This document shows positions 1 to 64,000 of a stretch of DNA of 64,000 bases, piece by piece. Source of the stretch: Clostridia bacterium. Its GTDB lineage: Bacteria; Bacillota; Clostridia; Oscillospirales; Acutalibacteraceae. The stretch's first letter is position 1. Every line of letters starts with the position of its first letter. The notes under the pieces were generated by a model. The model did no database searches, was not told the DNA's origin, and worked only from the letters and a program-made list of their open reading frames with translations. Location of the stretch: positions 6,021 to 70,020 of the forward strand of contig JAFQEE010000043.1 in the NCBI GenBank assembly GCA_017399175.1. Reading direction: 5' to 3'. Both the position numbers and the translations under genes were made by a program.

Positions 1-50
1 CAATTTACTATTATATAGAACATTCGTTCAATTGTCAAGAACTTTCCCGA

Positions 51-86
51 AAAAGAAAAGGTGGTGTCGGTTTTTGCCGACACCAC
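51..86 (-). terminator. Intrinsic terminator closing the minus-strand three-gene operon
   Basis: Perfect 10-bp stem GTGGTGTCGG/CCGACACCAC (61-70/77-86) with a 6-nt loop. On the minus strand it is followed by CTTTTCTTTT (60-51). Confidence 0.6.
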
Positions 87-249
87 AATGTTAATTATCC
101 TATTTTATTAGCTGTTTTGACATTTTTTTATATTTTCATAAAGCCAATTCAAAAAGTTGTTTATAAGTTCAGTAAGAATATCAGAAAGTTCATCAGGTTG
201 TAATTACACATACAGTACTAATACTTACCCAACATTCGGATTTGCTTTT

Positions 250-274
250 ATGCTATATTCGGTTAATATAGCAT
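250..274. repeat. Perfect 10-5-10 inverted repeat ATGCTATATT-CGGTT-AATATAGCAT
   Basis: Read directly from the sequence. It lies 35 nt beyond the stop of the 236-aa gene. No T-run follows on either strand. Confidence 0.8.
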
Positions 275-308
275 TGTCAATCCTATATGAAACATATAAA
301 ATTTCTGT

Positions 309-1019
309 TTAAGTATTGTTTATAAAGCTAATATTTTGTGAAGAAATGTTTTCAAAAGTAACACTTACAGTATTTTGACCATTATTTATTTTTGCAAAAA
401 GTGATATAGTTTGTTTTAAGTTTATACCCATAGTGTTTTTATACTTTAAAGTAAATGTTTCTTTGTACTCTAATTTGTCGTCTTTCCAAAATTCTGATAA
501 TAATATTTCTTTTATATCCAAGATTATTTTAATATTATCATTTTGACAAGCATATTGAACAATAGAGTTTGAGCATTTGATAGATTTTAAATTTTCTAGC
601 GCTATATCTAGTGCGATGCCGCTACCAACATTCTTTAATACTAAATCCACACAACTACTGTCTGTACTATTAGTAAGTACATACTCCTTGCTCCACGTTT
701 TGTTTTCTATATTTTCTAAATATTCAGGGGTATCAAGCACTTTATGCATAACAAAAAAGGGGGCATTATTTTGTGCAGTAGAAAACTTCAATTGCTTTTC
801 GGTATCCTTTTTAGTAAAGTATATTGTTGCAATTAAAGAACCCACAGCTATTAGTCCACTTAAAATTGCACCATAAAAGGAAAGAACATCTGGTGCTCCC
901 CAAAGTGTTAAATATCCAGCGTTCATTTTATAGAATTCATTAATAATAACAGGTATCCCCAATACTAAAAAAACAGATCCCAATATTAGCAACAGTACTG
1001 TAATGATTTTTTTAGTCAT
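309..1019 (-). CDS. Membrane protein: two N-terminal TM helices plus a ~160-aa beta-rich C-terminal domain (candidate effector)
   Basis: 236-aa ORF. Hydrophobic segments IITVLLLILGSVFLVLGIPVII and VLSFYGAILSGLIAVGSLIATIYF. RBS GAGGAA lies 5 nt upstream. It is the third gene of a tight co-directional operon. Confidence 0.75.
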   Translation of the reverse strand: MTKKIITVLLLILGSVFLVLGIPVIINEFYKMNAGYLTLWGAPDVLSFYGAILSGLIAVGSLIATIYFTKKDTEKQLKFSTAQNNAPFFVMHKVLDTPEYLENIENKTWSKEYVLTNSTDSSCVDLVLKNVGSGIALDIALENLKSIKCSNSIVQYACQNDNIKIILDIKEILLSEFWKDDKLEYKETFTLKYKNTMGINLKQTISLFAKINNGQNTVSVTFENISSQNISFINNT

Positions 1020-1085
1020 ATAGTTTCCTCATCATTTAAATTGAAATAATTCATACTAATCGATATATAATCACAAATGAATATT

Positions 1086-2033
1086 CTATTTCAAATTATA
1101 CAGCACATACAAAAACCTTTGTTTATTTAATTTTGATATAATCGATGTTGAAACAAGAGGCAAATTTTCCATTAACCTCTCATTAGAAAAGCCAAAATTT
1201 TTTATTATTTTTTCACATATGGTCTTAGCATTAATTGATCCATCTCTATCTTTAATACAATATATCCTATCGATAAAAGCAAGCATAAATAACAAACGAT
1301 AGTTTTCTTGATGAGGTAAATTTCTAAAGACCTCTGGGATTTTTTCAAATTTTAATATAGATATTAATCCATCTAATTTTTCATCAATGATAGACTTATC
1401 AATACTCTTTACCATTGAAATTATTGGTGTAATATAATAACGACCAGCTCTCTCGTCCATTGCAGCTGTCATCAAATAATCTGAAATAACATACTCTAGT
1501 TTTGCCAATCCAAATTTATTGTATGAAACATCATATAATGATACAAATTCCATTTTTTCTTTAGTAGAACTGTCTCTTTTTTCAAAAATAGAAACGCAAA
1601 AATCATCACACATATTATTATATATCAAATCATCAACGACTTTTTGCGATAACGAAATACCTATGCCAGAAAATTGACACTGATTTAAATATATTCCAAT
1701 TGTTGCCGGATCCGTAAACTTCATTGAAAAGCCTTTCTTGTTTTCAAAAACAACTTTATCCGAATTTAACGAACCTTTATCAACATAAGCTGAAAAATAA
1801 CGATGGGTTTTCATAAGTGTATCTCTCAACAATCTAAAAAATTTAATTACATCCTCCAAAGAATCAATTTCAACATAGGCATTATCGCTGTATCCATAAA
1901 TCTTACAATTGCATCTTCGCGAAACTTGTTTCAATGTATCATTAAACTCATTTATAGACGCTGTATATTCTTGATTACTTGTTAACGCAGATGCTCTTAT
2001 TCCAACCATATCAAAAAAAGCAATATATGCCAT
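1086..2033 (-). CDS. Nucleotidyl-cyclase-like protein (class III cyclase-homology-like N-terminal ~150 aa plus a helical C-terminal half)
   Basis: 315-aa ORF. Motifs IAFFDMVGIR (Asp8), KIYGYSDNAYVE (Asp50) and IYLNQCQFSGIGISLSQKVVDDL resemble the beta1, beta2-3 and C-terminal motifs of class III cyclases. RBS GGAGGTG lies 6 nt upstream. Confidence 0.55.
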   Translation of the reverse strand: MAYIAFFDMVGIRASALTSNQEYTASINEFNDTLKQVSRRCNCKIYGYSDNAYVEIDSLEDVIKFFRLLRDTLMKTHRYFSAYVDKGSLNSDKVVFENKKGFSMKFTDPATIGIYLNQCQFSGIGISLSQKVVDDLIYNNMCDDFCVSIFEKRDSSTKEKMEFVSLYDVSYNKFGLAKLEYVISDYLMTAAMDERAGRYYITPIISMVKSIDKSIIDEKLDGLISILKFEKIPEVFRNLPHQENYRLLFMLAFIDRIYCIKDRDGSINAKTICEKIIKNFGFSNERLMENLPLVSTSIISKLNKQRFLYVLYNLK

Positions 2034-2063
2034 TCATAACACCTCCAAAAAAAAGAATTCAAA

Positions 2064-3239
2064 TCACAATTTAATAATGAACGGTACTATTTCAAAATCA
2101 AAGCCACTATCATAATATTTGTGAATCTCTCCCCAATATACTATATCCCATTTAGCTGGATATAATTCTCCTGGGAACAAGGCTTTTAACTGTGCAATCG
2201 AATGAGTGTCATCTGGGATATGCTTAATTAAAACTATTGCAAATCGCTCTTCTTTTCCAAAAGGCCTATCATCGATAAATTGAGGTGGGTTCAATATCTT
2301 TTTTTCAATTTCAACTTTTATTCTACTAGGACTGATTTGACCTTGATAAATGTTTCTGTCAAAAACTTTTTCAAGCGGATTTACAATTTCTTTTTCTTTA
2401 TAAAATACTCTACCATTTTCTTTAAAATACCACTCTTGGAATTTTTTCCACAAATTGCAATAGTCTTCAAAAAAAGCGAATACATCAGAATCAAAATTTT
2501 TTACTATATCATATGGTGCAACAGTAAAAATTGAAAGGAACGAAATATAAGGAGTGTCCGTCTTTAATTTTGAAGCAACATACTTTATCAAATTGCGTCC
2601 ATCTTTAGAAAATGTTTTGAGAAAACTTTCATCTTTTGAACACTCAAGAATAAACTGTACCTTATCTGCAGAGATTTTTTGCTTATCATCATGATGATAA
2701 GCTACATCACTCACTCCTAAATAATGACACATGCACGAGTCTACAAGAAGTGCTTCAGAATGAAGTATAGCGATATCTTCGGATAAACAAATTTGGTAAA
2801 ACGATGGTGGATTATTATGTGCCTCTGTCGGAACGAAATATGCCGAATCTTCCTTGAATTGTATAATCATATTATGCGTAGCTTCATTCATTTTTAGTTT
2901 TAAAATATCCTCTCGAGCTCCCGGATACAATAATATTCTAATGTTCTTTCGCCTAGAATCCGCAACATTATTAAAAATTAAATTGATTTTTTTATCTTCT
3001 GGAGAAAAAACAGTATTCTTTTTTACGAGAGCAGAGCATCTGTTATGTATATAATCGCTTAATATTTTATTCGATTCGTTTAACTTTGTACAAATTTGCA
3101 AAACATTAACAAACTGTTCGCTACCGCTTAAAATATTATTTAATCTGAAATAAGTCGCGTCGGCCATTTCATTAGCGTATTCGTCATCTCCAGGAAAAAC
3201 TGTAATGTTAAAAAGGATTCGTTCTTTTTCACCATTCAT
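2064..3239 (-). CDS. Hypothetical protein, first gene of the operon (no recognisable motif)
   Basis: 391-aa uninterrupted ORF in very AT-rich DNA. RBS AGAGGAG lies upstream. Its stop is 30 nt before the next start. Confidence 0.7.
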   Translation of the reverse strand: MNGEKERILFNITVFPGDDEYANEMADATYFRLNNILSGSEQFVNVLQICTKLNESNKILSDYIHNRCSALVKKNTVFSPEDKKINLIFNNVADSRRKNIRILLYPGAREDILKLKMNEATHNMIIQFKEDSAYFVPTEAHNNPPSFYQICLSEDIAILHSEALLVDSCMCHYLGVSDVAYHHDDKQKISADKVQFILECSKDESFLKTFSKDGRNLIKYVASKLKTDTPYISFLSIFTVAPYDIVKNFDSDVFAFFEDYCNLWKKFQEWYFKENGRVFYKEKEIVNPLEKVFDRNIYQGQISPSRIKVEIEKKILNPPQFIDDRPFGKEERFAIVLIKHIPDDTHSIAQLKALFPGELYPAKWDIVYWGEIHKYYDSGFDFEIVPFIIKL

Positions 3240-3464
3240 TTATATTGCTCCTCTTGTTATAAAATATAGTTTTAGAAATTGCTATTATTTACTGTTAACT
3301 TTTTTATTCGGGATAAATTTACATACAATGATAGAACTCAACAGATTATAAATTAAATTCGCAAGATCATTTAATACAAATATAGAATATATTAAAATCA
3401 TCATCTTTTTCAATTAGTAATGCAAAAACGCCGCACTTTTCGACAAAAACGCTTGTTTTTCGTC

Positions 3465-3960
3465 TCATTTTCCATTGCTATCAAACTCCACCCACGGCTT
3501 TTTAAATGCACCTATCTTCCTCATTGAAGTATAAACCTTATATTCATCTTCGCCACATTTGAGTGCAACAAAATCCTTGGTTACTTCTTCCATATAATGC
3601 AGGTTGACTATGTAACTGTAATGGGGTTGGGCGAAAGATTTTTCATCGAGAACTTCTTTCCAGTACTCCATTGAGTAGTGCGTTTCGTTTTTTTCGGTCT
3701 GTTATATACAGCACGGATTTTCTGTCCTCTATGGCAATGTATATAATTTCGTGTAGGCACACCCTGAAAATATCCTTGTTGCACATTGTCACAGATATAC
3801 CCTGGTAAATGCGATAACATTTGCTGTCACTTTCAGAAATGAAAAGGCCGTTACAACCGTGATATGTTTCTGGATAATGTGATAAACCATTGCTATTCAG
3901 GATTTCTACTATTTCCTCTTTTGTTTTGATGTGTCCGATTTCGTTTGTTTTCATAAGCAT
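3465..3960 (-). pseudogene. LytTR-domain DNA-binding protein, frameshifted at a homopolymer
   Basis: Two ORFs (3643-4068 and 3465-3671) carry LytTR-like halves (EIIYIAIEDRKSVLYITD and FAQPHYSYIVNLHYMEEV). Removing one base from the T7/A7 run at 3688-3694 joins them in frame. Confidence 0.7.
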
Positions 3961-4082
3961 TTTCCTTAAAATATAATCTGTCTTATATTTATAAAGTGCT
4001 GTATAAAGGAAAAAGTAACGCCATTTTTTCGAAAAAGAACGAACTTTGTCGAAATCAACAATTTGCACAACTATTCAAACAA

Positions 4083-4125
4083 AAACAACCGCCTTACTTG
4101 CGAAACACAAGTAAGGCGGTTGTTT
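4083..4125 (-). terminator. Strong intrinsic terminator (18-bp stem)
   Basis: AAACAACCGCCTTACTTG / CAAGTAAGGCGGTTGTTT with loop CGAAACA. On the minus strand it is followed by TTTGTTTG. Confidence 0.75.
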
Positions 4126-4174
4126 CATATTCACATTTCTATTTAATCAAACTTATCATCAAATATAAGACAGT

Positions 4175-4198
4175 ATTGGTGTAGCTGCTGACACCAAT
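4175..4198 (-). terminator. Hairpin immediately downstream of the 520-aa gene
   Basis: ATTGGTGT / ACACCAAT stem with an 8-nt loop, 23 nt after the stop at 4221. The T tract is weak. Confidence 0.4.
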
Positions 4199-4220
4199 GG
4201 AGTTTATTCATTAATATTAT

Positions 4221-5783
4221 TTATTGTTCTTCTATATATTGACCGTCAGGTAAAGGTTTAAATAATATTGGAAGTGGAAGAACATCACTTGTTCTTTCCA
4301 GCAACATCAAAGCCCATTTCAAGTTGTACTCTTTCCCATATTCAGCATCAAACAAGTTCATCAAACTTGTTCCATATTCAATAGGATTTTCAGGTGTTAA
4401 GTTTAATATAAATCCAAATGGATATGCTCCTAAATCACAACACGTTGTTGCTTTAGGACCTGCATCTGATATACTAGCAAGGGTAGTTGGTCCAACCATT
4501 AATTGTCCGACATTTTTATGAGTTAAATAAATGCGCAAATCAAATAGTGATTTATCAATAGTATTGCTTTCTTTATTAAGTAAAAATTCATCAAAGCCTA
4601 ATCGCTTGACTTCTGAATAAGGCAACAAACTACAAAACATTGTGATGACTTGCTTCACAAAAGCCAAAGCAGGAAATTTTCTTGTGCTAAAGGCAAAAAT
4701 TTCACCATGTTTCAAGGGATCCATTTTATATAAAGCATAGCCAACTTCTTTCGCAACATCATTATATACTGTTGCATACCATGCACCGGTATTATTGTTA
4801 CATCTTTCACACACAGAGTATTTGCCCATACCTTGCTGTTGATTTTTATAATATGCCTTTTCACCTTTGTATCTTTTAATGGCATCTTCTCCGGTATATA
4901 CTTTAGTTCGATTATTATTAAGAGCATTTTCAGGTGGAATATGTTCAAATGATAATTTACAGTATGTACCGCATATTTGACATTCGCCATAATGATAAAC
5001 TTTTTCAAATTTTTTATCTGACAGTTCTGCAAAAATTATCGGTGTAGAAAGTTGACTTTCTAATCCAACTTTATCCCAAGTAGCTGTCCAAATAAGATAT
5101 GGCTCAAGTGGTAAAAAATCTTTTACTTTGATATGTGCACCGTCACGAACAAGCAAACCAGCTTTTGCCATTTTTTCAGCATCAAAATAAAGTCTGGCGC
5201 CCGTTTTATATTCTGCATCAATATCCATTACAATTTTGCTTGATTGTTTGGAATTAACAACGATTTCACCACTGACACCACCACCGAACATAACATAATC
5301 GCAAAAACAAACAGGATCACCAAGTAGTTTTCCAATAGGTTCTTTTTCAGAAGTAGCAAGTTTATTCCAACTTTTGAGCATTCCGTCTTTCTGTATTTGA
5401 TACCAATTTTCCATTGATGTGCTATGTACTAAAATTGGCATTTCATAATCACGTAGGAGTGTTTCATTATAACTGTGTCCAGTATAATGGTTCTGAGCTT
5501 GATTATATTCATCTTCTGTAATTGCAACAATACCGTTAAGATTACTTGCATTACAATATCCGATAAAATCTCCGACAGCCATTTTCCAATCATCGTGAAG
5601 CTGCTTGCTGATTTTTATGGTATAAGCACAACCATTCTTCGCACCAACAATCATTGCAGTATCTATATTAGATGAAAGAATCAATACTAACCAAGAGGAA
5701 TCATATTCACTTTTTGTTATCGGATTTATATTGTTTTCTATAAAATTATCTACTCTATAAATCAAGGTTAACACCCCTTCCAT
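4221..5783 (-). CDS. Fusion protein: N-terminal unknown region, KptA/Tpt1- or DarT-like (ART-fold-like) segment, and C-terminal Cys4 HNH-like nuclease module
   Basis: 520-aa ORF. PILVHSTSMENWYQIQKDGML and DAEKMAKAGLLVRDGAHIKVKDFLPLEPYL resemble KptA LYHGTxxxFLDxILxxGL and AKAMxxxG...ADNGVWLTDxVP. C268-x2-C271...E280-H281...C325-x2-C328-N329 is a bba-Me/HNH-like signature. Confidence 0.5.
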   Translation of the reverse strand: MEGVLTLIYRVDNFIENNINPITKSEYDSSWLVLILSSNIDTAMIVGAKNGCAYTIKISKQLHDDWKMAVGDFIGYCNASNLNGIVAITEDEYNQAQNHYTGHSYNETLLRDYEMPILVHSTSMENWYQIQKDGMLKSWNKLATSEKEPIGKLLGDPVCFCDYVMFGGGVSGEIVVNSKQSSKIVMDIDAEYKTGARLYFDAEKMAKAGLLVRDGAHIKVKDFLPLEPYLIWTATWDKVGLESQLSTPIIFAELSDKKFEKVYHYGECQICGTYCKLSFEHIPPENALNNNRTKVYTGEDAIKRYKGEKAYYKNQQQGMGKYSVCERCNNNTGAWYATVYNDVAKEVGYALYKMDPLKHGEIFAFSTRKFPALAFVKQVITMFCSLLPYSEVKRLGFDEFLLNKESNTIDKSLFDLRIYLTHKNVGQLMVGPTTLASISDAGPKATTCCDLGAYPFGFILNLTPENPIEYGTSLMNLFDAEYGKEYNLKWALMLLERTSDVLPLPILFKPLPDGQYIEEQ

Positions 5784-5883
5784 CGATAATATATTATTAT
5801 ATCATATTAAGTAAATTATTTCTACCTTTAATGCGCTTTTCAGGTCAAAACCTTGACAATGCGGTGTATGATTGATATAATAA

Positions 5884-5900
5884 ACATACTAATAGTATGT
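5884..5900. promoter_or_regulatory. Palindromic operator ACATACTA-A-TAGTATGT upstream of the TetR gene
   Basis: Perfect 8-1-8 palindrome ending 10 nt before the tetR ATG. It shares the ACATAC/GTATGT core with two sites at 6609-6696. Confidence 0.6.
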
Positions 5901-5910
5901 AAGGTGAATT

Positions 5911-6573
5911 ATGGCAAGGAATAAATACCCCGAAGAAACAATAACCCTAATTCTTGATACGGCTCAAAAGCTATTTCTTGAAAAAGGTTACGAACACACA
6001 ACGATTCAAGATATTATTGATAATTTAGGCGGTCTTACAAAGGGTGCTATTTATCATCATTTCACATCAAAAGAGGACATCCTGAACGCAGTTACTGCAA
6101 GACTTTTTCAGGAAAACTCTTTGGCTCGTAAGTGGAATAAGATAGCAGAAGACGCATCTCTCAACGGTGCAGAGAAGCTTAAAGCTATGCTTTACGAGTC
6201 CCTCGTTGACGAACAGGAACAGAAGTTCAGAAGTATGGGTATTCATCTGCAGAATATGCCTCATATGTTAAGTGACTTGCTTTTAAGGTCTGTCAATGAC
6301 ATTGCACCTAATGCAATCAAGCCTGTACTTGAAGAAGGCATAAAGGACGGCTCAATTAAAATACCGTTTGCAAAAGAGCTTGCAGAGGTTATCTCTTTAC
6401 TTGCCAATGTTTGGCTCAATCCTCTTGTATTCTCTATGAGCGATGAGGATATTGAGAAAAAGTGTCAGGTAATTTTAGGCATGATGGCTATGCTCGGTGT
6501 TGATGTTTCTGACATGTACCCGGCGGTTTATAATATGAACAAGCAAATCAACGAAATGGACAACAGAAAATGA
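5911..6573 (+). CDS. TetR/AcrR family transcriptional regulator
   Basis: N-terminal HTH signature TIQDIIDNLGGLTKGAIYHHFTSKEDIL. 220 aa. Confidence 0.9.
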   Translation: MARNKYPEETITLILDTAQKLFLEKGYEHTTIQDIIDNLGGLTKGAIYHHFTSKEDILNAVTARLFQENSLARKWNKIAEDASLNGAEKLKAMLYESLVDEQEQKFRSMGIHLQNMPHMLSDLLLRSVNDIAPNAIKPVLEEGIKDGSIKIPFAKELAEVISLLANVWLNPLVFSMSDEDIEKKCQVILGMMAMLGVDVSDMYPAVYNMNKQINEMDNRK

Positions 6574-6600
6574 TAAATTGCCACCTCGGTGGCAATTTAT
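6574..6600 (+). terminator. Hairpin after the TetR gene
   Basis: ATAAATTGCCAC-CTCG-GTGGCAATTTAT, a 12-bp stem directly after the stop. The tail is only moderately T-rich. Confidence 0.5.
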
Positions 6601-6608
6601 TAAGGCAA

Positions 6609-6631
6609 TATACATACTAAAAGTATGTATA
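6609..6631. promoter_or_regulatory. Palindromic operator TATACATACT-AAA-AGTATGTATA
   Basis: Perfect 10-3-10 palindrome with the same core as 5884-5900. Confidence 0.6.
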
Positions 6632-6675
6632 CAAGCAAAAACCAAGCCGCATCTGCGGCAATATATTTTATCATT

Positions 6676-6696
6676 TTACATACCAAGAGTATGTAA
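6676..6696. promoter_or_regulatory. Palindromic operator TTACATAC-CAAGA-GTATGTAA
   Basis: Perfect 8-5-8 palindrome, 17 nt upstream of the transporter ATG, with the same core motif. Confidence 0.55.
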
Positions 6697-6712
6697 CGAA
6701 AGGAGTTTCGCA

Positions 6713-8113
6713 ATGAAAACAAAACTGCAAAACGAAAAAACACGCTATCTTTTAGGTCTGTCAGGACAGAACGTACTATATGCTCTTGTATCATCCTGCT
6801 TTGCCTATTACCTTCAATTCACTATTCTTATCCCTGCTTTTTGGCTCGGAATCATACTCAGTACGGCAAAAATATTTGATGCTATTAAAGACCCGTTTTT
6901 AGGGGCATTCATTAATAAAAGCAAATGGCCGTTAGCAAAATATCTGCGACATTTACCGTTGCCAACAGCAATAATAACAGTTCTTTGCTTTGTGATGAAG
7001 ATTTATTCTGACAACAACAGTACTCTTCAAAACGCAACAATTATCGTTTATGGATTTGCTATTTTCATTCTGTGGGAGATTATGTTTTCTTTTGGCGACA
7101 TACCTATGATAAGTTATCCTAATATACTGTGCTCAGATGAAAGAGAACGCACAAATCTACTTTCTTTGCGTCCTATCGGTGCGATGGTCTGCAGTATTTG
7201 TTGCCTGATTGTTCAGCCGCTTGCCTTTGCGGTTTCGGGAGCACTTGGAGGAACACAAACAGATGAACGAAATGCCTTTTTTATCATTACTCTTGCTTTC
7301 TCTATCGTTGGATATATTCTTTATCAGTTAACCGTATCAAAAGAACGATTACACAGTAACGAAAAGAGAAGTGCCAACATAAAGCAACAGTACAAATATA
7401 TTCTCACTAATCCGCTTTTGAAGAAAATTATTATGTCAGGACTGCTGTCTTCAATGAGTTCTTTGCAGGGTGTGGTACTATCTGCGTTGGTTGCCTTTTA
7501 CTTCTCAAGCAAAAATTCGGGACTTACTTTTCTTTATACATTCTTACTTGGTACAGGTAGTTTCGTTGGCTTGATGCTTTCAACTTTCCTTGTGCCGATA
7601 CTTTCAAGAAAACTCGGCAATTTAAAGGCATATATCTTATGCAACCTTGCATCCATACTGCCTAATATTATGATTTTTGTATTGTATCTTGGCAACAAAA
7701 CAACAATGAACACCTTTACAAACTTTGTGATTATGTTCATCCTTTCACTTATATCCGGCAGTTTCCTGAGTCTTGCTTCAAACATTCGTACCCTGCTTAT
7801 TGATGATGCGGTAGAATTAGAATACAAACTATCAGGTACAAAGCCGACAGCATTATTCTTCTCTTTTCAGACGGCAATTATCAAAATTCAAAGTGGTGTA
7901 TCTTCATTAATTTCAAGTGCGGGATATATGATAATAGGCTTCACAAGTGCCGAAACTGCAAAACTTAATGAGTATATCGCAAATGGTTTTGTAGCAAGAG
8001 AAAGTGCTGAATATACTGCTCTGTTTACAATGCTGTTTTTCCTATTCAGCGTTTTACCTGCGGTAAGTTCTTTGTTGGCAGTTGTGCCGTTTGTAAAATC
8101 AAAAAACAGATGA
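6713..8113 (+). CDS. GPH/MFS-type glycoside-pentoside-hexuronide:cation symporter
   Basis: About 12 hydrophobic segments. The FDAIKDPFLGAFINKS motif is typical of MelB/YicJ-like carriers. Start moved to ATG 6713, behind RBS AAAGGAG. Confidence 0.8.
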   Translation: MKTKLQNEKTRYLLGLSGQNVLYALVSSCFAYYLQFTILIPAFWLGIILSTAKIFDAIKDPFLGAFINKSKWPLAKYLRHLPLPTAIITVLCFVMKIYSDNNSTLQNATIIVYGFAIFILWEIMFSFGDIPMISYPNILCSDERERTNLLSLRPIGAMVCSICCLIVQPLAFAVSGALGGTQTDERNAFFIITLAFSIVGYILYQLTVSKERLHSNEKRSANIKQQYKYILTNPLLKKIIMSGLLSSMSSLQGVVLSALVAFYFSSKNSGLTFLYTFLLGTGSFVGLMLSTFLVPILSRKLGNLKAYILCNLASILPNIMIFVLYLGNKTTMNTFTNFVIMFILSLISGSFLSLASNIRTLLIDDAVELEYKLSGTKPTALFFSFQTAIIKIQSGVSSLISSAGYMIIGFTSAETAKLNEYIANGFVARESAEYTALFTMLFFLFSVLPAVSSLLAVVPFVKSKNR

Positions 8114-8158
8114 AATATTATCGGGAATTTGCTATAATAGGCACAGGAGTTGAACACT

Positions 8159-8899
8159 ATGGTTAATATTAAAAGATTAGATTCAAACATGCTAAAACTT
8201 ATTGCAATAATAGCAATGACAGTTGATCATATTGCTTGGGCTGTATTTCCAGGATATTCTACCAATATAGTGCCCGTTGTTCTACATATAATCGGGCGAA
8301 TAACCTGTCCCATAATGTGCTATTTTATTGCAGAAGGATATCACTATACCCGAAATATCAACAAATACACTACACGGTTGTTTGTTTTTGCTATCATTTC
8401 CCATTTTGCTTACGTTGCTGCTTCAAACAGTTTTGTTGATTGGAAATCATTCATTCCGTTTTACTACGGGGATATTTTTAATCAGACAAGTGTGATTTGG
8501 GCTCTTGCTTGGGGATTGGTTATACTTCGTGTTGTAAACAGCAACAAAATCAAGAATAATATTTTTAAGATAGTTTTAGTGTTATTGATTTGTGTTATCA
8601 GTTTTCCAAGTGATTGGAGCTGTATTGCAAGTCTGTGTGTTCTTGCAATAGGCACAAACAGAGACAACTTCAAAAAACAAATGTTGTGGATGATTTTTTA
8701 TGTGTTCATATATGCGACTGTATATTTCTTTGCGTTAAATAAAGTTTATGGCATCATTCAAATGGGTATTGTTCTTGCAATACCGCTTCTTATGATGTAT
8801 AACGGAAATCGAGGAAAGAATCAAAAACTTAATAGCATTATGAAATGGTTTTTCTATGTGTATTATCCATTACATTTGTTTTTGATAAGTATGTTTTGA
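8159..8899 (+). CDS. TraX family membrane protein
   Basis: LKLIAIIAMTVDHIAWAVF N-terminus is typical of TraX. Polytopic membrane protein. ATG 8159 lies 9 nt after AGGAG. Confidence 0.8.
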   Translation: MVNIKRLDSNMLKLIAIIAMTVDHIAWAVFPGYSTNIVPVVLHIIGRITCPIMCYFIAEGYHYTRNINKYTTRLFVFAIISHFAYVAASNSFVDWKSFIPFYYGDIFNQTSVIWALAWGLVILRVVNSNKIKNNIFKIVLVLLICVISFPSDWSCIASLCVLAIGTNRDNFKKQMLWMIFYVFIYATVYFFALNKVYGIIQMGIVLAIPLLMMYNGNRGKNQKLNSIMKWFFYVYYPLHLFLISMF

Positions 8900-8920
8900 A
8901 CAATATTATAAGATATGAAA

Positions 8921-8958
8921 AAGCAAGTCTCCGTGAATTACTGAAGACTTGCTTTTTT
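8921..8958. terminator. Bidirectional terminator between the TraX and tnpV genes
   Basis: AAGCAAGTCT / AGACTTGCTT stem, A-run before and T-run after. It sits between convergent genes. Confidence 0.7.
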
Positions 8959-8962
8959 ATTA

Positions 8963-9319
8963 TTATGTATAAATCAAAGAAGAATTTACTATTTCTCTTG
9001 CCCTTACCTCAATATTCTGCACACGGCATATCCATTCCATCTGATTTTCTTCTTTCAGTTGCTCGGTTACGCCTTCAGTCACTTTCATCTGTTCTACAAG
9101 AGTATCAAACATATCTCGTGCCATATTTTCTATCTCGGCACAGTGCTGATAGAGTTCACCTTGGGTAAGTAGTGTTGTAAATAACACCTTCTTGTTTTTT
9201 AGCAGGTAATCCTTGTGCATCATACCCCATTTGCCGAGGCGGATGGCTGTTTCCTCAGGTGGTAGGGTGAGATTGGGTATCATATAATCTGCGACTTGTC
9301 TGTATGTAATGTTTGCCAT
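8963..9319 (-). CDS. tnpV: TnpV-like transposon-encoded protein
   Basis: Resembles my recollection of the TnpV family: ...YxIPxLTLPxE...IGKWGxxHxxYLxxxxxxxxxxLLxxGxL...EGVTEQLKxxNQMxW. Confidence 0.75.
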   Translation of the reverse strand: MANITYRQVADYMIPNLTLPPEETAIRLGKWGMMHKDYLLKNKKVLFTTLLTQGELYQHCAEIENMARDMFDTLVEQMKVTEGVTEQLKEENQMEWICRVQNIEVRAREIVNSSLIYT

Positions 9320-9325
9320 AATTTT

Positions 9326-9604
9326 TCATCCTTTCTGATTTTCAACAAATGTGTCGTATGTAAATTTTGCTCCGAGTCTGAAGTCTGATATAAAGCTGTC
9401 TGCATTACTCATTGTTGATAATTCAATATATGCACTTACATAGTTTTGAAACAGCTCTTTATCCTCACCGTTCAACCTTACAGTAAGCTGTTCTTCTTTT
9501 TTGGAAAGGTTGCTCAGCTTCTTTTTGAGTTTACCTAAGAGCTCTGTGTTTAATTCCTGTGGTTCTATATTACCGTAGTATAATTCTTCGATAAAGTTTG
9601 ACAT
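9326..9604 (-). CDS. DUF6809-like small protein (usual tnpV neighbour)
   Basis: N-terminus FIEELYYGNIEPQE and C-terminal FRLGAKF resemble this family. ATG 9604 lies behind RBS GAGGAA. Confidence 0.6.
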   Translation of the reverse strand: MSNFIEELYYGNIEPQELNTELLGKLKKKLSNLSKKEEQLTVRLNGEDKELFQNYVSAYIELSTMSNADSFISDFRLGAKFTYDTFVENQKG

Positions 9605-9678
9605 ATCGTTTCCTCGCAATCTGTATTTGATTTGTTGAAGAAACTACAAAATTCTCTGATACAAGCAAGAATATGTGG

Positions 9679-9706
9679 TTGACTGCCGGTTAATTGATAT
9701 TAAAAT
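9679..9706 (+). promoter_or_regulatory. Sigma-A-type promoter candidate (TTGACT-16-TAAAAT)
   Basis: -35 TTGACT 9679-9684, 16-nt spacer, -10 TAAAAT 9701-9706. No ORF follows directly. Confidence 0.4.
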
Positions 9707-9738
9707 TTGAATCCGTTATCAACACTCGTACCAAAAAT

Positions 9739-9773
9739 AAGAGTTTTCCTTTTGGAAGACTCTTGTTTTTATT
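9739..9773 (+). terminator. Intrinsic terminator about 30 nt downstream of the orphan promoter
   Basis: 11-bp stem AAGAGTTTTCC / GGAAGACTCTT (one G-U pair), loop TTTT, followed by GTTTTTATT. Confidence 0.6.
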
Positions 9774-9890
9774 GCATTTTGTTATTTCTTATAATAAAAT
9801 AAATATAAAACGGTGGCGGTGATTAGAATGAGAAACAAATTAAGAGTAATCTAGGGTGTTTTATTTCTCTTAATACTCATAATAGAAATA

Positions 9891-10217
9891 TTGATTGCTT
9901 TGTTTGTCCGTGATAGTTTTGTTCGACCATATATAGGTGATATGCTTATAACAGTTTTGATTTGTTCTTTTGCAAGATTTTTAATTCCCGAAAAAATTAA
10001 ATTAATGCCGATATTTGTGCTTATCTTTTCGACTCTAGTTGAAATTGGACAATATTTTGATTTTGTGAAAATAATGGGCCTTGACGACAATGTTTTTATT
10101 TCAACTTTATTTGGTAGAACTTTTTCTGTTGCAGATTTAATTTGTTATGCAATAGGATGTGTAGTATTCACAATATTTGATTATATAATTAAAAAGAAAA
10201 ATAGGAGTATATTATGA
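9891..10217 (+). CDS. DUF2809 family membrane protein
   Basis: FVRPYIGDMLITVLI motif and 3-4 TM segments. TTG start as in the ORF track. Confidence 0.65.
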   Translation: MIALFVRDSFVRPYIGDMLITVLICSFARFLIPEKIKLMPIFVLIFSTLVEIGQYFDFVKIMGLDDNVFISTLFGRTFSVADLICYAIGCVVFTIFDYIIKKKNRSIL

Positions 10218-11068
10218 AAGTATCTACTGAAATCGGTTCAATCGCATCACATATTGGTGAAGAAAAGGCGGTTGAACTTGTGGCAAAAGCAGGCTTTGAT
10301 GCTTGGGACTTTTCAATGTTCGATATGTGTAAAAAGGAAAACGGCATTTTAATACCTACAAGTCATCCTACTGCACAGAGTGGCTATCTTGCTTTTGCAC
10401 GAAAACTCAAGCAAATCGGTCTTGATAACGGCATTATATGCAATCAAGGACACGCACCGTTTCCAAGCTCACCACGGAGTAAAGACTGGATTAAACGAGC
10501 AATCGAATGTGTTGCTGAAGCAGGTGGTGACATTTGCATTGTTCATCCTATGAACAACGGTACACCTGAAGAAAATGCAGAAATGTATTTTGAACTTTTG
10601 CCATTTGCCAAAGAGCATAATGTTAAAATTGTAACAGAAAATATGTGGAACTGGTATGAAAATGCAGAACATTCCTCATTTGCAGCCTGTGCAACTCCTG
10701 AAAGCTTCAATGCACATCTTGATGCAGTAAATGACGATTATTTTGTTGCTTGTCTTGATATCGGTCACGCAGAAATGAAGGGCAGTGACACATCAGCACC
10801 CGAAATGATAAGAGGGTTAGGCAAAAGACTCAAAGCACTTCACATTCACGATAACGATAAACTTCACGATTCACACCAGATTCCGTTTTCAATGAATATT
10901 GATTTTGTGGCTATTGTGGAAGCATTAAAAGAAATTGGATATGACGGATATCTTACGCTTGAAGCAAGCAGTTTTCTTGATGATTTTAAAACAGAGAGTG
11001 TGCCTGACGGAGTAAAACAACTTTATAATTCTGTTGAAAAATTGAGATGTATGTTTGAAAACAAATAA
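10214..11068 (+). CDS. Sugar phosphate isomerase/epimerase (xylose-isomerase-like TIM barrel)
   Basis: The pattern of conserved H/D/E residues (VHPMN, TENM, LDIGH, HIHDN, TLE) is typical of the AP-endonuclease-2/TIM-barrel family. Confidence 0.8.
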   Translation: MKVSTEIGSIASHIGEEKAVELVAKAGFDAWDFSMFDMCKKENGILIPTSHPTAQSGYLAFARKLKQIGLDNGIICNQGHAPFPSSPRSKDWIKRAIECVAEAGGDICIVHPMNNGTPEENAEMYFELLPFAKEHNVKIVTENMWNWYENAEHSSFAACATPESFNAHLDAVNDDYFVACLDIGHAEMKGSDTSAPEMIRGLGKRLKALHIHDNDKLHDSHQIPFSMNIDFVAIVEALKEIGYDGYLTLEASSFLDDFKTESVPDGVKQLYNSVEKLRCMFENK

Positions 11069-11121
11069 TAGATTGTAACTTCGAAATAATAAATGTATAT
11101 GCAGAATGGAGGGGACTTGTT

Positions 11122-11916
11122 TTGATAATAGATTTTCATACACACGCATTTCCCGATAAAATCGCAGAAAGAGCAATACAGTCACTTGTAGAAGGTTGTA
11201 ACGGAGAATATATGCCATGCAGTAATGGTACTGTGTCAGGACTTGTTGATAATATGGACAAGTTTGGCGTTGACATTTCGGTGGTGCAACCGGTTATCAC
11301 TAAACCGAGTCAGACGGTTACATTAAATAATTGGGCAAAAGAAATCACCTGTGACAGATTGATTTCCTTTGGCGGAATTCATCCCGAAACAGACGATTAT
11401 AAGCGTGATATTGACCTTGTATGTGAACTGGGATTACCGGGTATAAAACTTCATCCGGAATATCAGCAGTTTTATGTAGATGACCCTTATATGCTTAAAA
11501 TTTATGATTATGCTTTAAGCAAAGGACTTGTTATACTATTTCACGCAGGATATGACCCTGCTTATCCACCGCCAATTCACAGCAGTCCCAAGCAGTTTGC
11601 AGAAATATCAAAGCAGATGCAGGGAGGAATTATTATAGCCGCACATCTTGGTGGTCAGCGTCAATGGAATGAAGTTGAAGAGTATCTTGTGGGAACGGAA
11701 ATGTATATTGATACTTCAATGGGTATGAATTATTATCCCCATGACCAATTCTTGAGAATAGTAAAAAATCACGGTGCAGATAAAATTCTCTTTGGCTCTG
11801 ATTCTCCGTGGAGCAAGGCAGGGGAAGAAATTGAAATGCTTAACTCTCTTTCACTTTCACAGGAGGAAAAGGAGTTAATCCTTTATAAAAACGCAAAAAG
11901 AATATTGAAGATATAA
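11122..11916 (+). CDS. Amidohydrolase-family metal-dependent hydrolase (TIM barrel)
   Basis: N-terminal IIDFHTHAFP metal-binding motif. Internal FHAG and AAHLGG, C-terminal FGSDSPW. Confidence 0.8.
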   Translation: MIIDFHTHAFPDKIAERAIQSLVEGCNGEYMPCSNGTVSGLVDNMDKFGVDISVVQPVITKPSQTVTLNNWAKEITCDRLISFGGIHPETDDYKRDIDLVCELGLPGIKLHPEYQQFYVDDPYMLKIYDYALSKGLVILFHAGYDPAYPPPIHSSPKQFAEISKQMQGGIIIAAHLGGQRQWNEVEEYLVGTEMYIDTSMGMNYYPHDQFLRIVKNHGADKILFGSDSPWSKAGEEIEMLNSLSLSQEEKELILYKNAKRILKI

Positions 11917-11953
11917 TGAAAAGGACTTGGAAATAAATCCAAGTCCTAAATTT

Positions 11954-13537
11954 TTATCCCAATGAATTTGTAACGCTTGTTGTGACGGTTGCCTTGTAAC
12001 AACTGAATTTTTCGTTAACATTTTTTGGTAATGTCTTTTGTGTCAAAAGACTTACAATTGGAACAAGTATAAGTCCGCCGACCATAGCAAATACACCTGA
12101 ATAAAGTGAATTTGTGAACACGAAGCTCAAGATTGGTGTTGTAGGAGTGAAAAGACCAACGCTGATTAAAAGTTGTACTATTTCAAGTCCTGTACCGAAA
12201 ACAAAGCTTGTAACAACAGCAGCCTTTGTGGTCTTTTTCCAATATAAACCGTATAAAAACGGAGCTAAGAATGCGCCTGCCAATGCACCCCAGGAAACAC
12301 CCATCATCTGTGCGATAAATACTGATTCTGCCCAGATTGTATCTTTAAGAATTGCAATTACAGCAGAAAGTGCGATGAAGAATACAATGAAAACTCGAAG
12401 AATGAAAATGCTCTTTTTATCGTCAACTTTTTGTTTCTTTTCAAGTCTTGGCTTGATAACATCAAGTGTAAGTGTTGATGAAGATGTCAGAACAAGCGAA
12501 GAAAGAGTTGACATTGATGCAGAAAGAACAAGTACAATAACGAGAGCAACAATAACGGGAGCTAAATCTGAAAGAATTGTAGGAACAACCTTATCAAACA
12601 TAACTGCTCCTGTTTCTGATATATAACCGTCTGCAACCATTTCTTCTTTGTAAAGTCTGCCAAAGCCACCAAGGAAGTAGCAACCGCCTGCAACAATAAT
12701 TGCAAAAAATGTTGAGATGATTGTACCTTTTTTGATTGAACCTTCGTCCTTGATTGAGTAGAATTTACCAACCATTTGCGGTAATCCCCAAGTACCCAAT
12801 GAAGTAAGCATTACAACAAAGAAAAGGAAAAGGGGATTAGGGCCGAACATTGAAGTGAATTCAGCACCTGCTTCTTGTGTAAGAGATGCTACAGCCTGAG
12901 TGAAACCACCATTTTTAACAAGAACGGCAGCAATAACTGCAACGATTCCCACAAGCATTATAATTCCTTGAATAAAGTCGTTGATTGCTGTTGCCATATA
13001 TCCGCCGAAAATAACATAAATACCTGTAAGAACAGCCATGATAATAACGATTACTGAATATGGAATATTGAATACATTATTAAAAAGAGAAGAAAGACCG
13101 TTGTAAAGTGAAGCGGTGTATGGAATAAGAAAAATGAATACTATTATAGATGCTACTATTTTGAGTGCCTTTGAATCGTATCTTTTTTCAAAGAAATCAG
13201 GCATTGTTTTTGAGTCAAGGTGCTGTGTCATAACTCTTGTTCTTCGACCAAGCACACTCCACGCAAGAAGTGAACCGATAAATGCGTTACCAAGACCAAT
13301 CCAAGTGGATGCAAGACCAAAGTTCCAACCAAATTGTCCTGCGTAACCAACAAAGATAACTGCAGAGAAATATGATGTACCGAATGCGAAGGCTGTAAGC
13401 CAGGGTCCGACACTTCGTCCACCAAGAACGAATCCGTCAACATTAGTTGCATTTTTTCTGCAATAAAAACCGACACCTATCATAAGTGCGAAGAAACATA
13501 TAAGCATTGGTATACTAATCATCATTGTTGTTGTCAT
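11954..13537 (-). CDS. Sodium:solute symporter family transporter
   Basis: About 13 TM segments with SSF-like N-terminus (GGRSVGPWLTAFAFGTSYFSA). ATG 13537 lies behind RBS AAGGAGTG. Confidence 0.85.
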   Translation of the reverse strand: MTTTMMISIPMLICFFALMIGVGFYCRKNATNVDGFVLGGRSVGPWLTAFAFGTSYFSAVIFVGYAGQFGWNFGLASTWIGLGNAFIGSLLAWSVLGRRTRVMTQHLDSKTMPDFFEKRYDSKALKIVASIIVFIFLIPYTASLYNGLSSLFNNVFNIPYSVIVIIMAVLTGIYVIFGGYMATAINDFIQGIIMLVGIVAVIAAVLVKNGGFTQAVASLTQEAGAEFTSMFGPNPLFLFFVVMLTSLGTWGLPQMVGKFYSIKDEGSIKKGTIISTFFAIIVAGGCYFLGGFGRLYKEEMVADGYISETGAVMFDKVVPTILSDLAPVIVALVIVLVLSASMSTLSSLVLTSSSTLTLDVIKPRLEKKQKVDDKKSIFILRVFIVFFIALSAVIAILKDTIWAESVFIAQMMGVSWGALAGAFLAPFLYGLYWKKTTKAAVVTSFVFGTGLEIVQLLISVGLFTPTTPILSFVFTNSLYSGVFAMVGGLILVPIVSLLTQKTLPKNVNEKFSCYKATVTTSVTNSLG

Positions 13538-13568
13538 TTTAATCACTCCTTTTTAAATAAACTTTTTC

Positions 13569-13597
13569 TTGACAAACAAGAGATAATGTGGTATATT
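13569..13597 (+). promoter_or_regulatory. Near-consensus sigma-A promoter (TTGACA-17-TGgTATATT) for the acyl-CoA synthetase/ior genes
   Basis: -35 at 13569-13574. Extended -10 TGG TATATT at 13589-13597. Confidence 0.6.
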
Positions 13598-13637
13598 TGC
13601 TTTAACGCTTTAAAGTTTAGCACTTTAAAGCAAATAT
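13593..13637. promoter_or_regulatory. 13-bp inverted repeat ATATTTGCTTTAA / TTAAAGCAAATAT overlapping the -10
   Basis: Arms at 13593-13605 and 13625-13637. The 19-nt spacer itself contains the direct repeat CTTTAAAG twice. Confidence 0.5.
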
Positions 13638-13741
13638 GTCAAGAGGGAATTGTAAAAAATTTCTTTTTATCGAATTCTATTGATTTTTCAGGGAATTTAA
13701 AGTAAAATAATCAAATATTGTAATTTTTGGAGAACTATGTT

Positions 13742-15376
13742 ATGACAATCGTACACTTACTTGAAAAAAATGCCCGTGAATTTCCAAATGATGTGGCATT
13801 GGTTGAAATTAATCCTGAACAACCTGAAACAAGACGAATTACATGGAGTGAATTTGAACTTGTTGAGCCGGGTGCAAGGCGTCCTTATCGTCGCGAAATC
13901 ACTTGGGGTGTGTTTGAAGAAAAAGCAAACAGATTTGCAAATATGCTTTCACAGAACGGAATTGGAAAGGGTAATAAGGTTGCAATACTTCTCATGAACT
14001 GTATTGACTGGTTACCTATATACTTTGGTATTCTTAAAACAGGTGCTTTGGTAGTGCCACTTAATTTCCGTTATTCTTCTGATGAAATTGATTACTGTCT
14101 TGACCTTGCTGAAGCTGATGTTCTCGTTTTCGGTAATGAATTTGTAGGACGAGTTGAGGCTGTTGCAGATAAAATCAGTAAAAAATGCAAACTTATTTAT
14201 TTTGGCGGAAGTTGTCCTGCTTTTGCTGATGATTATAACGAGCTTGTTTCAGAATGTTCAAGTTCATATCACGGATGTTGGCTTGAAGAATCCGATGATG
14301 CAGCAATTTACTTCTCATCAGGTACAACAGGCTTCCCAAAGGCGATTTTACATAATCACGAAAGCCTTATTCATTCTTGCCGTTGCGAACAGGCTCATCA
14401 CGGACAAACAAAGGACGACTGTTTCCTTTGTATCCCTCCGCTTTATCATACAGGTGCAAAAATGCATTGGTTTGGTAGCCTTTTAACGGGCTCAAAAGCA
14501 ATTATTCTTAAGGGTACACAGTCAAGAAATATTCTTAAGGTTGCAAGTGATGAAAAATGTACAATCGTATGGCTTCTTGTTCCTTGGGCGCAGGATATTC
14601 TCAATGCAATAGACAGCGGTGAAATTGATTTGAACGAATTTGATTTCTCAAACTGGAGACTTATGCACATCGGTGCACAGCCTGTACCACAAAGCCTTAT
14701 CAAGCGTTGGCTTGAATATTTCCCAAATCAGCAGTATGACACAAACTATGGTCTTTCCGAGTCAATCGGACCTGGTGCAGTTCATCTTGGTGTTGAAAAT
14801 GTTCACAAGGTTGGTGCAATCGGTGTTCCGGGTTATGGATGGCAGACAAAAATTGTTGACCCTGACGGAAACGAAGTGTCCCAAGGCGATGTTGGTGAAC
14901 TCTGTCTTAAAGGACCGGGTGTTATGACCTGCTACTATCGTGACGAAGAGGCAACAAAAGCAACACTTAAAGATGGTTGGCTTTTGACAGGGGATATGGC
15001 AATGCTTGATGAAGACGGCTTCATTTTCCTTGTTGACCGTAAAAAGGATGTTATCATTACAGGCGGTGAAAACCTTTACCCTGTACAGATTGAAAACTTT
15101 ATGGCGGCATACGAAAAAATCAAGGATGTTGCTGTTATCGGTCTTCCAGACCCTCGACTTGGTGAAATTGCAACTGCAATTATTGAAGTCAAAAAAGGTA
15201 TGACTTGCACAGAAGAAGAAATCAACGAATTCTGTATGAGCTTACCACGATATAAAAGACCTCGAAAGATTATTTTTGCAGATGTACCTCGTAATCCTAC
15301 AGGTAAAATTGAAAAACCAAAGCTTCGTAAAATGTACGGTGGCGAAGGTCTTGTTGATTCACAGAATAAATCATAA
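13742..15376 (+). CDS. AMP-forming acyl-CoA synthetase / acid-CoA ligase
   Basis: AMP-binding motif YFSSGTTGFPKAILHNH and C-terminal GKIEKPKLR. ATG 13742 lies 8 nt after GGAGA. Confidence 0.9.
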   Translation: MTIVHLLEKNAREFPNDVALVEINPEQPETRRITWSEFELVEPGARRPYRREITWGVFEEKANRFANMLSQNGIGKGNKVAILLMNCIDWLPIYFGILKTGALVVPLNFRYSSDEIDYCLDLAEADVLVFGNEFVGRVEAVADKISKKCKLIYFGGSCPAFADDYNELVSECSSSYHGCWLEESDDAAIYFSSGTTGFPKAILHNHESLIHSCRCEQAHHGQTKDDCFLCIPPLYHTGAKMHWFGSLLTGSKAIILKGTQSRNILKVASDEKCTIVWLLVPWAQDILNAIDSGEIDLNEFDFSNWRLMHIGAQPVPQSLIKRWLEYFPNQQYDTNYGLSESIGPGAVHLGVENVHKVGAIGVPGYGWQTKIVDPDGNEVSQGDVGELCLKGPGVMTCYYRDEEATKATLKDGWLLTGDMAMLDEDGFIFLVDRKKDVIITGGENLYPVQIENFMAAYEKIKDVAVIGLPDPRLGEIATAIIEVKKGMTCTEEEINEFCMSLPRYKRPRKIIFADVPRNPTGKIEKPKLRKMYGGEGLVDSQNKS

Positions 15377-15399
15377 TTACACAGAAAAGAGAAATAGAT

Positions 15400-17124
15400 A
15401 TGAAAAAATTAATGATAGGTAATCAGGCAGTCGCAGAAGGCTTGCACGATGGTGGTTTAGGTGTAGTTTCAAGCTATCCTGGTACACCATCAACTGAAAT
15501 TACAGAATTTTTAAGTAAATTTGATGATATTCACAGCGAATGGGCACCAAATGAAAAGGTTGCTTGTGAAGTTGCATTTGGTTCATCACTTGCAGGTGCG
15601 CGTTCTGCTTGTGCTATGAAGCACGTTGGTCTTAATGTGGCTGCAGACCCGCTTTTCACACTTTCATATACAGGTGTTAATGGCGGTCTTGTAATCTGCG
15701 TTGCTGATGACCCTGCAATGCATTCATCACAGAATGAACAGGATTCTCGTCACTATGCAATGGCAGCAAAAGTGCCAATGCTTGAACCTGCTGACTCAAT
15801 GGAAGCATACATATTTGCAAAAAATGCTTTTGAATTATCAGAAAAATTCGATACTCCTGTTCTTCTTCGTATGTGTACAAGAATTGCACACAGTCAGTCA
15901 ATTGTTGAAACAGGAGAAAAACAGCCTGCAACATTAAAGGATTATGAAAAAAATCCTGCAAAGTACATAATGGCACCTGCTAATGCTATCAAGCGTCATC
16001 CATTTGTTGAGGACAGAACATTAAGCCTTCAGGAATTAGCAGAAAACTGTGAATACAATGCTGTGGAAATGAACTCCGATGAAATCGGTATCATCACATC
16101 AGGCTGTTCATATCAGTATGTAAAAGAGGTAATGGGGGATAGTGCAAGCGTTCTTAAAATCGGTATGTCATATCCGTTACCTGTGAAACTTATTAAAGAC
16201 TTTGCATCAAAGGTTAAAACTCTTTATGTAATTGAAGAGCTTGACCCATTCATTGAAAATCATGTAAAAGCACTTGGTATAGATGTAATCGGTAAAGAGA
16301 AATTCTCAATATTAGGCGAATTTTCTCAAAACACAATCGCAAAAGCATTCGGTAAGGAATTACCTGAAAGTGTATCAGCAGATTCAGCAATTCCAAACAG
16401 ACCACCAATGATGTGTGCAGGTTGTCCGCACAGAGGTTTGTTCTATACTCTTGCAAAGAATAAGATTACTGCTCTTGGTGATATCGGTTGTTATACTCTC
16501 GGTTCTGCACCACCACTCAATGCTCTTGATTCAACTCTTTGTATGGGTGCATCAATTTCAGGTCTTCACGGCTTTAACCTTGCAAGAGGTAAGGACGCTG
16601 AAAGGAAGAGTGTTGCTGTTATCGGTGACTCAACATTTATGCATTCAGGTATGACAGGACTTGTCAATGTGGCATATAATGCTACAAATTCAACCGTAAT
16701 TATCGTTGATAACTCAATTACCGGTATGACAGGACATCAGCAGAACCCTACAACAGGTTATAACATCAAGGGTGACCCTGCTGCAAAGGTTGACCTTGAA
16801 GCGCTTTGTAAGGCTCTTGGTATTAATCGTGTGAGAGTTGTTGACCCATATGACCTTAAAGCTTGCGATACAGCAGTTAAGGAAGAATTAGCAGTAGAAG
16901 AACCATCAGTAATCATTTCTCGCAGACCATGTGTGCTTCTTAAATCAGTTAAACACGAAGCACCTTTGAAGGTTGATACAGATAAATGTAAGTCTTGCAA
17001 GAGATGTATGACACTTGGTTGTCCTGCAATCAGTATGAAAGACGGAAAAGCAAAGGTTGATGCAACATTGTGCGTAGGCTGTGGAGTTTGTAAACAGCTT
17101 TGTGCATTTGATGCTATTGTATAA
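15400..17124 (+). CDS. iorA: Indolepyruvate (arylpyruvate) ferredoxin oxidoreductase, alpha subunit
   Basis: TPP-enzyme N-terminus GNQAVAEG...SYPGTPSTEI. C-terminal 2x[4Fe-4S] motifs CKSCKRC...CP and CVGCGVC...C. Confidence 0.92.
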   Translation: MKKLMIGNQAVAEGLHDGGLGVVSSYPGTPSTEITEFLSKFDDIHSEWAPNEKVACEVAFGSSLAGARSACAMKHVGLNVAADPLFTLSYTGVNGGLVICVADDPAMHSSQNEQDSRHYAMAAKVPMLEPADSMEAYIFAKNAFELSEKFDTPVLLRMCTRIAHSQSIVETGEKQPATLKDYEKNPAKYIMAPANAIKRHPFVEDRTLSLQELAENCEYNAVEMNSDEIGIITSGCSYQYVKEVMGDSASVLKIGMSYPLPVKLIKDFASKVKTLYVIEELDPFIENHVKALGIDVIGKEKFSILGEFSQNTIAKAFGKELPESVSADSAIPNRPPMMCAGCPHRGLFYTLAKNKITALGDIGCYTLGSAPPLNALDSTLCMGASISGLHGFNLARGKDAERKSVAVIGDSTFMHSGMTGLVNVAYNATNSTVIIVDNSITGMTGHQQNPTTGYNIKGDPAAKVDLEALCKALGINRVRVVDPYDLKACDTAVKEELAVEEPSVIISRRPCVLLKSVKHEAPLKVDTDKCKSCKRCMTLGCPAISMKDGKAKVDATLCVGCGVCKQLCAFDAIV

Positions 17125-17139
17125 AGGAGGACGACAAAA

Positions 17140-17712
17140 ATGAAAACTGTTAGTGTTATGATTGTCGGTGTTGGCGGACAGGGTAGTCTTCTTGCATCAA
17201 AATTGTTAGGTCGTCTTCTCGTTGACGAAGGCTACGATGTAAAGGTTAGCGAAGTTCACGGTATGAGTCAGCGTGGTGGCTCAGTTGTAACTTATGTCCG
17301 TTTTGGCGAAAAGGTGTATTCACCAATTATCACAGACGGTGAAGCAGATATTATTATCTCATTTGAAAAGCTTGAAGCAGGCAGATATGCAAGCTATCTT
17401 AAAAAAGACGGTAAAATCGTTGTAAATACTCAACAGATTGACCCAATGCCTGTTATTATCGGTGCTGCTCAGTATCCTGAAAATGTACTTGATGAATTAA
17501 CTCAGAAGGGTGTAAGCGTTGATGCTCTTGATGCACTTTCACTTGCTGAACAGGCAGGTTCATCAAAGGCTGTTAACATCGTTTTGATGGGTAAAGCAGC
17601 AAAATATTTCGATATTCCATATGAAAGTTGGATTACAGCAATCGAAAATACAGTTGCACCTAAGTTTGTAGAAATGAATAAGAAAGCCTTTGAATTAGGC
17701 TACAACTCATAA
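17140..17712 (+). CDS. iorB: Indolepyruvate ferredoxin oxidoreductase, beta subunit
   Basis: GVGGQGSLLASKLL and HGMSQRGGSV motifs. Directly follows iorA. Confidence 0.9.
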   Translation: MKTVSVMIVGVGGQGSLLASKLLGRLLVDEGYDVKVSEVHGMSQRGGSVVTYVRFGEKVYSPIITDGEADIIISFEKLEAGRYASYLKKDGKIVVNTQQIDPMPVIIGAAQYPENVLDELTQKGVSVDALDALSLAEQAGSSKAVNIVLMGKAAKYFDIPYESWITAIENTVAPKFVEMNKKAFELGYNS

Positions 17713-17732
17713 ATTTATTTTAGAAAAACTAC

Positions 17733-17761
17733 TTGACTTTGAGAATTTAGTGTGCTAAAAT
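17733..17761 (+). promoter_or_regulatory. Sigma-A promoter (TTGACT-17-TGcTAAAAT) driving the T-box leader
   Basis: -35 at 17733-17738. Extended -10 at 17753-17761. Confidence 0.6.
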
Positions 17762-17774
17762 CTTAAAGTAATAA

Positions 17775-18047
17775 AGACGCTTGAGCGGAAACCAGTACCC
17801 GAAAATATCATTTTCAGAGAACTGCGGTTGGTGTGATGCAGTAATGTAAAGTCGGTGAATTCATTCCGTAAGTCGTTGGCTGAAGGTCTGTTGATTGTGT
17901 AGGTCAAACGGGTTCGACCGTTATATCGACAAGGGTGTGTTTGCACTCGGAGGCCGTTATCGTGAGGTAATGGTAAATAGAGGTGGTACCACGGGATTTT
18001 TCTCGTCCTCTGTGTTCCGAATTGGAATGCAGAGGACTTTTTGTTTT
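17775..18047 (+). promoter_or_regulatory. T-box riboswitch leader (apparent Phe/UUC specifier) with terminator
   Basis: Stem I elements AGTA...AGAGA...GGTTGGTG. Specifier-loop GAA-TTC-A at 17857-17863. T-box sequence AAATAGAGGTGGTACCACGG at 17975-17994. Terminator GTCCTCTG...CAGAGGAC plus TTTTTGTTTT at 18005-18047. Confidence 0.85.
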
Positions 18048-18099
18048 ACTTCTGCACTCCTTAAAACCCATAGCATATTGCAGAAAGGACGAATGTAAA

Positions 18100-19410
18100 A
18101 TGGAAAAACGTTATTATCAAAAAGAAATCGAAACCATGCCTGTTGAAGAAATTAAAAAACTTCAGTCAGAAAAATTGGTGAAACAGGTAAAGCATGTTTA
18201 TGAAAATGTGCCTTACTACAAGAATTTAATGGATGAAAAGGGTGTAACACCTGACGATATCAAAGGTATTGAGGATTTGCACAAACTCCCATTCCTTACA
18301 AAAGCAGATTTAAGAGATGCTTACCCTTACGGATTACTCGCAAAACCACTTAATGAGTGCGTTCGTATTCACTCAACATCAGGTACAACAGGCAGACGAG
18401 TTGTTGCTTTCTATACACAGCATGATGTTGACTTGTGGGAAGACTGCTGTGCTCGTGCAATCGTAGCGGCAGGTGGCTCAAATGAGGATGTTTTACAGGT
18501 GGCATACGGATACGGACTTTTCACAGGCGGTGCAGGTCTTCACGGTGGCGGTCATAAGGTAGGCTGTCTTACACTTCCTATGTCATCAGGTAACACAGAC
18601 CGTCAGATTCAGTTTATGATGGACTTAAATTCTACAATTCTCTGTTGTACACCATCTTATGCTGCATATATGGGTGAATCGTTGAAAGAACAGGGTTATA
18701 CACCTGACCAGATTCCTCTTAAAGCAGGTATTTTCGGTGCAGAGGCTTGGACAAACGAAATGCGTCATCAGATTGAAGAAACACTTGGAATCAAGGCTTA
18801 TGACATTTACGGACTTACAGAAACATCAGGTCCCGGTGTATCTTTTGAATGTGAAGAACAGACAGGTATGCACATTAACGAAGACCATTTCCTTGCTGAG
18901 ATTATCGACCCTGATACAGGTGAAGTTTTACCTGAAGGCAGTAAGGGTGAACTTGTATTCACAGCACTTGATAAAGAAGCATTCCCACTTCTTCGTTACC
19001 GTACAAGAGATATTTGTGTCCTCACTCGCGAAAAGTGTTCTTGTGGAAGAACATTCATTAAAATGGCAAAACCAATGGGCAGAAGTGACGATATGCTTAT
19101 TATCCGCGGTGTTAATGTATTCCCAAGCCAGATTGAAACAGTTCTTCTCAACGAAGGCTATCAGCCGAACTATCAAATTATCATTGACAGAGTTAAGAAT
19201 AATGATACATTTGATGTGCTTGTTGAAATGAATCCTGAAAAGTTCTCCGATACTGTCAGCGGTATCACAGCACAGGAAAAATCACTTGCAAATGCTATGA
19301 AAATTATGCTTGGTATCAATCCTGCAGTACACCTTGTTGCACCAAAGAGTATTGCTCGTAGCGAAGGTAAAGCAGTTCGTGTTGTTGATAAGCGTAAACT
19401 TTATGATTAA
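18100..19410 (+). CDS. paaK: Phenylacetate-CoA ligase family protein
   Basis: IHSTSGTTGRRVV adenylation motif and PaaK-type length and termini. Start moved to ATG 18100, downstream of the T-box terminator. Confidence 0.9.
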   Translation: MEKRYYQKEIETMPVEEIKKLQSEKLVKQVKHVYENVPYYKNLMDEKGVTPDDIKGIEDLHKLPFLTKADLRDAYPYGLLAKPLNECVRIHSTSGTTGRRVVAFYTQHDVDLWEDCCARAIVAAGGSNEDVLQVAYGYGLFTGGAGLHGGGHKVGCLTLPMSSGNTDRQIQFMMDLNSTILCCTPSYAAYMGESLKEQGYTPDQIPLKAGIFGAEAWTNEMRHQIEETLGIKAYDIYGLTETSGPGVSFECEEQTGMHINEDHFLAEIIDPDTGEVLPEGSKGELVFTALDKEAFPLLRYRTRDICVLTREKCSCGRTFIKMAKPMGRSDDMLIIRGVNVFPSQIETVLLNEGYQPNYQIIIDRVKNNDTFDVLVEMNPEKFSDTVSGITAQEKSLANAMKIMLGINPAVHLVAPKSIARSEGKAVRVVDKRKLYD

Positions 19411-19428
19411 TAGAAAGGGGACTTAATT

Positions 19429-19860
19429 ATGTCATTAAAACAGTTAACTATCTTTGTTGAAAATAAGCAGGGAACACTCGTAGATATCACAGATATCCTT
19501 GCAAAAAACAATGTTAATATGAGAGCACTTTCAATCGCAGATACTGAAGATTTCGGTATTCTTCGTCTTATCGTTGATAACAATGATGTTGCAACAAAGG
19601 CATTACATGATGCAGGATATCTTATCAAAATGACTGATGTTGTTGGTGTTAAAATCGGTGACCAGCCGGGCAAACTTTCAAAGGCACTTGAAGTCCTTGA
19701 CGAAGCAAAAATCAATATGGAATATCTTTACGCATTTATGGCTCGTACAGAAAAACACGCATATGTTGTTCTTCGTGTTGCTGATAATGACGCAGCAGAA
19801 AAAGCCCTCGAAAACGCAGGCTTCCATATGATTACCGACGCCGATGTTGATAAGTTATAA
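19429..19860 (+). CDS. ACT domain-containing protein (usual PaaK partner)
   Basis: Two ACT-like halves (LTIFVENKQGTLVDITDILAKNNVNM; VGVKIGDQPGKLSKALEVL). Confidence 0.85.
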   Translation: MSLKQLTIFVENKQGTLVDITDILAKNNVNMRALSIADTEDFGILRLIVDNNDVATKALHDAGYLIKMTDVVGVKIGDQPGKLSKALEVLDEAKINMEYLYAFMARTEKHAYVVLRVADNDAAEKALENAGFHMITDADVDKL

Positions 19861-19880
19861 TTTGTCGGGATGAATAATAA

Positions 19881-20058
19881 GTGCAAAGTGCAAAGCGCAG
19901 AGTGCAAAATGTCGGAACTGCGTTGCGATTGTAACGCCTCCCTCTGACGAGGGAGGTGGCAAAATCTTTGATTTTGACGGAGGGAGAGATAGTTTTACTG
20001 TTCACTAAATCTCTCCCTCAGTCTGCTTCGCAGACAGCTCCCTCGTCAGAGGGAGCCG
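19881..20058. repeat. Composite intergenic repeat: GTGCAAA-type heptad array followed by four GC-rich GGGAG-type hairpins
   Basis: GTGCAAAGTGCAAAGCGCAGAGTGCAAAATGT, then hairpins CCTCCCTC/GAGGGAGG, GAGGGAGAGAT/ATCTCTCCCTC, GTCTGC/GCAGAC and GCTCCCTC/GAGGGAGC. Related copies lie elsewhere in the window. Confidence 0.85.
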
Positions 20059-20114
20059 TAAACGCATAATCAGTTTATTTCGCCAAACTCCAATTTATAA
20101 TTTCATATGCATAT

Positions 20115-20146
20115 AAAAAAGAGAGTCATCATCGACTCTCTTTATC
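20115..20146. terminator. Bidirectional terminator (GAGAGTC / GACTCTC, A-run and T-run flanks)
   Basis: Stem at 20121-20127/20134-20140, flanked by AAAAAA and TTTAT. It lies between the paaK-ACT unit and the convergent HAD gene. Confidence 0.7.
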
Positions 20147-20150
20147 TTTT

Positions 20151-20930
20151 TTATTCTCTTGTAAGTATTTCCCCGACATTCTCAAAAATGTATTTTGGTC
20201 TGTATGGGAAAAGGTCAATAGTTTCCATTGATGTAACACCTGAAAGCACAAGAACCGTATCAACGTTTGACTCAATACCAGCAATAATATCAGTGTCCAT
20301 TCTGTCACCGATAAATGCGATTTCCTCACTGTGACAACCTAATTTTCGAAGTCCGTGACGAAGCATCAACGGGTTAGGTTTGCCGACGAAATATGCCTTT
20401 TTGCCTGTTGCAATTTCAATAGGAGCAATAAGTGAGCCTGTTGCAGGCATAATTCCTCTTTCAGTAGGTCCTGTAATGTCAGGGTTAGTACCGATAAGCT
20501 TTGCACCCTTGAGAACAAGTTCAATAGCCTTTTCAATTTTCTCAAAGTTATATGTTCTTGTTTCACCGACAACCACATAGTCAGGGTTAACATCATTCAT
20601 ATAAATTCCCTGGTCATAAAGAGCTTTTGTGAGTCCTGCTTCACCGATAACATAAGCAGTACAACCCGGTTTCTGTGAACTCAAAAATGCCGCAGTTGCC
20701 ATAGCGCTTGTATAGAAATGGTCAGCAGAAACTTTAAGTCCCATTCTTTCTAATTTCATACTTAACTCGTGCGGAGTTTTTTCAGGGCTGTTTGTTAAAA
20801 ATACAAATTTTTTATCATTGTCTATCATCCAATTTACAAAATCAGCAACACCGGGTAAAATTTTGTTACCGTGATAGATAACACCGTCCATATCGCTGAT
20901 AAAACCTTTTTTATTTAAAATATCATTCAT
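20151..20930 (-). CDS. HAD-IIA family hydrolase (NagD-like sugar/nucleotide phosphatase)
   Basis: ISDMDGVIYHG motif I, LTNS motif II, GDRMDTDI motif IV. ATG 20930 lies behind GGAGGTG. Confidence 0.88.
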   Translation of the reverse strand: MNDILNKKGFISDMDGVIYHGNKILPGVADFVNWMIDNDKKFVFLTNSPEKTPHELSMKLERMGLKVSADHFYTSAMATAAFLSSQKPGCTAYVIGEAGLTKALYDQGIYMNDVNPDYVVVGETRTYNFEKIEKAIELVLKGAKLIGTNPDITGPTERGIMPATGSLIAPIEIATGKKAYFVGKPNPLMLRHGLRKLGCHSEEIAFIGDRMDTDIIAGIESNVDTVLVLSGVTSMETIDLFPYRPKYIFENVGEILTRE

Positions 20931-21103
20931 GTTTGACACCTCCGTCAAAATAAATTCTAAAGGAAAAAAATGTAAAAGTCAACTTTTATCTATGACGAAA
21001 TAACGGCTTTTTATTTTGATTTTTTGTATCATATTTACATATTGATTTTTTCACTTTACTGTGCTAAAATATCTCTATTATTCAAATTTGAGGAATGACA
21101 TAT

Positions 21104-21718
21104 ATGATTGCAATAATTGACTATGGTGCAGGTAATTTGCAGAGTGTGAAAAAAGCACTTGACTTTATCGGTGCCGAAAGTGTGATAACAGACAATCCCG
21201 AAACAATCAACGCTTGTGATAAAATACTTCTTCCCGGTGTTGGTTCATTCGGTGATGCTATGGACTCAATGACTAAAAAAGGTCTTGTTGATACAGTAAA
21301 AGAAAATGCTAATAGCGGTAAACCGTTTTTAGGTATATGCTTGGGACTTCAGCTTCTCTTTGAAGAATCCGAAGAATCACCGGGAGTAAAAGGACTTGGC
21401 ATTTTCAAGGGTAAAATCAAGAAATTCTCACCGGATATGGGACTTAAAATTCCTCATATCGGTTGGAATTCATTGGAAATCAAGCAGAAAGATACTCTCT
21501 TTAAAGATATTCCCGAAAACAGTTATGTTTATTTCGTTCATTCATATTATCTTCACGCAGAGGACGAAAATGAAATCGCAACCGTGACAAATTACGGAAT
21601 TGATTTCCATTCTGCTGTTGGTAAGGACAATATTTTCGCAACCCAGTTTCACCCTGAAAAATCAGGTGATGTAGGCTTGCAGATTTTAAGAAATTTCGCA
21701 TCAATGGAGGTTAAATAA
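21104..21718 (+). CDS. hisH: Imidazole glycerol phosphate synthase, glutaminase subunit
   Basis: [21 protein letters not shown] (catalytic Cys) and FHPEKS motifs. Confidence 0.93.
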
Positions 21719-22473
21719 TGTACGCTAAAAGAATTATACCTTGTCTTGATGTGAAAAACGGACGAGTAGTAAAGGGTGTCAGCTTTGTCAATATCCGTGA
21801 TGCAGGTGACCCTGTGGAATGTGCTATTGAATACAATAAAAAAGGTGCTGACGAGTTAGTTCTCCTCGATATTACTGCAACTCACGAGGGCAGGGGCACA
21901 ATGCTCGAAATTGTCCGTCAGGTTGCCGATAATATTTTTATACCGTTCACAGTAGGTGGCGGAATAAGAACAGTTGAAGATTTTAAGGAATTGCTCCGTG
22001 CAGGTGCTGATAAAATTTCAGTAAACTCTGCTGCCGTGCGAAATCCTGACCTTATAAGTGAGGCTGCATACAAATTCGGTAGCCAATGTGTCGTTTGTGC
22101 CATTGATGCAAAACGAAATGATAAAGGTTGGGAAGTTTACCTTAACGGCGGACGTATCCCAACAGGTATTGATGCTGTTAAATGGGCAGAAGAAGCAGTA
22201 AAAAGGGGAGCAGGAGAAATTCTCCTTACAAGTATGGATTGCGACGGTCAAAAAACAGGCTATGACAATGCCCTTAATCGTGCAGTTTCAGAATGTGTCG
22301 GTGTGCCTGTAATCGCATCAGGCGGTGCAGGTGCAAAATCCCATTTCCTTGATGCATTCAATGAAGGCAAAGCAGACGCAGTGCTCGCCGCATCCCTTTT
22401 CCACTTCAACGAAATCCCAATTATGGACTTAAAACACTATCTCCGCGACAACGGAATATCAGTAAGATTATAA
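21718..22473 (+). CDS. hisF: Imidazole glycerol phosphate synthase, cyclase subunit
   Basis: [18 protein letters not shown]-terminus and TVGGGIR, SGGAG motifs. Confidence 0.95.
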
Positions 22474-22474
22474 A

Positions 22475-22575
22475 GTGCAAAATGCAAAGCGCAAAGTGCA
22501 AAATGTAGGGGCTGTTGACTCGGCAGCCCGAATCAACAAACAATAAAAGTAGGGGACGATGCCCACATCGTCCCG
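22475..22575. repeat. Intergenic repeat: heptad array (30/32 identical to 19881-19912) plus two GTAGGGG hairpins
   Basis: GTGCAAAATGCAAAGCGCAAAGTGCAAAATGT at 22475-22506. GTAGGGGCTG...CAGCCCG follows. GTAGGGGACGATGCCCACATCGTCCCG is at 22549-22575. Confidence 0.85.
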
Positions 22576-22601
22576 TAAGTTTTTCACATATACACATATA
22601 A

Positions 22602-23159
22602 TTGATAAGAGGTGTTCGTTTGATGATTTTCAAGAATTTAAAAAATTGTGCTAATAAAAAAGAGCAGAAAACATCTATGGATAGAGATATGTTTGATAAA
22701 ACGCTAAATAAACTTTTATCTAATGCTGAATCAATGATTCCCGACGAAAATTTACCTGACCTTCCGTTTATGGAAACTGCACCTGATGTGCATGATTGGT
22801 ATGGTTTTGAACATGAATTATGGGAAAAAGGTGAAGAAATTCGTCAACATATACTTTATGGAAAGAAAAGACCTAATACAGAACAAGTTGAACGAATTGT
22901 TGCAATTTGTATGGATAAAAGAGCAAAAAGAGGTCGCGAGAGTTTTGTCATGCTCTTGGGCAAAAAGTGTTATGTTAATTATGCGGAAAAGATTGCAACT
23001 CTTTTAAATGATTCTGATGTTGACGGTCATGTAATTGATACACTTTATAAAATGGGTGCAGATGGATATGACATACAAATAAAACCATTTATCAATCATA
23101 ATCGTGCATGGATTAGAAATAAAGCAACAAAATATATAGAAAAATACAGTAATTCATAA
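22602..23159 (+). CDS. Hypothetical protein (start uncertain: 22602, 22623 or 22677)
   Basis: 185-aa ORF with a coding-like composition. No motif recognised. Confidence 0.55.
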   Translation: MIRGVRLMIFKNLKNCANKKEQKTSMDRDMFDKTLNKLLSNAESMIPDENLPDLPFMETAPDVHDWYGFEHELWEKGEEIRQHILYGKKRPNTEQVERIVAICMDKRAKRGRESFVMLLGKKCYVNYAEKIATLLNDSDVDGHVIDTLYKMGADGYDIQIKPFINHNRAWIRNKATKYIEKYSNS

Positions 23160-23170
23160 TAAACAACAAC

Positions 23171-23198
23171 GGCGAGGGTGACCTCGCCGTTAATTTTG
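23171..23198. terminator. Bidirectional terminator GGCGAGG-GTGA-CCTCGCC
   Basis: 7-bp GC-rich stem between convergent genes, followed by GTTAATTTT. Confidence 0.6.
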
Positions 23199-23216
23199 CG
23201 TTTTGCATTTTACACT
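23194..23216. repeat. Inverted partial copy of the GTGCAAA-type heptad array
   Basis: The reverse complement AGTGTAAAATGCAAAACGCAAAA matches AGTGCAAAATGCAAAGCGCAAAG at 22474-22496, with mismatches at 3 of the 23 aligned positions. Confidence 0.65.
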
Positions 23217-23767
23217 TATTCAACTACCACGCAAACATCATCAAGTGTTTTTCTCACTTTATTTCTCGGTGCTTCATCTGCTGAATATCCCGTCGCAATA
23301 ACAAGTCTTATTTTGTCTTCAATACCGAAATATTCACGGACTTTGTCTTCCTCAACCATACCAATAATGCAAGTGCCAAGTCCTAAATCAGCAGCCTGTA
23401 AGCAATAGTGAGCAACTGAAAGACCGATGTCATTTTCAGCCCATTTCTGGCTGTTTCTAACCTTTTCAATAACAAAAGATTTAAGAGTTGCAGTCTGTTC
23501 AGTAACGATTGCGAATGCAGGACAATTCTGTACAAATTTATTCGCACCGTTTGGCTGGATGCAATCTCTAATTTTCTCTGCACTTTCTCCACCGTTTATA
23601 ATATAGTATTTCCAAGGCTGTGAATTACAAGCAGACGGTGAAAGTCTTGCTGCATCAACACACTTAAGGAGCAAATCTGTACTTACAGGCTCACCGTTAT
23701 AATTTCTGCAACTTTCTCTTTTTAAAATCAATTCATCAAATTTCATAAGTATTTCTCCTAAATTCAA
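23216..23767 (-). CDS. Nitroreductase family protein
   Basis: RESCRNY...AARLSPSACNSQPW signature. 183 aa. Confidence 0.88.
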   Translation of the reverse strand: MNLGEILMKFDELILKRESCRNYNGEPVSTDLLLKCVDAARLSPSACNSQPWKYYIINGGESAEKIRDCIQPNGANKFVQNCPAFAIVTEQTATLKSFVIEKVRNSQKWAENDIGLSVAHYCLQAADLGLGTCIIGMVEEDKVREYFGIEDKIRLVIATGYSADEAPRNKVRKTLDDVCVVVE

Positions 23768-23864
23768 GTTAAAAATATTATATACTAATATTTGTGCTTA
23801 TTCAATAATAATTTGATATAGACTTTTAATTAAATATTTGTTAAAATATAAACAGGTGATATTT

Positions 23865-25322
23865 ATGAATAATGAATCTCTCAATAAGAACAGATTTTTA
23901 ATGACAGAACTTTACGAGCTCACAATGGCAAACGGCTTGTTTATGAGTGGGAAAAACAACGAAATTGCGTATTTTGATGTTTTCTTCAGAAAAGTTCCCG
24001 ATAAAGGTGGCTTTGCAGTTTTTGCAGGGCTTTCAAGAATTGTAGATTTTATTAAAAATATCTCGTTTACCGAGTCTGATTTGGAATATCTTGGGACTCT
24101 TGGTTTGTGTGACGAATTTATCGACTATCTTCGTAATTTTAAGTTTGAGTGTGACATTTGGTCAGTACCCGAGGGAACACCGATTTTCCCAAATGAGCCT
24201 GTAATAAAGGTTCGCGGACCTATTGTTCAGGCACAACTTATTGAAACAATTCTTATGGTATGTATGAATCATCAAAGCCTTATTGCAACAAAGGCAAACC
24301 GCCTTGTCCGTGCTGCAAAGGGTACAAGTGTTGCTGAATTCGGTACTCGTCGTGCAGTCGGCTTTGACTCTGCATTCTATGGCTCTCGTGCTGCATATAT
24401 AGGTGGCTGTGTTGGTACATCCGGTGTTGTACAGAGTGAAAAATTCGGTATTCCTACAATGAATACAATGGTTCACAGTTGGGTACAGATGTTTGACTCC
24501 GAATACGAGGCATTCTGCGAATATGCAAGACAATATCCCGATGACTGTTCACTTGTTGTTGATACTTACGATACAATCCGTTCAGGCGTGCCGAATGCAA
24601 TAAAAGCATTCAACGATGTTTTAGCACCAATGGGCAAGCGTCCTGTAAGCATTCGCATCGACTCAGGTGACATAACTTATCTTTCTAAAAAAGCAAGAAA
24701 AATGCTTGATGAAGCAGGATACCCTGATTGTAGTATTACTGCATCAAATTCACTTGATGAATACATTATCAATGATATGATTTTACAGGGTGCAAAGGTT
24801 GACTGCTTTATCGTCGGTGAAAGACTTATCAATTCAGCATCAGCACCTCTTTTCAGCGGTGTCTATAAGTTGAGTGCTATTGAAAAAGATGGTGAGATTA
24901 TCCCTAAAATCAATCTTTCCGAAAATGTAAGTAAAATTACAACACCACATTCAAAAATGCTTTACAGACTCTTTGATTGTGATACAGGTAAAGCTATTGC
25001 TGATGTGCTCACACTTGAAAACGAAGAAATTGACGAAAGTAAACCATACACACTCTTTGACCCTGATTTCACATGGAAACGCAAAGAAGTTGAAAACTTT
25101 GTTGCAAGAAAAATGCTTGTCCCTGTTTTCGTGAAAGGTGAGTGTGTTTATAAAGAACCGTCAGTTGACGAAATCAGAGATTACTGTTCAGGTGAAATCG
25201 ACAATCTTTGGGAAGAAGTTAAGCGATTTGAAAATCCACATACCTATTATGTTGACCTTTCCGAAAATCTTTGGAGAGTCAGAAAAGAGTTAATCGAAGA
25301 ATACAAAGGAGTTAAAAAGTAA
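23865..25322 (+). CDS. pncB: Nicotinate phosphoribosyltransferase
   Basis: LMTELYELTMANG N-terminus and FGTRRA motif. ATG 23865 lies behind CAGGTGA. Confidence 0.9.
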   Translation: MNNESLNKNRFLMTELYELTMANGLFMSGKNNEIAYFDVFFRKVPDKGGFAVFAGLSRIVDFIKNISFTESDLEYLGTLGLCDEFIDYLRNFKFECDIWSVPEGTPIFPNEPVIKVRGPIVQAQLIETILMVCMNHQSLIATKANRLVRAAKGTSVAEFGTRRAVGFDSAFYGSRAAYIGGCVGTSGVVQSEKFGIPTMNTMVHSWVQMFDSEYEAFCEYARQYPDDCSLVVDTYDTIRSGVPNAIKAFNDVLAPMGKRPVSIRIDSGDITYLSKKARKMLDEAGYPDCSITASNSLDEYIINDMILQGAKVDCFIVGERLINSASAPLFSGVYKLSAIEKDGEIIPKINLSENVSKITTPHSKMLYRLFDCDTGKAIADVLTLENEEIDESKPYTLFDPDFTWKRKEVENFVARKMLVPVFVKGECVYKEPSVDEIRDYCSGEIDNLWEEVKRFENPHTYYVDLSENLWRVRKELIEEYKGVKK

Positions 25323-25852
25323 TGAATATATGGCACGATATTGACCCGGCAAGAATTACACGAAAGGATTTTGAAGCGGTAATTGAAATCAGCAAAGGCA
25401 GTAAAATGAAATACGAGCTTGATAAAGAAACAGGTCTTTTAAAACTTGACCGTGTTCTTCATACATCAACTCATTATCCTGCAAACTACGGTTTTATTCC
25501 AAGAACTTACGCTGACGATAACGACCCGTTGGATGTTCTTGTCCTTTGCTCAGAAAAAATTGAGCCAATGGCACTTGTCCGTTGTTACCCGATTGGTGTT
25601 ATTTCTATGGTTGACAGTGGACATGCTGACGATAAGATTATCGCAATCCCATTCGGTGACCCCACATACAATGAATATAAGGATATAAGTCAGCTTCCGA
25701 AACACATTTTTGATGAAATGACTCACTTCTTTACAGTTTATAAAATGCTTGAAAATAAGGATACTGTAATTGATGAGGCAAAGGGCGTTCTCGCAGCAGT
25801 AGATATTATCGAAGATGCTATTGAGGGTTATAAAAAGAAGTTTGTAAAATAA
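25322..25852 (+). CDS. ppa: Inorganic pyrophosphatase (family I)
   Basis: EISKGSKMKYELDKETG, YPANYGFIP and DDNDPLDVLV motifs. Confidence 0.93.
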   Translation: MNIWHDIDPARITRKDFEAVIEISKGSKMKYELDKETGLLKLDRVLHTSTHYPANYGFIPRTYADDNDPLDVLVLCSEKIEPMALVRCYPIGVISMVDSGHADDKIIAIPFGDPTYNEYKDISQLPKHIFDEMTHFFTVYKMLENKDTVIDEAKGVLAAVDIIEDAIEGYKKKFVK

Positions 25853-25865
25853 AATATATGCATTT

Positions 25866-25899
25866 GCACCTTATTCCGTAGGGAATAGGGTGCTTTTTT
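25866..25899 (+). terminator. Intrinsic terminator after ppa
   Basis: GCACCTTATTCC-GTAG-GGAATAGGGTGC, followed by TTTTTT. Confidence 0.8.
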
Positions 25900-25984
25900 A
25901 TGCCTTTTTAGTACTTGTGAAAAATAAACAAATAAATATTATAAATTTTGTAGAAAAATGCACAAAAATATTTTTAACTTATTC

Positions 25985-26014
25985 TTGACATTTTTCTGTT
26001 CCATATTGTATAAT
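25985..26014 (+). promoter_or_regulatory. Consensus sigma-A promoter of the dcw cluster (TTGACA-18-TATAAT with TG extension)
   Basis: TTGACA at 25985-25990. TGTATAAT at 26007-26014. Confidence 0.7.
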
Positions 26015-26023
26015 GAATTCATC

Positions 26024-26064
26024 AATGTGGGGGCAAAATACACCCAAATTGTGACCAAATGTGG
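26024..26064 (+). promoter_or_regulatory. Candidate MraZ operator: three AAWTGTGR repeats
   Basis: AATGTGG at 26024-26030, AATTGTGA at 26047-26054 and AAATGTGG at 26057-26064, between the promoter and mraZ. Confidence 0.35.
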
Positions 26065-26101
26065 AAATAGCAGAAAATTGACTATGAAAGGAGTGGACAA
26101 A

Positions 26102-26509
26102 ATGTCATTTATAGGCATATATTTTCATAATCTTGATGCTAAAAATCGTTTGTTCATTCCTGTGAAATATCGTGATGACCTTGGTGAAAAGTTTGTCGTT
26201 ATGCCGGGCCCTCACGGCAATTTGTGGCTTTATCCAACTGATGTGTTTGAGGGAATTGCCGAACAGTATCGAAGAACTCACACTATTGAAGAACAAAGTA
26301 ATTTCTTTAGTAGCGTTTCAAACGGTAGTGTTGATAATCAGGGACGACTTAATATCGAAACCCGATTCAAAGAACATGCAAACCTTAAAAAAGAGGTTGT
26401 GTTGTCAGGTGGCGGCAAAAGGGTAGAGGTTTGGCCAATCGAAAACTTCAGACCTGGCAAAGTCGAACTTAAAGATGCAATTGATTATTCTGCAGATGTT
26501 GATTGGTAA
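26102..26509 (+). CDS. mraZ: Transcriptional regulator MraZ
   Basis: FIGIYFHNLDAKNRLFIPVKYR and QGRLNI: the duplicated DxxxR MraZ/SpoVT-AbrB motifs. Confidence 0.92.
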   Translation: MSFIGIYFHNLDAKNRLFIPVKYRDDLGEKFVVMPGPHGNLWLYPTDVFEGIAEQYRRTHTIEEQSNFFSSVSNGSVDNQGRLNIETRFKEHANLKKEVVLSGGGKRVEVWPIENFRPGKVELKDAIDYSADVDW

Positions 26510-26518
26510 TATAAAACA

Positions 26519-27433
26519 ATGGAATTTAAACATATATCAGTTTTATTTGATGAAACGATTGAATCGTTAAATATTAAAAAAGATGGTTTGTATGTTGATT
26601 GCACTTGTGGCGGAGCGGGGCATTCAAGAGCGATACTCGAGCACATCCCGGACGGTGTTTTAGTTGCTGTTGACCGTGACCCCGACGCCATTAAGGTGAT
26701 TACTGAAAGAATCGGCAATATGCCACAGGTGGAAATTGTCAATAATAATTTCAGCAACATAAAAGATATATTGAATGGAAGACAGGCTGACGGAATTCTT
26801 GCCGACCTTGGCGTAAGCTCTTTTCAGCTTGATACTCCTGAAAGGGGATTTTCTTTCCATCACGACGCACCACTTGATATGCGAATGAGCAAAACGGGAA
26901 AAAGTGCATTTGATGTTGTGAACGGATATTCCGAGCAGGAACTTATGAATATTATCACCCGATATGGTGAAGAAAAGTTTGCAAGGAATATTGCAAAAAA
27001 CATTGTAAAATCGAGAAATCAGAAAAACATAGAAACAACAATAGAGCTTGCAGAGATTATTAAAGACTCTGTTCCCGCTAAATACAGGCGTGACGGACAT
27101 CCTGCAAGAAAGACTTTCCAAGCAATAAGAATTGAGGTTAATGACGAACTCTCAACGCTTGGACAGGCTGTGGACGATATGTTCCATAGTTTAAAAGTAG
27201 GCGGAAGACTTTCAATAATCACGTTCCATTCACTTGAGGACAGAACGGTTAAGGAAAAATTCCGTGAGTTCAGTCAGGGTTGTACTTGTCCCAAGGATTT
27301 TCCTGTTTGTGTGTGTGGGAAAACGCCGGAGGGCAAAATTATTCATAAAGGTTTGTCTGCTAAACAGTCCGAACTTGATATGAATAACAGAAGTCGAAGT
27401 GCAAAGCTTCGCACAATCGAAAGATTGCGATAA
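26519..27433 (+). CDS. rsmH: 16S rRNA (cytosine1402-N4)-methyltransferase
   Basis: HISVLFDETIESL...YVDCTCGGAGHS and DLGVSSFQLD motifs. Confidence 0.95.
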   Translation: MEFKHISVLFDETIESLNIKKDGLYVDCTCGGAGHSRAILEHIPDGVLVAVDRDPDAIKVITERIGNMPQVEIVNNNFSNIKDILNGRQADGILADLGVSSFQLDTPERGFSFHHDAPLDMRMSKTGKSAFDVVNGYSEQELMNIITRYGEEKFARNIAKNIVKSRNQKNIETTIELAEIIKDSVPAKYRRDGHPARKTFQAIRIEVNDELSTLGQAVDDMFHSLKVGGRLSIITFHSLEDRTVKEKFREFSQGCTCPKDFPVCVCGKTPEGKIIHKGLSAKQSELDMNNRSRSAKLRTIERLR

Positions 27434-27454
27434 AAAGACAGAAGGAAGAGAAGT

Positions 27455-27967
27455 ATGGCGCAACAGAACAGAAATGCTTATGCATATAACAATTACAGTC
27501 AGAATGCAAAAATTCATAATATAAACGGCTCTGCAGCGCCAAAGATGAAACCTGCACCGCAGAAAAGACCTGCGCTTGAACTTGTTAAAAAGACAAGAAT
27601 GACAGCGACTCAGGTGCGTCAGCAGACTGCCGAAGACACAAAGCGAGTGCTCAAGGCTATGTGTATTGCAACTGCAATTTTCCTTTTTATGGTTGTTGCA
27701 ATTTACAGCAGAGTACAGCTTGACGAAATCAATCGTGAAATTAGTGCTGTTGAAAATCAGATTGAACTTGCAAAAAGCGATACTATTAAGATAAACAATG
27801 AGCTTAATGCAATAGTTTCAATTAACAATGTTGAAGATTATGCGGCAAATCAGCTCGGTATGGTTAAGGTTCAGGATTATCAGGTTGTGTATATTGATTT
27901 GTCAGCAGAGGACTATGTTGCAAAAGTAAACGGCAAAACCGTTGATAAGGTAATAAACGATAATTAA
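27455..27967 (+). CDS. ftsL: Cell division protein FtsL-like (single TM plus coiled coil)
   Basis: Position between rsmH and the PBP gene. One TM segment (MCIATAIFLFMVVAIY) followed by a coiled coil. Confidence 0.7.
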   Translation: MAQQNRNAYAYNNYSQNAKIHNINGSAAPKMKPAPQKRPALELVKKTRMTATQVRQQTAEDTKRVLKAMCIATAIFLFMVVAIYSRVQLDEINREISAVENQIELAKSDTIKINNELNAIVSINNVEDYAANQLGMVKVQDYQVVYIDLSAEDYVAKVNGKTVDKVINDN

Positions 27968-28066
27968 AAGTAATATATTGAAATGATGGAGAGTCAGGAT
28001 AAAATATCCTGTGCTCTCGTTGTTTTATTTAAAAAACTAATTTTCCAAAAGGGATGTGACTATAAA

Positions 28067-30289
28067 ATGAACAGAAAACCGACTAAAGCTATGAAAACGC
28101 GTTCTTTAAGAGCGTTTTTGATTTTTTGTGTTGCATTACTTGTTATGATTGGAAATCTTTTCTGGATTCAGATTATAAAGGGTGAGGAATTCCGCCTTAA
28201 AGCTGAACGAAATCAGTTAAGTGATACCGTTATTGCAGCGAACAGAGGAACAATTTACGACTCAAATATGAAGGTTATCGCACAAAGTGCCTCTGCTTGG
28301 CTTGTGTATATCAATCCGTCAAAGGTTGAAACTGACGAGCAGAAAAAGTTGCTTATCGATGGCTTTGTGAAAATTTTTGAACTTGACGAAGAAACTGTAA
28401 CTAAAAAAGTAAACCGTAAAGAAAGCGGTTACGAAAAAATTATCGGACAGATTGATAATAAGAAAAAGGAAGAACTTCAGCAGTATATTAAGGATAATAA
28501 AGATTCTAAAATCGGCAGTATCATCGGCATTGACCCTGATACAAAAAGATATTATCCTCTCGGCACATTCGCATCAACAATCATTGGATTCACAGGTTCA
28601 GAGGATATCGGTCGTTCAGGTCTTGAACTTAAATACAACGACACTCTTACAGGCGAATCAGGAAGAATTATTACAGCAAAAAATGCCCGTAACGGCAAAA
28701 TGCCTAATGATTACGAAACGATTTACGACGCACAGCAGGGTTATAGCCTTGTGCTCACAATTGACGAGGTTATTCAGTATTATCTTGAACAGCAATTGGT
28801 ACAGGCGGTTTCCGAAACTCAGGCAAAATATGCTTACGGTATTGTAATGGATGTTAAAACAGGTGCAATTCTTGGTATGTCAACAATGCCTGATTACGAT
28901 TTGAATTCACCATATAAAGTAAGTTCAAATTCTGTTCTTGAACAGATTAAGGAAATTGAAGACGAAAAAGAAAGACAACAGGCAGAAACAAATGCATTGT
29001 ATTCACAATGGAGAAACAGAACAATTACAGATACTTACGAGCCTGGTTCTGTTTTCAAACTTTTCGTTGGTGCAGCAGCCCTTGAAGAAGGTATCATGAC
29101 AGTTGATACAACTTATAACTGTTCAGGTACAATCCGAGTTGCGAATTATAATCAAAACTGCTTTAATCATAAGGCTCACGGTACTCAAACTGTTTTTGAG
29201 GCAATGCCAAATTCATGTAACACATTCTTTATCACAATGGGACAAAAACTTGGTAAAGAAACATTCTCAAAGTACTTCCAGGCATTCGGATTTACAGAAA
29301 CAACGGGAATTGACTTGCCTTCAGAAGCAAAGCCTGTTGCAGGAAAAACATATTACGATGTACCGAATATGGGTATCGCGGAACTTTCTTCTGCATCATT
29401 CGGTCAGACATTCCAGGTAACACCAATCCAGATGATAACAGCAGTTGCATCTTTGGGTAATGGCGGTAAACTTATGCGACCATATGTGGTTTCAAAGGTG
29501 CTTGACGAAGAAGGTAACATTATTTCAGAAACTGAACCATTCGTAAAAAGACAGGTAATATCGGAAAAAACAGCCGATATTATGAAAGATGTTATGGAAC
29601 AGGTTTGCGTATGGGGTACAGCGAAAAATGCTTATGTTGCAGGCTACCATATTGCAGGTAAAACAGGTACAAGTGAAAAAATCGGTGCAAATGCCAAGGA
29701 TGAAAATGTAGCATCATTCGCAGGTTTTGCTCCTGCGAACAATCCACAGATTGCTGTGTTTATTGCACTCGACGAACCACAGTATTACGCAACAGGTGGT
29801 TCAGGTGCAGCACCAGTGGCAGGACGAATTTTTGAAAATATTCTTGCTTACCTCAATATTGACCCTGAATATACAGACGAAGAATTTGCACAAGCAACTG
29901 TAACAGCACCTAATCTTATCGGTGAAAGCACAGATACAGTAAAGTCAAAGGCAACAGGATTTACAGTTAAAATCGTCGGTGACGGTGAAACAGTAATTTC
30001 ACAGATGCCTGCATCAAGTCAGTCAATGCCAAAAGGTGGCGTTATTGTAGTATATACAGAAGAAAATGCTGAAAAGCAGACAGCAACAGTCCCTGAACTT
30101 ACAGGTCTTACATTGACCGAGGCGAACCGAACAGCCATAAATGCAGGCTTTAATATTAAGGTTGCAGGTAATACACAGGGTTCGGGTAAAATGCTGTCCT
30201 ATAAGCAAAGCGTACCAACGGGAACGGTGGCTGAAACAGGATATGTTATAACGGTTTATTTCCGTTCTGACGAAGTAATATCAGACTAA
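28067..30289 (+). CDS. Class B penicillin-binding protein (SpoVD/PBP2B-type) with two C-terminal PASTA domains
   Basis: Transpeptidase motifs SVFK and KTGT. Two PASTA-like repeats (APNLIGES..., VPELTGLTLTEA...). Confidence 0.92.
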   Translation: MNRKPTKAMKTRSLRAFLIFCVALLVMIGNLFWIQIIKGEEFRLKAERNQLSDTVIAANRGTIYDSNMKVIAQSASAWLVYINPSKVETDEQKKLLIDGFVKIFELDEETVTKKVNRKESGYEKIIGQIDNKKKEELQQYIKDNKDSKIGSIIGIDPDTKRYYPLGTFASTIIGFTGSEDIGRSGLELKYNDTLTGESGRIITAKNARNGKMPNDYETIYDAQQGYSLVLTIDEVIQYYLEQQLVQAVSETQAKYAYGIVMDVKTGAILGMSTMPDYDLNSPYKVSSNSVLEQIKEIEDEKERQQAETNALYSQWRNRTITDTYEPGSVFKLFVGAAALEEGIMTVDTTYNCSGTIRVANYNQNCFNHKAHGTQTVFEAMPNSCNTFFITMGQKLGKETFSKYFQAFGFTETTGIDLPSEAKPVAGKTYYDVPNMGIAELSSASFGQTFQVTPIQMITAVASLGNGGKLMRPYVVSKVLDEEGNIISETEPFVKRQVISEKTADIMKDVMEQVCVWGTAKNAYVAGYHIAGKTGTSEKIGANAKDENVASFAGFAPANNPQIAVFIALDEPQYYATGGSGAAPVAGRIFENILAYLNIDPEYTDEEFAQATVTAPNLIGESTDTVKSKATGFTVKIVGDGETVISQMPASSQSMPKGGVIVVYTEENAEKQTATVPELTGLTLTEANRTAINAGFNIKVAGNTQGSGKMLSYKQSVPTGTVAETGYVITVYFRSDEVISD

Positions 30290-30318
30290 TTCAATACAAG
30301 TTAATATGAGGTAAAACA

Positions 30319-31746
30319 ATGAAACTTTCTTCACTTCTCAGGGGTGTGAAAACACAGGATGTGTATGAAGAAAGGGAAGTTGAAAGAGTAACGGATAAGG
30401 ATAATGACAATTTAAAAAATGCACTTTTCGTCTGTGTTGACGGTAACAGAGTTGACGGCCATTCACTTGCTGTAAATGCTGTGAAAAACGGTGCTGTTGC
30501 AGTAATAACAAGTCGTGATTTAGGTATCAATGAGCAAATAATTGTTGAAGATACAAGGTGTGCATTTTCGATTATTGCATCAAACTTTTACGATAATCCG
30601 TCACAAAAACTAAAAATAATCGGCATAACAGGAACAAACGGGAAAACCTCAACTTGCTTTTTTATCAAGAGCATTTTGGAATCTTTGGGCAAAAAGTGCG
30701 GACTTATTGGCACAGTTGAAAACAGTTGGGGCAACACCAAAAATCAATCAATTCTCACCACTCCCGAGCCAATGGAACTTAACAAACTGTTCAGCGAAAT
30801 GGTAAAGGACGGTTGTGAATACTGTGTTATGGAGGTTTCTTCCCAAGCACTTTGTCAAAAACGAGTTTACGGTATAAATTTCTGTGCATCAGCCATAACG
30901 AATATAACTCCCGAACACCTTGATTATCACGGTTCTATGGAGAATTATATAAACGCAAAACTTGAACTTATGGGTCAATCGGACTTTGCTTGTATAAATA
31001 TTGACGATGAATTGATTTCGGAAAATGCTGACAGAATAAATTGTCCTGTTTATTCTTATTCAACGATAGATAATAAAGCGAATTACACAGCAAAAAATGT
31101 AATCTGTAATGAAAACGGTATCCGATACGAATTTGTTGGCTTTGACTTTATAAATAGGGTAGAGTCATCACTTTTCGGTAAATTCACAGTTTATAACACA
31201 CTTTGTGCAATATCGGTACTCATAAATCTCGGTTTTGATATTGATAAGATTACAAAGGCAATAGAAGATATTTCATTTGTAAAAGGCAGATGCGAAATCG
31301 TACCCGTACCAAGGAAATATACGGTAATAATCGATTATGCTCACACTCCCGATGGGTTAAGAAATATTCTTTCTGCTGTCCGTGAGATTACATCGGGAAG
31401 AATTATTCTCGTTTTCGGTTGCGGTGGTGACCGTGATAAACTTAAACGACCTGAAATGGGAAAAATAGCAGGGGAACTTTCAAATATTGCAGTTGTCACA
31501 AGTGACAACCCACGAAATGAAAACCCACTACTTATAATAAACGACATACTTTGCGGTATGGAAAAATCGAAAGCAAAAATTGCTGTGATTGAAAATCGTC
31601 GTCAGGCAATCGAATTCGCACTTTCAAAAGCAAAAAAAGGTGACATTGTCCTGCTTGCAGGAAAAGGTCATGAAACATATCAGATTATAAGGGAAACAAA
31701 AATTTCGTTTGATGAAAGACAGATAGTTAAGGAATACTTTAATTGA
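30319..31746 (+). CDS. murE: UDP-N-acetylmuramoyl-L-alanyl-D-glutamate--2,6-diaminopimelate ligase
   Basis: GITGTNGKTST P-loop and the MurE-specific DNPRNE motif. Confidence 0.93.
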   Translation: MKLSSLLRGVKTQDVYEEREVERVTDKDNDNLKNALFVCVDGNRVDGHSLAVNAVKNGAVAVITSRDLGINEQIIVEDTRCAFSIIASNFYDNPSQKLKIIGITGTNGKTSTCFFIKSILESLGKKCGLIGTVENSWGNTKNQSILTTPEPMELNKLFSEMVKDGCEYCVMEVSSQALCQKRVYGINFCASAITNITPEHLDYHGSMENYINAKLELMGQSDFACINIDDELISENADRINCPVYSYSTIDNKANYTAKNVICNENGIRYEFVGFDFINRVESSLFGKFTVYNTLCAISVLINLGFDIDKITKAIEDISFVKGRCEIVPVPRKYTVIIDYAHTPDGLRNILSAVREITSGRIILVFGCGGDRDKLKRPEMGKIAGELSNIAVVTSDNPRNENPLLIINDILCGMEKSKAKIAVIENRRQAIEFALSKAKKGDIVLLAGKGHETYQIIRETKISFDERQIVKEYFN

Positions 31747-31761
31747 AATCAGGAGATTACA

Positions 31762-33123
31762 ATGAACTTAAAAGTAACTGAAATTGCAAAAGCATTAGGA
31801 ACAAATCTTAATTCTGAAAATATAATAGATAATGTTTCAATCGATAGCCGTAATGTGAACGAAACAACATTGTTTTTTGCAATAAAAGGTGACCGTTTTG
31901 ACGGACACGATTTCGTGAAAGATGTTGCAGAAAAAGGCGTCGGTGCAGTTGTCTGTCACAAAAAAGTTGATTGTAATGCTAATGTTATTTATGTTGAAGA
32001 TACAAAAAAGGCATTTCTTCAGTTTGCGAATTATTACAGAAACTCAATAGAGGGTTTAAGGGTAATCGGACTCACAGGAAGCGTAGGTAAAACCACAACA
32101 AAAGAAATGGTTGCCTGCGTTATGGAACAAAGCGGAGAAACTCTTAAAACAGAGGGCAACTTAAACAACGAAATCGGTGTTCCTAGAACACTTTTCAGAC
32201 TCGAAAAAACAACAAAAAATGCCGTAATTGAAATGGGTATGGACGGTGCAGGACAGATTTCAGTACTTTCAAAATGTGCAAATCCTGATGTGGCAATTAT
32301 TACAAATGTTGGTGTTTCACATATTGAAAATCTTGGCTCACGAGAAGGAATTTTAGGTGCTAAACTTGAAATTCTTCACGGACTTCCTAAGGGTGCACCG
32401 CTTTTCCTTAACGGTGATAATGATTTGCTTTCAACTGTGAAAACAGACGATTACAAAGTTATTTTCTTCGGTATTGAAAACAAAAACTGTGATGTTCTTG
32501 CAGAAAATATTACTGAAAACGGACTCTCAACAAGTTTTGTTGCAACAAAAGGTGATATAATACAGGAAATCATAATTCCAACTGTGGGAATTCACAATGT
32601 TTACGACGCTTTGTCAGCCTTTGCAGTTGGTCTTGAATACAATATTTCACCTGAAAATATCGCAAAAGGTCTTGCGAATTATGTACCTTCCGGAATGCGA
32701 CAAAGAATTAAAGAGATAAACGGAATTACTGTTATCGAAGACTGTTACAATGCAAGTCCCGATTCACAGAAAGCAGGTCTTAATTCACTTTGCAAAATCG
32801 CAAAGGGCAGAAAAATCGCAGTCCTTGGTGATATGCTTGAGCTTGGTAGTTACAGCGAAACAGCACACAGAAATGTGGGTGAATATGCTAGTGAATGTAA
32901 AATCGATATGCTTTTTACATACGGTGAACAGTCAAAGTTTATGGCAGACAGTGCCCGTAAATCAGGACTTATGAATGTTTATTCATTTACCGATAAAAAT
33001 GAACTTACAAAATCTCTTTTAAGTGAAATTCAAAAAGGTGACACATTACTTTTCAAAGCAAGTCGCGGAATGAAACTTGAAGAAGTTTTTGAAAAAATAT
33101 ATGAACAATGGGATGTAAAATAA
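31762..33123 (+). CDS. murF: UDP-N-acetylmuramoyl-tripeptide--D-alanyl-D-alanine ligase
   Basis: GLTGSVGKTTTKEM P-loop. Position after murE. Confidence 0.93.
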   Translation: MNLKVTEIAKALGTNLNSENIIDNVSIDSRNVNETTLFFAIKGDRFDGHDFVKDVAEKGVGAVVCHKKVDCNANVIYVEDTKKAFLQFANYYRNSIEGLRVIGLTGSVGKTTTKEMVACVMEQSGETLKTEGNLNNEIGVPRTLFRLEKTTKNAVIEMGMDGAGQISVLSKCANPDVAIITNVGVSHIENLGSREGILGAKLEILHGLPKGAPLFLNGDNDLLSTVKTDDYKVIFFGIENKNCDVLAENITENGLSTSFVATKGDIIQEIIIPTVGIHNVYDALSAFAVGLEYNISPENIAKGLANYVPSGMRQRIKEINGITVIEDCYNASPDSQKAGLNSLCKIAKGRKIAVLGDMLELGSYSETAHRNVGEYASECKIDMLFTYGEQSKFMADSARKSGLMNVYSFTDKNELTKSLLSEIQKGDTLLFKASRGMKLEEVFEKIYEQWDVK

Positions 33124-33135
33124 GGAGTTGTTGAT

Positions 33136-34167
33136 ATGAATATTTATGTAGCATTAGGTGTCACAGCCGTTTTAAGCTTTATAATTGCATTTTTATTGGG
33201 ATTTGTTCTTATCCCTTGGCTTCGAAAATTAAAGTTTGGCCAGACAATTCTTGATATCGGCCCTGCATGGCACAAGTCAAAACAGGGAACACCAATAATG
33301 GGCGGCCTTATGTTTATCATAAGTACAATTTTGTCCGTTGTATGTGTCCTTGTAACAGATTACTTTATGGGCGGAAAACTTTTTTCAAGCGAACACATTA
33401 TGCCTGACCAGTTAAAGGTAAAACTTGTTGCAGGTGTTATTCTTGCAATCGGTCTTGGTCTTGTTGGTTTTGCAGATGACTATATAAAAGTAGTAAAAAA
33501 GAGAAATTTAGGTCTTACAGAAATTCAGAAAACAGTACCGCAGATAATTCTTATTATTGCGTATTTGTTTGCACTCTATATGAACGGACTCACATATATG
33601 AAAATTCCTTTTGTGGGTGCAGTTGACCTTAAATGGTTCTTCTGGATTTTCGGTATCTGTGTAATCTACGGTGCAGTTAATGCAGTTAATTTCACAGACG
33701 GTGTTGACGGACTTTGTGCAAGCGTAACTTCAGTAACAGCGATTGCATTTTGTATTGCAGCACTTATGACAAAATTCTTTGGAATAAGTATTTTAGCCGC
33801 AGGTCTTGCAGGTGGTTGTTTAGGTTACCTTATCTGGAACTACTATCCGTCAAAAGTTATGATGGGTGACACAGGCTCAATGTTCTTGGGCGGTATGGTT
33901 GTAGCCCTTGCATATGCTATTGATTGTCCTATTATTCTTGTGCTTTTCGGTATTATCTATGTAATCGAAGCACTTTCAGATGTTATTCAGATTGGTTATT
34001 TCAAACTTACTCACGGTAAGAGAATTTTCAAAATGGCACCTATTCATCACCATTTTGAAATGTGCGGATGGAAAGAGCGCAAAATCGTGACAATTTTCAC
34101 TCTTGTTAATATGATTGGTTGTGCAGTAGGACTTGCACTTTATTGGTACGGTATTATCGACAGATAA
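33136..34167 (+). CDS. mraY: Phospho-N-acetylmuramoyl-pentapeptide transferase
   Basis: About 10 TM segments. Motifs GTPIMGG, NAVNFTDGVDGL and MGDTGS. Confidence 0.95.
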   Translation: MNIYVALGVTAVLSFIIAFLLGFVLIPWLRKLKFGQTILDIGPAWHKSKQGTPIMGGLMFIISTILSVVCVLVTDYFMGGKLFSSEHIMPDQLKVKLVAGVILAIGLGLVGFADDYIKVVKKRNLGLTEIQKTVPQIILIIAYLFALYMNGLTYMKIPFVGAVDLKWFFWIFGICVIYGAVNAVNFTDGVDGLCASVTSVTAIAFCIAALMTKFFGISILAAGLAGGCLGYLIWNYYPSKVMMGDTGSMFLGGMVVALAYAIDCPIILVLFGIIYVIEALSDVIQIGYFKLTHGKRIFKMAPIHHHFEMCGWKERKIVTIFTLVNMIGCAVGLALYWYGIIDR

Positions 34168-34197
34168 AAACAAAAAATTCACAAAGGCGGTGAGAAA

Positions 34198-35430
34198 ATG
34201 GCTGCAAAGAGCAATACAAAAAAGAAGAACGGATTTATAAATTCAATGTTCGCAAAAGGTTCAATTGATGTTCCTTTCTTCATCATACTTATGACAATAG
34301 TAACAGTAGGTCTTATAATGCTGTTTTCTTCAAGCTATACTTACAGTTATTACAATCGCGGAAGCAGTACGGAAATTTTTACAAGACAGTTAATCTATGC
34401 CGTAATCGGCATAGTGGCAATGTTCCTTGTGTCAAGAATAAGATATGAGTATTTCAGACTTATTGCATTGATTGGTGTGCCTGTATCGTACTTGTTACTC
34501 GTACTTGTTCTCTTTCTTCCCGATAGTGTTCAGCCGGGATTTTACCGTTGGATTGACCTTAAAGTGATTACATTCCAGCCATCAGAAATCGCAAAAATCG
34601 GCTTGATTTTAATTCTTGCCTTTCTTCTTGAAAAGAATCATAAGGCAATTACGGGAAAAGTACCGAGTGAAATGACACTCTGTAAAAAAATTGACCAGTA
34701 TTCAAAGGGACGATTTGTAATATACAAATCATTCACAAGCGTCATAATATACGGAATGCTTATTCTTTCATTCGCAGTACTCGTATATCTTGAAAATCAC
34801 CTTTCGGGTGCACTCCTTATGCTTGCAATCGGTGTTGTAATGCTTTGGTTAGGCGAGGCAAAAGGCAGATGGTTTGCAATCGGCGGTGCTTTGGTAGTTG
34901 TAGCAGCCATTGTTCTTATAGCAAATCCTGAAATTCTTAAAGAATATGCAGGTGAGCGAATTACATCATGGCTCGATAAAGACTCCGACCCACTTGGTGT
35001 CCGTTGGCAGACAAATAACTCGCTTTATGCCATTGGTTCAGGTGGATTTTTAGGAACAGGGCTCGGCCAGTCAAAACAGAAGCATCTTTTCGTTTCTGAA
35101 CCACAGAACGACTTTATCTTCTCAATCATCTGCGAGGAATTGGGATTTGTGGGTGCAACAGCAATCATTCTTCTTTTCGCTGCACTTATATACAGAGGAA
35201 TAAAAATCGGTATGAATGCAAAAGACCGTTTCGGTGCATTACTTGCAATGGGAATCGTTTTTCAGGTAGGTATTCAGGTAGCACTCAACATCGGTGTTGT
35301 TACTGATTTGCTTCCTAATACAGGTATTTCACTTCCATTCTTCTCATACGGCGGTACATCTCTCGTTATCTTGCTTGCAGAAATGGGTATGGTACTTTCA
35401 ATTTCACGAAGTTCAAGTCGGCGTGAATAA
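34198..35430 (+). CDS. ftsW: SEDS family peptidoglycan polymerase FtsW/SpoVE
   Basis: QPSEIAKI and LPNTGISLPFFSYGGTS signatures. Confidence 0.92.
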   Translation: MAAKSNTKKKNGFINSMFAKGSIDVPFFIILMTIVTVGLIMLFSSSYTYSYYNRGSSTEIFTRQLIYAVIGIVAMFLVSRIRYEYFRLIALIGVPVSYLLLVLVLFLPDSVQPGFYRWIDLKVITFQPSEIAKIGLILILAFLLEKNHKAITGKVPSEMTLCKKIDQYSKGRFVIYKSFTSVIIYGMLILSFAVLVYLENHLSGALLMLAIGVVMLWLGEAKGRWFAIGGALVVVAAIVLIANPEILKEYAGERITSWLDKDSDPLGVRWQTNNSLYAIGSGGFLGTGLGQSKQKHLFVSEPQNDFIFSIICEELGFVGATAIILLFAALIYRGIKIGMNAKDRFGALLAMGIVFQVGIQVALNIGVVTDLLPNTGISLPFFSYGGTSLVILLAEMGMVLSISRSSSRRE

Positions 35431-35461
35431 TCCAATCATTTATAAAAAGGTGTGATTTTGC

Positions 35462-36574
35462 GTGAAATTTATGTTTGTTGCAGGTGGCACAGGCGGACAC
35501 ATTAACCCTGCCATCGCTGTTGCAAAAGAAGTTAAAAGACTTGACCCATCATCTGAAATTCTCTTTGTGGGAACAGAAGGACGAATGGAAACAACGATTG
35601 TTCCGAATGCAGGCTTTGAAATCAAAACTGTACAGATGAACGGATTTTCCCGTAATATGACTTTTTCGGGAATTATCGAAAATATAAAAACAGTTATTCT
35701 TACAATAAAAGCATATATTGATGCTAAAAAAATTCTCGAAGACTTCAAACCCGATGTAGTTGTTGGTTTTGGCGGATATGTAACAGGGCCTGTTCTTAAA
35801 ATGGCAGTTAAAATGGGTATAAAAACTGCAATTCACGAACAAAATGCCTTTCCGGGAGTTGCCAATAAAGCCTTGGCAAAAGAAGTTGATAAGGTAATGC
35901 TTACTTCTCCCGATGCCGAACAGCATATGAAATGTAAAAATCCACCAATTGTAACAGGACTTCCCGTAAGACGCGAAATTTTAAAAGCAGACCGCGATTA
36001 TTCACGAGCATCAATGGGGCTCCAGAGTGACGACATTCTCGTTCTTTCAATGGGTGGCTCTTTGGGTGCTGATGCAATCAACAAAGCAATCGTCGAAATG
36101 CTTGAAATCTTAAAAGATGAAAAGAATATCTGTTTCTTACACTCAACAGGTAAATACGGTAATTGGGTAAGGGATAAACTCAAGGAAATGGATATCCCGT
36201 TCGGCAGAGGTACAAACATTCATATCCGTGAATATATCGATAATATGGATGTGTGTCTGGCTGCTTGTGATATAGTAATCAGCCGTGCGGGTGCAAGCTC
36301 AATTTCGGAAATTCAGGCTCTTAAAAAACCGTCAATTCTTATTCCGTCACCCAATGTGGCAGAAAATCATCAGTTCCATAATGCTATGGCACTTGTAAAA
36401 AATGACGGTGCAGTTCTTATTGAAGAAAAGGACCTTGACGGTAATTATCTAGCACAAAAAATTACTGAACTTAAAAACGACAGAATTAAACTTTATAATA
36501 TTTCTCAGAATGCAGGAAAAGATGCAAAAGTCAATGCACTTTCTGAAATCTGTAGAATTATAACATCACTTTAA
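35462..36574 (+). CDS. murG: UDP-N-acetylglucosamine--N-acetylmuramyl-(pentapeptide) pyrophosphoryl-undecaprenol GlcNAc transferase
   Basis: VAGGTGGHINPAIAVA motif. The start is GTG 35462 or ATG 35471. Confidence 0.93.
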   Translation: MKFMFVAGGTGGHINPAIAVAKEVKRLDPSSEILFVGTEGRMETTIVPNAGFEIKTVQMNGFSRNMTFSGIIENIKTVILTIKAYIDAKKILEDFKPDVVVGFGGYVTGPVLKMAVKMGIKTAIHEQNAFPGVANKALAKEVDKVMLTSPDAEQHMKCKNPPIVTGLPVRREILKADRDYSRASMGLQSDDILVLSMGGSLGADAINKAIVEMLEILKDEKNICFLHSTGKYGNWVRDKLKEMDIPFGRGTNIHIREYIDNMDVCLAACDIVISRAGASSISEIQALKKPSILIPSPNVAENHQFHNAMALVKNDGAVLIEEKDLDGNYLAQKITELKNDRIKLYNISQNAGKDAKVNALSEICRIITSL

Positions 36575-36645
36575 TAACAATATTTCCACAAACTGCATAG
36601 TATGTGACGCATAGTATTTTGTCATACTTAAAGGGTGTGTGGAAA

Positions 36646-37914
36646 TTGAATAAATTCATTGTAACAGGCGGAAATACACTTCGCGGAGAGATTACTGTTC
36701 AGGGGGCAAAAAACAGCGTTTTGCCGATTCTTGTGGCAACACTTCTTGTGAACGGAGAATCAGTTATACATAATTGTCCCTGCCTTTCCGATGTGGATGC
36801 TACCATTAAAATTCTTGAATATCTTGGATGTGTAGTAACTCGTGAGGGACATACAATAATTGTTGATTCATCATCGGTCAACAAGTGCGATGTTCCTGAT
36901 AATCTTATGCGAGAAATGCGTTCGTCAATAGTCTTTCTCGGCGGAATAATAGGACGAATGGGTAAAGCAGTCCTCTCAACTCCCGGCGGTTGCGAAATCG
37001 GACTTCGACCAATTGATTTGCATTTGTCATCAATGGAACAGTTTGGTGCAAAAATCACAACGGAAAATGGTTTTATAGTCTGTTCGGCAGAAGAAAAAGG
37101 ACTTCAGGGTACTCGAATAATCCTTTCATTCCCAAGTGTGGGTGCAACGGAAAATATAATTCTTTCTGCTGTACTTGCGAAAGGCACAACCATTATTTCA
37201 AACGCAGCAAGAGAGCCTGAAATCAGCGATTTGGCCGATTTCCTTAACCGATGCGGAGCAAAAATTCACGGTGCAGGTGACAGCACCATTACAATAGATG
37301 GTGTAAAAGAACTTAAACCTTGTGAACATACAATTATTCCCGACAGAATTGTTGTTGCTACATATATGATTGCCACAGTAATGACAGGCGGAAAAATCTG
37401 TATAAAAGATATAATTCCGTCACATATAGGGCCAATAATTCAACCTTTGCGAGATGCAGGATGTCTTATTTCAATTAACGGCAGGAATGTTACGGCATCA
37501 GCATCAAATCATCTTAAAAGAATACGAATGATTCGCACAATGCCACATCCGGGATTTCCGACAGATGTTCAGGCACAGATGATGGCTTTGACTACCATAG
37601 CCGAAGGCACAAGCGTATTTGTGGAAAATATTTTTGAAAGCAGATATAAGCATGTGGGCGAATTGTTACGATTTGGTGCAAAAATCAGTGTCGAAGGCAG
37701 AATGGCAGTTGTTGAGGGGGTCAAAGCTCTTAACGGTGCAAAGGTAAAGGCAACAGATTTGCGTGGTGGTTCTGCAATGATACTTTCGGGACTTTGCGCC
37801 AACGGAATTACAGAAATAACAGAAATTCATCATATCGACAGGGGATATGAAAAACCGGAAAAAGTGCTCAATGAATTGGGTGCGGACATAAAAAGGGTGA
37901 ACACAGATGAGTGA
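36646..37914 (+). CDS. murA: UDP-N-acetylglucosamine 1-carboxyvinyltransferase
   Basis: KFIVTGGNTLRGEITVQGAKNSVLPIL N-terminus. TTG 36646 lies about 10 nt after AAGGG. Confidence 0.9.
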   Translation: MNKFIVTGGNTLRGEITVQGAKNSVLPILVATLLVNGESVIHNCPCLSDVDATIKILEYLGCVVTREGHTIIVDSSSVNKCDVPDNLMREMRSSIVFLGGIIGRMGKAVLSTPGGCEIGLRPIDLHLSSMEQFGAKITTENGFIVCSAEEKGLQGTRIILSFPSVGATENIILSAVLAKGTTIISNAAREPEISDLADFLNRCGAKIHGAGDSTITIDGVKELKPCEHTIIPDRIVVATYMIATVMTGGKICIKDIIPSHIGPIIQPLRDAGCLISINGRNVTASASNHLKRIRMIRTMPHPGFPTDVQAQMMALTTIAEGTSVFVENIFESRYKHVGELLRFGAKISVEGRMAVVEGVKALNGAKVKATDLRGGSAMILSGLCANGITEITEIHHIDRGYEKPEKVLNELGADIKRVNTDE

Positions 37915-38845
37915 TACAAGAAGACAAAATACAAACGGAAATCCACAACTTTCCAATAATGAACGCATAGTCAACAGAAGAATTCAGCGTAACAAAAGAA
38001 ATCGCAGAAAGAAAATTATTTTCCGTTCAATTATCGGAGTTGTCTTTCTTGTTGTGGGTGTTATTGTCGGCTTGTCACTTTTCTTTAATATAAACAAGAT
38101 TGTTGTGTCGGGTGATGCAGTTTATTCCCACGAAACCGTGATTAAAGCATCAGGTGTAGCAGAGGGGGATAACCTCATTTTCCTTTCAAAATCAAAACTG
38201 AATGAAAAAATATCGTCCGAACTCACATATATCGGTTCGGTAACCGTAAAGCGTCGTTTACCGTCAACACTTGAACTTGTAGTCAAAAAAACTGAAGCAA
38301 AACTCGGTATTGCGATGAACGGATATTTCACACTACTTGACGAAAACGGTAAGGTGCTTGAAAAAGACCTTGAAACCGTCGGTGAAAACATAATTCTTTT
38401 GAATTTAGGCGAAATCGAGTCAGCAGAACTTGGTGAAACAGTTGTGACAAAGGAAGAAAAAACCTTCACAAAGCTTCACGATGTTTTATCTGAATGTGAA
38501 CGAATCGGACTTCACGACATCTCTTTGATGGATATATCGGATATATATAACATAAAAATTGTTTATCAGGGCAGAATAACACTTGAACTTGGTGAAACAG
38601 ACAGCGAAAATTTAAGTTCAAAACTTGCCTTGGGTAAAGCCGCTATCGAAAAACAAGACGAAGAAAACAACCTTTATCGCGGTACAATAAATCTTACTGT
38701 TGACGGCAAAGGCTATTGGTCGGAAGAAGTGCCGACAACCGAGCCACAGACAGAAGAAAATACGAGTGAAGAAACCACAGAAAATGCAGAAGAAAGTACA
38801 GAAGAAACTGCAAAAAATGAAGAAGAAACATCTTCAGTAGCATAA
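37907..38845 (+). CDS. ftsQ: Cell division protein FtsQ/DivIB (POTRA) with an acidic C-terminal tail
   Basis: Basic N-terminus, one TM segment, then a POTRA-like INKIVVSGDAVYSHETVIKASGV. Overlaps the murA stop by 8 nt. Confidence 0.8.
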   Translation: MSDTRRQNTNGNPQLSNNERIVNRRIQRNKRNRRKKIIFRSIIGVVFLVVGVIVGLSLFFNINKIVVSGDAVYSHETVIKASGVAEGDNLIFLSKSKLNEKISSELTYIGSVTVKRRLPSTLELVVKKTEAKLGIAMNGYFTLLDENGKVLEKDLETVGENIILLNLGEIESAELGETVVTKEEKTFTKLHDVLSECERIGLHDISLMDISDIYNIKIVYQGRITLELGETDSENLSSKLALGKAAIEKQDEENNLYRGTINLTVDGKGYWSEEVPTTEPQTEENTSEETTENAEESTEETAKNEEETSSVA

Positions 38846-38923
38846 TCAATCAATTTCAGTAGAAAAAAGTATAAAAAAATCGAAAAAACTCGCAAAAAAA
38901 TAAAAAAATATATACAATATATA

Positions 38924-38952
38924 TTGCAATTTTTTATTAATAATGTTAAAAT
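38924..38952 (+). promoter_or_regulatory. Promoter candidate upstream of ftsZ (TTGCAA-17-TGtTAAAAT)
   Basis: -35 at 38924-38929. Extended -10 at 38944-38952. Confidence 0.45.
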
Positions 38953-39009
38953 AACCTATGATACAATGCAAAAAATAGGTGTGAAAATATACATAGGAGG
39001 ATGTTAAAA

Positions 39010-40092
39010 ATGGCATTCGAAATTGATAATCAGTATCAGGACATCGCAAACATTAAAGTTATCGGCGTTGGTGGCGGCGGCGGAAACGCAATTGACCGTA
39101 TGGCAAAATCTGGCGTTTCAGGTGTTGAACTTATCGCAATCAACACTGACCAGCAGGCTCTTAACCGTTCACTTGCTAATCAGACACTCGCAATCGGTCA
39201 GAAAGTAACTTCAGGCCGTGGTGCAGGTGCAAAACCTGAAGTTGGTGAAAAAGCAGCTGATGAAAGCCACGACGAAATCGTTGAAAAAATTGACGGTGCT
39301 CAGATGGTATTCGTTACAGCAGGTATGGGTGGCGGAACAGGTACAGGTGCTGCTCCTAAAATTGCTGAAATTGCAAAGAATATGGGTATCCTTACAGTTG
39401 GTATCGTTACAAAGCCTTTCGCATTCGAAGGTAACCACAGAATGAAGCAGGCTGAAGCAGGTATCGCTGAACTTGCACAGCATGTTGACTCTCTTATCGT
39501 TATTCCTAACGAAAGACTTAAATATGTTTCAGAACAGAAGATTACATTTGCTAACGCTTTCAGCATTGCTGACGACGTTCTTCGTCAGGGTGTTAACTCT
39601 GTTACAGACCTTATTACAATGCCTGCATTCATCAACCTTGACTTTGCTGACGTTACATCAGTAATGAAGGACGCAGGTCATGCTCATATGGGTATTGGTC
39701 GTGCAAGTGGTAAGGATAAGGCTGAACAGGCTGCTAATGCTGCTATTTCAAGCCCACTTCTTGAAACAACAATCACAGGTGCAAAGGGCGTTATCATCAG
39801 CATCACTGCATCTGCTGACATCACTCTTGAAGATGTTGATACAGCAGCAGGTATCGTTCGTGCACAGGCTGATGAAGATGCTAACATTATCTTCGGTGTT
39901 GCATTCGATGAAAAGCTTGATGACGAAATGATTGTTACTGTTATCGCAACTGGTTTTGGTCTTGATGCAAACGGTGTTGCTAAAAAGCCACACTACAACA
40001 GCGGTATGGAAGATATCAGCTCAAACGGCGGAAAATTTGGTGCTGATGACGATATGGGCGACATTCTTGACCTTTTCAAGAGCAAAAGATAA
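39010..40092 (+). CDS. ftsZ: Cell division GTPase FtsZ
   Basis: IKVIGVGGGGGNA and GGGTGTGAAP tubulin signatures. ATG 39010 lies 9 nt after GGAGG. Confidence 0.97.
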   Translation: MAFEIDNQYQDIANIKVIGVGGGGGNAIDRMAKSGVSGVELIAINTDQQALNRSLANQTLAIGQKVTSGRGAGAKPEVGEKAADESHDEIVEKIDGAQMVFVTAGMGGGTGTGAAPKIAEIAKNMGILTVGIVTKPFAFEGNHRMKQAEAGIAELAQHVDSLIVIPNERLKYVSEQKITFANAFSIADDVLRQGVNSVTDLITMPAFINLDFADVTSVMKDAGHAHMGIGRASGKDKAEQAANAAISSPLLETTITGAKGVIISITASADITLEDVDTAAGIVRAQADEDANIIFGVAFDEKLDDEMIVTVIATGFGLDANGVAKKPHYNSGMEDISSNGGKFGADDDMGDILDLFKSKR

Positions 40093-40110
40093 CCTTTAAA
40101 AACTAAATTA

Positions 40111-40138
40111 AGACGGGGAGTAATTCTCCGTCTTTTTT
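40111..40138 (+). terminator. Intrinsic terminator after ftsZ
   Basis: AGACGGGG-AGTAATT-CTCCGTCT, followed by TTTTT. Confidence 0.7.
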
Positions 40139-40155
40139 CGTACAAGGAGTACAGA

Positions 40156-40803
40156 ATGAAATCAACAAAATTTCTCGCAATTATAATTTCAATCATATTA
40201 ATTGTTTTATCATTTCCCGCAATCAATGCAAGTGCACAGGGTGTAACATATTCTGCAAATGATGTTGCGGGTAAAAAGGATGAAACGGTTACAGTTACCG
40301 TAAAAATTTCATCAAGCTCAAAAATCTGGGGTTCAAATGTATCCCTCGCATATAATTCAACTGAACTTCAGTGTGTAAGCAGTAGTAAAGGTGATGCAGT
40401 TTCAAACGGAAGCCTTTATAACACAGGCTCATCGGTTAATTTTTCAGGTACATACAAAAGCACAGATGCAACTGTATTTACTGTAAAGTTCAAAATCTTA
40501 AAAAGTTCAGGCACTTATACTCTTAAACTTACAAGCACAGAAAATATAGATTATGACGGAAAGTCATATTCTTGCACCACAAAAAACGGTAGTGTTACCG
40601 TTCTTAATTCTACAACAATTCGTGGTGATGTGACAGGTGACGGAAAAATTGCCGCAACAGATGCAAGAATGATTTTACAGTCTGTTGCAGCCCTTAAAAC
40701 ACTCAGCAATAAACAGTTAGGACTCGCCGACATTAATAAAGATGGTGCAGTCACAGCAGTTGATGCACGATACATCCTGCAAATTGTCGCAGGACTTAAA
40801 TAA
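40156..40803 (+). CDS. Secreted cohesin-dockerin adaptor protein
   Basis: Signal peptide (…FPAINASA). Cohesin-like beta module (DETVTVTVKI...LAYNSTELQCV...FTVKFKIL). C-terminal dockerin with two Ca-loops, GDVTGDGKIAATDA and ADINKDGAVTAVDA (about 40618-40800). Confidence 0.8.
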   Translation: MKSTKFLAIIISIILIVLSFPAINASAQGVTYSANDVAGKKDETVTVTVKISSSSKIWGSNVSLAYNSTELQCVSSSKGDAVSNGSLYNTGSSVNFSGTYKSTDATVFTVKFKILKSSGTYTLKLTSTENIDYDGKSYSCTTKNGSVTVLNSTTIRGDVTGDGKIAATDARMILQSVAALKTLSNKQLGLADINKDGAVTAVDARYILQIVAGLK

Positions 40804-40859
40804 CTTGATTTACATATATAAATGTGATATCATAAAGTTATGATTGGAGATGAATTATT

Positions 40860-42899
40860 ATGAAAAAAACAAAAAAATTCTTATCAATTCTCCTGGCAAC
40901 GATTTTAATACTCTCATTATTCCCTGCAACATTGGCACACGCATCTGACAATAAAATAACTTTTTCTGCTGAAGCGGATAAGGTTGATGCAAAAGCAGGT
41001 GACATTGTAAATGTTGATATCTGTATGAGTGAAAATTCAGTTGTGGCAGCATTAACTCTTGTTGTTAATTACGACAATACTGCATTAAAAATTGTTGATG
41101 TAAAATCAAAAGAAGCCTTTGGATATGAAGAATTCAATACTGCTTATGGTGAAAATCAGCTTGCATATCTTACTGCTTCTGCTAATCCTAAAACCGTAGG
41201 TGGCACTCTTTTTACCATTCAGTTCGAAGTCCTTAAAGATGGTTGTACAGAAGTTTCACTTTCCGTTGACGAATTGGCAGATGTTGATTTACAGCCAATC
41301 CCATCTGCAACCCAGTCCGCAAAAATCCATAATTTTGTTGACGGTACTTGTGCTGGTTGTGGTGAAAAATCAGTAAAATGGAAATTCGACGAAGAAACAG
41401 GCACATTAACAATCTACGGCACCGGCTCAATGGAGGATTATGATTCTAATAATCGCCCATGGGAAAGCTATAAAGACGACATTCAAAATGTTGTTATAGA
41501 AAATGGTGTAACAACAATTAGTAATTTTGCTTTTGCTGAATGTTCAGCCCTTAAAAGTGTAACAATCCCTGATAGTGTGATAATAATTGGCAATTATGTA
41601 TTTACTTATTGCGAAAGCCTTACAAGTGTAACAATTCCCGATAGTGTAATAGCGATTGGTCAATATGCGTTTGCCCTTTGTGACAGCCTTACAAGTATAA
41701 CAATTCCTGATAGTGTAACATCAATTAGCTCGGGAGTGTTTTGTTACTGCTCAAGTCTTACAAGTGTAACAATTCCTGAAAGTGTCACCTTGATTGGTTA
41801 TTATGCGTTTTACGATTGTACAAGCCTCACAGATGTATATTATTCAAACACCGAAGAAAAATGGTATGATATTTCAATAGATAGTGACAATGACCCACTT
41901 CTCAATGCAAGAATACATTATAACAGCACAGGTGCAGATACACATCCATTTAATCCTGTTATAACACCACCAACCTGCACAGACCAAGGCTTTACAACCT
42001 ACACTTGTGCTTGTGGATATTCTTATGTTGAAGATTATGCTGATGCTACTGGTCACAATTACAATTCAGTAGTAACTCCACCAACTTGTACTGAAACAGG
42101 TTATACAACTTATACATGTACAGTTTGTGGTGATACTTATGTTGATGATGAAACACAAGCAACAGGGCATAGCTATAAAGAAGAAATCACAACACCTGCA
42201 ACACATACAGAAAACGGTGTTATGACATACACTTGCCATTGTGGTGATACTTATACAGAAATAATAAATGCAACAGGTGACCACTACTATGTTCTAACTG
42301 TAACAGAGCCTACTTGTACAGAAGGCGGATACACAACCTACACTTGTGCTTGCGGTGACACTTATGTTGATGACGAAACACCTGCAATCGGTCACGATTA
42401 CGATGCAGTTGTAACAGAGCCTACTTGCACAGAAACAGGTTATACAACTTATACTTGCACAGTATGTGGCGATACATTTGTTGACAATGAAACACCTGCT
42501 AACGGACATTCTTTCTCAAACGGAAATTGTACAGTATGCGGTGAAACTGACCCTGACTACTATGTGTTCAGCGTTAAAGCACCGTCACGAACAAAAATCC
42601 GTAACAAGGACGGTATCATTTTACACACAGAAATCACAGGAAATGCTCCTGCAGGTTCATATGTTGAATGGACATCAAATAACAACAATTTCGGCAAAAC
42701 TGTTATGAATGATGGTGATTCTTTACGAGTAATCGCCAATAATAAGGGCAACACAACATTTACAGCAACTCTTTATGATGCAAACGGAAACGAACTTGCA
42801 ACAGACAGCGTAGAACTTTATTCTGATTCAGGTTTCTTCCAAAAAATCGGCGGTTTCTTCCGTTCACTCTTCGGCACAACAAAAATTTATGAAAACTAA
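40860..42899 (+). CDS. Secreted cohesin-like domain + BspA-type leucine-rich repeats + five Cys-rich tandem repeats + Ig-like C-terminus
   Basis: Signal peptide. Cohesin-like GDIVNVDICM...LVVNYDNTALKIVDV...FTIQFEVL. LRRs of the SLTSVTIPDSV type. Repeats PTCTETGYTTYTCxVCGDTYVDDET. Confidence 0.8.
   Translation: MKKTKKFLSILLATILILSLFPATLAHASDNKITFSAEADKVDAKAGDIVNVDICMSENSVVAALTLVVNYDNTALKIVDVKSKEAFGYEEFNTAYGENQLAYLTASANPKTVGGTLFTIQFEVLKDGCTEVSLSVDELADVDLQPIPSATQSAKIHNFVDGTCAGCGEKSVKWKFDEETGTLTIYGTGSMEDYDSNNRPWESYKDDIQNVVIENGVTTISNFAFAECSALKSVTIPDSVIIIGNYVFTYCESLTSVTIPDSVIAIGQYAFALCDSLTSITIPDSVTSISSGVFCYCSSLTSVTIPESVTLIGYYAFYDCTSLTDVYYSNTEEKWYDISIDSDNDPLLNARIHYNSTGADTHPFNPVITPPTCTDQGFTTYTCACGYSYVEDYADATGHNYNSVVTPPTCTETGYTTYTCTVCGDTYVDDETQATGHSYKEEITTPATHTENGVMTYTCHCGDTYTEIINATGDHYYVLTVTEPTCTEGGYTTYTCACGDTYVDDETPAIGHDYDAVVTEPTCTETGYTTYTCTVCGDTFVDNETPANGHSFSNGNCTVCGETDPDYYVFSVKAPSRTKIRNKDGIILHTEITGNAPAGSYVEWTSNNNNFGKTVMNDGDSLRVIANNKGNTTFTATLYDANGNELATDSVELYSDSGFFQKIGGFFRSLFGTTKIYEN
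41958..42560 (+). repeat. Five tandem in-frame 111-114-nt (37-38-aa) Cys-rich repeats inside the CDS
   Basis: Measured unit offsets: 41958 to 42069 (111 nt); 42072, 42186, 42300 and 42411 (114, 114 and 111 nt). The third unit is degenerate (THTENGVMTYTCHCGDTY). Confidence 0.9.
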
Positions 42900-42913
42900 A
42901 TAGTAAAACAATT

Positions 42914-42940
42914 GTAGGGGACGATGCCCACAGCGTCCCG
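42914..42940. repeat. Second copy of the GTAGGGGACGATGCCCACAKCGTCCCG hairpin repeat
   Basis: 26/27 identical to 22549-22575. Lies 15 nt after the stop at 42899. Confidence 0.85.
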
Positions 42941-42954
42941 CAAAATTCCAAACA

Positions 42955-42990
42955 AAAAACTCGAAATCCTTTTCGGACTTCGAGTTTTCT
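42955..42990. terminator. Bidirectional terminator between convergent genes
   Basis: AAAACTCGAA...TTCGAGTTTT stem with an inner TCC/GGA pairing, and A and T flanks. Confidence 0.65.
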
Positions 42991-43287
42991 TTATTCTTCT
43001 TCATCAATATCCAATGAAAAATCAGCCTCGCTGACATTCAATGGTAAACCGTTTTCATTTTCATTATCAACATCCAACGAAAAATCCTCTTCTTCGTATT
43101 TGATAATCGGTCGTGGTCTTGCGGGTTGTCTTTTAAGTGGGTCATATTTGAACTTTTTACAGGAATAATCAACATCAACAAGTCCCGATTTTTTACATAA
43201 TATTGATTCTTTATTGGGTGCAATTCTCCCGTGAACGCAATAGGAACAGGAAGCTGAAATATCTTTTTTGCCAAATAGTTTTTTCAT
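42991..43287 (-). CDS. Small Cys-rich protein with an acidic repeat tail
   Basis: 98 aa. C14-x2-C17...C31...C43 N-terminal half. The C-terminus carries (E/A)DFSLD(V/I)D twice. Confidence 0.6.
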   Translation of the reverse strand: MKKLFGKKDISASCSYCVHGRIAPNKESILCKKSGLVDVDYSCKKFKYDPLKRQPARPRPIIKYEEEDFSLDVDNENENGLPLNVSEADFSLDIDEEE

Positions 43288-43314
43288 CGAATCACCCTAA
43301 CTTTCTCATATATT

Positions 43315-44370
43315 CTAACACACTTTTTTCTTTCTATCAATATCCAATATCATAATTATGCACATAATTATAACGACAAAAAATGCAGGAAATGAAACAG
43401 AAAACGAATAAACAGCGTTTTTGTCGAAATTTGAAAAAACATCTGTTTCAACGGGAATAAATATCAAAAACAACTGCGTAAATATTGCCGATAAAATTGC
43501 GTTAAGCACTCTGCTTGCAAGAAAATATCCGTATTTCATACTTGTGTTTTTCAAAAACGACAACACCTGAAAATGAACACAAAGCCCACCAAAGCCAATA
43601 ATTCCTGCAATAACAGGAATCGAAGCCTTACCCGATAAAAGAATGCAACCGTTTGTAACCTCAAGCAAAGAACAAACAACGAGATATGCTTTTTCACTCA
43701 AACCAACACTTTTCAGACAACTTGTGGCGGAACTGAAAAGAATCACCCATGCACATATGGTAATAATCGATTGCATTGAATCACTTATTGCAACAGAAAG
43801 AGAAGAAAGTGGTAGTGAAATATCACTTTTCTCATTTTTTGAAAAGTCTTTTTTGTCAGCAACAAAAGACGAAATAACACCTGAAACAAAAGCAGAAATA
43901 CAAAGGGAAACATAAATTATAATGCCTGCTTTCATACTGCCAAGCATGCTGAGTCCCACAGTCGTAATAACAAATGCAGGACCACCATTCATACAAAAAA
44001 GGCACAGTCTTTGTGCTTGTTCATTCGTTATCTGTCCTTGCATATATAAATCATTCGCCATTTTAATTCCAACGGGAAAACCGCCAATCATTGACAAAAT
44101 TATAACGGAAATTGCACAGGGCGGTTGCTTGAAAAACGCTTTCGAAGTGCCGGACAGCAATTTGTAAAAAGGAGATAAAATGTTTGATTTTACAGTATAA
44201 GTTGAAAGTGTCATAAAAGGAAAAAGTGACGGAATAATTGTATATAAACAAATTTCAATTCCTTTTATAACACCGTTTTTTGATTCGTCAGGATACCGAA
44301 AAAGCACAATAAGACAAATCAATATAAGAATAATTGAAAAATACTCTTTTTTCACTTTTACAACAGTCAT
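43315..44370 (-). CDS. ylbJ: Sporulation integral membrane protein YlbJ (nucleoside-recognition-domain family)
   Basis: Polytopic membrane protein. N-terminal GVIKGIEICLYTIIPSLFPFM is typical of YlbJ. Confidence 0.8.
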   Translation of the reverse strand: MTVVKVKKEYFSIILILICLIVLFRYPDESKNGVIKGIEICLYTIIPSLFPFMTLSTYTVKSNILSPFYKLLSGTSKAFFKQPPCAISVIILSMIGGFPVGIKMANDLYMQGQITNEQAQRLCLFCMNGGPAFVITTVGLSMLGSMKAGIIIYVSLCISAFVSGVISSFVADKKDFSKNEKSDISLPLSSLSVAISDSMQSIITICAWVILFSSATSCLKSVGLSEKAYLVVCSLLEVTNGCILLSGKASIPVIAGIIGFGGLCVHFQVLSFLKNTSMKYGYFLASRVLNAILSAIFTQLFLIFIPVETDVFSNFDKNAVYSFSVSFPAFFVVIIMCIIMILDIDRKKKVC

Positions 44371-44463
44371 AAACTCACATCCCCATAAAATATATTTAAA
44401 ATATCACCTTATAATGAATTATTTAATATGAATATCATATATTTTTATGAGCGAGGTGCAAAA

Positions 44464-44733
44464 ATGGCACGAAAAACGAGAGAAAAAAATCAAATAAAAA
44501 ACAAAATAATCGGAGAAATGTTTCGTGATGAGCCAAGAATCGAACTTACAGGCAACCGCGAAGTTATCATTGACGGTTGTAAAGGTGTTGTGGAATATAC
44601 CGAAAACAATATCCGTATAAGTCTTGGTGAAAATGTCCTTTCTTTATCGGGTGATAATCTTTTAATCCAATCCTTTGACAATGATGTAGTAATTATAAAT
44701 GGTCAGATTAGTGATATAGATTTTTTAGGGTGA
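44464..44733 (+). CDS. yqfC: Sporulation protein YqfC
   Basis: PRIELTGNREVIIDGCKGVVEYTENNIRI...LSLSGDNLLIQSF pattern. ATG lies behind GAGGTG. Confidence 0.88.
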   Translation: MARKTREKNQIKNKIIGEMFRDEPRIELTGNREVIIDGCKGVVEYTENNIRISLGENVLSLSGDNLLIQSFDNDVVIINGQISDIDFLG

Positions 44734-44740
44734 CGAAATT

Positions 44741-45907
44741 ATGTTTATTATAAAAATAATCAGATATCTTTTAGGATATGTGAATTTCAGGGCATTCGGT
44801 GGCTTTTCTGACAGATTTCTCAACCTTTGCACACACGACAACATACCTTTATGGAATATCAAAAATGTCAAAGGGAATATTTCAGCCTCCACCACAATAA
44901 ACGGATACCTGTCAATCCGAAAGGCTGTGAGAAAATCGGGAATGAAACTGAAAGTATTGGAGAAAAAAGGTCTTATATTTTTACTTAAAAGAAATAAAAT
45001 ACGAGTAGGAATATTAATAGGAGTATGTATTTTCACATTAGTTACAGTAATTTTAAGCCAGTTTATATGGAGTATATCCCTTGTGGGGAATGTAGAGCTT
45101 GAACAGGACTACCTTCTTGAAGCCTTTCAAAAATACGGAGTCAAGGTAGGTTCACCCGTAAAAATCCTTGATGACGACGAGATTGCACAGAATGTAGTAA
45201 GTGAAATTGAGCGTCTTTCGTGGGCATCAGTCAACCGAAAGGGTACATCAGTTGTAATTGAAGTCAGAGAAAAAACACCTGCACCCGAAAATTATGATGA
45301 TAAAACGCCGACAAATCTTATCGCAAGTGAAGACGGCGTTATTCTAAGTATCGACTCTCTTTACGGAGTTGAAGAAGTAAAACCGGGTTCAGCCGTCACA
45401 AAAGGCGATTTGCTTATAAGCGGAATTGTTCCTCACCCTGACGGAACGGAAAGTTTTGTCCACGCAGACGGTTATGTCAAAGCATTGGTAAAATACAAGC
45501 ACACGTCCTGTGGTGATAATTTTGTTACATATAATCAAGTGCTCGAAAAAACAAGACCTTGTCTGTTCTTTTTTGGACTTAAAATCCCTATCGGTCCGTC
45601 TGTGGGAGATAGTTTTTTCACAAAACACAATTCTTTTCTTGAAACTGAAAAAATACTCATTCCTGTGGGAATAATAACTGAGTACAGTGCACAATTTTCA
45701 GAGAATCCTGATACAACAGACGATGAAACAAAAGATAAAATTGCCTTGTGGGATAGTGCTTGTTATGTGAACGAAATTCTTGATTATTGTATTGTTAAAG
45801 ATTCGTTTGTAACAAAAAACGGCAACAACATTGTTTTTAACGGTGAGTGTCAGCGTGAAATAGGAAAATTACAGGAAATTTATGTCAAAAATGATGACAA
45901 AAAATAA
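44741..45907 (+). CDS. yqfD: Sporulation protein YqfD
   Basis: LLGYVNFRAFGGFSDRFLNLC N-terminus and a central TM segment. Position after yqfC. Confidence 0.88.
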   Translation: MFIIKIIRYLLGYVNFRAFGGFSDRFLNLCTHDNIPLWNIKNVKGNISASTTINGYLSIRKAVRKSGMKLKVLEKKGLIFLLKRNKIRVGILIGVCIFTLVTVILSQFIWSISLVGNVELEQDYLLEAFQKYGVKVGSPVKILDDDEIAQNVVSEIERLSWASVNRKGTSVVIEVREKTPAPENYDDKTPTNLIASEDGVILSIDSLYGVEEVKPGSAVTKGDLLISGIVPHPDGTESFVHADGYVKALVKYKHTSCGDNFVTYNQVLEKTRPCLFFFGLKIPIGPSVGDSFFTKHNSFLETEKILIPVGIITEYSAQFSENPDTTDDETKDKIALWDSACYVNEILDYCIVKDSFVTKNGNNIVFNGECQREIGKLQEIYVKNDDKK

Positions 45908-45962
45908 AAATTGTGATAAACTAATTTAAATATAGACAGTTTTGTAAGTAGGTGAGGATAAG

Positions 45963-46925
45963 TTGTTTGAACAAGTAATAAATGTTGACAGAATGGAACA
46001 AACCGTCAGTCTGTTCGGCAGCTTTGATGAAAATATTAAACTTATCGAATCACAGTACAATGTAAAGGTTGTAAGTCGTGGTTCAGAAATTAAAGTCAGC
46101 GGTGATGCTGAAAACGTATCAAAAGCAGTAAGAGCAATCAACGGACTTTTGATGCTTATTAACCGTGGTGAAGCATTGTCTGAACAGAATGTGCGATATG
46201 TCCTTTCCCTCGTTAATGAGGGGAGCGAGGACAAGCTTTGTGAAATGACAGGTGACTGTGTCTGCATTACTGCAAAGGGAAAACCGATTAAGCCTAAAAC
46301 TCTCGGACAGAAAAAATATATTGAATGTATCAAGAATAACACAATTACCCTTGGTGCAGGTCCTGCTGGTACAGGTAAAACATATCTTGCCGTTGCAATG
46401 GCTGTAAATGCTTTTCGTGCAAAAGAAATTAACCGAATTATCCTTACTCGTCCTGCAGTTGAAGCGGGTGAAAAGCTTGGTTTCTTACCTGGCGACTTGC
46501 AACAGAAGGTTGACCCGTATTTAAGACCTTTGTATGATGCTCTTTTTGATATGCTTGGTGCAGAAAGTTTTCAGCGATATCAGGAAAGAGGAAGTATTGA
46601 AGTAGCACCACTTGCATATATGCGTGGTCGAACACTTGACGACAGTTTTATTATCCTTGACGAAGCACAGAATACTACAAGGGAACAGATGAAAATGTTT
46701 TTGACTCGTCTTGGTTTTAATTCAAAAATTGTTGTAACAGGTGACATTACTCAGATTGACTTGCCTGACGGTAAAAAATCAGGTCTTGTTGAGGCAATGA
46801 AAATCCTTAAAGGAATTGACGATATTGCAATAAATGTCTTTACGGAAAAGGATGTCGTAAGACATCGTCTTGTTCAGGATATTATTAAAGCGTATGAGAA
46901 ACAGGAAATGAGGAAGAATAAATGA
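45963..46925 (+). CDS. phoH: PhoH family ATPase
   Basis: GPAGTGKTYLAVAMAV Walker A, ILDEAQN and VVTGDITQIDLP motifs. Confidence 0.93.
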   Translation: MFEQVINVDRMEQTVSLFGSFDENIKLIESQYNVKVVSRGSEIKVSGDAENVSKAVRAINGLLMLINRGEALSEQNVRYVLSLVNEGSEDKLCEMTGDCVCITAKGKPIKPKTLGQKKYIECIKNNTITLGAGPAGTGKTYLAVAMAVNAFRAKEINRIILTRPAVEAGEKLGFLPGDLQQKVDPYLRPLYDALFDMLGAESFQRYQERGSIEVAPLAYMRGRTLDDSFIILDEAQNTTREQMKMFLTRLGFNSKIVVTGDITQIDLPDGKKSGLVEAMKILKGIDDIAINVFTEKDVVRHRLVQDIIKAYEKQEMRKNK

Positions 46926-47428
46926 ACGAGAAATTAAGAGTTATAATTGATAATAAACAGAATGTGATGAAAATACCCACAGGTGTCAGAATGCTGATTC
47001 GTCGTTGCTGTAAGGCGGTGCTTGTTCACGAGGGATTTACAGACCTTGCTGAAATCAGCGTTTCAATCGTTGATGACGAGATGATTCACGAACTCAATCT
47101 TAAACACCGTGGAATGGACAAGAGTACAGATGTGCTTTCGTTCCCAATGGGTGAGAATGGCGAATTCGATACAAACCTTGACACAGGGGCAAAGGTGCTT
47201 GGTGATATTATAATTTCCATTGAACACGCTTATGACCAGGCTGAAAAATACGGTCATACTCTTCAGCGTGAAATCGGATTTTTAACAGTTCATTCACTTC
47301 TTCATCTTTTAGGCTATGACCACGAAAATGGCGGACTTGAAGCTGTTAAGATGCGAGAAAAGGAAGAAGCAGTACTTACAAAAATCGGATTAAAGAGAAA
47401 CGGCAGCTACTATTTTGACGAGGAATAA
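46922..47428 (+). CDS. ybeY: rRNA maturation endoribonuclease YbeY
   Basis: HSLLHLLGYDH zinc motif. Confidence 0.93.
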   Translation: MNEKLRVIIDNKQNVMKIPTGVRMLIRRCCKAVLVHEGFTDLAEISVSIVDDEMIHELNLKHRGMDKSTDVLSFPMGENGEFDTNLDTGAKVLGDIIISIEHAYDQAEKYGHTLQREIGFLTVHSLLHLLGYDHENGGLEAVKMREKEEAVLTKIGLKRNGSYYFDEE

Positions 47429-47548
47429 GTTTGGATAAAATCGCCCATAGCACATTTTTTGTTCAGGGCAGTATCAACATACAGCACCTTCACTTCAAAA
47501 TGCACTATGAACAATTTTCTCTCAAACTTTAAAAGGAAGAATAATTTT

Positions 47549-48028
47549 ATGAAAGAACTTATTAAAAGTTTTGGGTTTGCCTTTCAGGGTGTTTTTACTG
47601 CAATTACCAAAGAACGAAATATGCGAATACATATCGTCTGTATGATTTATATGTTCTTTTTCCTTTTTGCTTTTGACTTTTTTGAGGTTACAAGAACTCA
47701 GACAGCAATTTTATTTATCGCTTGCGGACTTGTCATAGGTTCAGAACTTATAAACACAGCCATTGAAGCGGTTGTTGATTTGCACGGGAAAGAGCATACA
47801 CAGTATGGTAAAATTGCAAAGGATTGTGCAGCAGGTTCCGTACTCATTTTTGCAATCTTTTCAGTTCTTTGCGGTATTGCAATTATGTATCAGCCAACTG
47901 CATTTGCATTATTGTTTGAATATTTTATTGCAAATCCTGTCGCAATAGTCTTGTTTGCAATTTCAGTAGTTATTTTTACAATTTTTATATTTAAAGGAAT
48001 ACCGTTTAAGGGTAAGGAGAATAAATGA
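47549..48028 (+). CDS. dgkA: Diacylglycerol/undecaprenol kinase
   Basis: GFAFQG...ERNMRIH and ELINTAIEAVVD motifs. ATG 47549 lies behind AGGAAG. Confidence 0.88.
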   Translation: MKELIKSFGFAFQGVFTAITKERNMRIHIVCMIYMFFFLFAFDFFEVTRTQTAILFIACGLVIGSELINTAIEAVVDLHGKEHTQYGKIAKDCAAGSVLIFAIFSVLCGIAIMYQPTAFALLFEYFIANPVAIVLFAISVVIFTIFIFKGIPFKGKENK

Positions 48029-48918
48029 ACACATCAAAAACAGCTTTTATAGCGATTATAGGAAAAGCCAATGTCGGCAAATCTTCTATTCTTAATAAAC
48101 TTTTGGGAACAAAAATTGCAATTGTTTCTTCAAAACCACAGACAACCCGTACACGAATTATGGGTGTTCTTACAACTGACGATAACATTCAACTTGTTTT
48201 TACTGATACTCCCGGTTTCCATAAACCAAAGACAAAACTTGGCGAAAAAATGGTTAAAGCAGTAAGTGACAGTATTGACGGTGTTGATGCTTGTCTTTTG
48301 GTTGTTGAGCCTGAGGGTGAACTCAATCCTGCTGAACTTGAACTTATTGAAAAAATCAAAAAGGGTAAAAATCCTGCAATCCTTGCGATTAATAAAATTG
48401 ATACTGTCAAGGAAAAGGAAAACCTTATTTCAAGAATTGCTGAAATGACAGAACATTACGAATTTGATGCCATTGTCCCTGTTTCAGCACAGACAGGCAA
48501 CGGAATTGATGCCCTTCTGGACGAGCTTAAAAAACTCGCATTCGAGTCCGAGCATTTCTTCCCTGACGATACACTTACTGACCAGCCTGAAAGAGTTCTT
48601 GCAGGTGAAATTATCCGTGAAAAAATGCTTCGTTTACTCGATAAAGAAATTCCTCACGGTACAGCGGTCAGCATTGAAAAAATGCGTGAACGCAGTGACG
48701 GAATAATGGATATTGAAGCAACAATTTATTGTGAACGCGATACTCACAAGGGTATCATTATCGGCAAAGGCGGTAATATGCTTAAAAAGATTTCCACATA
48801 TGCTCGTCAGGATATGGAAAACTTCTTCGGTTGTAAAATCAATCTTCAATGCTGGGTAAAGGTTAAAGAAGGTTGGCGTAATCGCGAAGGACTTATCCAC
48901 AATTTCGGATTAGATTAA
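48025..48918 (+). CDS. era: GTPase Era
   Basis: GKANVGKSS (G1), DTPG (G3), NKID (G4) and a C-terminal KH domain. Confidence 0.95.
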   Translation: MNTSKTAFIAIIGKANVGKSSILNKLLGTKIAIVSSKPQTTRTRIMGVLTTDDNIQLVFTDTPGFHKPKTKLGEKMVKAVSDSIDGVDACLLVVEPEGELNPAELELIEKIKKGKNPAILAINKIDTVKEKENLISRIAEMTEHYEFDAIVPVSAQTGNGIDALLDELKKLAFESEHFFPDDTLTDQPERVLAGEIIREKMLRLLDKEIPHGTAVSIEKMRERSDGIMDIEATIYCERDTHKGIIIGKGGNMLKKISTYARQDMENFFGCKINLQCWVKVKEGWRNREGLIHNFGLD

Positions 48919-48993
48919 TTTACCAAATCTTTTTATTTTTACCACTTATATTTCATACTTTCCAAGCCAAATTACTAATGGTAGGTGATTAAC

Positions 48994-49161
48994 TTGGATA
49001 GTATGGCAATCTGGAGCAGATTTACAAAAACAGGAAAAGTTGAAGACTATTTAATGTATAAAAAGTCTTTGAAAAATAAGAATAATACCTATATTGACGG
49101 AGAACCGGATTATGAGGACGAATACGGACGGTCTGATACTCAAGGAACAGAATATTGGTGA
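48994..49161 (+). CDS. yqzL: YqzL-like small protein (not in the supplied ORF track)
   Basis: 55-codon ORF between era and recO. The WSRFTKTGKVEDYLMYKK motif matches YqzL W-x2-F-x2-TG-x-I/V-x2-YL-x2-K as I recall it. AGGTGA lies 5 nt before TTG 48994. Overlaps the recO start. Confidence 0.55.
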   Translation: MDSMAIWSRFTKTGKVEDYLMYKKSLKNKNNTYIDGEPDYEDEYGRSDTQGTEYW

Positions 49162-49852
49162 AAAAGACAAGCTCGTTACGGTGCTGACACGCCACAACGG
49201 GCTTGTGCGTGCTTTTGTGCGCGGAGCAAAATCTGTTAAAAACCGTAAGAACAGTTCAACAGGTATGTTCTGTTATTCAAAAATTTCCTTGTACAAAAAC
49301 AAGGAAACCTACATAATTGATGAAGCCGAGCCTATTGAACTCTTTTTCTCGCTTCGTACCGACCTTGAAAAATTAGCACTTGCACAGTATTTTGCCGAGA
49401 TTATCATTTCTCTTGTTCAGGAGGACGAGTCGGCAGAGGAATATTTAAGATTAATCCTCAATTCTCTTTATTTTCTTGCCAACAGCAAATTACCAAATGA
49501 ACAGATAAAAGCAATTACAGAAATGCGGATTATGTGTATAGCGGGTTTTATGCCTGACCTTACTGCTTGTGAGCGATGCGGGACAGAGGACACAAATACG
49601 ATGTATTTTGATATTGAAGACGGCATACTATACTGCGAAAACTGTGTTGCGACCGATTTGCTTTATCCTCTTGATATAGGACTTGTAAAGGCTTTACGAC
49701 ATATCGCATTTTCAGATTTTGAAAAAATCTATTCATTCCGTATGGAAGATTATGCTTTACCGGACTTATCATACATTACTGAAAAGTATTTATTATCTAA
49801 ATTGCAAAAAAACTTTAAAACATTAGCTTTTTATAAGGAAATAACAAAATGA
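49112..49852 (+). CDS. recO: DNA repair protein RecO
   Basis: TDGLILKEQNIGEKDKLVTVLT OB-fold N-terminus and C-x2-C...C-x2-C zinc motif (CERCG...YCENC). Confidence 0.92.
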   Translation: MRTNTDGLILKEQNIGEKDKLVTVLTRHNGLVRAFVRGAKSVKNRKNSSTGMFCYSKISLYKNKETYIIDEAEPIELFFSLRTDLEKLALAQYFAEIIISLVQEDESAEEYLRLILNSLYFLANSKLPNEQIKAITEMRIMCIAGFMPDLTACERCGTEDTNTMYFDIEDGILYCENCVATDLLYPLDIGLVKALRHIAFSDFEKIYSFRMEDYALPDLSYITEKYLLSKLQKNFKTLAFYKEITK

Positions 49853-52230
49853 ACAAACATTTCATTTCACTTGAACTTGATAAAATTCTCAATATGCTGT
49901 CTGATACGGCAAGTAGTATTGATGCGAAAGAACGAGCATTGGAAATCAAGCCGTTGACAGATTATTTTGAGGTACTTGAGTTGCTTGATAAAACCGAAGC
50001 GGCTTATATACTTATTGCAAAATTCGGTGCACCGTCATTCGGCGGATTACAGAATGTTAATAACGCTTTAAGCAGAGCGAGTGCCGGCGGTTCACTTTCA
50101 GCAGGTGAACTTCTTAAAATCGCAGTAACTCTTAAAATCATTCGTGGTATTACCATATGGCACGAAAAATGTGCAGGTATGGAAACTGCCCTTGATGATT
50201 TGTTCAATTCCCTTTATCCCAATAAGTATCTTGAAGAAAGAATTACAAATGCCATTATCTCTGAAACTGAAATCAGCGATAACGCATCACCTGAACTTAA
50301 AGAAATCCGTCGTAAAAAACGCCACTATGAAAACAAAATTCGTGAACAACTTGATTCAATGATTCATTCTTCACATTATTCAAAAATTCTTCGTGACGGA
50401 ATTATCACACAGCGTAACGGACGATTTGTTGTGCCTGTCAAGGCAGAAAATCGTGGTGAAGTTGCAGGTATGGTTCACGATACATCAGGTAGTGGTGCAA
50501 CAGTATTTATTGAACCCGCAGCCGTTGTGGAAGCAAACAACGAAATCAAGGTTCTTGAAAGCCGTGAACAGGACGAAATTGAAAGAATTCTTACAGAACT
50601 TTCAGCCTTAGCAGGGGAGTTCGAAGATACAATCAAAATCAGTTTTGAGTCAGCGGTTACTCTCGATTTAATCTTTGCAAAAGCACATCTTGCTTATAAA
50701 ATGAAAGCAAGTCGCCCTATTCTTAATAATGACGGTGAAATTTTGCTAAAAAAAGCAAGACACCCACTCATTGACCCTAAAACAGTTGTCCCTGTCAATA
50801 TTTCATTGGGAATTGACTTCGATTCTCTTGTTATTACAGGTGCTAATACAGGTGGTAAAACCGTTTCAATCAAGACAATCGGTCTTTTAACACTTATGGC
50901 AGAATGCGGACTTATGTTGCCTGTTACTGATAACAGCAGAATTTCTGTGTTCGACAATGTTTTAGCCGACATCGGTGACGAGCAGAGCATTGAACAGTCA
51001 CTTTCAACTTTCTCTGCACATATGTCAACAATCGTTGAAATTTTAAAAACTGCAGACGACAGAAGTCTTGTACTTATCGACGAATTGGGTGCAGGTACTG
51101 ACCCTGTTGAGGGTGCTGCTTTGGCAGTTGCAATCCTTGAAAATTTAAGACAAAAGGGTGCAAAAATTGCATCCACAACTCATTATTCCGAGTTAAAGGA
51201 ATATGCACTTAAAACAAATCGAGTTGAAAACGGATGTTGTGAATTTGATGTTGCGTCATTAAGACCTACATACCGTTTGCTTATTGGTATGCCGGGTCGT
51301 TCAAATGCCTTGGCAATTGCAGGTCGACTTGGTATTGACAAAAGCATTACTGATTTTGCAAGAGCACTTATATCCGAAGAAGATACAAGATTTGAGGACG
51401 CTGTTGATACTCTTGAAACTGCACGAAAAGCACTTGAAGATGACCGACAAAGATTAGAAGAAGAAAAACTGCACATTATTCGTCAAAAAGAAGATGCAGA
51501 AAAGAGCCTTGAAAAAGCAAAAGCACAAAGCGAAAAAGAAATAGCCCGTGCAAAACAAGAAGCAGAAAGAATTGTTGAGGGTGCTCGTCGTGCAGGTAAT
51601 TCTCTGCTTATGGAAATTGAACAACTGAAAAAAGAACAGGCGAGGGAGAAAAATCTTCAGGAAATTGCAAGAAAAGCAAAGGCTGCAATGGGCAGACAGC
51701 TTGATAAAATGGACGAAATTCAGAATGGTCTTTCCGAAGATGACGGTGACTATACATTACCACGACCATTAAAAGTGGGTGATAGAGTTTTTGTCAAAAC
51801 TCTCGGTGGTGAAGCCGAAGTCGTATCTGTTGATGAAAAGAAAAATACCGTTCAGGTACAATCCGGTATGATTAAAATGAAAGCAGATATTGCCGATATC
51901 CGTTTTATGGGTGGTCAAAAGCAACAGAAAAAGCAGACAGGCGGCATGAGAACTGTTCATACAGGTTCGTCAAAAGCAACTGCATCGTCAAATTCATCTA
52001 TTGATATTCGTGGTAAGACCGTAGAAGAAGCAATGCTTGACCTTGATACTTTTATCGATAACATTCTTCGTACAGGACTTAATGAAATCACCATTATTCA
52101 CGGTAAGGGAACAGGTGCTCTTCGTAAGGGCATTCATATCTATCTTCGTAAACATCCTAATATCCGTACATTCCGGCTTGGTGTGTTTGGCGAAGGTGAA
52201 GACGGTGTCACAATAGCCGAGCTTAAATAA
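49849..52230 (+). CDS. mutS2: Endonuclease MutS2 (Smr domain)
   Basis: ITGANTGGKTV Walker A, a long coiled coil, and a C-terminal Smr domain (IDIRGKTVEEA...IIHGKGTGALR). Confidence 0.95.
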   Translation: MNKHFISLELDKILNMLSDTASSIDAKERALEIKPLTDYFEVLELLDKTEAAYILIAKFGAPSFGGLQNVNNALSRASAGGSLSAGELLKIAVTLKIIRGITIWHEKCAGMETALDDLFNSLYPNKYLEERITNAIISETEISDNASPELKEIRRKKRHYENKIREQLDSMIHSSHYSKILRDGIITQRNGRFVVPVKAENRGEVAGMVHDTSGSGATVFIEPAAVVEANNEIKVLESREQDEIERILTELSALAGEFEDTIKISFESAVTLDLIFAKAHLAYKMKASRPILNNDGEILLKKARHPLIDPKTVVPVNISLGIDFDSLVITGANTGGKTVSIKTIGLLTLMAECGLMLPVTDNSRISVFDNVLADIGDEQSIEQSLSTFSAHMSTIVEILKTADDRSLVLIDELGAGTDPVEGAALAVAILENLRQKGAKIASTTHYSELKEYALKTNRVENGCCEFDVASLRPTYRLLIGMPGRSNALAIAGRLGIDKSITDFARALISEEDTRFEDAVDTLETARKALEDDRQRLEEEKLHIIRQKEDAEKSLEKAKAQSEKEIARAKQEAERIVEGARRAGNSLLMEIEQLKKEQAREKNLQEIARKAKAAMGRQLDKMDEIQNGLSEDDGDYTLPRPLKVGDRVFVKTLGGEAEVVSVDEKKNTVQVQSGMIKMKADIADIRFMGGQKQQKKQTGGMRTVHTGSSKATASSNSSIDIRGKTVEEAMLDLDTFIDNILRTGLNEITIIHGKGTGALRKGIHIYLRKHPNIRTFRLGVFGEGEDGVTIAELK

Positions 52231-52288
52231 TAATTGCAAAATAACTATAAATATGATAAAATAAGAAAAAACAAAAGGAGTTTTATAT

Positions 52289-52585
52289 ATGAAAAAGTGG
52301 ATTATAGCATTAGTATTAATACTTGCAGTTGTAATTGTCTTTGCTGCCTGTAAGGGTAACGAGAAAGAAGAAACACCTTCACAGACTCCGACACAGTCAA
52401 CAGAACCTGCAAGTAATGATGAATCAACTGATGACGAATTGGATATCGTTCCGGGTGATGATTTGATTATCTCTGATAATGAATATCACGAGGATGAGAA
52501 TCCGATTATCATTGGCGGTGGCTCAGCTGACAATTCAGGTGAAGACAGTATAGATTGGTCAGAAATTAAAGGAAAAAAGTCTTGA
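52289..52585 (+). CDS. Small acidic lipoprotein
   Basis: Signal peptide with lipobox VFAAC. The mature part is low-complexity and acidic. Confidence 0.65.
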   Translation: MKKWIIALVLILAVVIVFAACKGNEKEETPSQTPTQSTEPASNDESTDDELDIVPGDDLIISDNEYHEDENPIIIGGGSADNSGEDSIDWSEIKGKKS

Positions 52586-52610
52586 CAAATAAATAGTTAT
52601 TTAGTATAAT
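52582..52610 (+). promoter_or_regulatory. Consensus sigma-A promoter TTGACA-17-TATAAT abutting the following terminator
   Basis: TTGACA at 52582-52587 (overlaps the stop codon). TATAAT at 52605-52610. Confidence 0.55.
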
Positions 52611-52652
52611 ACCGTTCTGTAAAGTGAATGTGCTTTACAGAACGGTTTTTTT
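52611..52652 (+). terminator. Strong intrinsic terminator (14-bp stem plus T7)
   Basis: ACCGTTCTGTAAAG-TGAATGTG-CTTTACAGAACGGT, followed by TTTTTT. Confidence 0.85.
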
Positions 52653-52670
52653 GAAAGGAAGGTATTATTC

Positions 52671-53033
52671 GTGGCAAACAGTCTTGAGATAACAATGCTC
52701 CTTGATTTATATGGCGAAACATTAACCGTTAAACAACGGGACTATCTCAACTTTTACTACAATGACGACCTTTCACTTTCAGAAATTGCAGAAAATGAGG
52801 GAATAACGCGTCAGGGTGTCCGTGATGCCATTAAAAGGGCAGAGGCTTTGCTTTTCGATATGGAATCAAAGCTTAAGTTTTCACAAAAACTTGAAAAGTT
52901 CCAAAAAGGACTTGAGGATATTGTGAAATACTCGGATGAGATTAATGAATACAATCTTTCCCACGACCTTTCCCGTGAAATCAATGATAAAACAGTTAAG
53001 ATAAAGTCAATTGCACTTTCCTTGACAGAATAG
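52671..53033 (+). CDS. ylxM: YlxM/UPF0122 putative HTH protein (SRP operon)
   Basis: LLDLYGETLTVKQRDYLNFYYNDDLSLSEIAENEGITRQGVRDAIKRA is typical of YlxM. Precedes ffh. Confidence 0.9.
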   Translation: MANSLEITMLLDLYGETLTVKQRDYLNFYYNDDLSLSEIAENEGITRQGVRDAIKRAEALLFDMESKLKFSQKLEKFQKGLEDIVKYSDEINEYNLSHDLSREINDKTVKIKSIALSLTE

Positions 53034-53041
53034 GTGAAGAT

Positions 53042-54412
53042 ATGGCATTTGAAGGTTTATCCGACAGACTTGAAGCCGCTTTTCAAAGATTGAAAAGCAA
53101 GGGCAGTCTTAATGAAAAAGATGTCAAAGAAGCAATGCGTGAGGTTCGTCTTGCATTGTTGGAAGCTGACGTTAACTATAAGGTGGCTAAGGACTTTACA
53201 GTAAAAGTAACCGAGCGTGCAATCGGTGCTCAGGTTATGGAAAGTCTTACACCTGCACAGATGGTTATTAAAATCGTTAATGAAGAACTCACAGAGCTTA
53301 TGGGTGGAACTCAGACACGACTTGCTTATGCCAGTCATCCGCCTACAATCATTATGATGTGTGGTCTTCAGGGTTCAGGTAAAACAACTCATTGTGCAAA
53401 AATTGCCAGAAAACTTAAAAATGAAAATCACAGACCTTTGCTTGTAGCTTGTGACATTTATCGTCCTGCTGCTATCAAGCAGTTGCAGGTTGTTGGTGAA
53501 CAGGTTGGTGTTCCTGTGTTTGAAATGGGACAGACAAATCCTGTTACAATCGCGAAAGAGGCAATCAAACTTGCAAAAGACAAGGGTTATGACTATGTTT
53601 TTATCGATACTGCAGGTCGTTTGCATATCGATACAGAACTTATGAACGAACTCAAGGATATCAAGAGTGAAGTTCGTCCACACGAAATTCTTCTTGTAAT
53701 CGACGCTATGCTCGGCCAGGACGCTGTTACTGTTGCAAGCACATTCAATGACGAACTTGGCATTGATGGTCTTGTTCTTACAAAAATGGACGGTGACACT
53801 CGTGGCGGTGCTGCTCTTTCAGCGCGTGCTGTTACCGGTAAACCGATTAAATTTGTCGGTATGGGTGAAAAACTCGACGAACTCGATTATTTCTATCCCG
53901 ACCGTATGGCAAACCGAATTCTCGGTATGGGTGATGTCCTTTCTCTTATTGAAAAAGCTGAAATTGCTCTTGATGAGAAAAAGGCAGCAAAGCTTGAGGA
54001 AAATCTTCGTAAAAACAAGTTTGACCTTGAGGATTTGCTTGACCAGTTTGAACAGATTAACAGAATGGGCAGTATGAAAGATATTCTTTCTATGCTTCCA
54101 GGTGTTAATAAAAAGATTAAGGATGTTGATGTTGACGAGCGTCAGCTTGACAGAATGAAAGCAATTATTCTTTCAATGACACCAAAAGAAAGAAGAAATC
54201 CTGACATTATTAATCCGTCACGCAAACGCAGAATTGCAGCAGGTTGCGGTATGCAGGTTGAAGATGTAAACAGACTTCTTAATCAGCACCGTCAGATGCA
54301 AAAGATGTTCAAGCAGATGAATTCAGGTAAAATGAAGCGTCAGTTAAAGCGTATGGGCTTTGGTAATGGCGGTATGAATGGTATGGGTGGCATGGGCGGC
54401 TTCCCGATGTAA
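53042..54412 (+). CDS. ffh: Signal recognition particle protein Ffh
   Basis: GLQGSGKTT, DTAGR and TKMDGD GTPase motifs. Met-rich C-terminal M domain. Confidence 0.97.
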   Translation: MAFEGLSDRLEAAFQRLKSKGSLNEKDVKEAMREVRLALLEADVNYKVAKDFTVKVTERAIGAQVMESLTPAQMVIKIVNEELTELMGGTQTRLAYASHPPTIIMMCGLQGSGKTTHCAKIARKLKNENHRPLLVACDIYRPAAIKQLQVVGEQVGVPVFEMGQTNPVTIAKEAIKLAKDKGYDYVFIDTAGRLHIDTELMNELKDIKSEVRPHEILLVIDAMLGQDAVTVASTFNDELGIDGLVLTKMDGDTRGGAALSARAVTGKPIKFVGMGEKLDELDYFYPDRMANRILGMGDVLSLIEKAEIALDEKKAAKLEENLRKNKFDLEDLLDQFEQINRMGSMKDILSMLPGVNKKIKDVDVDERQLDRMKAIILSMTPKERRNPDIINPSRKRRIAAGCGMQVEDVNRLLNQHRQMQKMFKQMNSGKMKRQLKRMGFGNGGMNGMGGMGGFPM

Positions 54413-54471
54413 TGTATATAACACTAAAGTGTTTATAAAATAAAAATTTATATATTTTGGAGGAAACAAAA

Positions 54472-54717
54472 ATGGCAGTAAAAATCAGACTTCGCAGAAT
54501 GGGTGCTAAGAGAGCTCCTTTCTACAGAGTAGTAGTTGCAGATTCTCGTTATCCAAGAGACGGCAGATTCATCGATGAAATTGGTACTTATAACCCAATG
54601 ACAGACCCTGCTGAAATCAAGATTGACAACGAAAAAGCAGCTCAGTGGATTAAGAATGGTGCACAGCCAACTGACACAGTTAAGGTTATTCTTAAAAAGA
54701 GCGGCGCTATTAAATAA
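54472..54717 (+). CDS. rpsP: 30S ribosomal protein S16
   Basis: [26 protein letters not shown]. Confidence 0.97.
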
Positions 54718-54734
54718 GAAAGGTATTTGAAAAA

Positions 54735-54968
54735 ATGCAGGAACTTCTTATTACAATAGTTAAAGGTCTTGTTGAAAATCCTGATGCTGTTACTGTTACT
54801 GTTGACGAGCCTGACGACCGTGGTGTTGTTGTATATCATCTTCACGTTGCTGAGGACGATATGGGCAGAGTTATCGGTAAACAGGGTAGAATTGCAAAAG
54901 CAATCAGAACAGTTGTTAAAGCCGGTGCAACTCGCACAGGTGAAAAAGTTCAGGTCGATATTGACTGA
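54735..54968 (+). CDS. KH domain RNA-binding protein (YlqC/UPF0109)
   Basis: VAEDDMGRVIGKQGRIAKAIRTV is a GxxG KH motif. Position between rpsP and rimM. Confidence 0.9.
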   Translation: MQELLITIVKGLVENPDAVTVTVDEPDDRGVVVYHLHVAEDDMGRVIGKQGRIAKAIRTVVKAGATRTGEKVQVDID

Positions 54969-55029
54969 TTTACAAGGGCAGACAGCTTTTAGTCTGCCCT
55001 ATTGTAAATTTATTAAAAAAGGATACGCT

Positions 55030-55545
55030 ATGATTAAAGAATATCTTGAATTAGGACAAATTGTATCAACTCACGGAATAAAGGGTGAAATGCGATTTGA
55101 TCCTTGGTGTGATACACCTGAATTTGTGAAAAAATTTAAAACCTTATATTTTGATAATAAAGGCGAAAAAGAAATAAAAGTCATCTCTGCACGTCCTCAC
55201 GGCAATGTTGCCATATTAATGCTTGACGGTATTGATGATATTGATAAAGCACGTTCATTAAAAAATAAAGTGCTTTATATGAAACGCAGTGACGCTCGTC
55301 TTCCTAAAGGAACCTGGTTTATTCAGGAACTTTTTGACTGTACTGTTATTGATGACAATACAAACGAGGTTTTGGGAACAATATGTGATGTGAGTGAAAC
55401 AGGTGCCAACGATGTGTGGCATATTAAAACTCCGAAAGGTGAAGTGCTTATTCCTGCAATCAAACAGGTAATTGTTTCGGTTGATGTGGAAGAAGGTATT
55501 ATAAGAATTAATCCTATAAAAGGGCTATTTGAAGATGAAAATTAA
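55030..55545 (+). CDS. rimM: Ribosome maturation factor RimM
   Basis: LELGQIVSTHGIKGEMRF N-terminus and a PRC-barrel C-terminus. The upstream part of the 258-aa ORF overlaps the KH gene and was rejected. Confidence 0.9.
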   Translation: MIKEYLELGQIVSTHGIKGEMRFDPWCDTPEFVKKFKTLYFDNKGEKEIKVISARPHGNVAILMLDGIDDIDKARSLKNKVLYMKRSDARLPKGTWFIQELFDCTVIDDNTNEVLGTICDVSETGANDVWHIKTPKGEVLIPAIKQVIVSVDVEEGIIRINPIKGLFEDEN

Positions 55546-56263
55546 CATTATGACTCTTTTTCCCGAAATGTGTGAGTCTGTGCTTTCTGAAAGTATTATC
55601 GGACGCGCAAGGGAAAAGGGATATGTTGAAATAAATTGTGTTAATATAAGAGATTATACTCAGGATAAACACCGCCGTGTTGACGATGCTCCGTACGGTG
55701 GCGGAATGGGTATGCTTATGCAGACACAACCTATTGCAGATTGTTATAAAGCAATTTGTGAAAAAAGTGAAAACAAAAATCATCTTATTTATATGTCGCC
55801 TTGTGGAAAGGTGCTTACTCAGGATAAGGTAAAGGAATTGGCTAAAATGCCTGAAATTACAATTCTCTGCGGTCATTATGAGGGTGTTGACCAACGGGTA
55901 ATTGATACGCTGGTTGATGAACAGATTTCAATCGGGGACTATGTGCTGACAGGTGGCGAGTTGCCCGCAATGGTGCTTGCTGACTCAATTTCAAGAATGC
56001 TTGAGGGAGTACTCCCTAATGACGAAGCAAAGGAGCTTGAAAGTCATTACAACGGACTTTTGGAATATCCGCAATACACACGACCTTATGAGTGGAACGG
56101 GTTAAAGGTTCCTGATGTATTGATGTCCGGTCATCACGGTAATGTTGATAAATGGCGTCGTGAACAGTCATTATTAATGACTGCAAAATATCGACCTGAT
56201 ATGTTAGAAAAAGCAGAACTTACAAAAGCGGATAGGGAATTTTTAAAGAAACAGGATTTATAG
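55535..56263 (+). CDS. trmD: tRNA (guanine37-N1)-methyltransferase
   Basis: INIMTLFPEM, YGGGMGM and LCGHYEGVDQRV motifs. Confidence 0.95.
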   Translation: MKINIMTLFPEMCESVLSESIIGRAREKGYVEINCVNIRDYTQDKHRRVDDAPYGGGMGMLMQTQPIADCYKAICEKSENKNHLIYMSPCGKVLTQDKVKELAKMPEITILCGHYEGVDQRVIDTLVDEQISIGDYVLTGGELPAMVLADSISRMLEGVLPNDEAKELESHYNGLLEYPQYTRPYEWNGLKVPDVLMSGHHGNVDKWRREQSLLMTAKYRPDMLEKAELTKADREFLKKQDL

Positions 56264-56284
56264 TGTGCGGCAAGGGTAAGAGAA

Positions 56285-57298
56285 ATGGATATCAAAGTAA
56301 TAACAAAATCAGATTTAATTAAATATATCGCATTGGCATTGGCAATGATTTTGTTGATTTCTACAGTTGTCCTCGGTGTAAAAAATAACAATAAAAACGA
56401 GGAGATTGAAAAACTCAACAGTCAGTTGGCATCAGGTGAACAACTTTTAAGTGAAAAGCAGTCTGAAAAAGATGCTCTGGAAGAAGAAAAAAACAATCTT
56501 GATAAGTCTTATAAGGACAAGCTGAATAATCAGAAGGATGAAAACGAAAGTATAATTGACGAACTCAATAAAAAGATTGATGAGCTGAATAAAAAGTTAT
56601 CATCAAAAAAATCGTCCAAGGAAACTACCACAAAAAAGCCTACTAAGGAACCAACTATGCCAACACCGGTTTCATCAATAGGTAAAACAGTTTATCTCAC
56701 ATTCGATGACGGGCCGTCACAATATACTCCCGAAATCCTTGACATCTTAGATAAATATGGTGTCAAGGCAACTTTTTTTGTGGTGAACGGCAAATATAAT
56801 CATGTAATGAAGGATATTGTCGACCGTGGTCATCAGATTGGACTTCATTGTTACAAACATGTGTATTCTGAAGTGTATGCTTCCGACGAAGCTTATTTCA
56901 AAGATTTAAAAAAAATTTCAGATGTTGTAAAAAAACAAACAGGTGTTGAAACCAAAATTATCCGTTTTCCTGGTGGTGGAAGCAACACAATCAGTAAAAA
57001 GTATTCAAAAGGCATAATGACTCGTCTTACTAAGTCGGTTGTTGAAAAGGGATACAGTTACTTTGACTGGAATTGCAGTAACGGTGATGCTGACGGTGCA
57101 AACACAGTTGTAAAGCAAGTAATAAATTGCAGTCAATTCCCTCGCGGTGAAAAGAAAATAGTTGTACTTATGCACGATAATAAGGAAATCACAATGAAAT
57201 CTTTACCAAAGATTATTGAATACTATAAGGCTTGCGGAATGGAATTCGGTGTTCTTACAGAGTCAACTGAATTCACAAATCACCGCGTTTTCAACTAA
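56285..57298 (+). CDS. Membrane-anchored polysaccharide deacetylase (NodB homology domain)
   Basis: TM segment, coiled coil and Lys/Thr-rich linker. Then TFDDGPS, HCYKH and RFPGG NodB motifs. Confidence 0.88.
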   Translation: MDIKVITKSDLIKYIALALAMILLISTVVLGVKNNNKNEEIEKLNSQLASGEQLLSEKQSEKDALEEEKNNLDKSYKDKLNNQKDENESIIDELNKKIDELNKKLSSKKSSKETTTKKPTKEPTMPTPVSSIGKTVYLTFDDGPSQYTPEILDILDKYGVKATFFVVNGKYNHVMKDIVDRGHQIGLHCYKHVYSEVYASDEAYFKDLKKISDVVKKQTGVETKIIRFPGGGSNTISKKYSKGIMTRLTKSVVEKGYSYFDWNCSNGDADGANTVVKQVINCSQFPRGEKKIVVLMHDNKEITMKSLPKIIEYYKACGMEFGVLTESTEFTNHRVFN

Positions 57299-57427
57299 TA
57301 ATATTGATAATAGACAAAAATCCTTTAAGAATATAGGAAAAATGCACAAACTTAAATCTTATAAAAAAGGTGTTTTTGTTTTTATAACTGAATTATCGTT
57401 TTTAGGCGAAAACTACGGCTTTTTTCG

Positions 57428-57455
57428 TTGACGAGTCGAAGTTTTGTGGTATAAT
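57428..57455 (+). promoter_or_regulatory. Promoter candidate for ptsH (TTGACG-16-TGgTATAAT)
   Basis: -35 at 57428-57433. Extended -10 at 57447-57455. Confidence 0.55.
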
Positions 57456-57515
57456 ATATTAGTAATAAACGTATTTAATTATGTTATTTATATTTTTCAT
57501 TTGGGAGAATGAGTT

Positions 57516-57779
57516 ATGTATACTAAAGATGTAGAAGTTAAAAATCAAGTTGGTTTGCACGCTCGTCCTGCAACATTCTTTATCCAGAAGGCTAATGAAT
57601 TCAAATCATCAATCTGGGTTGAAAAGGAAGACAGAAGAGTAAATGCAAAGAGCCTTCTCGGTGTCCTTTCATTGGGCATTATGGGTGGCACAACAATCCG
57701 TATTCACGCAGGTGGTCCTGACGAGGAACAGGCTGTTGAGGAGCTTGTTAAACTTGTTGAATCAGGCTTTGCTGAATAA
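57516..57779 (+). CDS. ptsH: Phosphocarrier protein HPr
   Basis: GLHARPA (His15) and NAKSLLGVLSLG (Ser46) motifs. Confidence 0.95.
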   Translation: MYTKDVEVKNQVGLHARPATFFIQKANEFKSSIWVEKEDRRVNAKSLLGVLSLGIMGGTTIRIHAGGPDEEQAVEELVKLVESGFAE

Positions 57780-57792
57780 GAAAACGAAATTT

Positions 57793-57833
57793 AGCACACT
57801 TGAAGGATGCTTTGAGTGTGCTTTATTTTTTTA
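57793..57833 (+). terminator. Intrinsic terminator after ptsH
   Basis: AGCACACT...AGTGTGCT stem, followed by TTATTTTTTT. Confidence 0.7.
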
Positions 57834-57860
57834 TAATGATGTGATATAATATTCGTATTA

Positions 57861-57919
57861 GGCTCCACCCTTGAGGGGGAGCTGTCAAATGTGTAACATT
57901 TGACTGAGGGGGGTCTCCC
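57861..57919. repeat. Inverted partial copy of the GGGAG-hairpin repeat seen at 19990-20058
   Basis: The reverse complement reads CCTCAGTC-[hairpin]-GACAGCTCCCCCTCAAGGGTGGAGCC. The 20020-20058 copy reads CCTCAGTC-[hairpin]-GACAGCTCCCTCGTCAGAGGGAGCC. Confidence 0.75.
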
Positions 57920-57948
57920 ATCAAAAACTTTGAAAGGAGTGAATTCTT

Positions 57949-59784
57949 GTGAACGAAAAACTGCATATTCTCCGTGAAAAAGCGATGAAATTACCGCTTA
58001 CTCCCGGTGTTTATATTATGAAAAACAAACAAGGTAAAATCATTTATATCGGCAAGGCAAAAAAACTTAAAAACCGTGTAAGTCAGTATTTCGGTTCACA
58101 GAATAAACATCCTGTCAAAGTCCGCAAAATGGTTGAGAATGTAGAGGATTTTGATTACATTCTTACCGACTCCGAGTTCGAGGCTTTGGTGCTTGAAGCA
58201 AGTCTTATCAAGCAGAATCAACCAAAATACAACATTTTGCTGAAAGACGATAAGGGTTACAGTTATATAAAAATCACAAACGAGCCTTATCGTAAAATTT
58301 CAGCAGTTTTACAAAAAGACGATGAAAATGCAGAATATATCGGACCGTTTACCAGCTCATATTCAGTTAAACAATCTGTTGATGAGGCAAACAAAATTTT
58401 CAGGTTGCCACAATGCAATAAATCTTTTCGGAGAGATTTCAAAAAAGGCAGACCTTGTCTTAATTTCCATATAAACCGTTGTATGGGCGTCTGCACAGGT
58501 AAAATCCCAAAATCAGAATATGACGAAGCAGTAAACGATGCTCTTGATTTTCTTAATGGTGACATAACAAAAATCATAAAAGATTTAAAAGAAAAAATGA
58601 ACACTTGTGCCGAAAATCTTGAGTTTGAAAAGGCAGGCAAATATCGCGACAGAATCCGTGCTATTGAAAATATGCAATCAAAACAGAAAGTCGTCACTGA
58701 AACAGGAGATTCAAAGGATGTTTTTGCACTTGCAGAAAATGAGCAGGACATCTGCATAACTGTACTTCGTTATGATAAAGGCAGATTGTGTGACAGCGAA
58801 TACTTTTTCTTTGATTCAGAAAAAATGGTCGCAAATGTAAGATGTAATTTTCTTATTCAGTATTACGGAATGAATCGCACCGTACCGCAAAAGGTTTATG
58901 TGGACGAGATGTTTGACGATATGGAGTTGCTTCAGCAACACCTCACAAATGTCCGTGGTAAAAAATGTCTTGTAACAGTCCCACAAAGAGGTGAGGGACT
59001 TAAACTTGTCAATATGTGTCGTGAAAATGCCTATGAAAAGCTTGCACAGAAAAAGGGCAGACAATCGGTCGAAATTAAATCATTGGAAGAACTTAAAAAT
59101 CTTTTAGGACTTTCAAAAACACCTGAATACATTGAGTCCTATGACATTTCTCATACAGGTGGCGAGGACAATGTGGCAGGTATGATTGTTTTCAAAAACG
59201 GAAAACCCCTCAAACGCGCATACCGTACTTTTAATATCAAGTCTTTTACAGGTCAGGATGACTATGGCTCAATGCGTGAAGTCTTGTCCCGTCGATTTGA
59301 CGAGTATTTTAAGTATAAGGACGATAATGCAACAGACGGCTTTGGCAAACTTCCCGATTTGATTTTGCTTGACGGTGGCAAAGGACAAGTTAATGCTGTC
59401 AAAGAGGTTATGACAGAAAAAAATCTCAATATACCGCTTTTCGGTATGGTGAAGGACTCAAAACACAAAACAAGAGCCATAACAGGTGATGGTGGCGAAA
59501 TTGCAATAAATTCAATGCGAAGTGCCTTTACTTTGGTGTCGGAAATTCAGGAAGAGGTTCACCGTTTTTCAGTTGGTTTTCATCATAAAAAACACACTAA
59601 AAAAGGCCTTGAACTGTCACTTACCAAAATTGACGGAATTGGCGAGAAAAAGGCAAAAGAACTTCTTAAAACCTTTAAAACTATTAAAAATATAAAAAGT
59701 GCATCTGTTGATGAACTTGAGAAAGTAAAAGGAATTAACAGGCAACTTGCAGAAAAAATACACGAATTTTACAGTGAGGAATAA
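57949..59784 (+). CDS. uvrC: Excinuclease ABC subunit C
   Basis: GIY-YIG N-terminus (PGVYIMKNKQGKIIYIGKAKKLKNRV), UVR domain and C-terminal (HhH)2. Confidence 0.96.
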   Translation: MNEKLHILREKAMKLPLTPGVYIMKNKQGKIIYIGKAKKLKNRVSQYFGSQNKHPVKVRKMVENVEDFDYILTDSEFEALVLEASLIKQNQPKYNILLKDDKGYSYIKITNEPYRKISAVLQKDDENAEYIGPFTSSYSVKQSVDEANKIFRLPQCNKSFRRDFKKGRPCLNFHINRCMGVCTGKIPKSEYDEAVNDALDFLNGDITKIIKDLKEKMNTCAENLEFEKAGKYRDRIRAIENMQSKQKVVTETGDSKDVFALAENEQDICITVLRYDKGRLCDSEYFFFDSEKMVANVRCNFLIQYYGMNRTVPQKVYVDEMFDDMELLQQHLTNVRGKKCLVTVPQRGEGLKLVNMCRENAYEKLAQKKGRQSVEIKSLEELKNLLGLSKTPEYIESYDISHTGGEDNVAGMIVFKNGKPLKRAYRTFNIKSFTGQDDYGSMREVLSRRFDEYFKYKDDNATDGFGKLPDLILLDGGKGQVNAVKEVMTEKNLNIPLFGMVKDSKHKTRAITGDGGEIAINSMRSAFTLVSEIQEEVHRFSVGFHHKKHTKKGLELSLTKIDGIGEKKAKELLKTFKTIKNIKSASVDELEKVKGINRQLAEKIHEFYSEE

Positions 59785-59786
59785 AG

Positions 59787-60449
59787 ATGATTGATACAAT
59801 AATTTTCGATTTAGACGGAACACTTTTAAACACTCTTGAGGACCTTATGGATAGTGTTAATTTCGCACTCAGCCGACAAGGTTTTCCATTAAGAACTTTG
59901 AGTGAAATCCGTTCTTTTGTAGGTAACGGAATAAAAGTTCTTATGGAAAGAGCAGTTCCCGAAGATGTTGTTGGAACAGATACTTTTGATGTTTGTTTCA
60001 AGGATTTCAATGACTATTATAAAGTTCATATGGAGGATAAAACTGCACCGTATGAAGGCATAAATGAGATGCTTACAAACATCAAAAAAGCAGGCTTTAA
60101 AACGACTATCGTCACAAATAAAATTGATTACGCTGCACAGGATTTGTGTAAGAGAATGTTCGGTGAAAATATTGATTTGGTTGTTGGCAGTACAGATGAC
60201 AGACCTAATAAGCCTGCACCTGACGGAGTTTTCTATGCACTTGAAAAGCTTGACAGTAAGCCTGAAAATGCAATTTTTGTGGGTGATGCTGATACTGATA
60301 TCCTTACAGCAAAGAATGCAAATTTACCATCTATCGGTGTTTTATGGGGATTCCGTGACCGTGAGGTAATTGAAAATGAAGGTGCAGAATATATCGTAGA
60401 AACAGTAAACGAACTTGAAAAATTACTTATTTGTTTAAAAAACGGTTGA
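59787..60449 (+). CDS. HAD-IA family hydrolase (phosphoglycolate-phosphatase-like)
   Basis: IIFDLDGTLLNT motif I, VTNK motif II, VGDADTDI motif IV. Confidence 0.88.
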   Translation: MIDTIIFDLDGTLLNTLEDLMDSVNFALSRQGFPLRTLSEIRSFVGNGIKVLMERAVPEDVVGTDTFDVCFKDFNDYYKVHMEDKTAPYEGINEMLTNIKKAGFKTTIVTNKIDYAAQDLCKRMFGENIDLVVGSTDDRPNKPAPDGVFYALEKLDSKPENAIFVGDADTDILTAKNANLPSIGVLWGFRDREVIENEGAEYIVETVNELEKLLICLKNG

Positions 60450-60536
60450 TTTTTCCATAATATTATTAAAATAATTTGACAAATACATGTAAAAATGCGA
60501 TAATATCAATATGTATTTACACAACGGAGCGAATTT

Positions 60537-61076
60537 ATGAGAGTAATTACCGGTGAAGCAAGAGGCAGAAAACTTATTACCCTTGAGGGTGACGATGTTC
60601 GTCCTACTACTGATAGGGTAAAGGAAAGTCTTTTTAATATTATTCAGTTTGATGTTGAGGGTGCATCTGTTCTTGATTTGTTTGCGGGTTCAGGACAGTT
60701 GGGTATTGAAGCATTAAGCCGTGGTGCTAAGCATTGTACATTTGTTGATGCATCAAATCGTTCTATTGATGTTGTAAAACAAAATCTTAAAACTGTGGGT
60801 TTTGAAAAGCGTGCAAGTGTTTTCTGCGGTGACGGAAAAATGTATGTAAACTTAAGTAAGGATGTTTTCGATATTGCACTTCTTGACCCACCATACAACA
60901 AGAAAATTCTTGATGATGTTTTGCCTTTTGTGGCTGAAAAAATGGCTGATTACGGTGTGATTCTCTGTGAAAGTGAGTTGCGTGAGGAGTTACCTGATTC
61001 AGCAGGTGATTTTTCAAAGGACCGTGAATATAAGTATGGTAAAATAAAAATTACCACATACAGAAAGAATAAGTGA
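60537..61076 (+). CDS. rsmD: 16S rRNA (guanine966-N2)-methyltransferase
   Basis: MRVITGEARGRKL, LDLFAGSGQLGIEALSRGA and DPPY motifs. Confidence 0.93.
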   Translation: MRVITGEARGRKLITLEGDDVRPTTDRVKESLFNIIQFDVEGASVLDLFAGSGQLGIEALSRGAKHCTFVDASNRSIDVVKQNLKTVGFEKRASVFCGDGKMYVNLSKDVFDIALLDPPYNKKILDDVLPFVAEKMADYGVILCESELREELPDSAGDFSKDREYKYGKIKITTYRKNK

Positions 61077-61576
61077 AAACAATGAAAACAGTAATTTGTC
61101 CGGGTAGTTTTGACCCGGTAACTAACGGACATCTTGACATAATACGCAGAAGCTCAAAACTTTTTGATAAGGTTGTCGTTGTTGTTATGAAGAATCCTTC
61201 AAAAACAAATTTCTGCTTTTCTTATGAGGAAAGAGCAGAGCTTATCAAAAGATGTACAAAGGATTTCCCTAATGTTGAGGTGGATATTTACGAAGGACTT
61301 TTGGCTGAATATGCAAGGCAGAAGGGTGCCGTTGCAGTTGTAAAGGGACTTCGTGCTGTGTCTGACTTTGAATATGAATTTCAGCAGGCACAGATGAATA
61401 AAAAACTCAACAATGAACTGGAAACAATATTTATCAACACTCGTGTTGAAAATCTTTATCTCAGTTCAAGCGCAGTAAAGCAAATTTGCGAATTAGGTGG
61501 GGATATAAGTGACTTTGTTCCCGAAATAATTTGTGAAGATATAGTTGAAAGAATTAAAAGAGGTGTAAGCAAATGA
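61073..61576 (+). CDS. coaD: Phosphopantetheine adenylyltransferase
   Basis: CPGSFDPVTNGHLDII motif. The start is GTG 61073 or ATG 61082. Confidence 0.95.
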   Translation: MKTMKTVICPGSFDPVTNGHLDIIRRSSKLFDKVVVVVMKNPSKTNFCFSYEERAELIKRCTKDFPNVEVDIYEGLLAEYARQKGAVAVVKGLRAVSDFEYEFQQAQMNKKLNNELETIFINTRVENLYLSSSAVKQICELGGDISDFVPEIICEDIVERIKRGVSK

Positions 61577-62106
61577 CAGTAGAAAACTTACTTGACGAGA
61601 TTGAGTCTATACTTGAGGAAGGAAAAACAGTTCCATTTACATCAAATCTTTTGGTTGATGCACAGGCAATTAAGACAGCAATCGAGGATATAAGACTCAA
61701 TATGCCGGAAGAACTTATGCAGGCAAGAAAAATCGCATCAGAAAGAAAAGAAATTCTTACAGGAGCACAGGATAATGCTGACAAGATTATCGAACAGGCA
61801 CATGTAAGAGCAAAGGAAATCATTTCTGAAGACGAAATTACAAGAGGTGCTGAGGTTCAGGCTGAAGAAATCATTCAACAGGCAAGACAGACTGCAAACG
61901 AAATCATTGAACAGGCTCGTGCTTCTGCAACTGAACTTACAGAACAGGCAAGAAACTGGTCAAGAGAAATGCGTCAGAGTGCAAGTGAATATGTTGAAAG
62001 CATTGTTGCTGTTGCTGACGAAACTCTTACAAATTCAGTTAACGAAATCCGTCGTGCGCGTCAGCATCTTAAATCTGCATCACAGACAAAACGAGTTGAC
62101 GAATAA
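61573..62106 (+). CDS. Coiled-coil protein with internal (A/E)EEIIxQAR repeats (ATP-synthase-b/G-like), function unknown
   Basis: 177-aa ORF translationally coupled to coaD. Repeated KIIEQAHVRAKEII / EEIIQQARQTANEIIEQARASA. Confidence 0.7.
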   Translation: MTVENLLDEIESILEEGKTVPFTSNLLVDAQAIKTAIEDIRLNMPEELMQARKIASERKEILTGAQDNADKIIEQAHVRAKEIISEDEITRGAEVQAEEIIQQARQTANEIIEQARASATELTEQARNWSREMRQSASEYVESIVAVADETLTNSVNEIRRARQHLKSASQTKRVDE

Positions 62107-62180
62107 TATCGTAATAATATCATAACAATAGCACCTCGCCGCATATTTATTTATATAAAATGTGTTCGAGGTGTTTATTT

Positions 62181-62648
62181 ATGTTCGTTTATTCTGTTAA
62201 ATCAAAACAGATAAAATTCATATTGTTAGTACTCTTTGTTATAATGACAATTATTTCTCTTTTCATTTTGTCAAATGAAAGCAAGCAAACGGGTAATATT
62301 AACAGCGTAAGTTATTCTGCAGAAACCCATAAACAACGAATGGAATTTCTTTCCCAATTCGGATGGGATGTTGTTGAAGACCCGATTGAAATAAAAGAAG
62401 TTATAATTCCAGAGGAGCCTGACGATACATATAACGCATATAACGAAATTCAGAAAGCTCAAGGCTTTGACCTTAATAATTTTTCAGGTGAGCGTGCAAA
62501 ATGCTGGACATATATTGTGAAAAATTATGATGGATACGAAAATCAGGAATGCATACACGCAAATATTCTTGTTTATGACGGAAAGGTAATCGGCGGAGAT
62601 ATTTGCTCGGTACAGCTTGACGGATTTATGCACGGATTTAAAGGATAG
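62181..62648 (+). CDS. DUF4830 domain protein (N-terminal TM anchor)
   Basis: RMEFLSQFGWDV...IPEEPDDTYNAYNEIQKAQGFDL pattern. ATG 62181 lies behind GAGGTG. Confidence 0.7.
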   Translation: MFVYSVKSKQIKFILLVLFVIMTIISLFILSNESKQTGNINSVSYSAETHKQRMEFLSQFGWDVVEDPIEIKEVIIPEEPDDTYNAYNEIQKAQGFDLNNFSGERAKCWTYIVKNYDGYENQECIHANILVYDGKVIGGDICSVQLDGFMHGFKG

Positions 62649-62652
62649 AAAA

Positions 62653-63363
62653 ATGGAACGACTTGATAAAATACTTGCTTCACAAGGGACATTATCCCGA
62701 AAAGAAGTAAAAGAAATGATAAGAAAAGGAAGAATACAGCTTAACGGAACGGTAATAAAGGACAGTTCCGTTAAAGTTGATGAAAATAAAGATAGTGTGA
62801 CCGTTGACGGAACAGAAATTACCCTTAAAAGGCATATTTATATTATGCTTAATAAACCACAGGGAGTAGTTTCTGCAAGCGACAGTGACAAGGACGAAAC
62901 AGTTGTTGATTTAGTCCCTGATGAGTTATATCGAAAAGGACTTTTTCCTGCAGGCCGACTTGATAAGGACACAACAGGCTTTGTTCTTATAACCGACGAC
63001 GGTGACTTTGCACACAGAATTTTATCCCCTAAAAATCATATTTTTAAAACATATATTGCAGGTCTTCAGCACGAGCTTTCTGACGACGATATAAAATCTC
63101 TTGAAAACGGAATTACCCTTGGTGACGGAACGGTGCTTAAGGAGGCAAAGGTCCAGGTCATAGAAGGGGACAAGCCGTATGTCCGAATTATGATTTGCGA
63201 GGGCAAATATCATCAGGTAAAAAGAATGTTTGCAGCGACAGGTAATAAGGTTGTTTCATTACATCGTGTGAGAATGGGCAAATTAGAACTTGATAACACT
63301 CTTAAACCGGGTGAATGTCGTGAAATTACACCCGAGGAACTTAAATTAGTCACAGAAAAATAA
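62653..63363 (+). CDS. rsuA: Pseudouridine synthase, RsuA/RluB family (S4 domain)
   Basis: MERLDKILASQGTLSRKEVKEMI S4 domain and the GRLDKDTTGFVL catalytic Asp motif. Confidence 0.9.
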   Translation: MERLDKILASQGTLSRKEVKEMIRKGRIQLNGTVIKDSSVKVDENKDSVTVDGTEITLKRHIYIMLNKPQGVVSASDSDKDETVVDLVPDELYRKGLFPAGRLDKDTTGFVLITDDGDFAHRILSPKNHIFKTYIAGLQHELSDDDIKSLENGITLGDGTVLKEAKVQVIEGDKPYVRIMICEGKYHQVKRMFAATGNKVVSLHRVRMGKLELDNTLKPGECREITPEELKLVTEK

Positions 63364-63562
63364 AGTGTTTGGTCATTTTGAACAAAGAAAACGATAGATA
63401 AAAACCAACTAAAATGCGTGATATATACAAAAAATGCGAAAATTTTTGTGTATTTTGTTTGAAAAAGTTGAGAAATATCAAAAAATCACTTGCAAAAATG
63501 AATTTTATTGTGTAAAATACATAGTAATCCAATCGTGATTTTGTATAAAAGGTGGTATTGCG

Positions 63563-64000
63563 GTGTCGAACAGATTATTTCAGGGTATAGTTCACCAGAT
63601 GTCTGATGTTGTTGAAAGAACATTTGGTGTTATCGATGAAACAGGAACTGTTATTTCCTGCAGTGAATTAGGACGAATCGGCGAGGTTCAGTCCAACGCT
63701 GTTGCAGAGGTTTTTGCTTCTGACGAAAAGACAGTTATTGACGGCTACACATACAAAGCTTTCAGTATGCATATGCATCCTGCTTATGCGGTTTTTGTTG
63801 AGGGTGATGATATTACTGCTGACCGTTATGTTGGCATTCTCTCTGTTTCACTTTCCACAATCAAGCAGTATTATGACGAAAAATATGACCGCGGTAATTT
63901 CATTAAAAATGTAATTCTCGATAATATTCTTCCCGGCGACATTTATATCAAAGCAAGGGAACTTCACTTTAATAACGATGTTACTCGTGTAGTTCTTCTT
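63563..64000 (+). CDS. Partial (5' part) CdaR/PucR-like regulator, runs off the window
   Basis: Open frame of 146 codons from GTG 63563, behind AAAGGTGG. It is not in the ORF track because it has no stop. The N-terminus resembles clostridial sugar-diacid-regulator-like proteins. Confidence 0.5.
   Translation, partial: MSNRLFQGIVHQMSDVVERTFGVIDETGTVISCSELGRIGEVQSNAVAEVFASDEKTVIDGYTYKAFSMHMHPAYAVFVEGDDITADRYVGILSVSLSTIKQYYDEKYDRGNFIKNVILDNILPGDIYIKARELHFNNDVTRVVLL

What the first reader, a model, noticed from the sequence alone, without database searches (positions are those of the whole stretch)
309..3239. AT-rich three-gene operon: orphan 391-aa protein, nucleotidyl-cyclase-like protein and a 2TM/beta-rich membrane protein (candidate cyclic-nucleotide abortive-infection system)
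Three co-directional minus-strand genes are packed with 30- and 66-nt gaps. Each has its own Shine-Dalgarno sequence, and the set ends at a strong hairpin (61-86). The middle protein carries class III cyclase-like motifs. The last protein has two N-terminal TM helices and a beta-rich soluble domain. A signal-generating cyclase paired with a small membrane effector is the logic of Pycsar (PycC plus PycTM) and of CBASS with Cap15-type effectors. Three things differ here: the cyclase is not a CD-NTase, I see no Crp-type cNMP-binding motif in the membrane protein, and an extra large protein of unknown fold leads the operon. The operon sits in a 20-25% G+C patch next to a broken LytTR gene and a nuclease-like fusion gene, which is typical defence-island context. 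I do not recognise this combination as a named system.
Basis: partly seen in the sequence, partly recalled or inferred. Interest (0 to 1): 0.85.

Follow-up and report, generated by a model that had tools for sequence, protein, structure and literature searches.

The report
Orphan cyclase-fold module on mobile elements
Three unannotated genes carried on a mobile element in a gut Clostridia genome encode a hidden nucleotide-cyclase-fold enzyme, an always-linked partner protein with no recognisable fold, and a small membrane protein; together they look like an undescribed nucleotide-signalling phage-defence module, but no experiment supports this yet.

Summary
Three co-directional minus-strand genes sit at the stated coordinates: A (391 aa), B (315 aa) and C (236 aa). 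The Shine-Dalgarno sites, the 30- and 66-nt gaps and the terminator are as described. G+C is 29.5%, not 20-25%.

The cyclase guess holds at fold level. A confident AlphaFold model of B (pLDDT 94.5) matches only class III adenylyl/guanylyl cyclase domains in its top 50 PDB hits. The two predicted metal-binding aspartates, D8 and D50, lie at the canonical positions and are invariant across three phyla. No sequence method detects any of this.

The three-gene picture needs revising. A-B is the invariant core: adjacent in 15 of 15 close lineages and in 3 remote ones (Bacteroidota, Rhizobium, a faecal contig). C is a Clostridia-only accessory, present in 9 of 15 lineages and truncated by a stop codon in one of them.

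A has a confident model but no structural or sequence relative. An exhaustive search of 1.84 billion proteins found only 28 family representatives.

C has two TM helices and a probably cytoplasmic soluble domain. That layout parallels Cap15/OptE, but homology was tested and not detected.

The module is always cargo of mobile elements or defence islands.

Most likely it is an undescribed nucleotide-signalling conflict system. Function is inferred, not shown.

The parts
3386..3413 (-). Promoter-like site (TTGAAA-16-TATATT) upstream of gene A
   Evidence: Consensus scan, 10 of 12 matches. This is a consensus match only, not evidence of function.
2064..3239 (-). Gene A: 391-aa protein, obligate partner of B, with no detectable fold or sequence relative
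   Evidence: ORF. SD GAGGAG. Family of 52 clusters. Only 28 representatives among 1.84 billion proteins. AlphaFold pLDDT 91.7, pTM 0.91. No Foldseek hit better than E 0.2 in PDB or BFVD. No Pfam or PDB sequence hit. Residues conserved across phyla: D167, K193, S233, with H122, P230 and Q301 conserved in the next tier.
1086..2033 (-). Gene B: 315-aa protein with a class III cyclase-fold domain plus a helical C-terminal domain
   Evidence: ORF. SD GGAGGT. Family of 60 clusters. AlphaFold pLDDT 94.5, pTM 0.92.
1509..2033 (-). B residues 1-175: cyclase-homology-like palm domain. The D8 codon is at 2012..2010 and the D50 codon at 1886..1884.
   Evidence: Foldseek against PDB: all top 50 hits are class III adenylyl/guanylyl cyclase catalytic domains, best E 3.9e-6, probability 1.00, TM (normalised to target) 0.55-0.70. 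The secondary-structure order b1-a1-a2-b2-b3-a3-b4-b5-a4-b6-a5-b7-b8 matches the cyclase homology domain. D8 lies near the C-terminal end of b1 and D50 in the b2-b3 turn. D8, S49, D50, E55, R70, Q118, G123-I-G125 and D168 are invariant across three phyla.
1089..1508 (-). B residues 176-315: all-helical C-terminal domain carrying the invariant (A/x)GRYY(I/L)(T/S) motif (R198, Y199, Y200)
   Evidence: DSSP on the model. Invariance. No match to any known domain. Its role (regulation, dimerisation, or supplying an Arg to the active site) is inferred only.
309..1019 (-). Gene C: 236-aa membrane protein with 2 TM helices and a soluble domain; lineage-restricted accessory
   Evidence: ORF. SD GAGGAA. 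Homologues at 33-53% identity in 8 other lineages. Alignment A3.
816..1007 (-). C residues ~5-68: two TM helices joined by a highly conserved short loop (IPIIINELYKxNxGYLTLWGAxDVL)
   Evidence: Kyte-Doolittle segments at 1-30 and 44-70. Invariant residues P23, I26, N27, E28, Y30, K31, G35, Y36, T38, W40. The charge distribution favours an N-in/C-in topology.
312..815 (-). C residues 69-236: soluble, probably cytoplasmic domain with the motifs KKDTEKQ, PFF, LKNxGxGxA and YxNxxG
   Evidence: Alignment A3. No Pfam hit (including Cap15_CD_rec) and no PDB sequence hit. hhalign against VnOptE is not significant. The fold was not determined.
61..86 (-). Intrinsic-terminator-like hairpin (GTGGTGTCGG-loop-CCGACACCAC) followed by CTTTTCTTTT
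   Evidence: Terminator scan: 10 pairs, 7 of them G-C. Sequence.

Best explanation
The locus is horizontally mobile cargo. Its conserved core is the gene pair A-B. In one Clostridia clade, including this window, a third gene C has been added.

B is a very divergent enzyme of the class III nucleotidyl-cyclase (palm) fold. It keeps the two-aspartate metal site and most likely converts an NTP into a nucleotide-derived signal.

A is a 391-aa protein of unrecognisable fold that is always encoded next to B and is often translationally coupled to it. It is B's obligate partner: either the receptor/effector for B's product or the sensor that switches B on.

C is a two-pass membrane protein with a cytoplasmic soluble domain. 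Where present, it most likely acts as an added membrane-acting output, by architectural analogy with Cap15, OptE and PycTM.

The whole most likely functions in conflict between genetic elements, as anti-phage or anti-MGE defence of the abortive-infection type.

Shown here: gene structure, conservation, synteny, the fold of B, active-site conservation, and genomic context. Inferred: catalysis, the nature of the product, the roles of A and C, and the defence function.
For: 1. B's fold. The model is confident. All top 50 PDB structural neighbours are class III cyclase domains, at probability 1.0 and TM up to 0.70. The secondary-structure topology is identical to the cyclase homology domain.

2. 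B's active site. D8 and D50 occupy the positions of the two metal-binding Asp: near the end of b1 and in the b2-b3 hairpin. Together with E55, R70, Q118, GIG123-125, D168 and R198, they are invariant from Clostridia to Bacteroidota and Rhizobium at 23-27% overall identity. That pattern points to an enzyme, not a decayed fold.

3. Obligate A-B pairing. The genes are adjacent and co-directional in 15 of 15 close lineages. The same holds in three remote loci, where the upstream gene is a recognisable distant A homologue. Overlaps of 4 nt or short gaps are common. The two families are of similar size, 52 and 60 clusters.

4. C is accessory. It is present in 9 of 15 close lineages and 0 of 3 remote ones, carries a premature stop in L008, and is the fastest-evolving of the three.

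5. Context.
- Native contig: Mob_Pre relaxase, ParB and two large serine recombinases.
- Tyrosine integrase; relaxases and primase; T4SS coupling protein; tRNA-Arg island edge; IS elements.
- Defence neighbours: PtuA/GajA-like ATPase, TIR-SIR2 and PDC-S15; AAA_21 + DUF4435 and a methylase; methylase + GmrSD + HEPN; methylases and MazE; an AAA ATPase pair and an AbiE-like pair.

6. Foreign composition. The trio is 29.5% G+C against 37.6% in the window, and the pair is 35% against 55% in L006.
Against: - There is no biochemical or phage data.
- B lacks the canonical class III transition-state Asn/Arg pair on helix a4 (it has Y115 and Q118 there). It also lacks the substrate-specifying Lys four residues before the second Asp. 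This was read from the sequence and the predicted secondary structure, because no coordinates were available for superposition. Cyclase chemistry is therefore not assured.
- No sequence method links B to any cyclase.
- A offers no clue to any activity.
- C is not detectably related to Cap15/OptE and its fold was not determined.
- One locus (L011) sits inside a glycosyltransferase/surface-polysaccharide cluster rather than an obvious defence island.
- The defence context is anecdotal, roughly 18 lineages, and was not tested statistically.
- The family is very rare, so no enrichment statistics are possible with the data held.
Confidence: 0.45

Rival explanations
1. Inverse 'guard' signalling, like Panoptes or Panoptoo. 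B constitutively makes a nucleotide that keeps a toxic effector (C, or A) silent. Phage sponges or phosphodiesterases that deplete the nucleotide release the effector.
For: The architectural parallel is close: a small stand-alone palm-fold cyclase next to a 2TM protein whose soluble domain begins around residue 70, as in OptS/OptE. B has no obvious sensor domain apart from a helical C-terminal domain. The literature shows this logic has evolved repeatedly with different cyclase folds, namely mCpol and DAC.
Against: B and C are not detectable members of the mCpol or Cap15_CD_rec families, although the positive control worked. C is absent from 6 of 15 close lineages and from all remote ones. A would then have to be the held-in-check toxin, and nothing supports that. 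No CBASS genes were seen among the neighbours examined here, whereas Panoptes is significantly linked to CBASS.
Confidence: 0.12
2. B does not make a diffusible signal. It is a palm-fold nucleotidyltransferase or polymerase that acts on a macromolecule. For example, it might nucleotidylate protein A or a phage or host target, or synthesise a short oligonucleotide. A would be its substrate, scaffold or specificity subunit.
For: Only the universal two-Asp palm core is conserved. The cyclase-specific Asn/Arg and Lys residues are missing. The strict A-B linkage and translational coupling suggest a stable complex. A-B works as a unit without any recognisable effector in many loci.
Against: All top 50 structural neighbours are cyclases. 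No polymerase, GGDEF or Cas10 palm domain appears among them. No nucleic-acid-binding domain is detectable in A or B.
Confidence: 0.15
3. The module is not immunity. It serves the mobile element itself, for example as an addiction (toxin-antitoxin-like) pair, or in exclusion or regulation of transfer. The defence genes nearby merely share the same cargo hotspots.
For: The module always sits on or beside integrative or mobilisable elements. The tight two-gene core with overlapping reading frames resembles a TA organisation. One locus lies in a polysaccharide cluster.
Against: At 391 and 315 aa, both proteins are large for a TA pair, and neither resembles a known toxin or antitoxin. Repeated juxtaposition with bona fide defence genes on several unrelated backbones is the classic guilt-by-association signal for defence.
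Confidence: 0.15
4. It is simply a very divergent Pycsar system, with PycC = B and PycTM = C, and A is a passenger gene.
For: B has a class III cyclase fold and sits next to a TM protein. Pycsar is defined as a class III-type pyrimidine cyclase plus a TM or TIR receptor. New, overlooked Pycsar clades are still being found.
Against: No PADLOC model matches any of the three proteins at E <= 1, and no Pfam Guanylate_cyc hit was found for any of 42 B members. No cNMP-binding domain is detectable in any of 16 C members. A, not C, is the invariant partner. The cyclase-specific residues beyond the two Asp are not conserved.
Confidence: 0.05

Closest known systems
Pycsar (PycC class III-type pyrimidine cyclase + PycTM/PycTIR; Tal et al. 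2021, as summarised in PMC11224242)
   Same: Both have a stand-alone class III-fold cyclase with two metal-binding Asp next to a small TM protein. Both sit in defence-island or MGE contexts. A nucleotide signal with a membrane output is a plausible logic for both.
   Different: B has no sequence-detectable cyclase domain and lacks the conserved Asn/Arg/Lys catalytic and specificity residues. B has an extra 140-aa helical domain. C has no detectable cNMP-binding domain. A third protein (A), absent from Pycsar, is the obligate partner, while the TM protein is dispensable.
Panoptes (OptS mCpol + OptE S-2TMbeta; PMC12657218, PMC12657230) and the CBASS effector Cap15
   Same: Both pair a minimal palm-fold nucleotide synthase with a two-pass TM protein that has a soluble C-terminal domain starting around residue 70. 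Overall sizes are similar (OptE 201 aa, C 236 aa).
   Different: B is structurally nearest to class III cyclases, not to Cas10/mCpol. It is 315 aa against about 120 aa for OptS. No C or B family member hits Cap15_CD_rec or mCpol, although VnOptE and VnOptS do. hhalign is not significant. No CBASS linkage was seen. A has no counterpart.
Canonical class III adenylyl/guanylyl cyclases (Ma1120, Rv1900c, CyaC, Cya2, sGC, tmAC)
   Same: Fold and secondary-structure topology match over about 175 residues. The two Asp lie in equivalent positions to D396 and D440 of AC5 C1. There is a b4-b5 'arm' hairpin.
   Different: Identity is only 10-15%. No profile-level similarity was found. The a4 Asn/Arg pair and the purine-specifying Lys/Asp or Glu/Cys are missing. 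B is fused to an unknown helical domain and locked to partner A. Its context is mobile elements, not cellular signalling.
Type II/III CBASS (CD-NTase + effector + accessory Cap genes)
   Same: Both are multi-gene operons in which a nucleotide synthase is accompanied by an effector and additional conserved genes. TM effectors are common in CBASS.
   Different: The synthase here is not a CD-NTase (pol-beta fold). The accessory or partner gene A is unrelated to Cap2, Cap3 or Cap6-8. PADLOC finds no CBASS component.

Membership tests
Class III nucleotidyl cyclase (Pfam Guanylate_cyc PF00211 superfamily) | Cyclase-homology-domain fold (b-a-b-b-a-b palm core with the b4-b5 arm) | tested here: met
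   AlphaFold model with pLDDT 94.5. All top 50 Foldseek PDB hits are class III cyclases, best E 3.9e-6, probability 1.0, TM (normalised to target) 0.55-0.70.
Class III nucleotidyl cyclase (Pfam Guanylate_cyc PF00211 superfamily) | Two metal-binding Asp, one on b1 and one in the b2-b3 hairpin | tested here: met
   D8 lies in strand 3-10 and D50 lies between strands 43-48 and 51-56. Both are invariant across three phyla. Positions were assigned by topology, not by coordinate superposition.
Class III nucleotidyl cyclase (Pfam Guanylate_cyc PF00211 superfamily) | Transition-state Asn and Arg on helix a4, and a substrate-specifying Lys (or Glu) on b2 | tested here: not met
   Helix 109-120 carries conserved Y115 and Q118 but no N...R pair. 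The position four residues before D50 is Y46. K44 is not conserved. This is a sequence/topology reading only.
Class III nucleotidyl cyclase (Pfam Guanylate_cyc PF00211 superfamily) | Sequence-profile match to PF00211 | tested here: not met
   No hit at E <= 1 for the window protein or for any of 42 family members. The PDB profile search found nothing. hhalign against an AC C1/C2 mini-profile gave no signal.
Class III nucleotidyl cyclase (Pfam Guanylate_cyc PF00211 superfamily) | NTP-to-cyclic-nucleotide catalysis as a dimer | not testable with these tools
   Requires biochemistry or a structure of a complex.
Pycsar | PycC cyclase recognised by defence-system or cyclase HMMs | tested here: not met
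   PADLOC-DB v2.0.0 gave no hit at E <= 1 for A, B or C. Pfam gave none.
Pycsar | Effector with a cyclic-nucleotide-binding (CNB) domain fused to TM or TIR | tested here: not met
   No cNMP-binding or any other Pfam domain was found in 16 C members at E <= 1. C's fold was not determined, so a cryptic CNB-like fold cannot be excluded.
Pycsar | Production of cCMP or cUMP | not testable with these tools
   Needs LC-MS.
Panoptes (type I) | Synthase with an mCpol domain (PF18182) | tested here: not met
   VnOptS hits mCpol at E 7e-26, while none of 42 B members does. hhalign of B against VnOptS gives probability 1%. No Cas10 or mCpol structure appears among the top 50 fold hits.
Panoptes (type I) / Cap15 S-2TMbeta effectors | Two-pass TM element fused to a Cap15_CD_rec beta-barrel (PF18153) | tested here: inconclusive
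   The 2TM element plus a soluble domain starting around residue 69 is present. There is no PF18153 hit in 16 members, whereas VnOptE scores E 2e-19. hhalign gives probability 0.7%, covering TM2 only.
Panoptes (type I) | Genomic linkage to CBASS / SMODS genes | tested here: not met
   No CD-NTase/SMODS Pfam family appears among the called neighbours of the loci examined. The sample is small.
CBASS | CD-NTase (SMODS, pol-beta fold) synthase | tested here: not met
   B has a class III palm fold. PADLOC and Pfam found no CBASS component.
Defence system in general (guilt by association) | Recurrent location beside known defence genes, on varied backbones, with atypical composition | tested here: met
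   Defence neighbours were found in L001, L004, L005, L007, L009, L026 and L027. MGE hallmarks appear in most loci. There is a G+C deficit. The assessment is qualitative only, with no enrichment statistic. L011 is an exception.

The most novel reading that the evidence does not exclude
A-B defines a previously unrecognised two-component conflict system found in three phyla. In it, a cryptic class III-fold nucleotide cyclase works with a protein of entirely new fold. That protein could be a new kind of second-messenger receptor/effector or a new kind of infection sensor. In Clostridia, a new family of 2TM membrane effectors has been recruited independently of the Cap15/OptE lineage. If true, the module may involve a new signal molecule, a new effector chemistry, or both.
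Probability: 0.35. Interest if true: 0.8.

Novelty: new variant of a known kind. Interest (0 to 1): 0.66.

Why it matters
Nucleotide second-messenger immunity (CBASS, Pycsar, Thoeris, type III CRISPR, Panoptes) is one of the most productive areas of phage-defence research and has direct evolutionary links to animal innate immunity.

This module would add a cyclase lineage that every sequence-based detector tried here misses: Pfam, NCBIfam, PADLOC and PHROGs. That shows structure-based mining can still reveal hidden signalling enzymes.

The obligate partner A has a confidently predicted fold with no relative in the PDB or in viral structure sets. Defining its activity could reveal a new effector or sensor principle.

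The natural A-B versus A-B-C variation gives a ready-made experiment on how membrane effectors are bolted onto an existing signalling core.

The system lives on mobile elements of human- and animal-gut Clostridia. That makes it relevant to phage and plasmid dynamics in the microbiome.

Tried and rejected
1. Sequence-profile annotation of A, B, C and their neighbours with Pfam, PADLOC, NCBIfam and PHROGs. This included scanning every family member individually (42 B, 41 A, 16 C). Nothing significant was found.

2. Profile searches of all three families against PDB sequences gave nothing.

3. hhalign of B's N-terminal domain against a mini-profile of genuine AC5/AC8 C1 and C2 domains gave no signal. 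The AC sequence was verified against 1AZS_A. Catalytic residues therefore had to be mapped by topology.

4. Foldseek of A against PDB and BFVD gave no hit better than E 0.2. Scattered caspase and Rossmann-like hits at E 1-3 were considered and rejected as non-specific. I also read A's motifs by eye for PD-(D/E)xK, HEPN (Rx4-6H), HD and caspase His/Cys dyads. None fits the predicted secondary structure, and none survives the deep alignment.

5. P0141 (Metallophos fused to A's C-terminus) was considered as a clue to a phosphoesterase link. I rejected it as a probable assembly or recombination chimera: a signal-peptide-bearing secreted protein is joined abruptly to a near-identical A C-terminus.

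6. The viral-contig scan for B found no relatives. The single 'Bacteriophage sp.' GenBank hit is an unverified 6-kb faecal scaffold with no phage genes seen.

7. A crude hydrophobic-moment and Chou-Fasman analysis to test 'beta-rich' for C was uninformative.

8. Literature searches for a described equivalent found none. These searches cannot prove absence.

Full report
OBSERVATION

Reading the minus strand confirms the finer claims:
- The gaps are 30 and 66 nt.
- Each start codon is preceded by a Shine-Dalgarno-like site: GAGGAG, GGAGGT and GAGGAA.
- A G+C-rich hairpin at 86..61 is followed by a T-run, and the terminator scan also finds it.
- A promoter-like site lies at 3413..3386.

One detail is off. 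The trio is 29.5% G+C, not 20-25%, against 37.6% for the rest of the window. Only isolated 300-nt windows reach 22.7%. The whole left 6 kb of the window has depressed G+C.

THE GENES ARE REAL BUT ORPHANS

Pfam, PADLOC and NCBIfam give nothing significant for A, B or C. PHROGs also gives nothing.

Each protein nevertheless has a family of full-length homologues in metagenomes and MAGs:
- B: 60 clusters at 36-100% identity.
- A: 52 clusters.
- C: 13 clusters.

NCBI labels the identical B protein 'hypothetical protein', from a Clostridia MAG. Scanning every aligned family member separately against Pfam produced no recurrent hit. Profile searches against all PDB sequences were empty.

B IS A CRYPTIC CLASS III CYCLASE-FOLD PROTEIN

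An AlphaFold2 model built on the 42-sequence alignment is very confident, with pLDDT 94.5 and pTM 0.92.

Foldseek against the PDB returns 106 hits at E <= 0.001. All of the top 50 are catalytic domains of class III adenylyl or guanylyl cyclases: Ma1120, Rv1900c, CyaC, Cya2, soluble guanylate cyclase and membrane ACs. Probability is 1.00 and TM normalised to the target is 0.55-0.70 at 10-15% identity. No GGDEF, Cas10/mCpol or polymerase palm domain appears among them.

The model's secondary-structure order is E3-10, H12-18, H20-38, E43-48, E51-56, H59-74, E79-86, E91-95, E102-106, H109-120, E125-128, H130-138, E145-151, E163-169. This is the b1-a1-a2-b2-b3-a3-b4-b5-a4-b6-a5-b7-b8 order of the cyclase homology domain, according to established knowledge of tmAC and bacterial class III structures.

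D8 lies near the C-terminal end of b1 and D50 in the b2-b3 turn. These are the positions of the two metal-binding aspartates, D396 and D440 in AC5 C1. I verified that AC5 C1 sequence against 1AZS_A.

These residues, with S49, Y53, E55, R70, G87, Q118, G123-I124-G125, D168 and R198-Y199-Y200, are invariant even in relatives at 23-27% identity from Bacteroidota, Rhizobium and a faecal contig. That pattern indicates a preserved active site.

There are caveats:
- I could not superpose coordinates, so residue equivalence rests on topology.
- hhalign against a genuine AC mini-profile gives no signal.
- The canonical a4 Asn/Arg pair and the b2 specificity Lys are not present. Y115, Q118 and Y46 occupy those places.
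- Residues 176-315 form an all-helical domain of unknown affinity that carries the invariant GRYY motif.

A HAS NO RECOGNISABLE RELATIVES

The model of A is also confident, with pLDDT 91.7 and pTM 0.91. Even so, the best Foldseek hits are E 0.22 in the PDB and E 0.23 in BFVD, with TM below 0.35.

An exhaustive HMMER profile search of 1.84 billion representative proteins found only 28 family members and no link to another family. Deep alignments reduce the universally conserved residues to D167, K193 and S233, with H122, P230 and Q301 in the next tier.

I found no convincing nuclease, HEPN, HD or caspase signature. One apparent Metallophos-A fusion (P0141) looks like a chimera.

C IS A TWO-PASS MEMBRANE PROTEIN

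Two hydrophobic segments lie at about residues 5-27 and 44-68. They flank an unusually conserved short loop, IPIIINELYKxNxGYLTLWGAxDVL.

The charge distribution favours an N-in/C-in topology, which would put the 165-residue soluble domain in the cytoplasm.

I tested homology directly. The VnOptE and VnOptS sequences from that paper's supplement are recognised by Pfam as Cap15_CD_rec (E 2e-19) and mCpol (E 7e-26). None of the 16 C or 42 B family members hits those models, and hhalign is non-significant.

C is therefore architecturally analogous to Cap15/OptE but not a detectable member of the family.

SYNTENY: THE CORE IS A-B, NOT B-C

I mapped A, B and C by tblastn on 27 fetched loci and collapsed near-identical loci into lineages.
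- A and B are adjacent and co-directional in 15 of 15 close lineages.
- C follows B in 9 of the 15: the window (L018-21), L024, L001/2/3/16, L004, L005, L008, L015, L017 and L026.
- In L008 the C reading frame is cut by a stop after 118 codons.
- C is absent from L006, L009/10, L011, L012-14, L025 and L027.

The C-less loci differ in what follows B:
- L012-14: the pair is intact and was recovered from three independent samples, with a convergent gene about 80 nt downstream.
- L009: an unrelated 189-aa single-TM protein follows after a 350-nt gap.
- L006: the pair abuts a tRNA-Arg gene and a duplicated tRNA 3' end.

Three remote loci also have an A-like gene immediately upstream of the B-like gene and no C. 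These are a Chitinophagales MAG (L007), the 1.25-Mb plasmid of Rhizobium leguminosarum Vaf10 (L022) and a faecal scaffold (L023). In L007 and L022 the two genes overlap by 4 nt. The A-like proteins carry the PY(I/V)SF and (G/N)QISP motifs.

Gene overlaps of 4 or 11 nt are common, which suggests translational coupling.

C evolves fastest, at 33-53% identity, against 33-68% for A and 36-68% for B.

The 'extra' 391-aa protein is the obligate partner, and the membrane protein is the optional one.

CONTEXT

In the native 105-kb contig, the trio is followed by a Mob_Pre relaxase, ParB, two large serine recombinases and a relaxase/MobC pair. It is preceded by the LytTR fragment, the 520-aa orphan, TetR, an MFS transporter, TraX and TnpV. 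It is therefore cargo of an integrative mobilisable element.

Elsewhere the module lies beside mobile-element genes:
- a tyrosine integrase;
- relaxases and a Toprim primase;
- a T4SS coupling protein;
- a serine recombinase;
- IS elements.

Known or candidate defence genes recur next to it:
- a PtuA/GajA-like ATPase, a D12 methylase, a ThsA-like TIR-SIR2 protein and PDC-S15 in L009;
- PDC-S60 in L001;
- two methylases and MazE in L004;
- an AAA_15/21-type ATPase pair and an AbiE-like pair in L005;
- a methylase, GmrSD and HEPN in L026;
- an HATPase/methylase pair and AAA_21 + DUF4435 (PARIS-like) in L027.

Composition is foreign: the pair is 35% G+C inside a 55% G+C locus in L006.

One exception is L011, which lies inside a glycosyltransferase cluster.

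The family is rare. The genome scan of 185,579 species found 3 loci, the metagenome scan found 6, and the viral-contig scan found none. Those scans are pattern-seeded and so conservative.

MECHANISM

The best-supported reading (confidence about 0.45) has four parts:
- B is an active palm-fold nucleotidyl cyclase or transferase that generates a nucleotide-derived signal.
- A is its obligate partner, acting either as receptor/effector or as the sensor that controls B.
- C is an add-on membrane-acting output in one Clostridia clade.
- The module serves inter-element conflict, most likely anti-phage defence.

What is shown: the fold, the conservation, the linkage and the context. What is inferred: catalysis, the product, the roles of A and C, and the phenotype.

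The rival explanations are:
- Panoptes-like inverse guarding (0.12);
- a non-signalling transferase or polymerase acting on A or another macromolecule (0.15);
- an MGE-maintenance function (0.15);
- plain membership of Pycsar (0.05).

COMPARISON AND NOVELTY

The module works most like Pycsar, Panoptes and Cap15-type CBASS: a small nucleotide synthase with a 2TM effector. It fails the membership tests for all three that could be run:
- no PF00211, mCpol or SMODS domain;
- no CNB or Cap15_CD_rec domain;
- no PADLOC hit.

It also has a defining component, A, that none of those systems has. NCBIfam (June 2026), Pfam (2025) and PADLOC (2023) have no model for any of the three proteins. Literature searches found no description, although absence from the searchable library is not proof.

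I classify it as a new variant of a known kind, namely nucleotide-signalling conflict systems. There is an appreciable chance (about 0.35) that A embodies a new effector or sensor principle.

Interest is 0.66. The finding is computationally solid and surprising in its details, but it is functionally untested and the family is rare.

Noticed in passing
window 4221-5783 (minus strand): A 520-aa orphan gene lies just upstream of the trio in the same low-G+C patch, with its own promoter-like site (5824..5796) and a strong 20-bp-stem terminator (4125..4083). It has only sub-threshold Tpt1/KptA RNA 2'-phosphotransferase similarity (E 0.09 Pfam, 0.037 NCBIfam, residues ~101-190) and a weak match to phrog_21495 (E 1.5e-4, residues 263-399). 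The C-terminal half has Cys-rich CxxC motifs. It travels with the trio in L018 and L019 and may be another cargo or defence gene.
   Followed up: partly
window 3465-4068 (minus strand): A LytTR DNA-binding gene is broken into at least two overlapping ORFs of 141 aa and 68 aa. The C-terminal fragment matches LytTR at E 1e-6. It is a pseudogene remnant between the 520-aa gene and the trio, and is also called as a 68-aa fragment in the identical contigs L018-L020.
   Followed up: partly
L006 11200-11460: Directly downstream of the C-less A-B pair lies a tRNA-Arg(ACG) gene (11381-11457, minus strand). The sequence 'tggcacgccgtaagggattcgaacccctg', which begins in the spacer just downstream of the gene and continues into its 3' end, occurs a second time about 170 nt away. 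This looks like an att-type direct repeat from integration at the tRNA. The pair is 35% G+C in a 55% G+C locus.
   Followed up: partly
L009 9298-9867 and L010 4121-4690: In the P0055 lineage, C is replaced by an unrelated 189-aa protein with one N-terminal TM helix and a helical soluble domain, after a ~350-nt gap. It could be an alternative membrane effector for the A-B core. It has no Pfam, PADLOC or PHROG hit.
   Followed up: partly
P0141 (metagenomic protein, 423 aa): A signal-peptide-bearing Metallophos (PF00149, E 4e-6) protein is fused in frame to the last ~110 residues of an A-family protein (E 8e-39). This is probably an assembly chimera or an insertion junction rather than a genuine domain fusion.
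   Followed up: partly
L001 10015-12369 (also L002, L003): A 784-aa gene with no Pfam or PADLOC hit follows the trio, co-directionally, in the integrase-associated lineage. It may be a further orphan cargo gene of that island.
   Followed up: no
L022 11318-14458 (Rhizobium leguminosarum plasmid NZ_CP016287): A 1046-aa protein with an N-terminal radical-SAM-like CxxxCxxC motif lies about 2.3 kb downstream of the remote A-B pair, beyond an IS transposase. Whether it is related to the pair is unknown.
   Followed up: no
window 10-38 (minus strand) and 5853-5881 (plus strand): There are two perfect 12/12 sigma-70 consensus promoters (TTGACA-17-TATAAT). One lies just beyond the trio's terminator and reads out of the window's left edge. 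The other lies in front of the TetR gene at 5911.
   Followed up: no

What the first reader, a model, noticed from the sequence alone, without database searches (positions are those of the whole stretch)
1584..2033. Cyclase-homology-like motifs in the 315-aa protein, with one canonical catalytic residue apparently missing
Residues 4-13, IAFFDMVGIR, resemble the beta1 motif (v-l-F-x-D-I-v-G-F-T) that carries the first metal-binding Asp. Residues 44-55, KIYGYSDNAYVE, resemble K-x-i-G-D-a-y-m, which carries the second Asp. The Asp8-Asp50 spacing is 42 residues, close to the ~44 I recall for class III cyclases. Residues 113-136, GIYLNQCQFSGIGISLSQKVVDDL, resemble G-x-x-V-N-x-A-x-R-l-e...g-x-I-l-v-S, but the Arg four residues after the Asn is not present. 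The protein could therefore be a divergent or pyrimidine-type cyclase, a different nucleotidyltransferase, or an inactive sensor domain. The C-terminal ~165 residues look helical and match nothing I know.
Basis: inference. Interest (0 to 1): 0.6.

Follow-up and report, generated by a model that had tools for sequence, protein, structure and literature searches.

The report
Hidden class III cyclase-like enzyme
The 315-residue protein has the fold of a class III adenylyl/guanylyl cyclase that sequence databases do not recognise; it keeps the two metal-binding aspartates but not the other canonical catalytic residues, and it always sits beside an unknown partner gene on mobile DNA, so it is probably the enzyme of an undescribed nucleotide-based conflict system.

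Summary
The cyclase reading holds at the level of fold, not of sequence.

- **Fold.** An AlphaFold2 model (pLDDT 94.4) places residues 1-175 on class III cyclase homology domains: Z 14.4, rmsd 3.1 Å over 152 residues. The next group, GGDEF domains, reaches about Z 9.8.
- **Conserved metal pair.** D8 ends strand β1 and D50 sits in the β2-β3 hairpin. D8 is kept in 165 and D50 in all of 175 family representatives. The alignment ranges pair D8 with the metal aspartates D396 of adenylyl cyclase and D486 of sGCα.
- **Missing residues.** More than one canonical residue is absent. N117 and K44 are not conserved, and there is no α4 arginine. The family instead conserves K/R13, R70, Y115, Q118, K/S122, G123-x-G125, D168 and R198-Y-Y.
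- **Databases.** Pfam, NCBIfam, PADLOC and a PDB sequence profile find nothing. PHROGs gives only weak, non-significant hits.
- **Context.** The gene always follows a ~390-residue partner with no matching fold. The two are fused in one metagenomic protein. A 2-TM protein follows in about half of the loci. The operon lies on a mobilisable island and was found in 1 of 401 Bacillota genomes sampled.

My reading: an active, divergent nucleotidyl cyclase or transferase in a candidate defence system. The product and the defence role are inferred, not shown. The scan holds notes on this window only, none on other DNA.

The parts
1086..2033 (-). Gene B: the 315-aa cyclase-homology-like protein that the finding is about
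   Evidence: ORF. 60 close homologues and 175 cluster representatives at E <= 1e-3. AF2 model with pLDDT 94.4 and pTM 0.92.
1509..2033 (-). Residues 1-175: class III cyclase homology domain fold (β1-α1-α2-β2-β3-α3-β4, arm hairpin, α4-β7-α5-β8)
   Evidence: VIA-align Z 14.4, rmsd 3.1 Å over 152 residues to 1ybt_A; Z 13.8 to sGCα 3uvj_A. Foldseek E about 1e-5, probability 1.00.
2010..2012 (-). Codon of D8, the proposed first metal-binding aspartate (end of β1)
   Evidence: GAT on the minus strand. Conserved in 165 of 175. Model residue 1 pairs with 389 of 1cs4_A and 479 of 3uvj_A, which puts D8 opposite D396 and D486 (PMC3591389, PMC7289801).
1884..1886 (-). Codon of D50, the proposed second metal-binding aspartate (β2-β3 hairpin, motif F/Y-S-D-[CSN]-A-Y)
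   Evidence: GAT on the minus strand. Conserved in 175 of 175. hhalign pairs it with the D of K-x-x-G-D.
1089..1508 (-). Residues 176-315: all-helical C-terminal domain carrying the conserved A-G-R198-Y-Y-x-[TS] motif; its fold was not tested on its own
   Evidence: Secondary structure. Conservation. No hit in Pfam or in PDB sequences.
2064..3239 (-). Gene A: the 391-aa obligate partner, with no recognisable fold
   Evidence: 52 homologues. AF2 pLDDT 92.1. Best VIA Z is 7.5, a generic Rossmann-like match to residues 4-167; Foldseek against PDB and BFVD finds nothing. Lies directly upstream of gene B in every locus examined. Fused to B in P0137.
309..1019 (-). Gene C: a 236-aa protein with two N-terminal transmembrane helices and a soluble C-terminal domain; an accessory third gene
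   Evidence: Hydropathy peaks at residues 1-30 and 44-70. Present after gene B in the window, L001, L027, L028 and L029; absent in L002, L003, L024-26 and L033-35. No family hit.
3386..3413 (-). Promoter-like site upstream of gene A
   Evidence: TTGAAA-16-TATATT, 10 of 12 matches. This is a consensus match only.
61..86 (-). Terminator-like hairpin that closes the operon
   Evidence: 10-pair stem followed by a T-run.

Best explanation
Gene B encodes a cryptic, divergent member of the class III nucleotidyl-cyclase fold.

**Shown.**
- Residues 1-175 adopt the full cyclase homology domain topology.
- The two acidic residues that bind the catalytic metals in all palm-type cyclases, D8 and D50, are conserved across a family that is otherwise only 20-40 % identical.
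- The other canonical class III active-site residues are not conserved: the base-specifying Lys/Asp, the α4 Asn and Arg, and the β8 Lys.
- The family conserves its own set instead: G11-T-K/R13, R70, Y115, Q118, K/S122, G123-I-G125, S148, D168, and R198-Y-Y from the attached helical domain.

**Inferred.**
- The protein is an active Mg/Mn-dependent nucleotidyltransferase.
- It binds its NTP differently from adenylyl and guanylyl cyclases, and therefore probably makes a different nucleotide product, cyclic or linear.
- It works as a complex with the product of the upstream gene A. The support is translational coupling, strict co-occurrence and one natural fusion.
- The pair is a cargo module of mobile elements and acts in phage or mobile-element conflict. 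In the three-gene form, the 2-TM protein C is a membrane effector controlled, positively or negatively, by the nucleotide product.

**Rough odds.** Cyclase fold 0.95. Catalytically active 0.7. Nucleotide-signalling conflict system 0.4-0.45.
For: **Fold.**
- AF2 without templates gives pLDDT 94.4 and pTM 0.92.
- VIA-align against 48,161 PDB representatives: ranks 1-24 are all class III cyclases or cyclase-like proteins. The best is Z 14.4, rmsd 3.1 Å, 152 aligned of the 167 residues of Rv1900c. GGDEF reaches at most Z 9.8 and mCpol OptS Z 9.2.
- Foldseek gives 118 hits at E <= 1e-3, led by adenylyl and guanylyl cyclases.

**Metal site.**
- D8 lies at the end of β1 and D50 in the β2-β3 turn.
- Model residue 1 pairs with 389 in 1cs4_A and with 479 in 3uvj_A, so D8 pairs with D396 and D486, the metal ligands named in PMC3591389 and PMC7289801. 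D50 lands 2 residues short of D440 and D530, which matches the 42 versus 44 spacing.
- hhalign's local alignment, though not significant, pairs the same residues.

**Conservation.** 175 aligned representatives.

**Partner.**
- Gene A lies directly upstream of B in the window, L001, L002, L003, L024-29 and L033-35. The stop and start codons overlap in L001 and L003.
- P0137 (696 aa) is an A-B fusion.

**Mobile and defence context.**
- Contig bases 1-6020 carry two large serine recombinases, a ParB-like gene and a relaxase-like gene.
- GC is 28-31 % against about 36 % in the flanks.
- An NsnB/AriA-like ATPase lies next to L001. A HEPN/RES protein and ArdC lie next to L003.
- The family was found in 1 of 401 Bacillota genomes sampled.

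**Precedent.** Panoptes and PanDA pair unrelated nucleotide synthases (mCpol, DAC) with 2TM-β effectors (PMC13434031, PMC13640721).
Against: - No sequence or profile method links the family to cyclases: Pfam has no hit at E <= 1, hhalign gives P 0.18, and a PDB profile search finds nothing.
- Five of the seven canonical non-metal or specificity positions have no conserved equivalent, so cyclase chemistry is not assured.
- I had no model coordinates. The D8/D50 mapping rests on secondary structure and on the ends of aligned ranges, not on a superposition.
- Class III cyclases work as dimers, and I could not test oligomerisation.
- The one natural fusion protein has Gly in place of D50.
- No neighbour has a recognisable cyclic-nucleotide receptor domain. 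The 2-TM protein shows no profile similarity to a genuine Cap15 (P 0.1) and is missing from about half of the loci.
- A defence role is argued from context only.
Confidence: 0.55

Rival explanations
1. The domain is a polymerase-type palm enzyme rather than a cyclase. It would join two or more nucleotides, giving a cyclic di- or oligonucleotide as GGDEF, Cas10 and mCpol do, or a protein-primed oligonucleotide as reported for Hailong HalB. It would not cyclise a single NTP.
For: - Only the two metal aspartates, which all palm enzymes share, are conserved. The residues that hold a single NTP in the cyclising conformation (Asn, Arg, Lys) are absent.
- GGDEF, Cas10 and mCpol structures also match, at Z 9-10.
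- Conserved tyrosines (Y115, Y199, Y200) could bind bases or act as primers.
- The 2-TM partner recalls Panoptes and PanDA (PMC13434031, PMC13640721).
Against: - Class III cyclase domains match clearly better (Z 12-14.4 over 150-160 residues) than GGDEF or mCpol (Z about 9 over 107-122 residues). The better match includes the arm hairpin and the α4-β7-α5-β8 half that are specific to cyclases.
- There is no GGDEF or GGDD-type motif.
Confidence: 0.2
2. The domain is a catalytically dead nucleotide-binding or scaffolding module, like the class III cyclase-like ATP-binding protein 6yii. It would sense a nucleotide or simply hold the partner, and gene A would carry the activity.
For: - Most canonical catalytic residues are missing.
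- A cyclase-like ATP-binding protein is among the structural matches, 6yii at Z 10.2.
- The fused homologue P0137 lacks D50.
Against: - D50 is invariant and D8 is kept in 94 % of 175 representatives whose overall identity is as low as 20 %. A further set of polar residues is also conserved (K/R13, R70, Q118, D168, R198). That pattern is typical of an active site under selection.
Confidence: 0.15
3. The operon is not an anti-phage system. It would be a maintenance (addiction) or regulatory module of the integrative mobilisable element, or an ordinary second-messenger pathway of the host.
For: - It sits beside recombinase, ParB-like and relaxase genes, and inside conjugative-element-like regions in L024-26.
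- No known defence HMM matches any of the three proteins.
Against: - The patchy, rare distribution across phyla (Bacillota, Bacteroidota), the neighbouring known defence genes (NsnB/AriA-like ATPase, HEPN/RES) and a 2-TM protein typical of abortive-infection effectors fit a conflict system better.
- Addiction and defence are not mutually exclusive.
Confidence: 0.1

Closest known systems
Class III adenylyl/guanylyl cyclase catalytic domain (CHD; Pfam PF00211), e.g. Rv1900c (1ybt), sGC α/β (3uvj), mammalian AC C1/C2 (1cs4, 1ab8), CyaC (1wc1)
   Same: - The whole-domain topology matches (Z 12-14.4, 145-169 aligned residues).
- Two aspartates lie at the end of β1 and in the β2-β3 hairpin, 42 residues apart against 44 in the canonical domains.
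- A Gly-Thr follows the first Asp, as in D-I-x-G-F-T.
   Different: - There is no significant sequence or profile similarity.
- The α4 Asn and Arg, the base-specifying Lys/Asp (or Glu/Cys) and the β8 Lys have no conserved counterparts.
- The family has its own conserved residues: R70, Y115, Q118, K/S122-G-I-G, D168.
- A roughly 140-residue helical domain with an R-Y-Y motif is fused at the C-terminus.
- An obligate non-cyclase partner gene is present.
Pycsar pyrimidine cyclases PycC (7r65, 8jsf, 8jsz)
   Same: - Class III-type fold used in phage defence (Z 11.1-11.9).
- A small operon in which a membrane protein may follow the cyclase.
   Different: - There is no PADLOC PycC hit.
- The structural score is lower than to purine cyclases.
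- No cNMP-binding domain is found in either neighbour.
- An extra, conserved 391-aa partner is present.
- The 2-TM gene is dispensable in about half of the loci.
Panoptes (mCpol OptS + 2TM-β OptE) and PanDA (minimal DAC PanS + 2TM-β PanE)
   Same: - A small nucleotide synthase of the palm superfamily (for Panoptes) lies next to a protein of about 230-250 aa with two N-terminal TM helices and a small soluble domain.
- Both are carried on mobile or defence loci.
   Different: - mCpol covers only the core palm (Z 9.2, 107 residues).
- No Pfam Cap15_CD_rec or 2TM-β signature is found in gene C.
- hhalign against a genuine Cap15 gives P 0.1.
- The core here is A+B, not synthase plus 2TM.
GGDEF diguanylate cyclases and the Cas10 palm
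   Same: They share the βααββαβ palm core with two metal-binding acidic residues (Z 9-9.8).
   Different: - There is no GG[DE]EF or GGDD motif.
- Only about 110-120 residues superpose.
- The second half of the domain follows the class III pattern.

Membership tests
Class III nucleotidyl cyclase (CHD, PF00211) | Cyclase homology domain fold (β1-α1-α2-β2-β3-α3-β4, dimerisation arm, α4-β7-α5-β8) | tested here: met
   VIA-align Z 14.4, rmsd 3.1 Å, 152 of 167 residues (1ybt_A). Ranks 1-24 are all class III-type. Foldseek probability 1.00.
Class III nucleotidyl cyclase (CHD, PF00211) | Two metal-binding aspartates, one on β1 and one in the β2-β3 hairpin | tested here: met
   D8 is kept in 165 of 175 and D50 in 175 of 175. 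Their positions are seen in the model's secondary structure. Range starts pair D8 with D396 and D486 (PMC3591389, PMC7289801). This is indirect: I had no coordinates for a superposition.
Class III nucleotidyl cyclase (CHD, PF00211) | Transition-state Asn and Arg on α4 (N1025 and R1029 of AC) | tested here: not met
   N117 is variable, and no Arg is conserved in residues 107-125. The conserved residues there are Y115, Q118 and K/S122. The exact structural register was not resolved.
Class III nucleotidyl cyclase (CHD, PF00211) | Base-specifying pair (Lys/Asp for ATP, Glu/Cys for GTP) | tested here: not met
   K44 occurs in only 58 of 175 members. No conserved acidic or Cys residue was identified in the arm.
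Class III nucleotidyl cyclase (CHD, PF00211) | Significant match to the family profile | tested here: not met
   Pfam hmmscan gives 0 families at E <= 1 for this protein and no cyclase family for 60 diverse members. hhalign against 18 genuine CHDs gives P 0.18-0.19.
Class III nucleotidyl cyclase (CHD, PF00211) | Head-to-tail dimer with a shared active site; cNMP synthesis | not testable with these tools
   No multimer prediction, no coordinates and no assay were available.
Pycsar | PycC-family cyclase plus an effector with a cyclic-nucleotide-binding domain fused to TM or TIR | tested here: not met
   PADLOC gives no hit for any of the three proteins. Pfam finds no cNMP-binding domain in gene A or C. 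PycC structures match at Z 11.1-11.9, below the purine cyclases.
Panoptes / mCpol-2TMβ | Minimal CRISPR polymerase palm as the synthase | tested here: not met
   OptS (9mnr_A) scores Z 9.2 over 107 residues against Z 14.4 over 152 for a CHD. No Pfam hit.
Panoptes / CBASS Cap15-type 2TM-β effector | Two TM helices plus a Cap15-type β-barrel nucleotide receptor (PF18153) | tested here: inconclusive
   Two TM helices are confirmed by hydropathy. There is no PF18153 hit. hhalign of the 15-member family against a genuine Cap15 gives P 0.1.
GGDEF diguanylate cyclase | GG[DE]EF active-site hairpin | tested here: not met
   The hairpin reads Y-S-D-N-A-Y, family consensus F-S-D-C-A-Y. Z is at most 9.8.

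The most novel reading that the evidence does not exclude
A+B(+C) is an undescribed defence system carried on mobile elements. In it, a structurally cryptic class III-type synthase, held in complex with a partner of novel fold, makes a non-canonical nucleotide. The nucleotide would not be a standard 3',5'-cNMP, because the ribose, phosphate and base contacts are all replaced. It would gate, or as in Panoptes and PanDA constitutively silence, a 2-TM membrane effector. In the two-gene forms the partner itself would be the effector.
Probability: 0.25. Interest if true: 0.75.

Novelty: new variant of a known kind. Interest (0 to 1): 0.6.

Why it matters
Class III cyclases are among the best-studied signalling enzymes. 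In phage defence they are so far known only from Pycsar.

This family has at least 175 clusters at 50 % identity in public metagenomes, and Pfam, NCBIfam and PADLOC do not recognise it. It keeps the cyclase fold and the metal pair but has rebuilt the rest of the active site and gained a fixed partner of unknown fold.

If it is active, it should reveal a new nucleotide product or a new way to bind substrate on an old scaffold. It would also add a third kind of synthase, after mCpol and DAC, paired with small 2-TM proteins on mobile elements. The practical gain is a testable two- or three-gene module from ruminant-gut Clostridia.

Tried and rejected
**Searches of the three proteins that found nothing.**
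- Pfam, PADLOC and NCBIfam on all three proteins gave nothing usable; PHROGs gave only weak hits at E >= 0.0035.
- Pfam on 60 diverse family members gave only scattered weak hits and no cyclase family.
- A PDB sequence-profile search gave only chance hits, best E 0.07.

**Attempts to map the active site by sequence.**
- hhalign of the family against 18 genuine CHDs was not significant. The extended and global alignments were unreliable, so the α4 register (which residue stands for Asn or Arg) could not be fixed.

**Partner (gene A).**
- The VIA-wide search reached only Z 7.5, for generic Rossmann-like folds on residues 4-167. I do not treat that as a finding.
- Foldseek against PDB and BFVD, and the ESM Atlas, gave nothing.
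- The conserved CxCH and HHDD stretches looked like a possible metal or HD site, but they are absent from the distant partner in L003. I dropped that idea.

**2-TM protein (gene C).**
- The Atlas returned only unnamed clusters.
- Comparison with Cap15 was negative.

**Other loci and collections.**
- The IMG/VR scan with the close family found nothing. With the distant family it found one element three times.
- The partner-like gene in L033 matches the partner profile only weakly (E 0.006) and not by BLASTP.

**Tools and literature.**
The contexts of most homologues could therefore not be read.
- The Hailong primary paper is not in the library. HalB's fold could not be compared, except that no HalB entry appears among the 50 best PDB matches.

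**RNA evidence.**
- A 5.6-kb contig of a bovine metatranscriptome run covers 304-3227 at about 97 % identity and depth 94.
- Contigs from an RNA library do not prove transcription, so I count this only as a weak hint.
Full report
**1. What is there**

The finding lies in a 315-codon ORF on the minus strand (1086-2033). It has a GGAGGTG ribosome-binding site 6 nt before the ATG.

It is the middle gene of a tight minus-strand operon:
- gene A, 391 aa, at 2064-3239;
- gene B, 315 aa, at 1086-2033;
- gene C, 236 aa, at 309-1019.

A promoter-like site lies at 3413-3386 and a strong terminator hairpin at 86-61.

**2. No sequence method recognises the protein**

- Pfam (E <= 1), PADLOC and NCBIfam return nothing for B; PHROGs gives only two weak hits (E 0.011 and 0.078). 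For A and C they return nothing meaningful.
- A profile of the family against all PDB sequences gives only chance hits.
- I fetched 18 genuine PF00211 domains from Bacillota genomes, aligned them and compared profiles with hhalign. The result was P 0.18, which is not significant.
- So, as a sequence observation, the motifs are no better than chance.

**3. The family is real and conserved**

- There are 60 close homologues of 36-100 % identity, all 310-350 aa.
- There are 175 representatives of 50 %-identity clusters at E <= 1e-3, reaching down to about 20 % identity.
- Across 175 aligned members these positions are invariant or nearly so: D8 (165), G11, T12, K/R13, S49, D50 (175/175), R70, G87, F106, Y115, Q118, K/S122, G123 (175/175), G125, S148, D168, R198, Y199, Y200.
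K44 occurs in 58 of 175. N117 is replaced by L, K, A, Q, M and others.
- The Asp-Asp spacing is 41-49 (mode 42-44) in the family and exactly 44 in all 18 canonical domains.

**4. The fold settles the question**

AlphaFold2 on the 42-sequence alignment, without templates, gives pLDDT 94.4 and pTM 0.92. The order of elements is:
- β1 (3-10), α (12-18, 20-38), β2 (43-48), β3 (51-56), α3 (59-74), β4 (79-86);
- a β hairpin (91-95, 102-106);
- α4 (109-120), β7 (125-128), α5 (130-138), β8 (145-151), and one more strand (163-169);
- then eight helices (176-314).

Structure searches agree:
- Foldseek against the PDB gives 118 hits at E <= 1e-3, all at the top being adenylyl or guanylyl cyclases (E about 1e-5, probability 1.00, TM on the target 0.55-0.70).
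- VIA-align against 48,161 PDB representatives, which is independent of Foldseek, ranks only class III cyclases or cyclase-like proteins in places 1-24.

| Match | Z | rmsd / aligned |
|---|---|---|
| Rv1900c CHD | 14.4 | 3.1 Å / 152 |
| sGCα | 13.8 | |
| CyaB | 13.6 | |
| AC C1 | 13.3 | |
| AC C2 | 13.1 | 2.3 Å / 145 |
| Pycsar cyclases 7r65, 8jsf, 8jsz | 11.9, 11.6, 11.1 | |
| GGDEF domains | <= 9.8 | 110-120 aligned |
| Cas10 (Cmr2) | 9.3 | |
| Panoptes mCpol OptS | 9.2 | 107 aligned |

The tool's own calibration puts unrelated best hits at Z 7-8, so 14.4 with near-complete domain coverage is a clear fold assignment.

**5. Catalytic positions**

I had no access to coordinates, so the mapping is indirect. 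It is nevertheless consistent three ways.
- D8 closes β1 and D50 sits in the β2-β3 turn. Those are the positions of the two metal aspartates in every class III cyclase.
- The aligned ranges start at model residue 1 against 389 in 1cs4_A (AC C1) and against 479 in 3uvj_A (sGCα). That places D8 opposite D396 and D486. PMC3591389 and PMC7289801 name these as the metal ligands, together with D440 and D530. D50 then falls two residues short of D440 and D530, which is exactly the 42 versus 44 spacing difference.
- The hhalign local alignment pairs the same residues.

The remaining canonical positions fail:
- no conserved Asn or Arg on α4;
- no conserved base-specifying Lys;
- Ser, not Arg, after the invariant G87 (the position of AC R484);
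- an invariant Asp (D168) on the last strand, where cyclases carry the γ-phosphate Lys region.

Only the metal pair and the G-T after the first Asp survive. The family has its own conserved polar set, part of it (R198-Y-Y) supplied by the helical domain. The high pTM suggests that this domain packs rigidly on the cyclase domain.

**6. Partner and third gene**

*Gene A*
- It has 52 homologues of 38-98 % identity, all about 390 aa.
- Its model is confident (pLDDT 92.1).
- It matches no known structure. The best Z is 7.5, to generic Rossmann-like domains over residues 4-167. Foldseek against PDB and BFVD finds nothing, and so does the ESM Atlas.
- A lies directly upstream of B in every locus I could read:
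  - the window;
  - L001 (Acutalibacteraceae MAG, overlapping stop/start);
  - L002 (rumen Clostridiales);
  - L003 (Chitinophagales; B 24 % and A 19 % identical; overlapping stop/start);
  - L024-29 (gut metagenomes);
  - L033-35 (IMG/VR; B 25 % identical; the upstream gene is only weakly A-like, E 0.006).
- P0137 (696 aa) is a natural A-B fusion (hhalign E 0.0037 to the A profile over residues 170-374, then the B domain at 382-682). It has Gly at the D50 position.

*Gene C*
- It has two hydrophobic helices (1-30 and 44-70) and a conserved juxtamembrane motif, IP-x-IINE-x-YK-x-N-x-GY-x-T-x-W.
- It follows B in 5 of the 9 distinct loci.
- It has no Pfam Cap15_CD_rec signature and no profile similarity to a genuine Cap15 that I fetched (P 0.1).

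**7. Context**

- The window starts 6 kb into a 161-kb contig. Those 6 kb carry two large serine recombinases, a ParB-like gene and a relaxase-like gene.
- GC is 28-31 % over the operon against about 36 % beyond the TetR gene.
- The operon is therefore cargo of an integrative mobilisable element.
- L024-26 place A+B among conjugative-element genes.
- L001 has an NsnB/AriA-type ATPase next door (PADLOC 5.6e-52). L003 has a HEPN/RES protein and ArdC.
- In a sample of 401 Bacillota genomes, only the window's own genome has the family. No canonical PF00211 cyclase occurs in that genome.
- Close variants occur in bovine and sheep gut metagenomes. One bovine metatranscriptome run holds a 5.6-kb contig spanning the whole operon. 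That is a weak hint of expression only.

**8. Interpretation**

*Shown*
- A complete class III cyclase fold with the metal pair conserved.
- The rest of the canonical active site replaced.
- An obligate partner of unknown fold.
- A location on mobile elements.

*Inferred*
- An active Mg/Mn-dependent nucleotidyltransferase whose substrate binding, and probably product, differ from cAMP/cGMP/cCMP/cUMP cyclases.
- It works in complex with A, in a conflict system that in its three-gene form uses a 2-TM protein as effector.

Panoptes (mCpol + 2TM-β) and PanDA (DAC + 2TM-β) show that unrelated synthases have repeatedly been coupled to such proteins, in those cases as constitutive 'guard' signals (PMC13434031, PMC13640721). 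Which logic applies here is unknown.

*Rivals*
- A polymerase-type product (di- or oligonucleotide).
- A dead nucleotide-binding module.
- A non-defence function of the mobile element.

**9. Novelty and score**

This is not a member of PF00211 by the family's own sequence criteria. It is not Pycsar, Panoptes or GGDEF either. It is a new, structurally cryptic variant of the class III cyclase kind, in an undescribed operon. Function is unproven, so interest is moderate to high (0.6).

The earlier notes of this scan concern this same window only. They agree on the operon, the island and the orphan status of gene A. The Cap15-like idea for gene C was tested and neither supported nor excluded.

Noticed in passing
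window 4221-5783 (-): A 520-aa ORF in the same low-GC island. It has a weak N-terminal resemblance to RNA 2'-phosphotransferase Tpt1/KptA (Pfam E 0.09, NCBIfam E 0.037), a Cys-rich CxxC...H...N stretch that looks HNH-like, and a PHROG 21495 hit (E 1.5e-4). It may be a second conflict gene of the island.
   Followed up: partly
L031 (G000:C40:1-6020, directly left of the window): Two large serine recombinase genes (one apparently split into 418-aa and 141-aa parts), a ParB-like gene and a Mob/relaxase-like gene. Together with window 1-5800 this looks like an integrative mobilisable element.
   Followed up: partly
P0137 (metagenomic protein, 696 aa): A natural fusion of the partner (A) and the cyclase-like protein (B). 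The second metal aspartate is replaced by Gly (F-F-S-G-C-A-Y). This may be an inactivated or regulatory derivative.
   Followed up: partly
L001 7900-10606 (-): A 538-aa AAA_15/AAA_21 ATPase (PADLOC NsnB 5.6e-52, AriA 8e-30) with an unannotated 361-aa partner lies next to the homologous three-gene operon in an Acutalibacteraceae MAG. This is probably a Menshen- or PARIS-like system.
   Followed up: partly
L029 5812-7281 (-): A 489-aa protein with a carbon-nitrogen hydrolase domain matches the nitrilase part of the PADLOC 'RTasNitrilase' (DRT) model, but no reverse transcriptase part was detected. It lies near a homologous operon.
   Followed up: no
window 3465-4068 (-): LytTR-type DNA-binding domain fragments lie in two overlapping frames (Pfam LytTR E 0.0015 for the 141-aa ORF). 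This fits the frameshifted regulator noted earlier by the scan.
   Followed up: no
window 8963-9319 (-): A 118-aa ORF with a strong PHROG 24764 match (E 1e-37, unknown function). It is a phage- or mobile-element-type gene outside the low-GC island.
   Followed up: no
window 304-3227, run X6: A bovine metatranscriptome assembly holds a 5,565-nt contig (mean depth 94.5) covering all three genes at about 97 % identity. The contig ends in adapter sequence 12 nt short of the start codon of gene A.
   Followed up: partly

What the first reader, a model, noticed from the sequence alone, without database searches (positions are those of the whole stretch)
17733..18047. T-box with an apparent UUC (Phe) specifier placed inside the cluster, between iorB and paaK
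The leader has the canonical parts: an S-turn AGTA, the AGAGA bulge, the distal GGTTGGTG loop, the T-box sequence AAATAGAGGTGGTACCACGG and a terminator. In the specifier loop the 3' side reads GAA-TTC-A (17857-17863). The triplet before the conserved purine is UUC, the Phe codon. The variable base of the UGGN bulge is U (17984-17987), which predicts an A discriminator base, as bacterial tRNA-Phe normally has. T-boxes usually control aminoacyl-tRNA synthetases, biosynthesis genes or transporters, so one controlling a phenylacetate-CoA ligase/ACT pair is uncommon. It has its own promoter (17733-17761), so paaK-ACT can be regulated separately from iorAB.
Basis: partly seen in the sequence, partly recalled or inferred. 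Interest (0 to 1): 0.6.

Follow-up and report, generated by a model that had tools for sequence, protein, structure and literature searches.

The report
Phenylalanine T-box switch before phenylacetate-CoA ligase
A standard tRNA-sensing RNA switch set to phenylalanine, with its own promoter, sits in front of a phenylacetate-activating enzyme and a small ACT sensor-type protein in a ruminant-gut Clostridia genome, which suggests the cell turns scavenged phenylacetate into phenylalanine when that amino acid runs short.

Summary
Rfam RF00230 matches window 17771-18013 at 106.9 bits (cut-off 93). The model alignment puts UUC (17860-17862) in the specifier position, followed by A17863. The bulge is UGGU (17984-17987). 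tRNA-Phe(GAA) in ten related genomes carries A73-CCA.

A terminator (18005-18037 plus a T-run) competes with the antiterminator. A TTGACT-17-TGnTAAAAT promoter (17733-17761) is conserved in all ten genomes with the same gene order.

Across 51 homologous paaK leaders, UUC is kept in 50 and UGGU in all 51. The canonical fold is 90% paired, and 33 of 57 pairs show compensatory changes.

The linkage is not rare. Phe T-box→paaK(-ACT) occurs in 56 species-level genomes from at least 12 GTDB families. In eight other genomes a Tyr (UAC) T-box drives the homologous acs-(symporter)-iorAB-paaK-ACT operon.

Best reading: Phe starvation induces PaaK. PaaK activates phenylacetate for IorAB reductive carboxylation to phenylpyruvate, which is then converted to Phe. 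This would be a salvage route, since pheA and chorismate synthase are also present.

The mechanism is a canonical T-box; only the target gene is new. No paper in the searchable library links T-boxes to paaK. This scan has already noted the same wiring in at least 44 other genomes.

The parts
17733..17761 (+). Sigma-70-type promoter of the leader: -35 TTGACT (17733-17738), 17-nt spacer, extended -10 TG (17753-17754) + TAAAAT (17756-17761)
   Evidence: Consensus scan, 10/12 plus TG. TTGAC[T/A]-17-TGnTAAAAT is conserved in all 10 loci with the acs-iorAB-[T-box]-paaK layout. Weak hint: a metatranscriptome contig from a ~94%-identical relative begins at 17768 and runs to 18219.
17771..18013 (+). 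T-box leader (Rfam RF00230), full length
   Evidence: 106.9 bits vs gathering 93, E 1.2e-22, model 1-219. The canonical structure is supported by covariation in 51 homologues.
17776..17874 (+). Stem I: base helix GAC/GUC (17776-78/17872-74), helix CGGAA/UUCCG (17786-90/17864-68), specifier loop (AGUA 17794-97; GAA 17857-59), AG bulge AGAGA 17816-20, distal loop GGUUGGUG 17826-33
   Evidence: The helix that closes the specifier loop is paired in 100% of cells, and 3 of its 5 pairs change on both sides.
17860..17863 (+). Specifier UUC (17860-17862), Phe codon, followed by the conserved purine A17863
   Evidence: The CM alignment puts UUCA at the last four loop positions. TTC occurs in 50 of 51 homologous leaders. 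The position matches the TBDB rule, nt 2-4 from the 3' end of the specifier bulge (PMC7778990).
17975..18011 (+). T-box sequence and antiterminator: AAAUAGAGGUGGUACCACGG (17975-94); helix AGAGG/CCUCU (17979-83/18007-11); 7-nt bulge with UGGU (17984-87); helix ACGGGA/UCUCGU (17991-96/18001-06)
   Evidence: UGGU occurs in 51/51 homologues. It pairs with the A73-CCA of tRNA-Phe found in 10 relatives.
18005..18047 (+). Intrinsic terminator: 15-pair stem 18005-18037 plus TTTTTGTTTT. It is mutually exclusive with the antiterminator, sharing 18005-18011.
   Evidence: Terminator scan; MFE fold; conserved, with G-U/compensatory changes, in 51 leaders.
18100..19410 (+). paaK: PaaK-type AMP-forming arylacetate (phenylacetate)-CoA ligase, 436 aa
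   Evidence: Pfam AMP-binding + AMP-binding_C_2. TIGR02155 PaaK 523 bits, below the equivalog cut-off of 646. PDB PaaK 2y27 and 4r1l, E about 1e-124 and 1e-121.
19429..19860 (+). ACT-domain-pair protein, 143 aa, 18 nt after paaK; presumed co-transcribed small-molecule sensor
   Evidence: Pfam ACT_8 E 3e-27. PDB 2f06 (uncharacterised Bacteroides protein) E 1.4e-27. It follows paaK in nearly all 200 loci examined.
15400..17712 (+). iorA (15400-17124) and iorB (17140-17712): indolepyruvate/arylpyruvate:ferredoxin oxidoreductase, directly upstream
   Evidence: TIGR03336 732.5 bits > cut-off 650.9; NF005325 281.8 > 230.
13727..15376 (+). Second AMP-forming acyl-CoA ligase ('acs'), first gene of the acs-iorAB unit
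   Evidence: Pfam AMP-binding + AMP-binding_C. In 8 other genomes its orthologue heads an operon behind a Tyr (UAC) T-box.
11954..13546 (-). Divergent Na+/solute symporter (SSF family), candidate arylacetate importer
   Evidence: Pfam SSF. It is 68% identical to the symporter inside the Tyr-T-box operon of L065 and 42% identical to the Tyr-T-box-controlled symporter of L040.

Best explanation
This is a canonical transcriptional T-box riboswitch specific for tRNA-Phe. It is transcribed from its own promoter, and probably also by read-through from acs-iorAB. It gates transcription of paaK and the ACT gene.

Proposed mechanism:
1. When tRNA-Phe(GAA) is charged, the 18005-18037 terminator forms and transcription stops before paaK.
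2. When Phe is scarce, uncharged tRNA-Phe pairs its anticodon with UUC (17860-62) and its free A73-CCA end with UGGU (17984-87). This stabilises the antiterminator, and RNA polymerase reads into paaK-ACT.
3. PaaK then activates imported phenylacetate to phenylacetyl-CoA.
4. IorAB reductively carboxylates phenylacetyl-CoA with reduced ferredoxin and CO2 to phenylpyruvate.
5. An aminotransferase makes Phe.

This would be a salvage route that runs beside the de novo shikimate/pheA route. The ACT protein probably senses an amino acid (Phe) and tunes the pathway at the protein level.

Shown here: the RNA elements, their conservation and covariation, the matching tRNA-Phe end in relatives, and the gene identities. 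Inferred: tRNA-dependent read-through, the substrate, the direction of flux and the ACT role.
For: - T-box identity: Rfam match above cut-off.
- Specifier: UUC in 50/51 homologous leaders and UGGU in 51/51.
- Structure: 90.2% paired, 33/57 pairs with compensatory changes, 0/500 shuffles as high.
- The UGGN rule holds in this genome: tyrS UGGU with tRNA-Tyr A73, thrS UGGA with tRNA-Thr U73, leuA UGGU with tRNA-Leu A73.
- The genome's own pheS leader also uses UUC and UGGU.
- tRNA-Phe(GAA) in 10 relatives ends A73-CCA.
- Terminator and promoter are present and conserved.
- Direction argument 1: T-boxes switch genes on under starvation for the cognate amino acid. The same logic recurs independently. 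A Phe T-box precedes paaK in two PaaK lineages (82-91% and ~55% identity to this one). A Phe T-box precedes iorAB-paaK-ACT in L072. A Tyr T-box precedes acs-(symporter)-iorAB-paaK-ACT in 8 genomes and a symporter in 2.
- Direction argument 2: PaaK is an AMP-forming ligase, which favours CoA-ester synthesis. PMC13285125 makes this argument for Bacteroides IOR plus ligase.
- Precedents: phenylacetate→Phe in rumen bacteria (Allison 1965, cited in PMC7356843). Aryl acids plus IOR act as a second aromatic amino-acid pathway in Methanococcus maripaludis (Porat et al., as summarised in PMC4162585).
- Four of five genomes with a stand-alone T-box-paaK-ACT have a bona fide iorA elsewhere.
- Metatranscriptome contigs from relatives span the leader, the terminator and the start of paaK.
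Against: - No experiment supports any step. tRNA-dependent antitermination, the PaaK substrate and the flux direction are all inferred.
- PaaK scores below the NCBIfam equivalog cut-off (523 vs 646 bits), so its substrate could be another aryl acid.
- The genome has pheA and chorismate synthase, so the route is not essential.
- Many close relatives carry the same acs-iorAB-paaK-ACT cluster with no T-box at all.
- One genome with T-box-paaK-ACT (G397) shows no iorA above cut-off.
- B. thetaiotaomicron IOR has been reported to work in the Phe→phenylacetate direction (Zhu et al. 2023, as cited in PMC13285125).
- This assembly lacks the tRNA-Phe gene, so the discriminator match rests on relatives.
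- The RNA evidence consists of contigs from ~90-95% identical relatives. Contigs cannot show transcript ends.
Confidence: 0.7

Rival explanations
1. The T-box is real and Phe-specific, but the ligase acts on a different substrate. Candidates are another aryl or acyl acid such as 4-hydroxyphenylacetate, indoleacetate or phenylpropionate. Alternatively it makes phenylacetyl-CoA for a purpose other than Phe synthesis.
For: PaaK scores below the TIGR02155 equivalog cut-off. Related ligases next to IOR accept PA, HPA and IA (PMC13285125). A second ligase ('acs') in the same cluster shows that substrates may be shared out between the two.
Against: The closest solved structures are true phenylacetate-CoA ligases at E ~1e-124. 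A Phe-specific switch on this ligase, against Tyr-specific switches on the acs-headed operons, fits phenylacetate for PaaK. No other use of phenylacetyl-CoA is encoded nearby.
Confidence: 0.15
2. The cluster is catabolic (Phe → phenylpyruvate → phenylacetyl-CoA → phenylacetate). On this reading the T-box only couples expression to Phe status for some other reason, for example to spare Phe or as a relic of recombination.
For: IOR is classically a peptide-fermentation enzyme, and B. thetaiotaomicron IOR contributes to phenylacetate production (as cited in PMC13285125). Many relatives lack the T-box.
Against: A T-box induces genes when the cognate tRNA is uncharged. Switching on Phe breakdown during Phe starvation would be counter-productive. 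AMP-forming ligases do not conserve ATP in the CoA-ester→acid direction (argument in PMC13285125). Independent Phe and Tyr T-boxes on homologous clusters across at least 12 families argue for selection.
Confidence: 0.08
3. The leader is a decaying or non-functional T-box copy that no longer regulates anything.
For: One relative (L044) has lost the Stem I half, and one (L052) has UGC in place of UUC. This shows that decay or change does occur.
Against: The window's copy matches the full model above cut-off. All functional motifs are invariant across 51 leaders, helices keep pairing through compensatory changes, and the promoter is conserved.
Confidence: 0.03

Closest known systems
Phe-specific T-box leader of pheS-pheT (classical Firmicute case; in this genome at contig C23:16426-16649)
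   Same: Same RNA family (131.5 bits), same UUC specifier, same UGGU bulge, and the same terminator/antiterminator logic.
   Different: The two leaders are only ~51% identical, so this is not a recent copy. The target is a CoA ligase plus an ACT protein rather than the aminoacyl-tRNA synthetase.
Tyr (UAC) T-box leaders before acs-(Na+ symporter)-iorAB-paaK-ACT operons, or before the symporter alone, in other gut and rumen Clostridia (L065, L177, L181, L182, L186, L188, L191, L195; L040, L046)
   Same: They control the homologous aryl-acid gene cluster. In L046 the Tyr leader and the Phe leader share a nearly identical 3' half (69% identity overall), so they are paralogues.
   Different: The specifier is UAC rather than UUC, a one-base difference. 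The switch sits at the head of the operon rather than between iorB and paaK. In this window the acs-iorAB unit has no T-box.
Aryl-acid / indolepyruvate oxidoreductase second pathway for aromatic amino acids in Methanococcus maripaludis (Porat et al., as summarised in PMC4162585), and phenylacetate→Phe in rumen bacteria (Allison 1965, cited in PMC7356843)
   Same: The proposed chemistry is the same: arylacetate → arylacetyl-CoA → reductive carboxylation by IOR → arylpyruvate → amino acid. It runs beside a de novo route.
   Different: No T-box or other RNA switch is described there. The genes and their regulation in bacteria were not defined in those sources.
Bacteroides IOR co-located with an AMP-forming arylacetate-CoA ligase (PMC13285125; PDB 4r1l PaaK, 2f06 ACT-pair protein)
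   Same: The same trio of protein types is present. PaaK matches 4r1l at E 2e-121 and the ACT protein matches 2f06 at E 1.4e-27. The authors suggest an anabolic role because the ligase is AMP-forming.
   Different: Bacteroidota have no T-boxes. There the direction is argued from enzymology only and is disputed. Here the regulatory signal itself points to the direction.

Membership tests
T-box leader (Rfam RF00230) | Covariance-model score at or above the curated gathering score over the full model | tested here: met
   106.9 bits vs 93, model 1-219/219, E 1.2e-22.
T-box leader (Rfam RF00230) | Stem I with specifier loop (S-turn AGUA/GAA), AG bulge and distal loop motifs that dock the tRNA elbow | tested here: met
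   AGUA 17794-97, GAA 17857-59, AGAGA 17816-20, GGUUGGUG 17826-33. AGAGA, GGUG and the GAA motif are invariant or nearly invariant in 51 leaders.
T-box leader (Rfam RF00230) | Specifier triplet at nt 2-4 from the 3' end of the specifier loop, in a register fixed by the closing helix | tested here: met
   UUC 17860-62 + A17863. The closing helix is 100% paired and 3/5 of its pairs covary. The rule is as stated in PMC7778990.
T-box leader (Rfam RF00230) | Conserved T-box sequence forming an antiterminator with a 7-nt bulge carrying UGGN, mutually exclusive with an intrinsic terminator | tested here: met
   17975-18011 antiterminator; 18005-18037 terminator plus T-run; they share 18005-18011.
T-box leader (Rfam RF00230) | Cognate tRNA with matching anticodon and a discriminator base complementary to N of UGGN | tested here: met
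   tRNA-Phe(GAA) with A73-CCA in 6 same-genus and 4 same-order genomes. The gene is not assembled in this genome, so this is a proxy.
T-box leader (Rfam RF00230) | Read-through stimulated specifically by uncharged cognate tRNA | not testable with these tools
   Needs in-vitro transcription or a reporter assay.
Phenylacetate-CoA ligase PaaK (TIGR02155) | Score above the equivalog cut-off | tested here: not met
   523.1 bits vs cut-off 646.3. It is still the best family, and PDB PaaK structures match at E ~1e-124. I therefore call it PaaK-type, with the substrate inferred.
Phenylacetate-CoA ligase PaaK (TIGR02155) | Phenylacetate as the preferred substrate | not testable with these tools
   Needs an enzyme assay.
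Indolepyruvate:ferredoxin oxidoreductase IorAB | Alpha and beta subunits above the equivalog cut-offs | tested here: met
   TIGR03336 732.5 > 650.9; NF005325 281.8 > 230.

The most novel reading that the evidence does not exclude
Gut and rumen Clostridia may carry a T-box-governed aryl-acid salvage regulon that has not been described. In it the specifier divides the work. Phe T-boxes would switch on PaaK plus the ACT protein for phenylacetate. Paralogous Tyr T-boxes, one base different in the specifier, would switch on a second CoA ligase, a Na+ symporter and IOR for 4-hydroxyphenylacetate. If so, the widespread 'IOR/PaaK' clusters, usually annotated as aromatic amino-acid breakdown, run anabolically in these bacteria. 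They would then consume phenylacetate rather than produce it.
Probability: 0.45. Interest if true: 0.65.

Novelty: new member of a known kind. Interest (0 to 1): 0.5.

Why it matters
The riboswitch is textbook; the interest lies in what it controls.

A starvation-induced switch for Phe on a phenylacetate-CoA ligase is regulatory evidence about the direction of the IOR/PaaK pathway. Sister Tyr switches on the homologous operon add to this. Recent literature leaves the direction open. Zhu et al. 2023 report Phe→phenylacetate in Bacteroides, while PMC13285125 suggests an anabolic role.

The finding also gives a gene-level and regulatory handle on the 1965 observation that rumen bacteria build Phe from phenylacetate.

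Phenylacetate is the precursor of host phenylacetylglutamine. It therefore matters for gut-microbiome metabolic models which bacteria consume it and under what signal.

The switch also offers a simple annotation rule: a Phe or Tyr T-box next to a ligase, symporter or IOR cluster marks aryl-acid salvage.

Tried and rejected
- ARAGORN on the whole assembly found no tRNA-Phe. The Val-Asp-Phe-Gly-Cys tRNA cluster seen in relatives is not assembled, so the discriminator had to be checked in relatives.
- My first tRNA-Phe pattern used a wrong spacer length and found nothing. The corrected pattern worked.
- The single-sequence MFE fold and the RNAalifold consensus did not recover the base of Stem I; RNAalifold paired AGAGA with a distant segment. 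I therefore tested the canonical structure explicitly.
- Literature: no paper in the searchable library joins 'T-box' with paaK or phenylacetate-CoA ligase. Two T-box regulon surveys (PMC2494555, PMC3766115) and the TBDB paper do not mention it. Vitreschak et al. 2008 could not be read, so prior mention there cannot be excluded.
- RNA evidence: only three metatranscriptomes held small parts of the stretch. All are contigs from relatives 90-95% identical. They show that the leader-paaK junction is present in RNA libraries. They cannot show transcript ends, transcript levels or regulation.
- I considered that the cluster might be the only route to Phe. I rejected this because pheA and chorismate synthase are present.
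- I considered a T-box ahead of acs-iorAB in this window. None is there, and none is in seven close relatives that lack the internal T-box.
- T-box detection in the 200 fetched loci used the conserved GGUGGNACCRCG motif with at most one mismatch, checked by Rfam on 24 loci. Operon heads beyond the fetched 4.5 kb would be missed, so all counts are lower bounds.

Full report
**What is there.** Rfam finds one RNA family in the 64-kb window. It is a full-length T-box leader at 17771-18013 on the + strand, scoring 106.9 bits against a gathering score of 93.

- AGUA 17794-97
- AGAGA 17816-20
- GGUUGGUG 17826-33
- GAA-UUC-A 17857-63
- the T-box sequence 17975-94, with UGGU at 17984-87
- a 15-pair terminator 18005-37 followed by TTTTTGTTTT

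The terminator shares 18005-11 with the antiterminator (17979-83/18007-11 and 17991-96/18001-06). This is the standard two-state design.

A promoter lies just upstream: TTGACT-17-TAAAAT with an extended -10 TG, at 17733-61.

**Genes around the leader.**

| Coordinates | Strand | Gene |
|---|---|---|
| 11954-13546 | - | Na+/solute symporter |
| 13727-15376 | + | AMP-forming acyl-CoA ligase, 'acs' |
| 15400-17124 | + | iorA (TIGR03336, above cut-off) |
| 17140-17712 | + | iorB (above cut-off) |
| 17771-18013 | + | the T-box leader |
| 18100-19410 | + | PaaK-type ligase |
| 19429-19860 | + | ACT-pair protein |

- The PaaK-type ligase starts at ATG 18100. It scores 523 bits on TIGR02155, below the equivalog cut-off of 646. 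It matches solved PaaK structures at E ~1e-124.
- The ACT-pair protein matches Pfam ACT_8 and PDB 2f06.

**Specifier.** The covariance-model alignment places UUCA in the last four positions of the 3' side of the specifier loop, immediately before helix CGGAA/UUCCG.

I collected 51 non-identical homologous paaK leaders from other genomes.
- The triplet is UUC in 50 of them; one, L052, has UGC.
- The next base is A in 21 and C in 30.
- The bulge is UGGU in all 51.

With the canonical T-box structure imposed on that alignment:
- 90.2% of cells pair, against 32-53% when partners are slid by 1-3 columns.
- 33 of 57 pairs show changes on both sides.
- No shuffle out of 500 reaches the observed values.
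- The helix that fixes the register of the specifier loop is paired in every sequence, and three of its five pairs covary.

The position matches the published rule, nt 2-4 from the 3' end of the specifier bulge, with UUC the preferred Phe specifier (PMC7778990).

**The tRNA.** The draft genome is 2.11 Mb in 72 contigs and 96.9% complete. It has no tRNA-Phe gene, and also lacks Val, Asp, Gly-GCC and Cys.

In six same-genus and four same-order genomes, tRNA-Phe(GAA) sits in a Val-Asp-Phe-Gly-Cys cluster and always ends A73-CCA. That end is complementary to UGGU.

The UGGN rule can also be checked inside this genome:
- tyrS has UGGU and tRNA-Tyr has A73.
- thrS has UGGA and tRNA-Thr has U73.
- leuA has UGGU and tRNA-Leu has A73.
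- The trp leader has UGGU and tRNA-Trp has G73, which gives a wobble pair.

The genome's pheS leader also uses UUC and UGGU.

**Promoter and transcription unit.** TTGAC[T/A]-17-TGnTAAAAT is conserved in all ten genomes that share the acs-iorAB-[T-box]-paaK-ACT layout. In many genomes the unit [T-box]-paaK-ACT stands alone, away from iorAB. It is therefore an independent transcription unit that happens to lie next to iorAB here.

No + strand terminator lies between iorB and the leader. Transcripts from the upstream promoter would also be subject to the T-box.

Metatranscriptome contigs from relatives 90-95% identical cover the leader-paaK junction. One begins at 17768, seven bases after the -10 box. 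Contigs cannot prove transcript ends, so this is only a hint.

**Distribution.** Eighty species-level relatives were found with PaaK. They are Acutalibacteraceae, Oscillospiraceae and 'Ruminococcus' MAGs, mostly from ruminant guts. Among them:
- 31 have a Phe T-box directly before paaK. Eight of these have the window's layout, and most of the rest stand alone.
- L044 keeps only the 3' half of a leader.
- Many have the same five-gene cluster with a ~30-nt iorB-paaK gap. Seven of these were checked with Rfam and have no T-box.
- L072 has a UUC T-box (86 bits, below the gathering score) before iorA-iorB-paaK-ACT.

In an even draw of 400 Clostridia genomes, 267 of the 399 scored have a PaaK homologue. 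I fetched 121 loci from this draw.
- 20 of the 29 best matches (79-90% identity overall; the 20 are 82-87% identical) carry the UUC T-box before paaK-ACT. They span at least nine GTDB families.
- A second PaaK lineage, ~55% identical and without an ACT gene, also has a UUC T-box (L209, L216, L217, L224).
- L223 has a UUC T-box 630 nt upstream of paaK.
- Seven operons acs-iorA-iorB-paaK-ACT (PaaK ~62% identical) are headed by a T-box whose specifier is UAC (Tyr).
- From the first set, L065 adds T-box(UAC)-acs-symporter-iorAB-paaK-ACT.
- L040 and L046 have T-box(UAC)-symporter directly upstream of T-box(UUC)-paaK-ACT.

In L046 the two leaders are 69% identical with nearly identical 3' halves. 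They are paralogues whose specifiers differ by one base.

The window's divergent symporter is 68% identical to the one inside the L065 operon.

**Interpretation.** T-boxes turn genes on when the cognate tRNA is uncharged. Phe and Tyr switches placed repeatedly on an arylacetate-CoA ligase, IOR and symporter cluster make sense if the cluster supplies these amino acids. The route would be arylacetate → arylacetyl-CoA (AMP-forming ligase) → reductive carboxylation by IOR → arylpyruvate → amino acid.

This chemistry was shown by labelling in rumen bacteria (Allison 1965, cited in PMC7356843). It was shown genetically in Methanococcus maripaludis (Porat et al., as summarised in PMC4162585).

A 2026 paper argues from the AMP-forming ligase that Bacteroides IOR may be anabolic. 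Earlier work showed that it contributes to phenylacetate production (PMC13285125). The direction is therefore an open point, and the T-box bears on it directly.

The genome also has pheA and chorismate synthase, so this is a salvage route and not the only one.

Four of five genomes with a stand-alone T-box-paaK-ACT have acs-iorAB or iorAB elsewhere. One, G397, shows no iorA above cut-off.

The role of the ACT protein is inferred only from its family and from its near-constant position after paaK. The likely role is amino-acid sensing.

**Novelty.** The RNA is an ordinary member of a well-known family. What seems undescribed is the target.

No paper in the searchable library links T-boxes to paaK. 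Two regulon surveys and the TBDB paper do not mention it. Vitreschak et al. 2008 could not be read.

This scan has already noted the same Phe-T-box/paaK and Tyr-T-box/acs-ior wiring in at least 44 other genomes. My results here agree with those notes and were obtained independently on this window.

I file it as a new member of a known kind, of moderate interest.

Noticed in passing
L046:3687-3932 and L046:5658-5904; L040:3666-3913 and L040:5634-5884: Two T-boxes lie in tandem transcription units. A Tyr (UAC) leader precedes a 518-aa Na+/solute symporter, followed directly by a Phe (UUC) leader before paaK-ACT. The two leaders share a nearly identical 3' half (69% identity overall), so they are paralogues with diverged Stem I, and their specifiers differ by one base.
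   Followed up: partly
L052:5655-5933: One paaK leader that is otherwise of the Phe type has UGC (Cys codon) in place of UUC. This could be a one-base specificity change, a decaying switch or an assembly error.
   Followed up: no
L044:~770-1060: The 5' (Stem I) half of this paaK leader is replaced by unrelated sequence, while the Stem II to terminator part is intact. It looks like a truncated or rearranged T-box.
   Followed up: no
own genome, contig C53:34554-35059 (- strand), outside the window: The Trp (UGG) T-box before trpB is reported by Rfam as two separate pieces (34952-35059 and 34554-34715) about 236 nt apart. This suggests an insertion or an unusually long linker between Stem I and the antiterminator.
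   Followed up: no
whole assembly (G000): The assembly holds only about 30 tRNA genes. The Val-Asp-Phe-Gly-Cys tRNA cluster present in same-genus genomes is not assembled here.
   Followed up: yes
window 13569-13726: The acs-iorAB unit has a near-consensus promoter (TTGACA-17-TATATT, 11/12) but no T-box, whereas orthologous operons elsewhere carry a Tyr T-box.
   Followed up: no
G397 (class sample; locus L109): This 1.5-Mb genome has T-box(UUC)-paaK-ACT but no iorA above the TIGR03336 cut-off, only VOR/POR-like hits. Either another 2-oxoacid oxidoreductase does the carboxylation or the gene is unassembled.
   Followed up: partly
window 17768-18219: A 460-nt bovine-gut metatranscriptome contig (~94% identical) begins exactly at 17768, 7 nt after the -10 box, and runs through the terminator into paaK.
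   Followed up: partly
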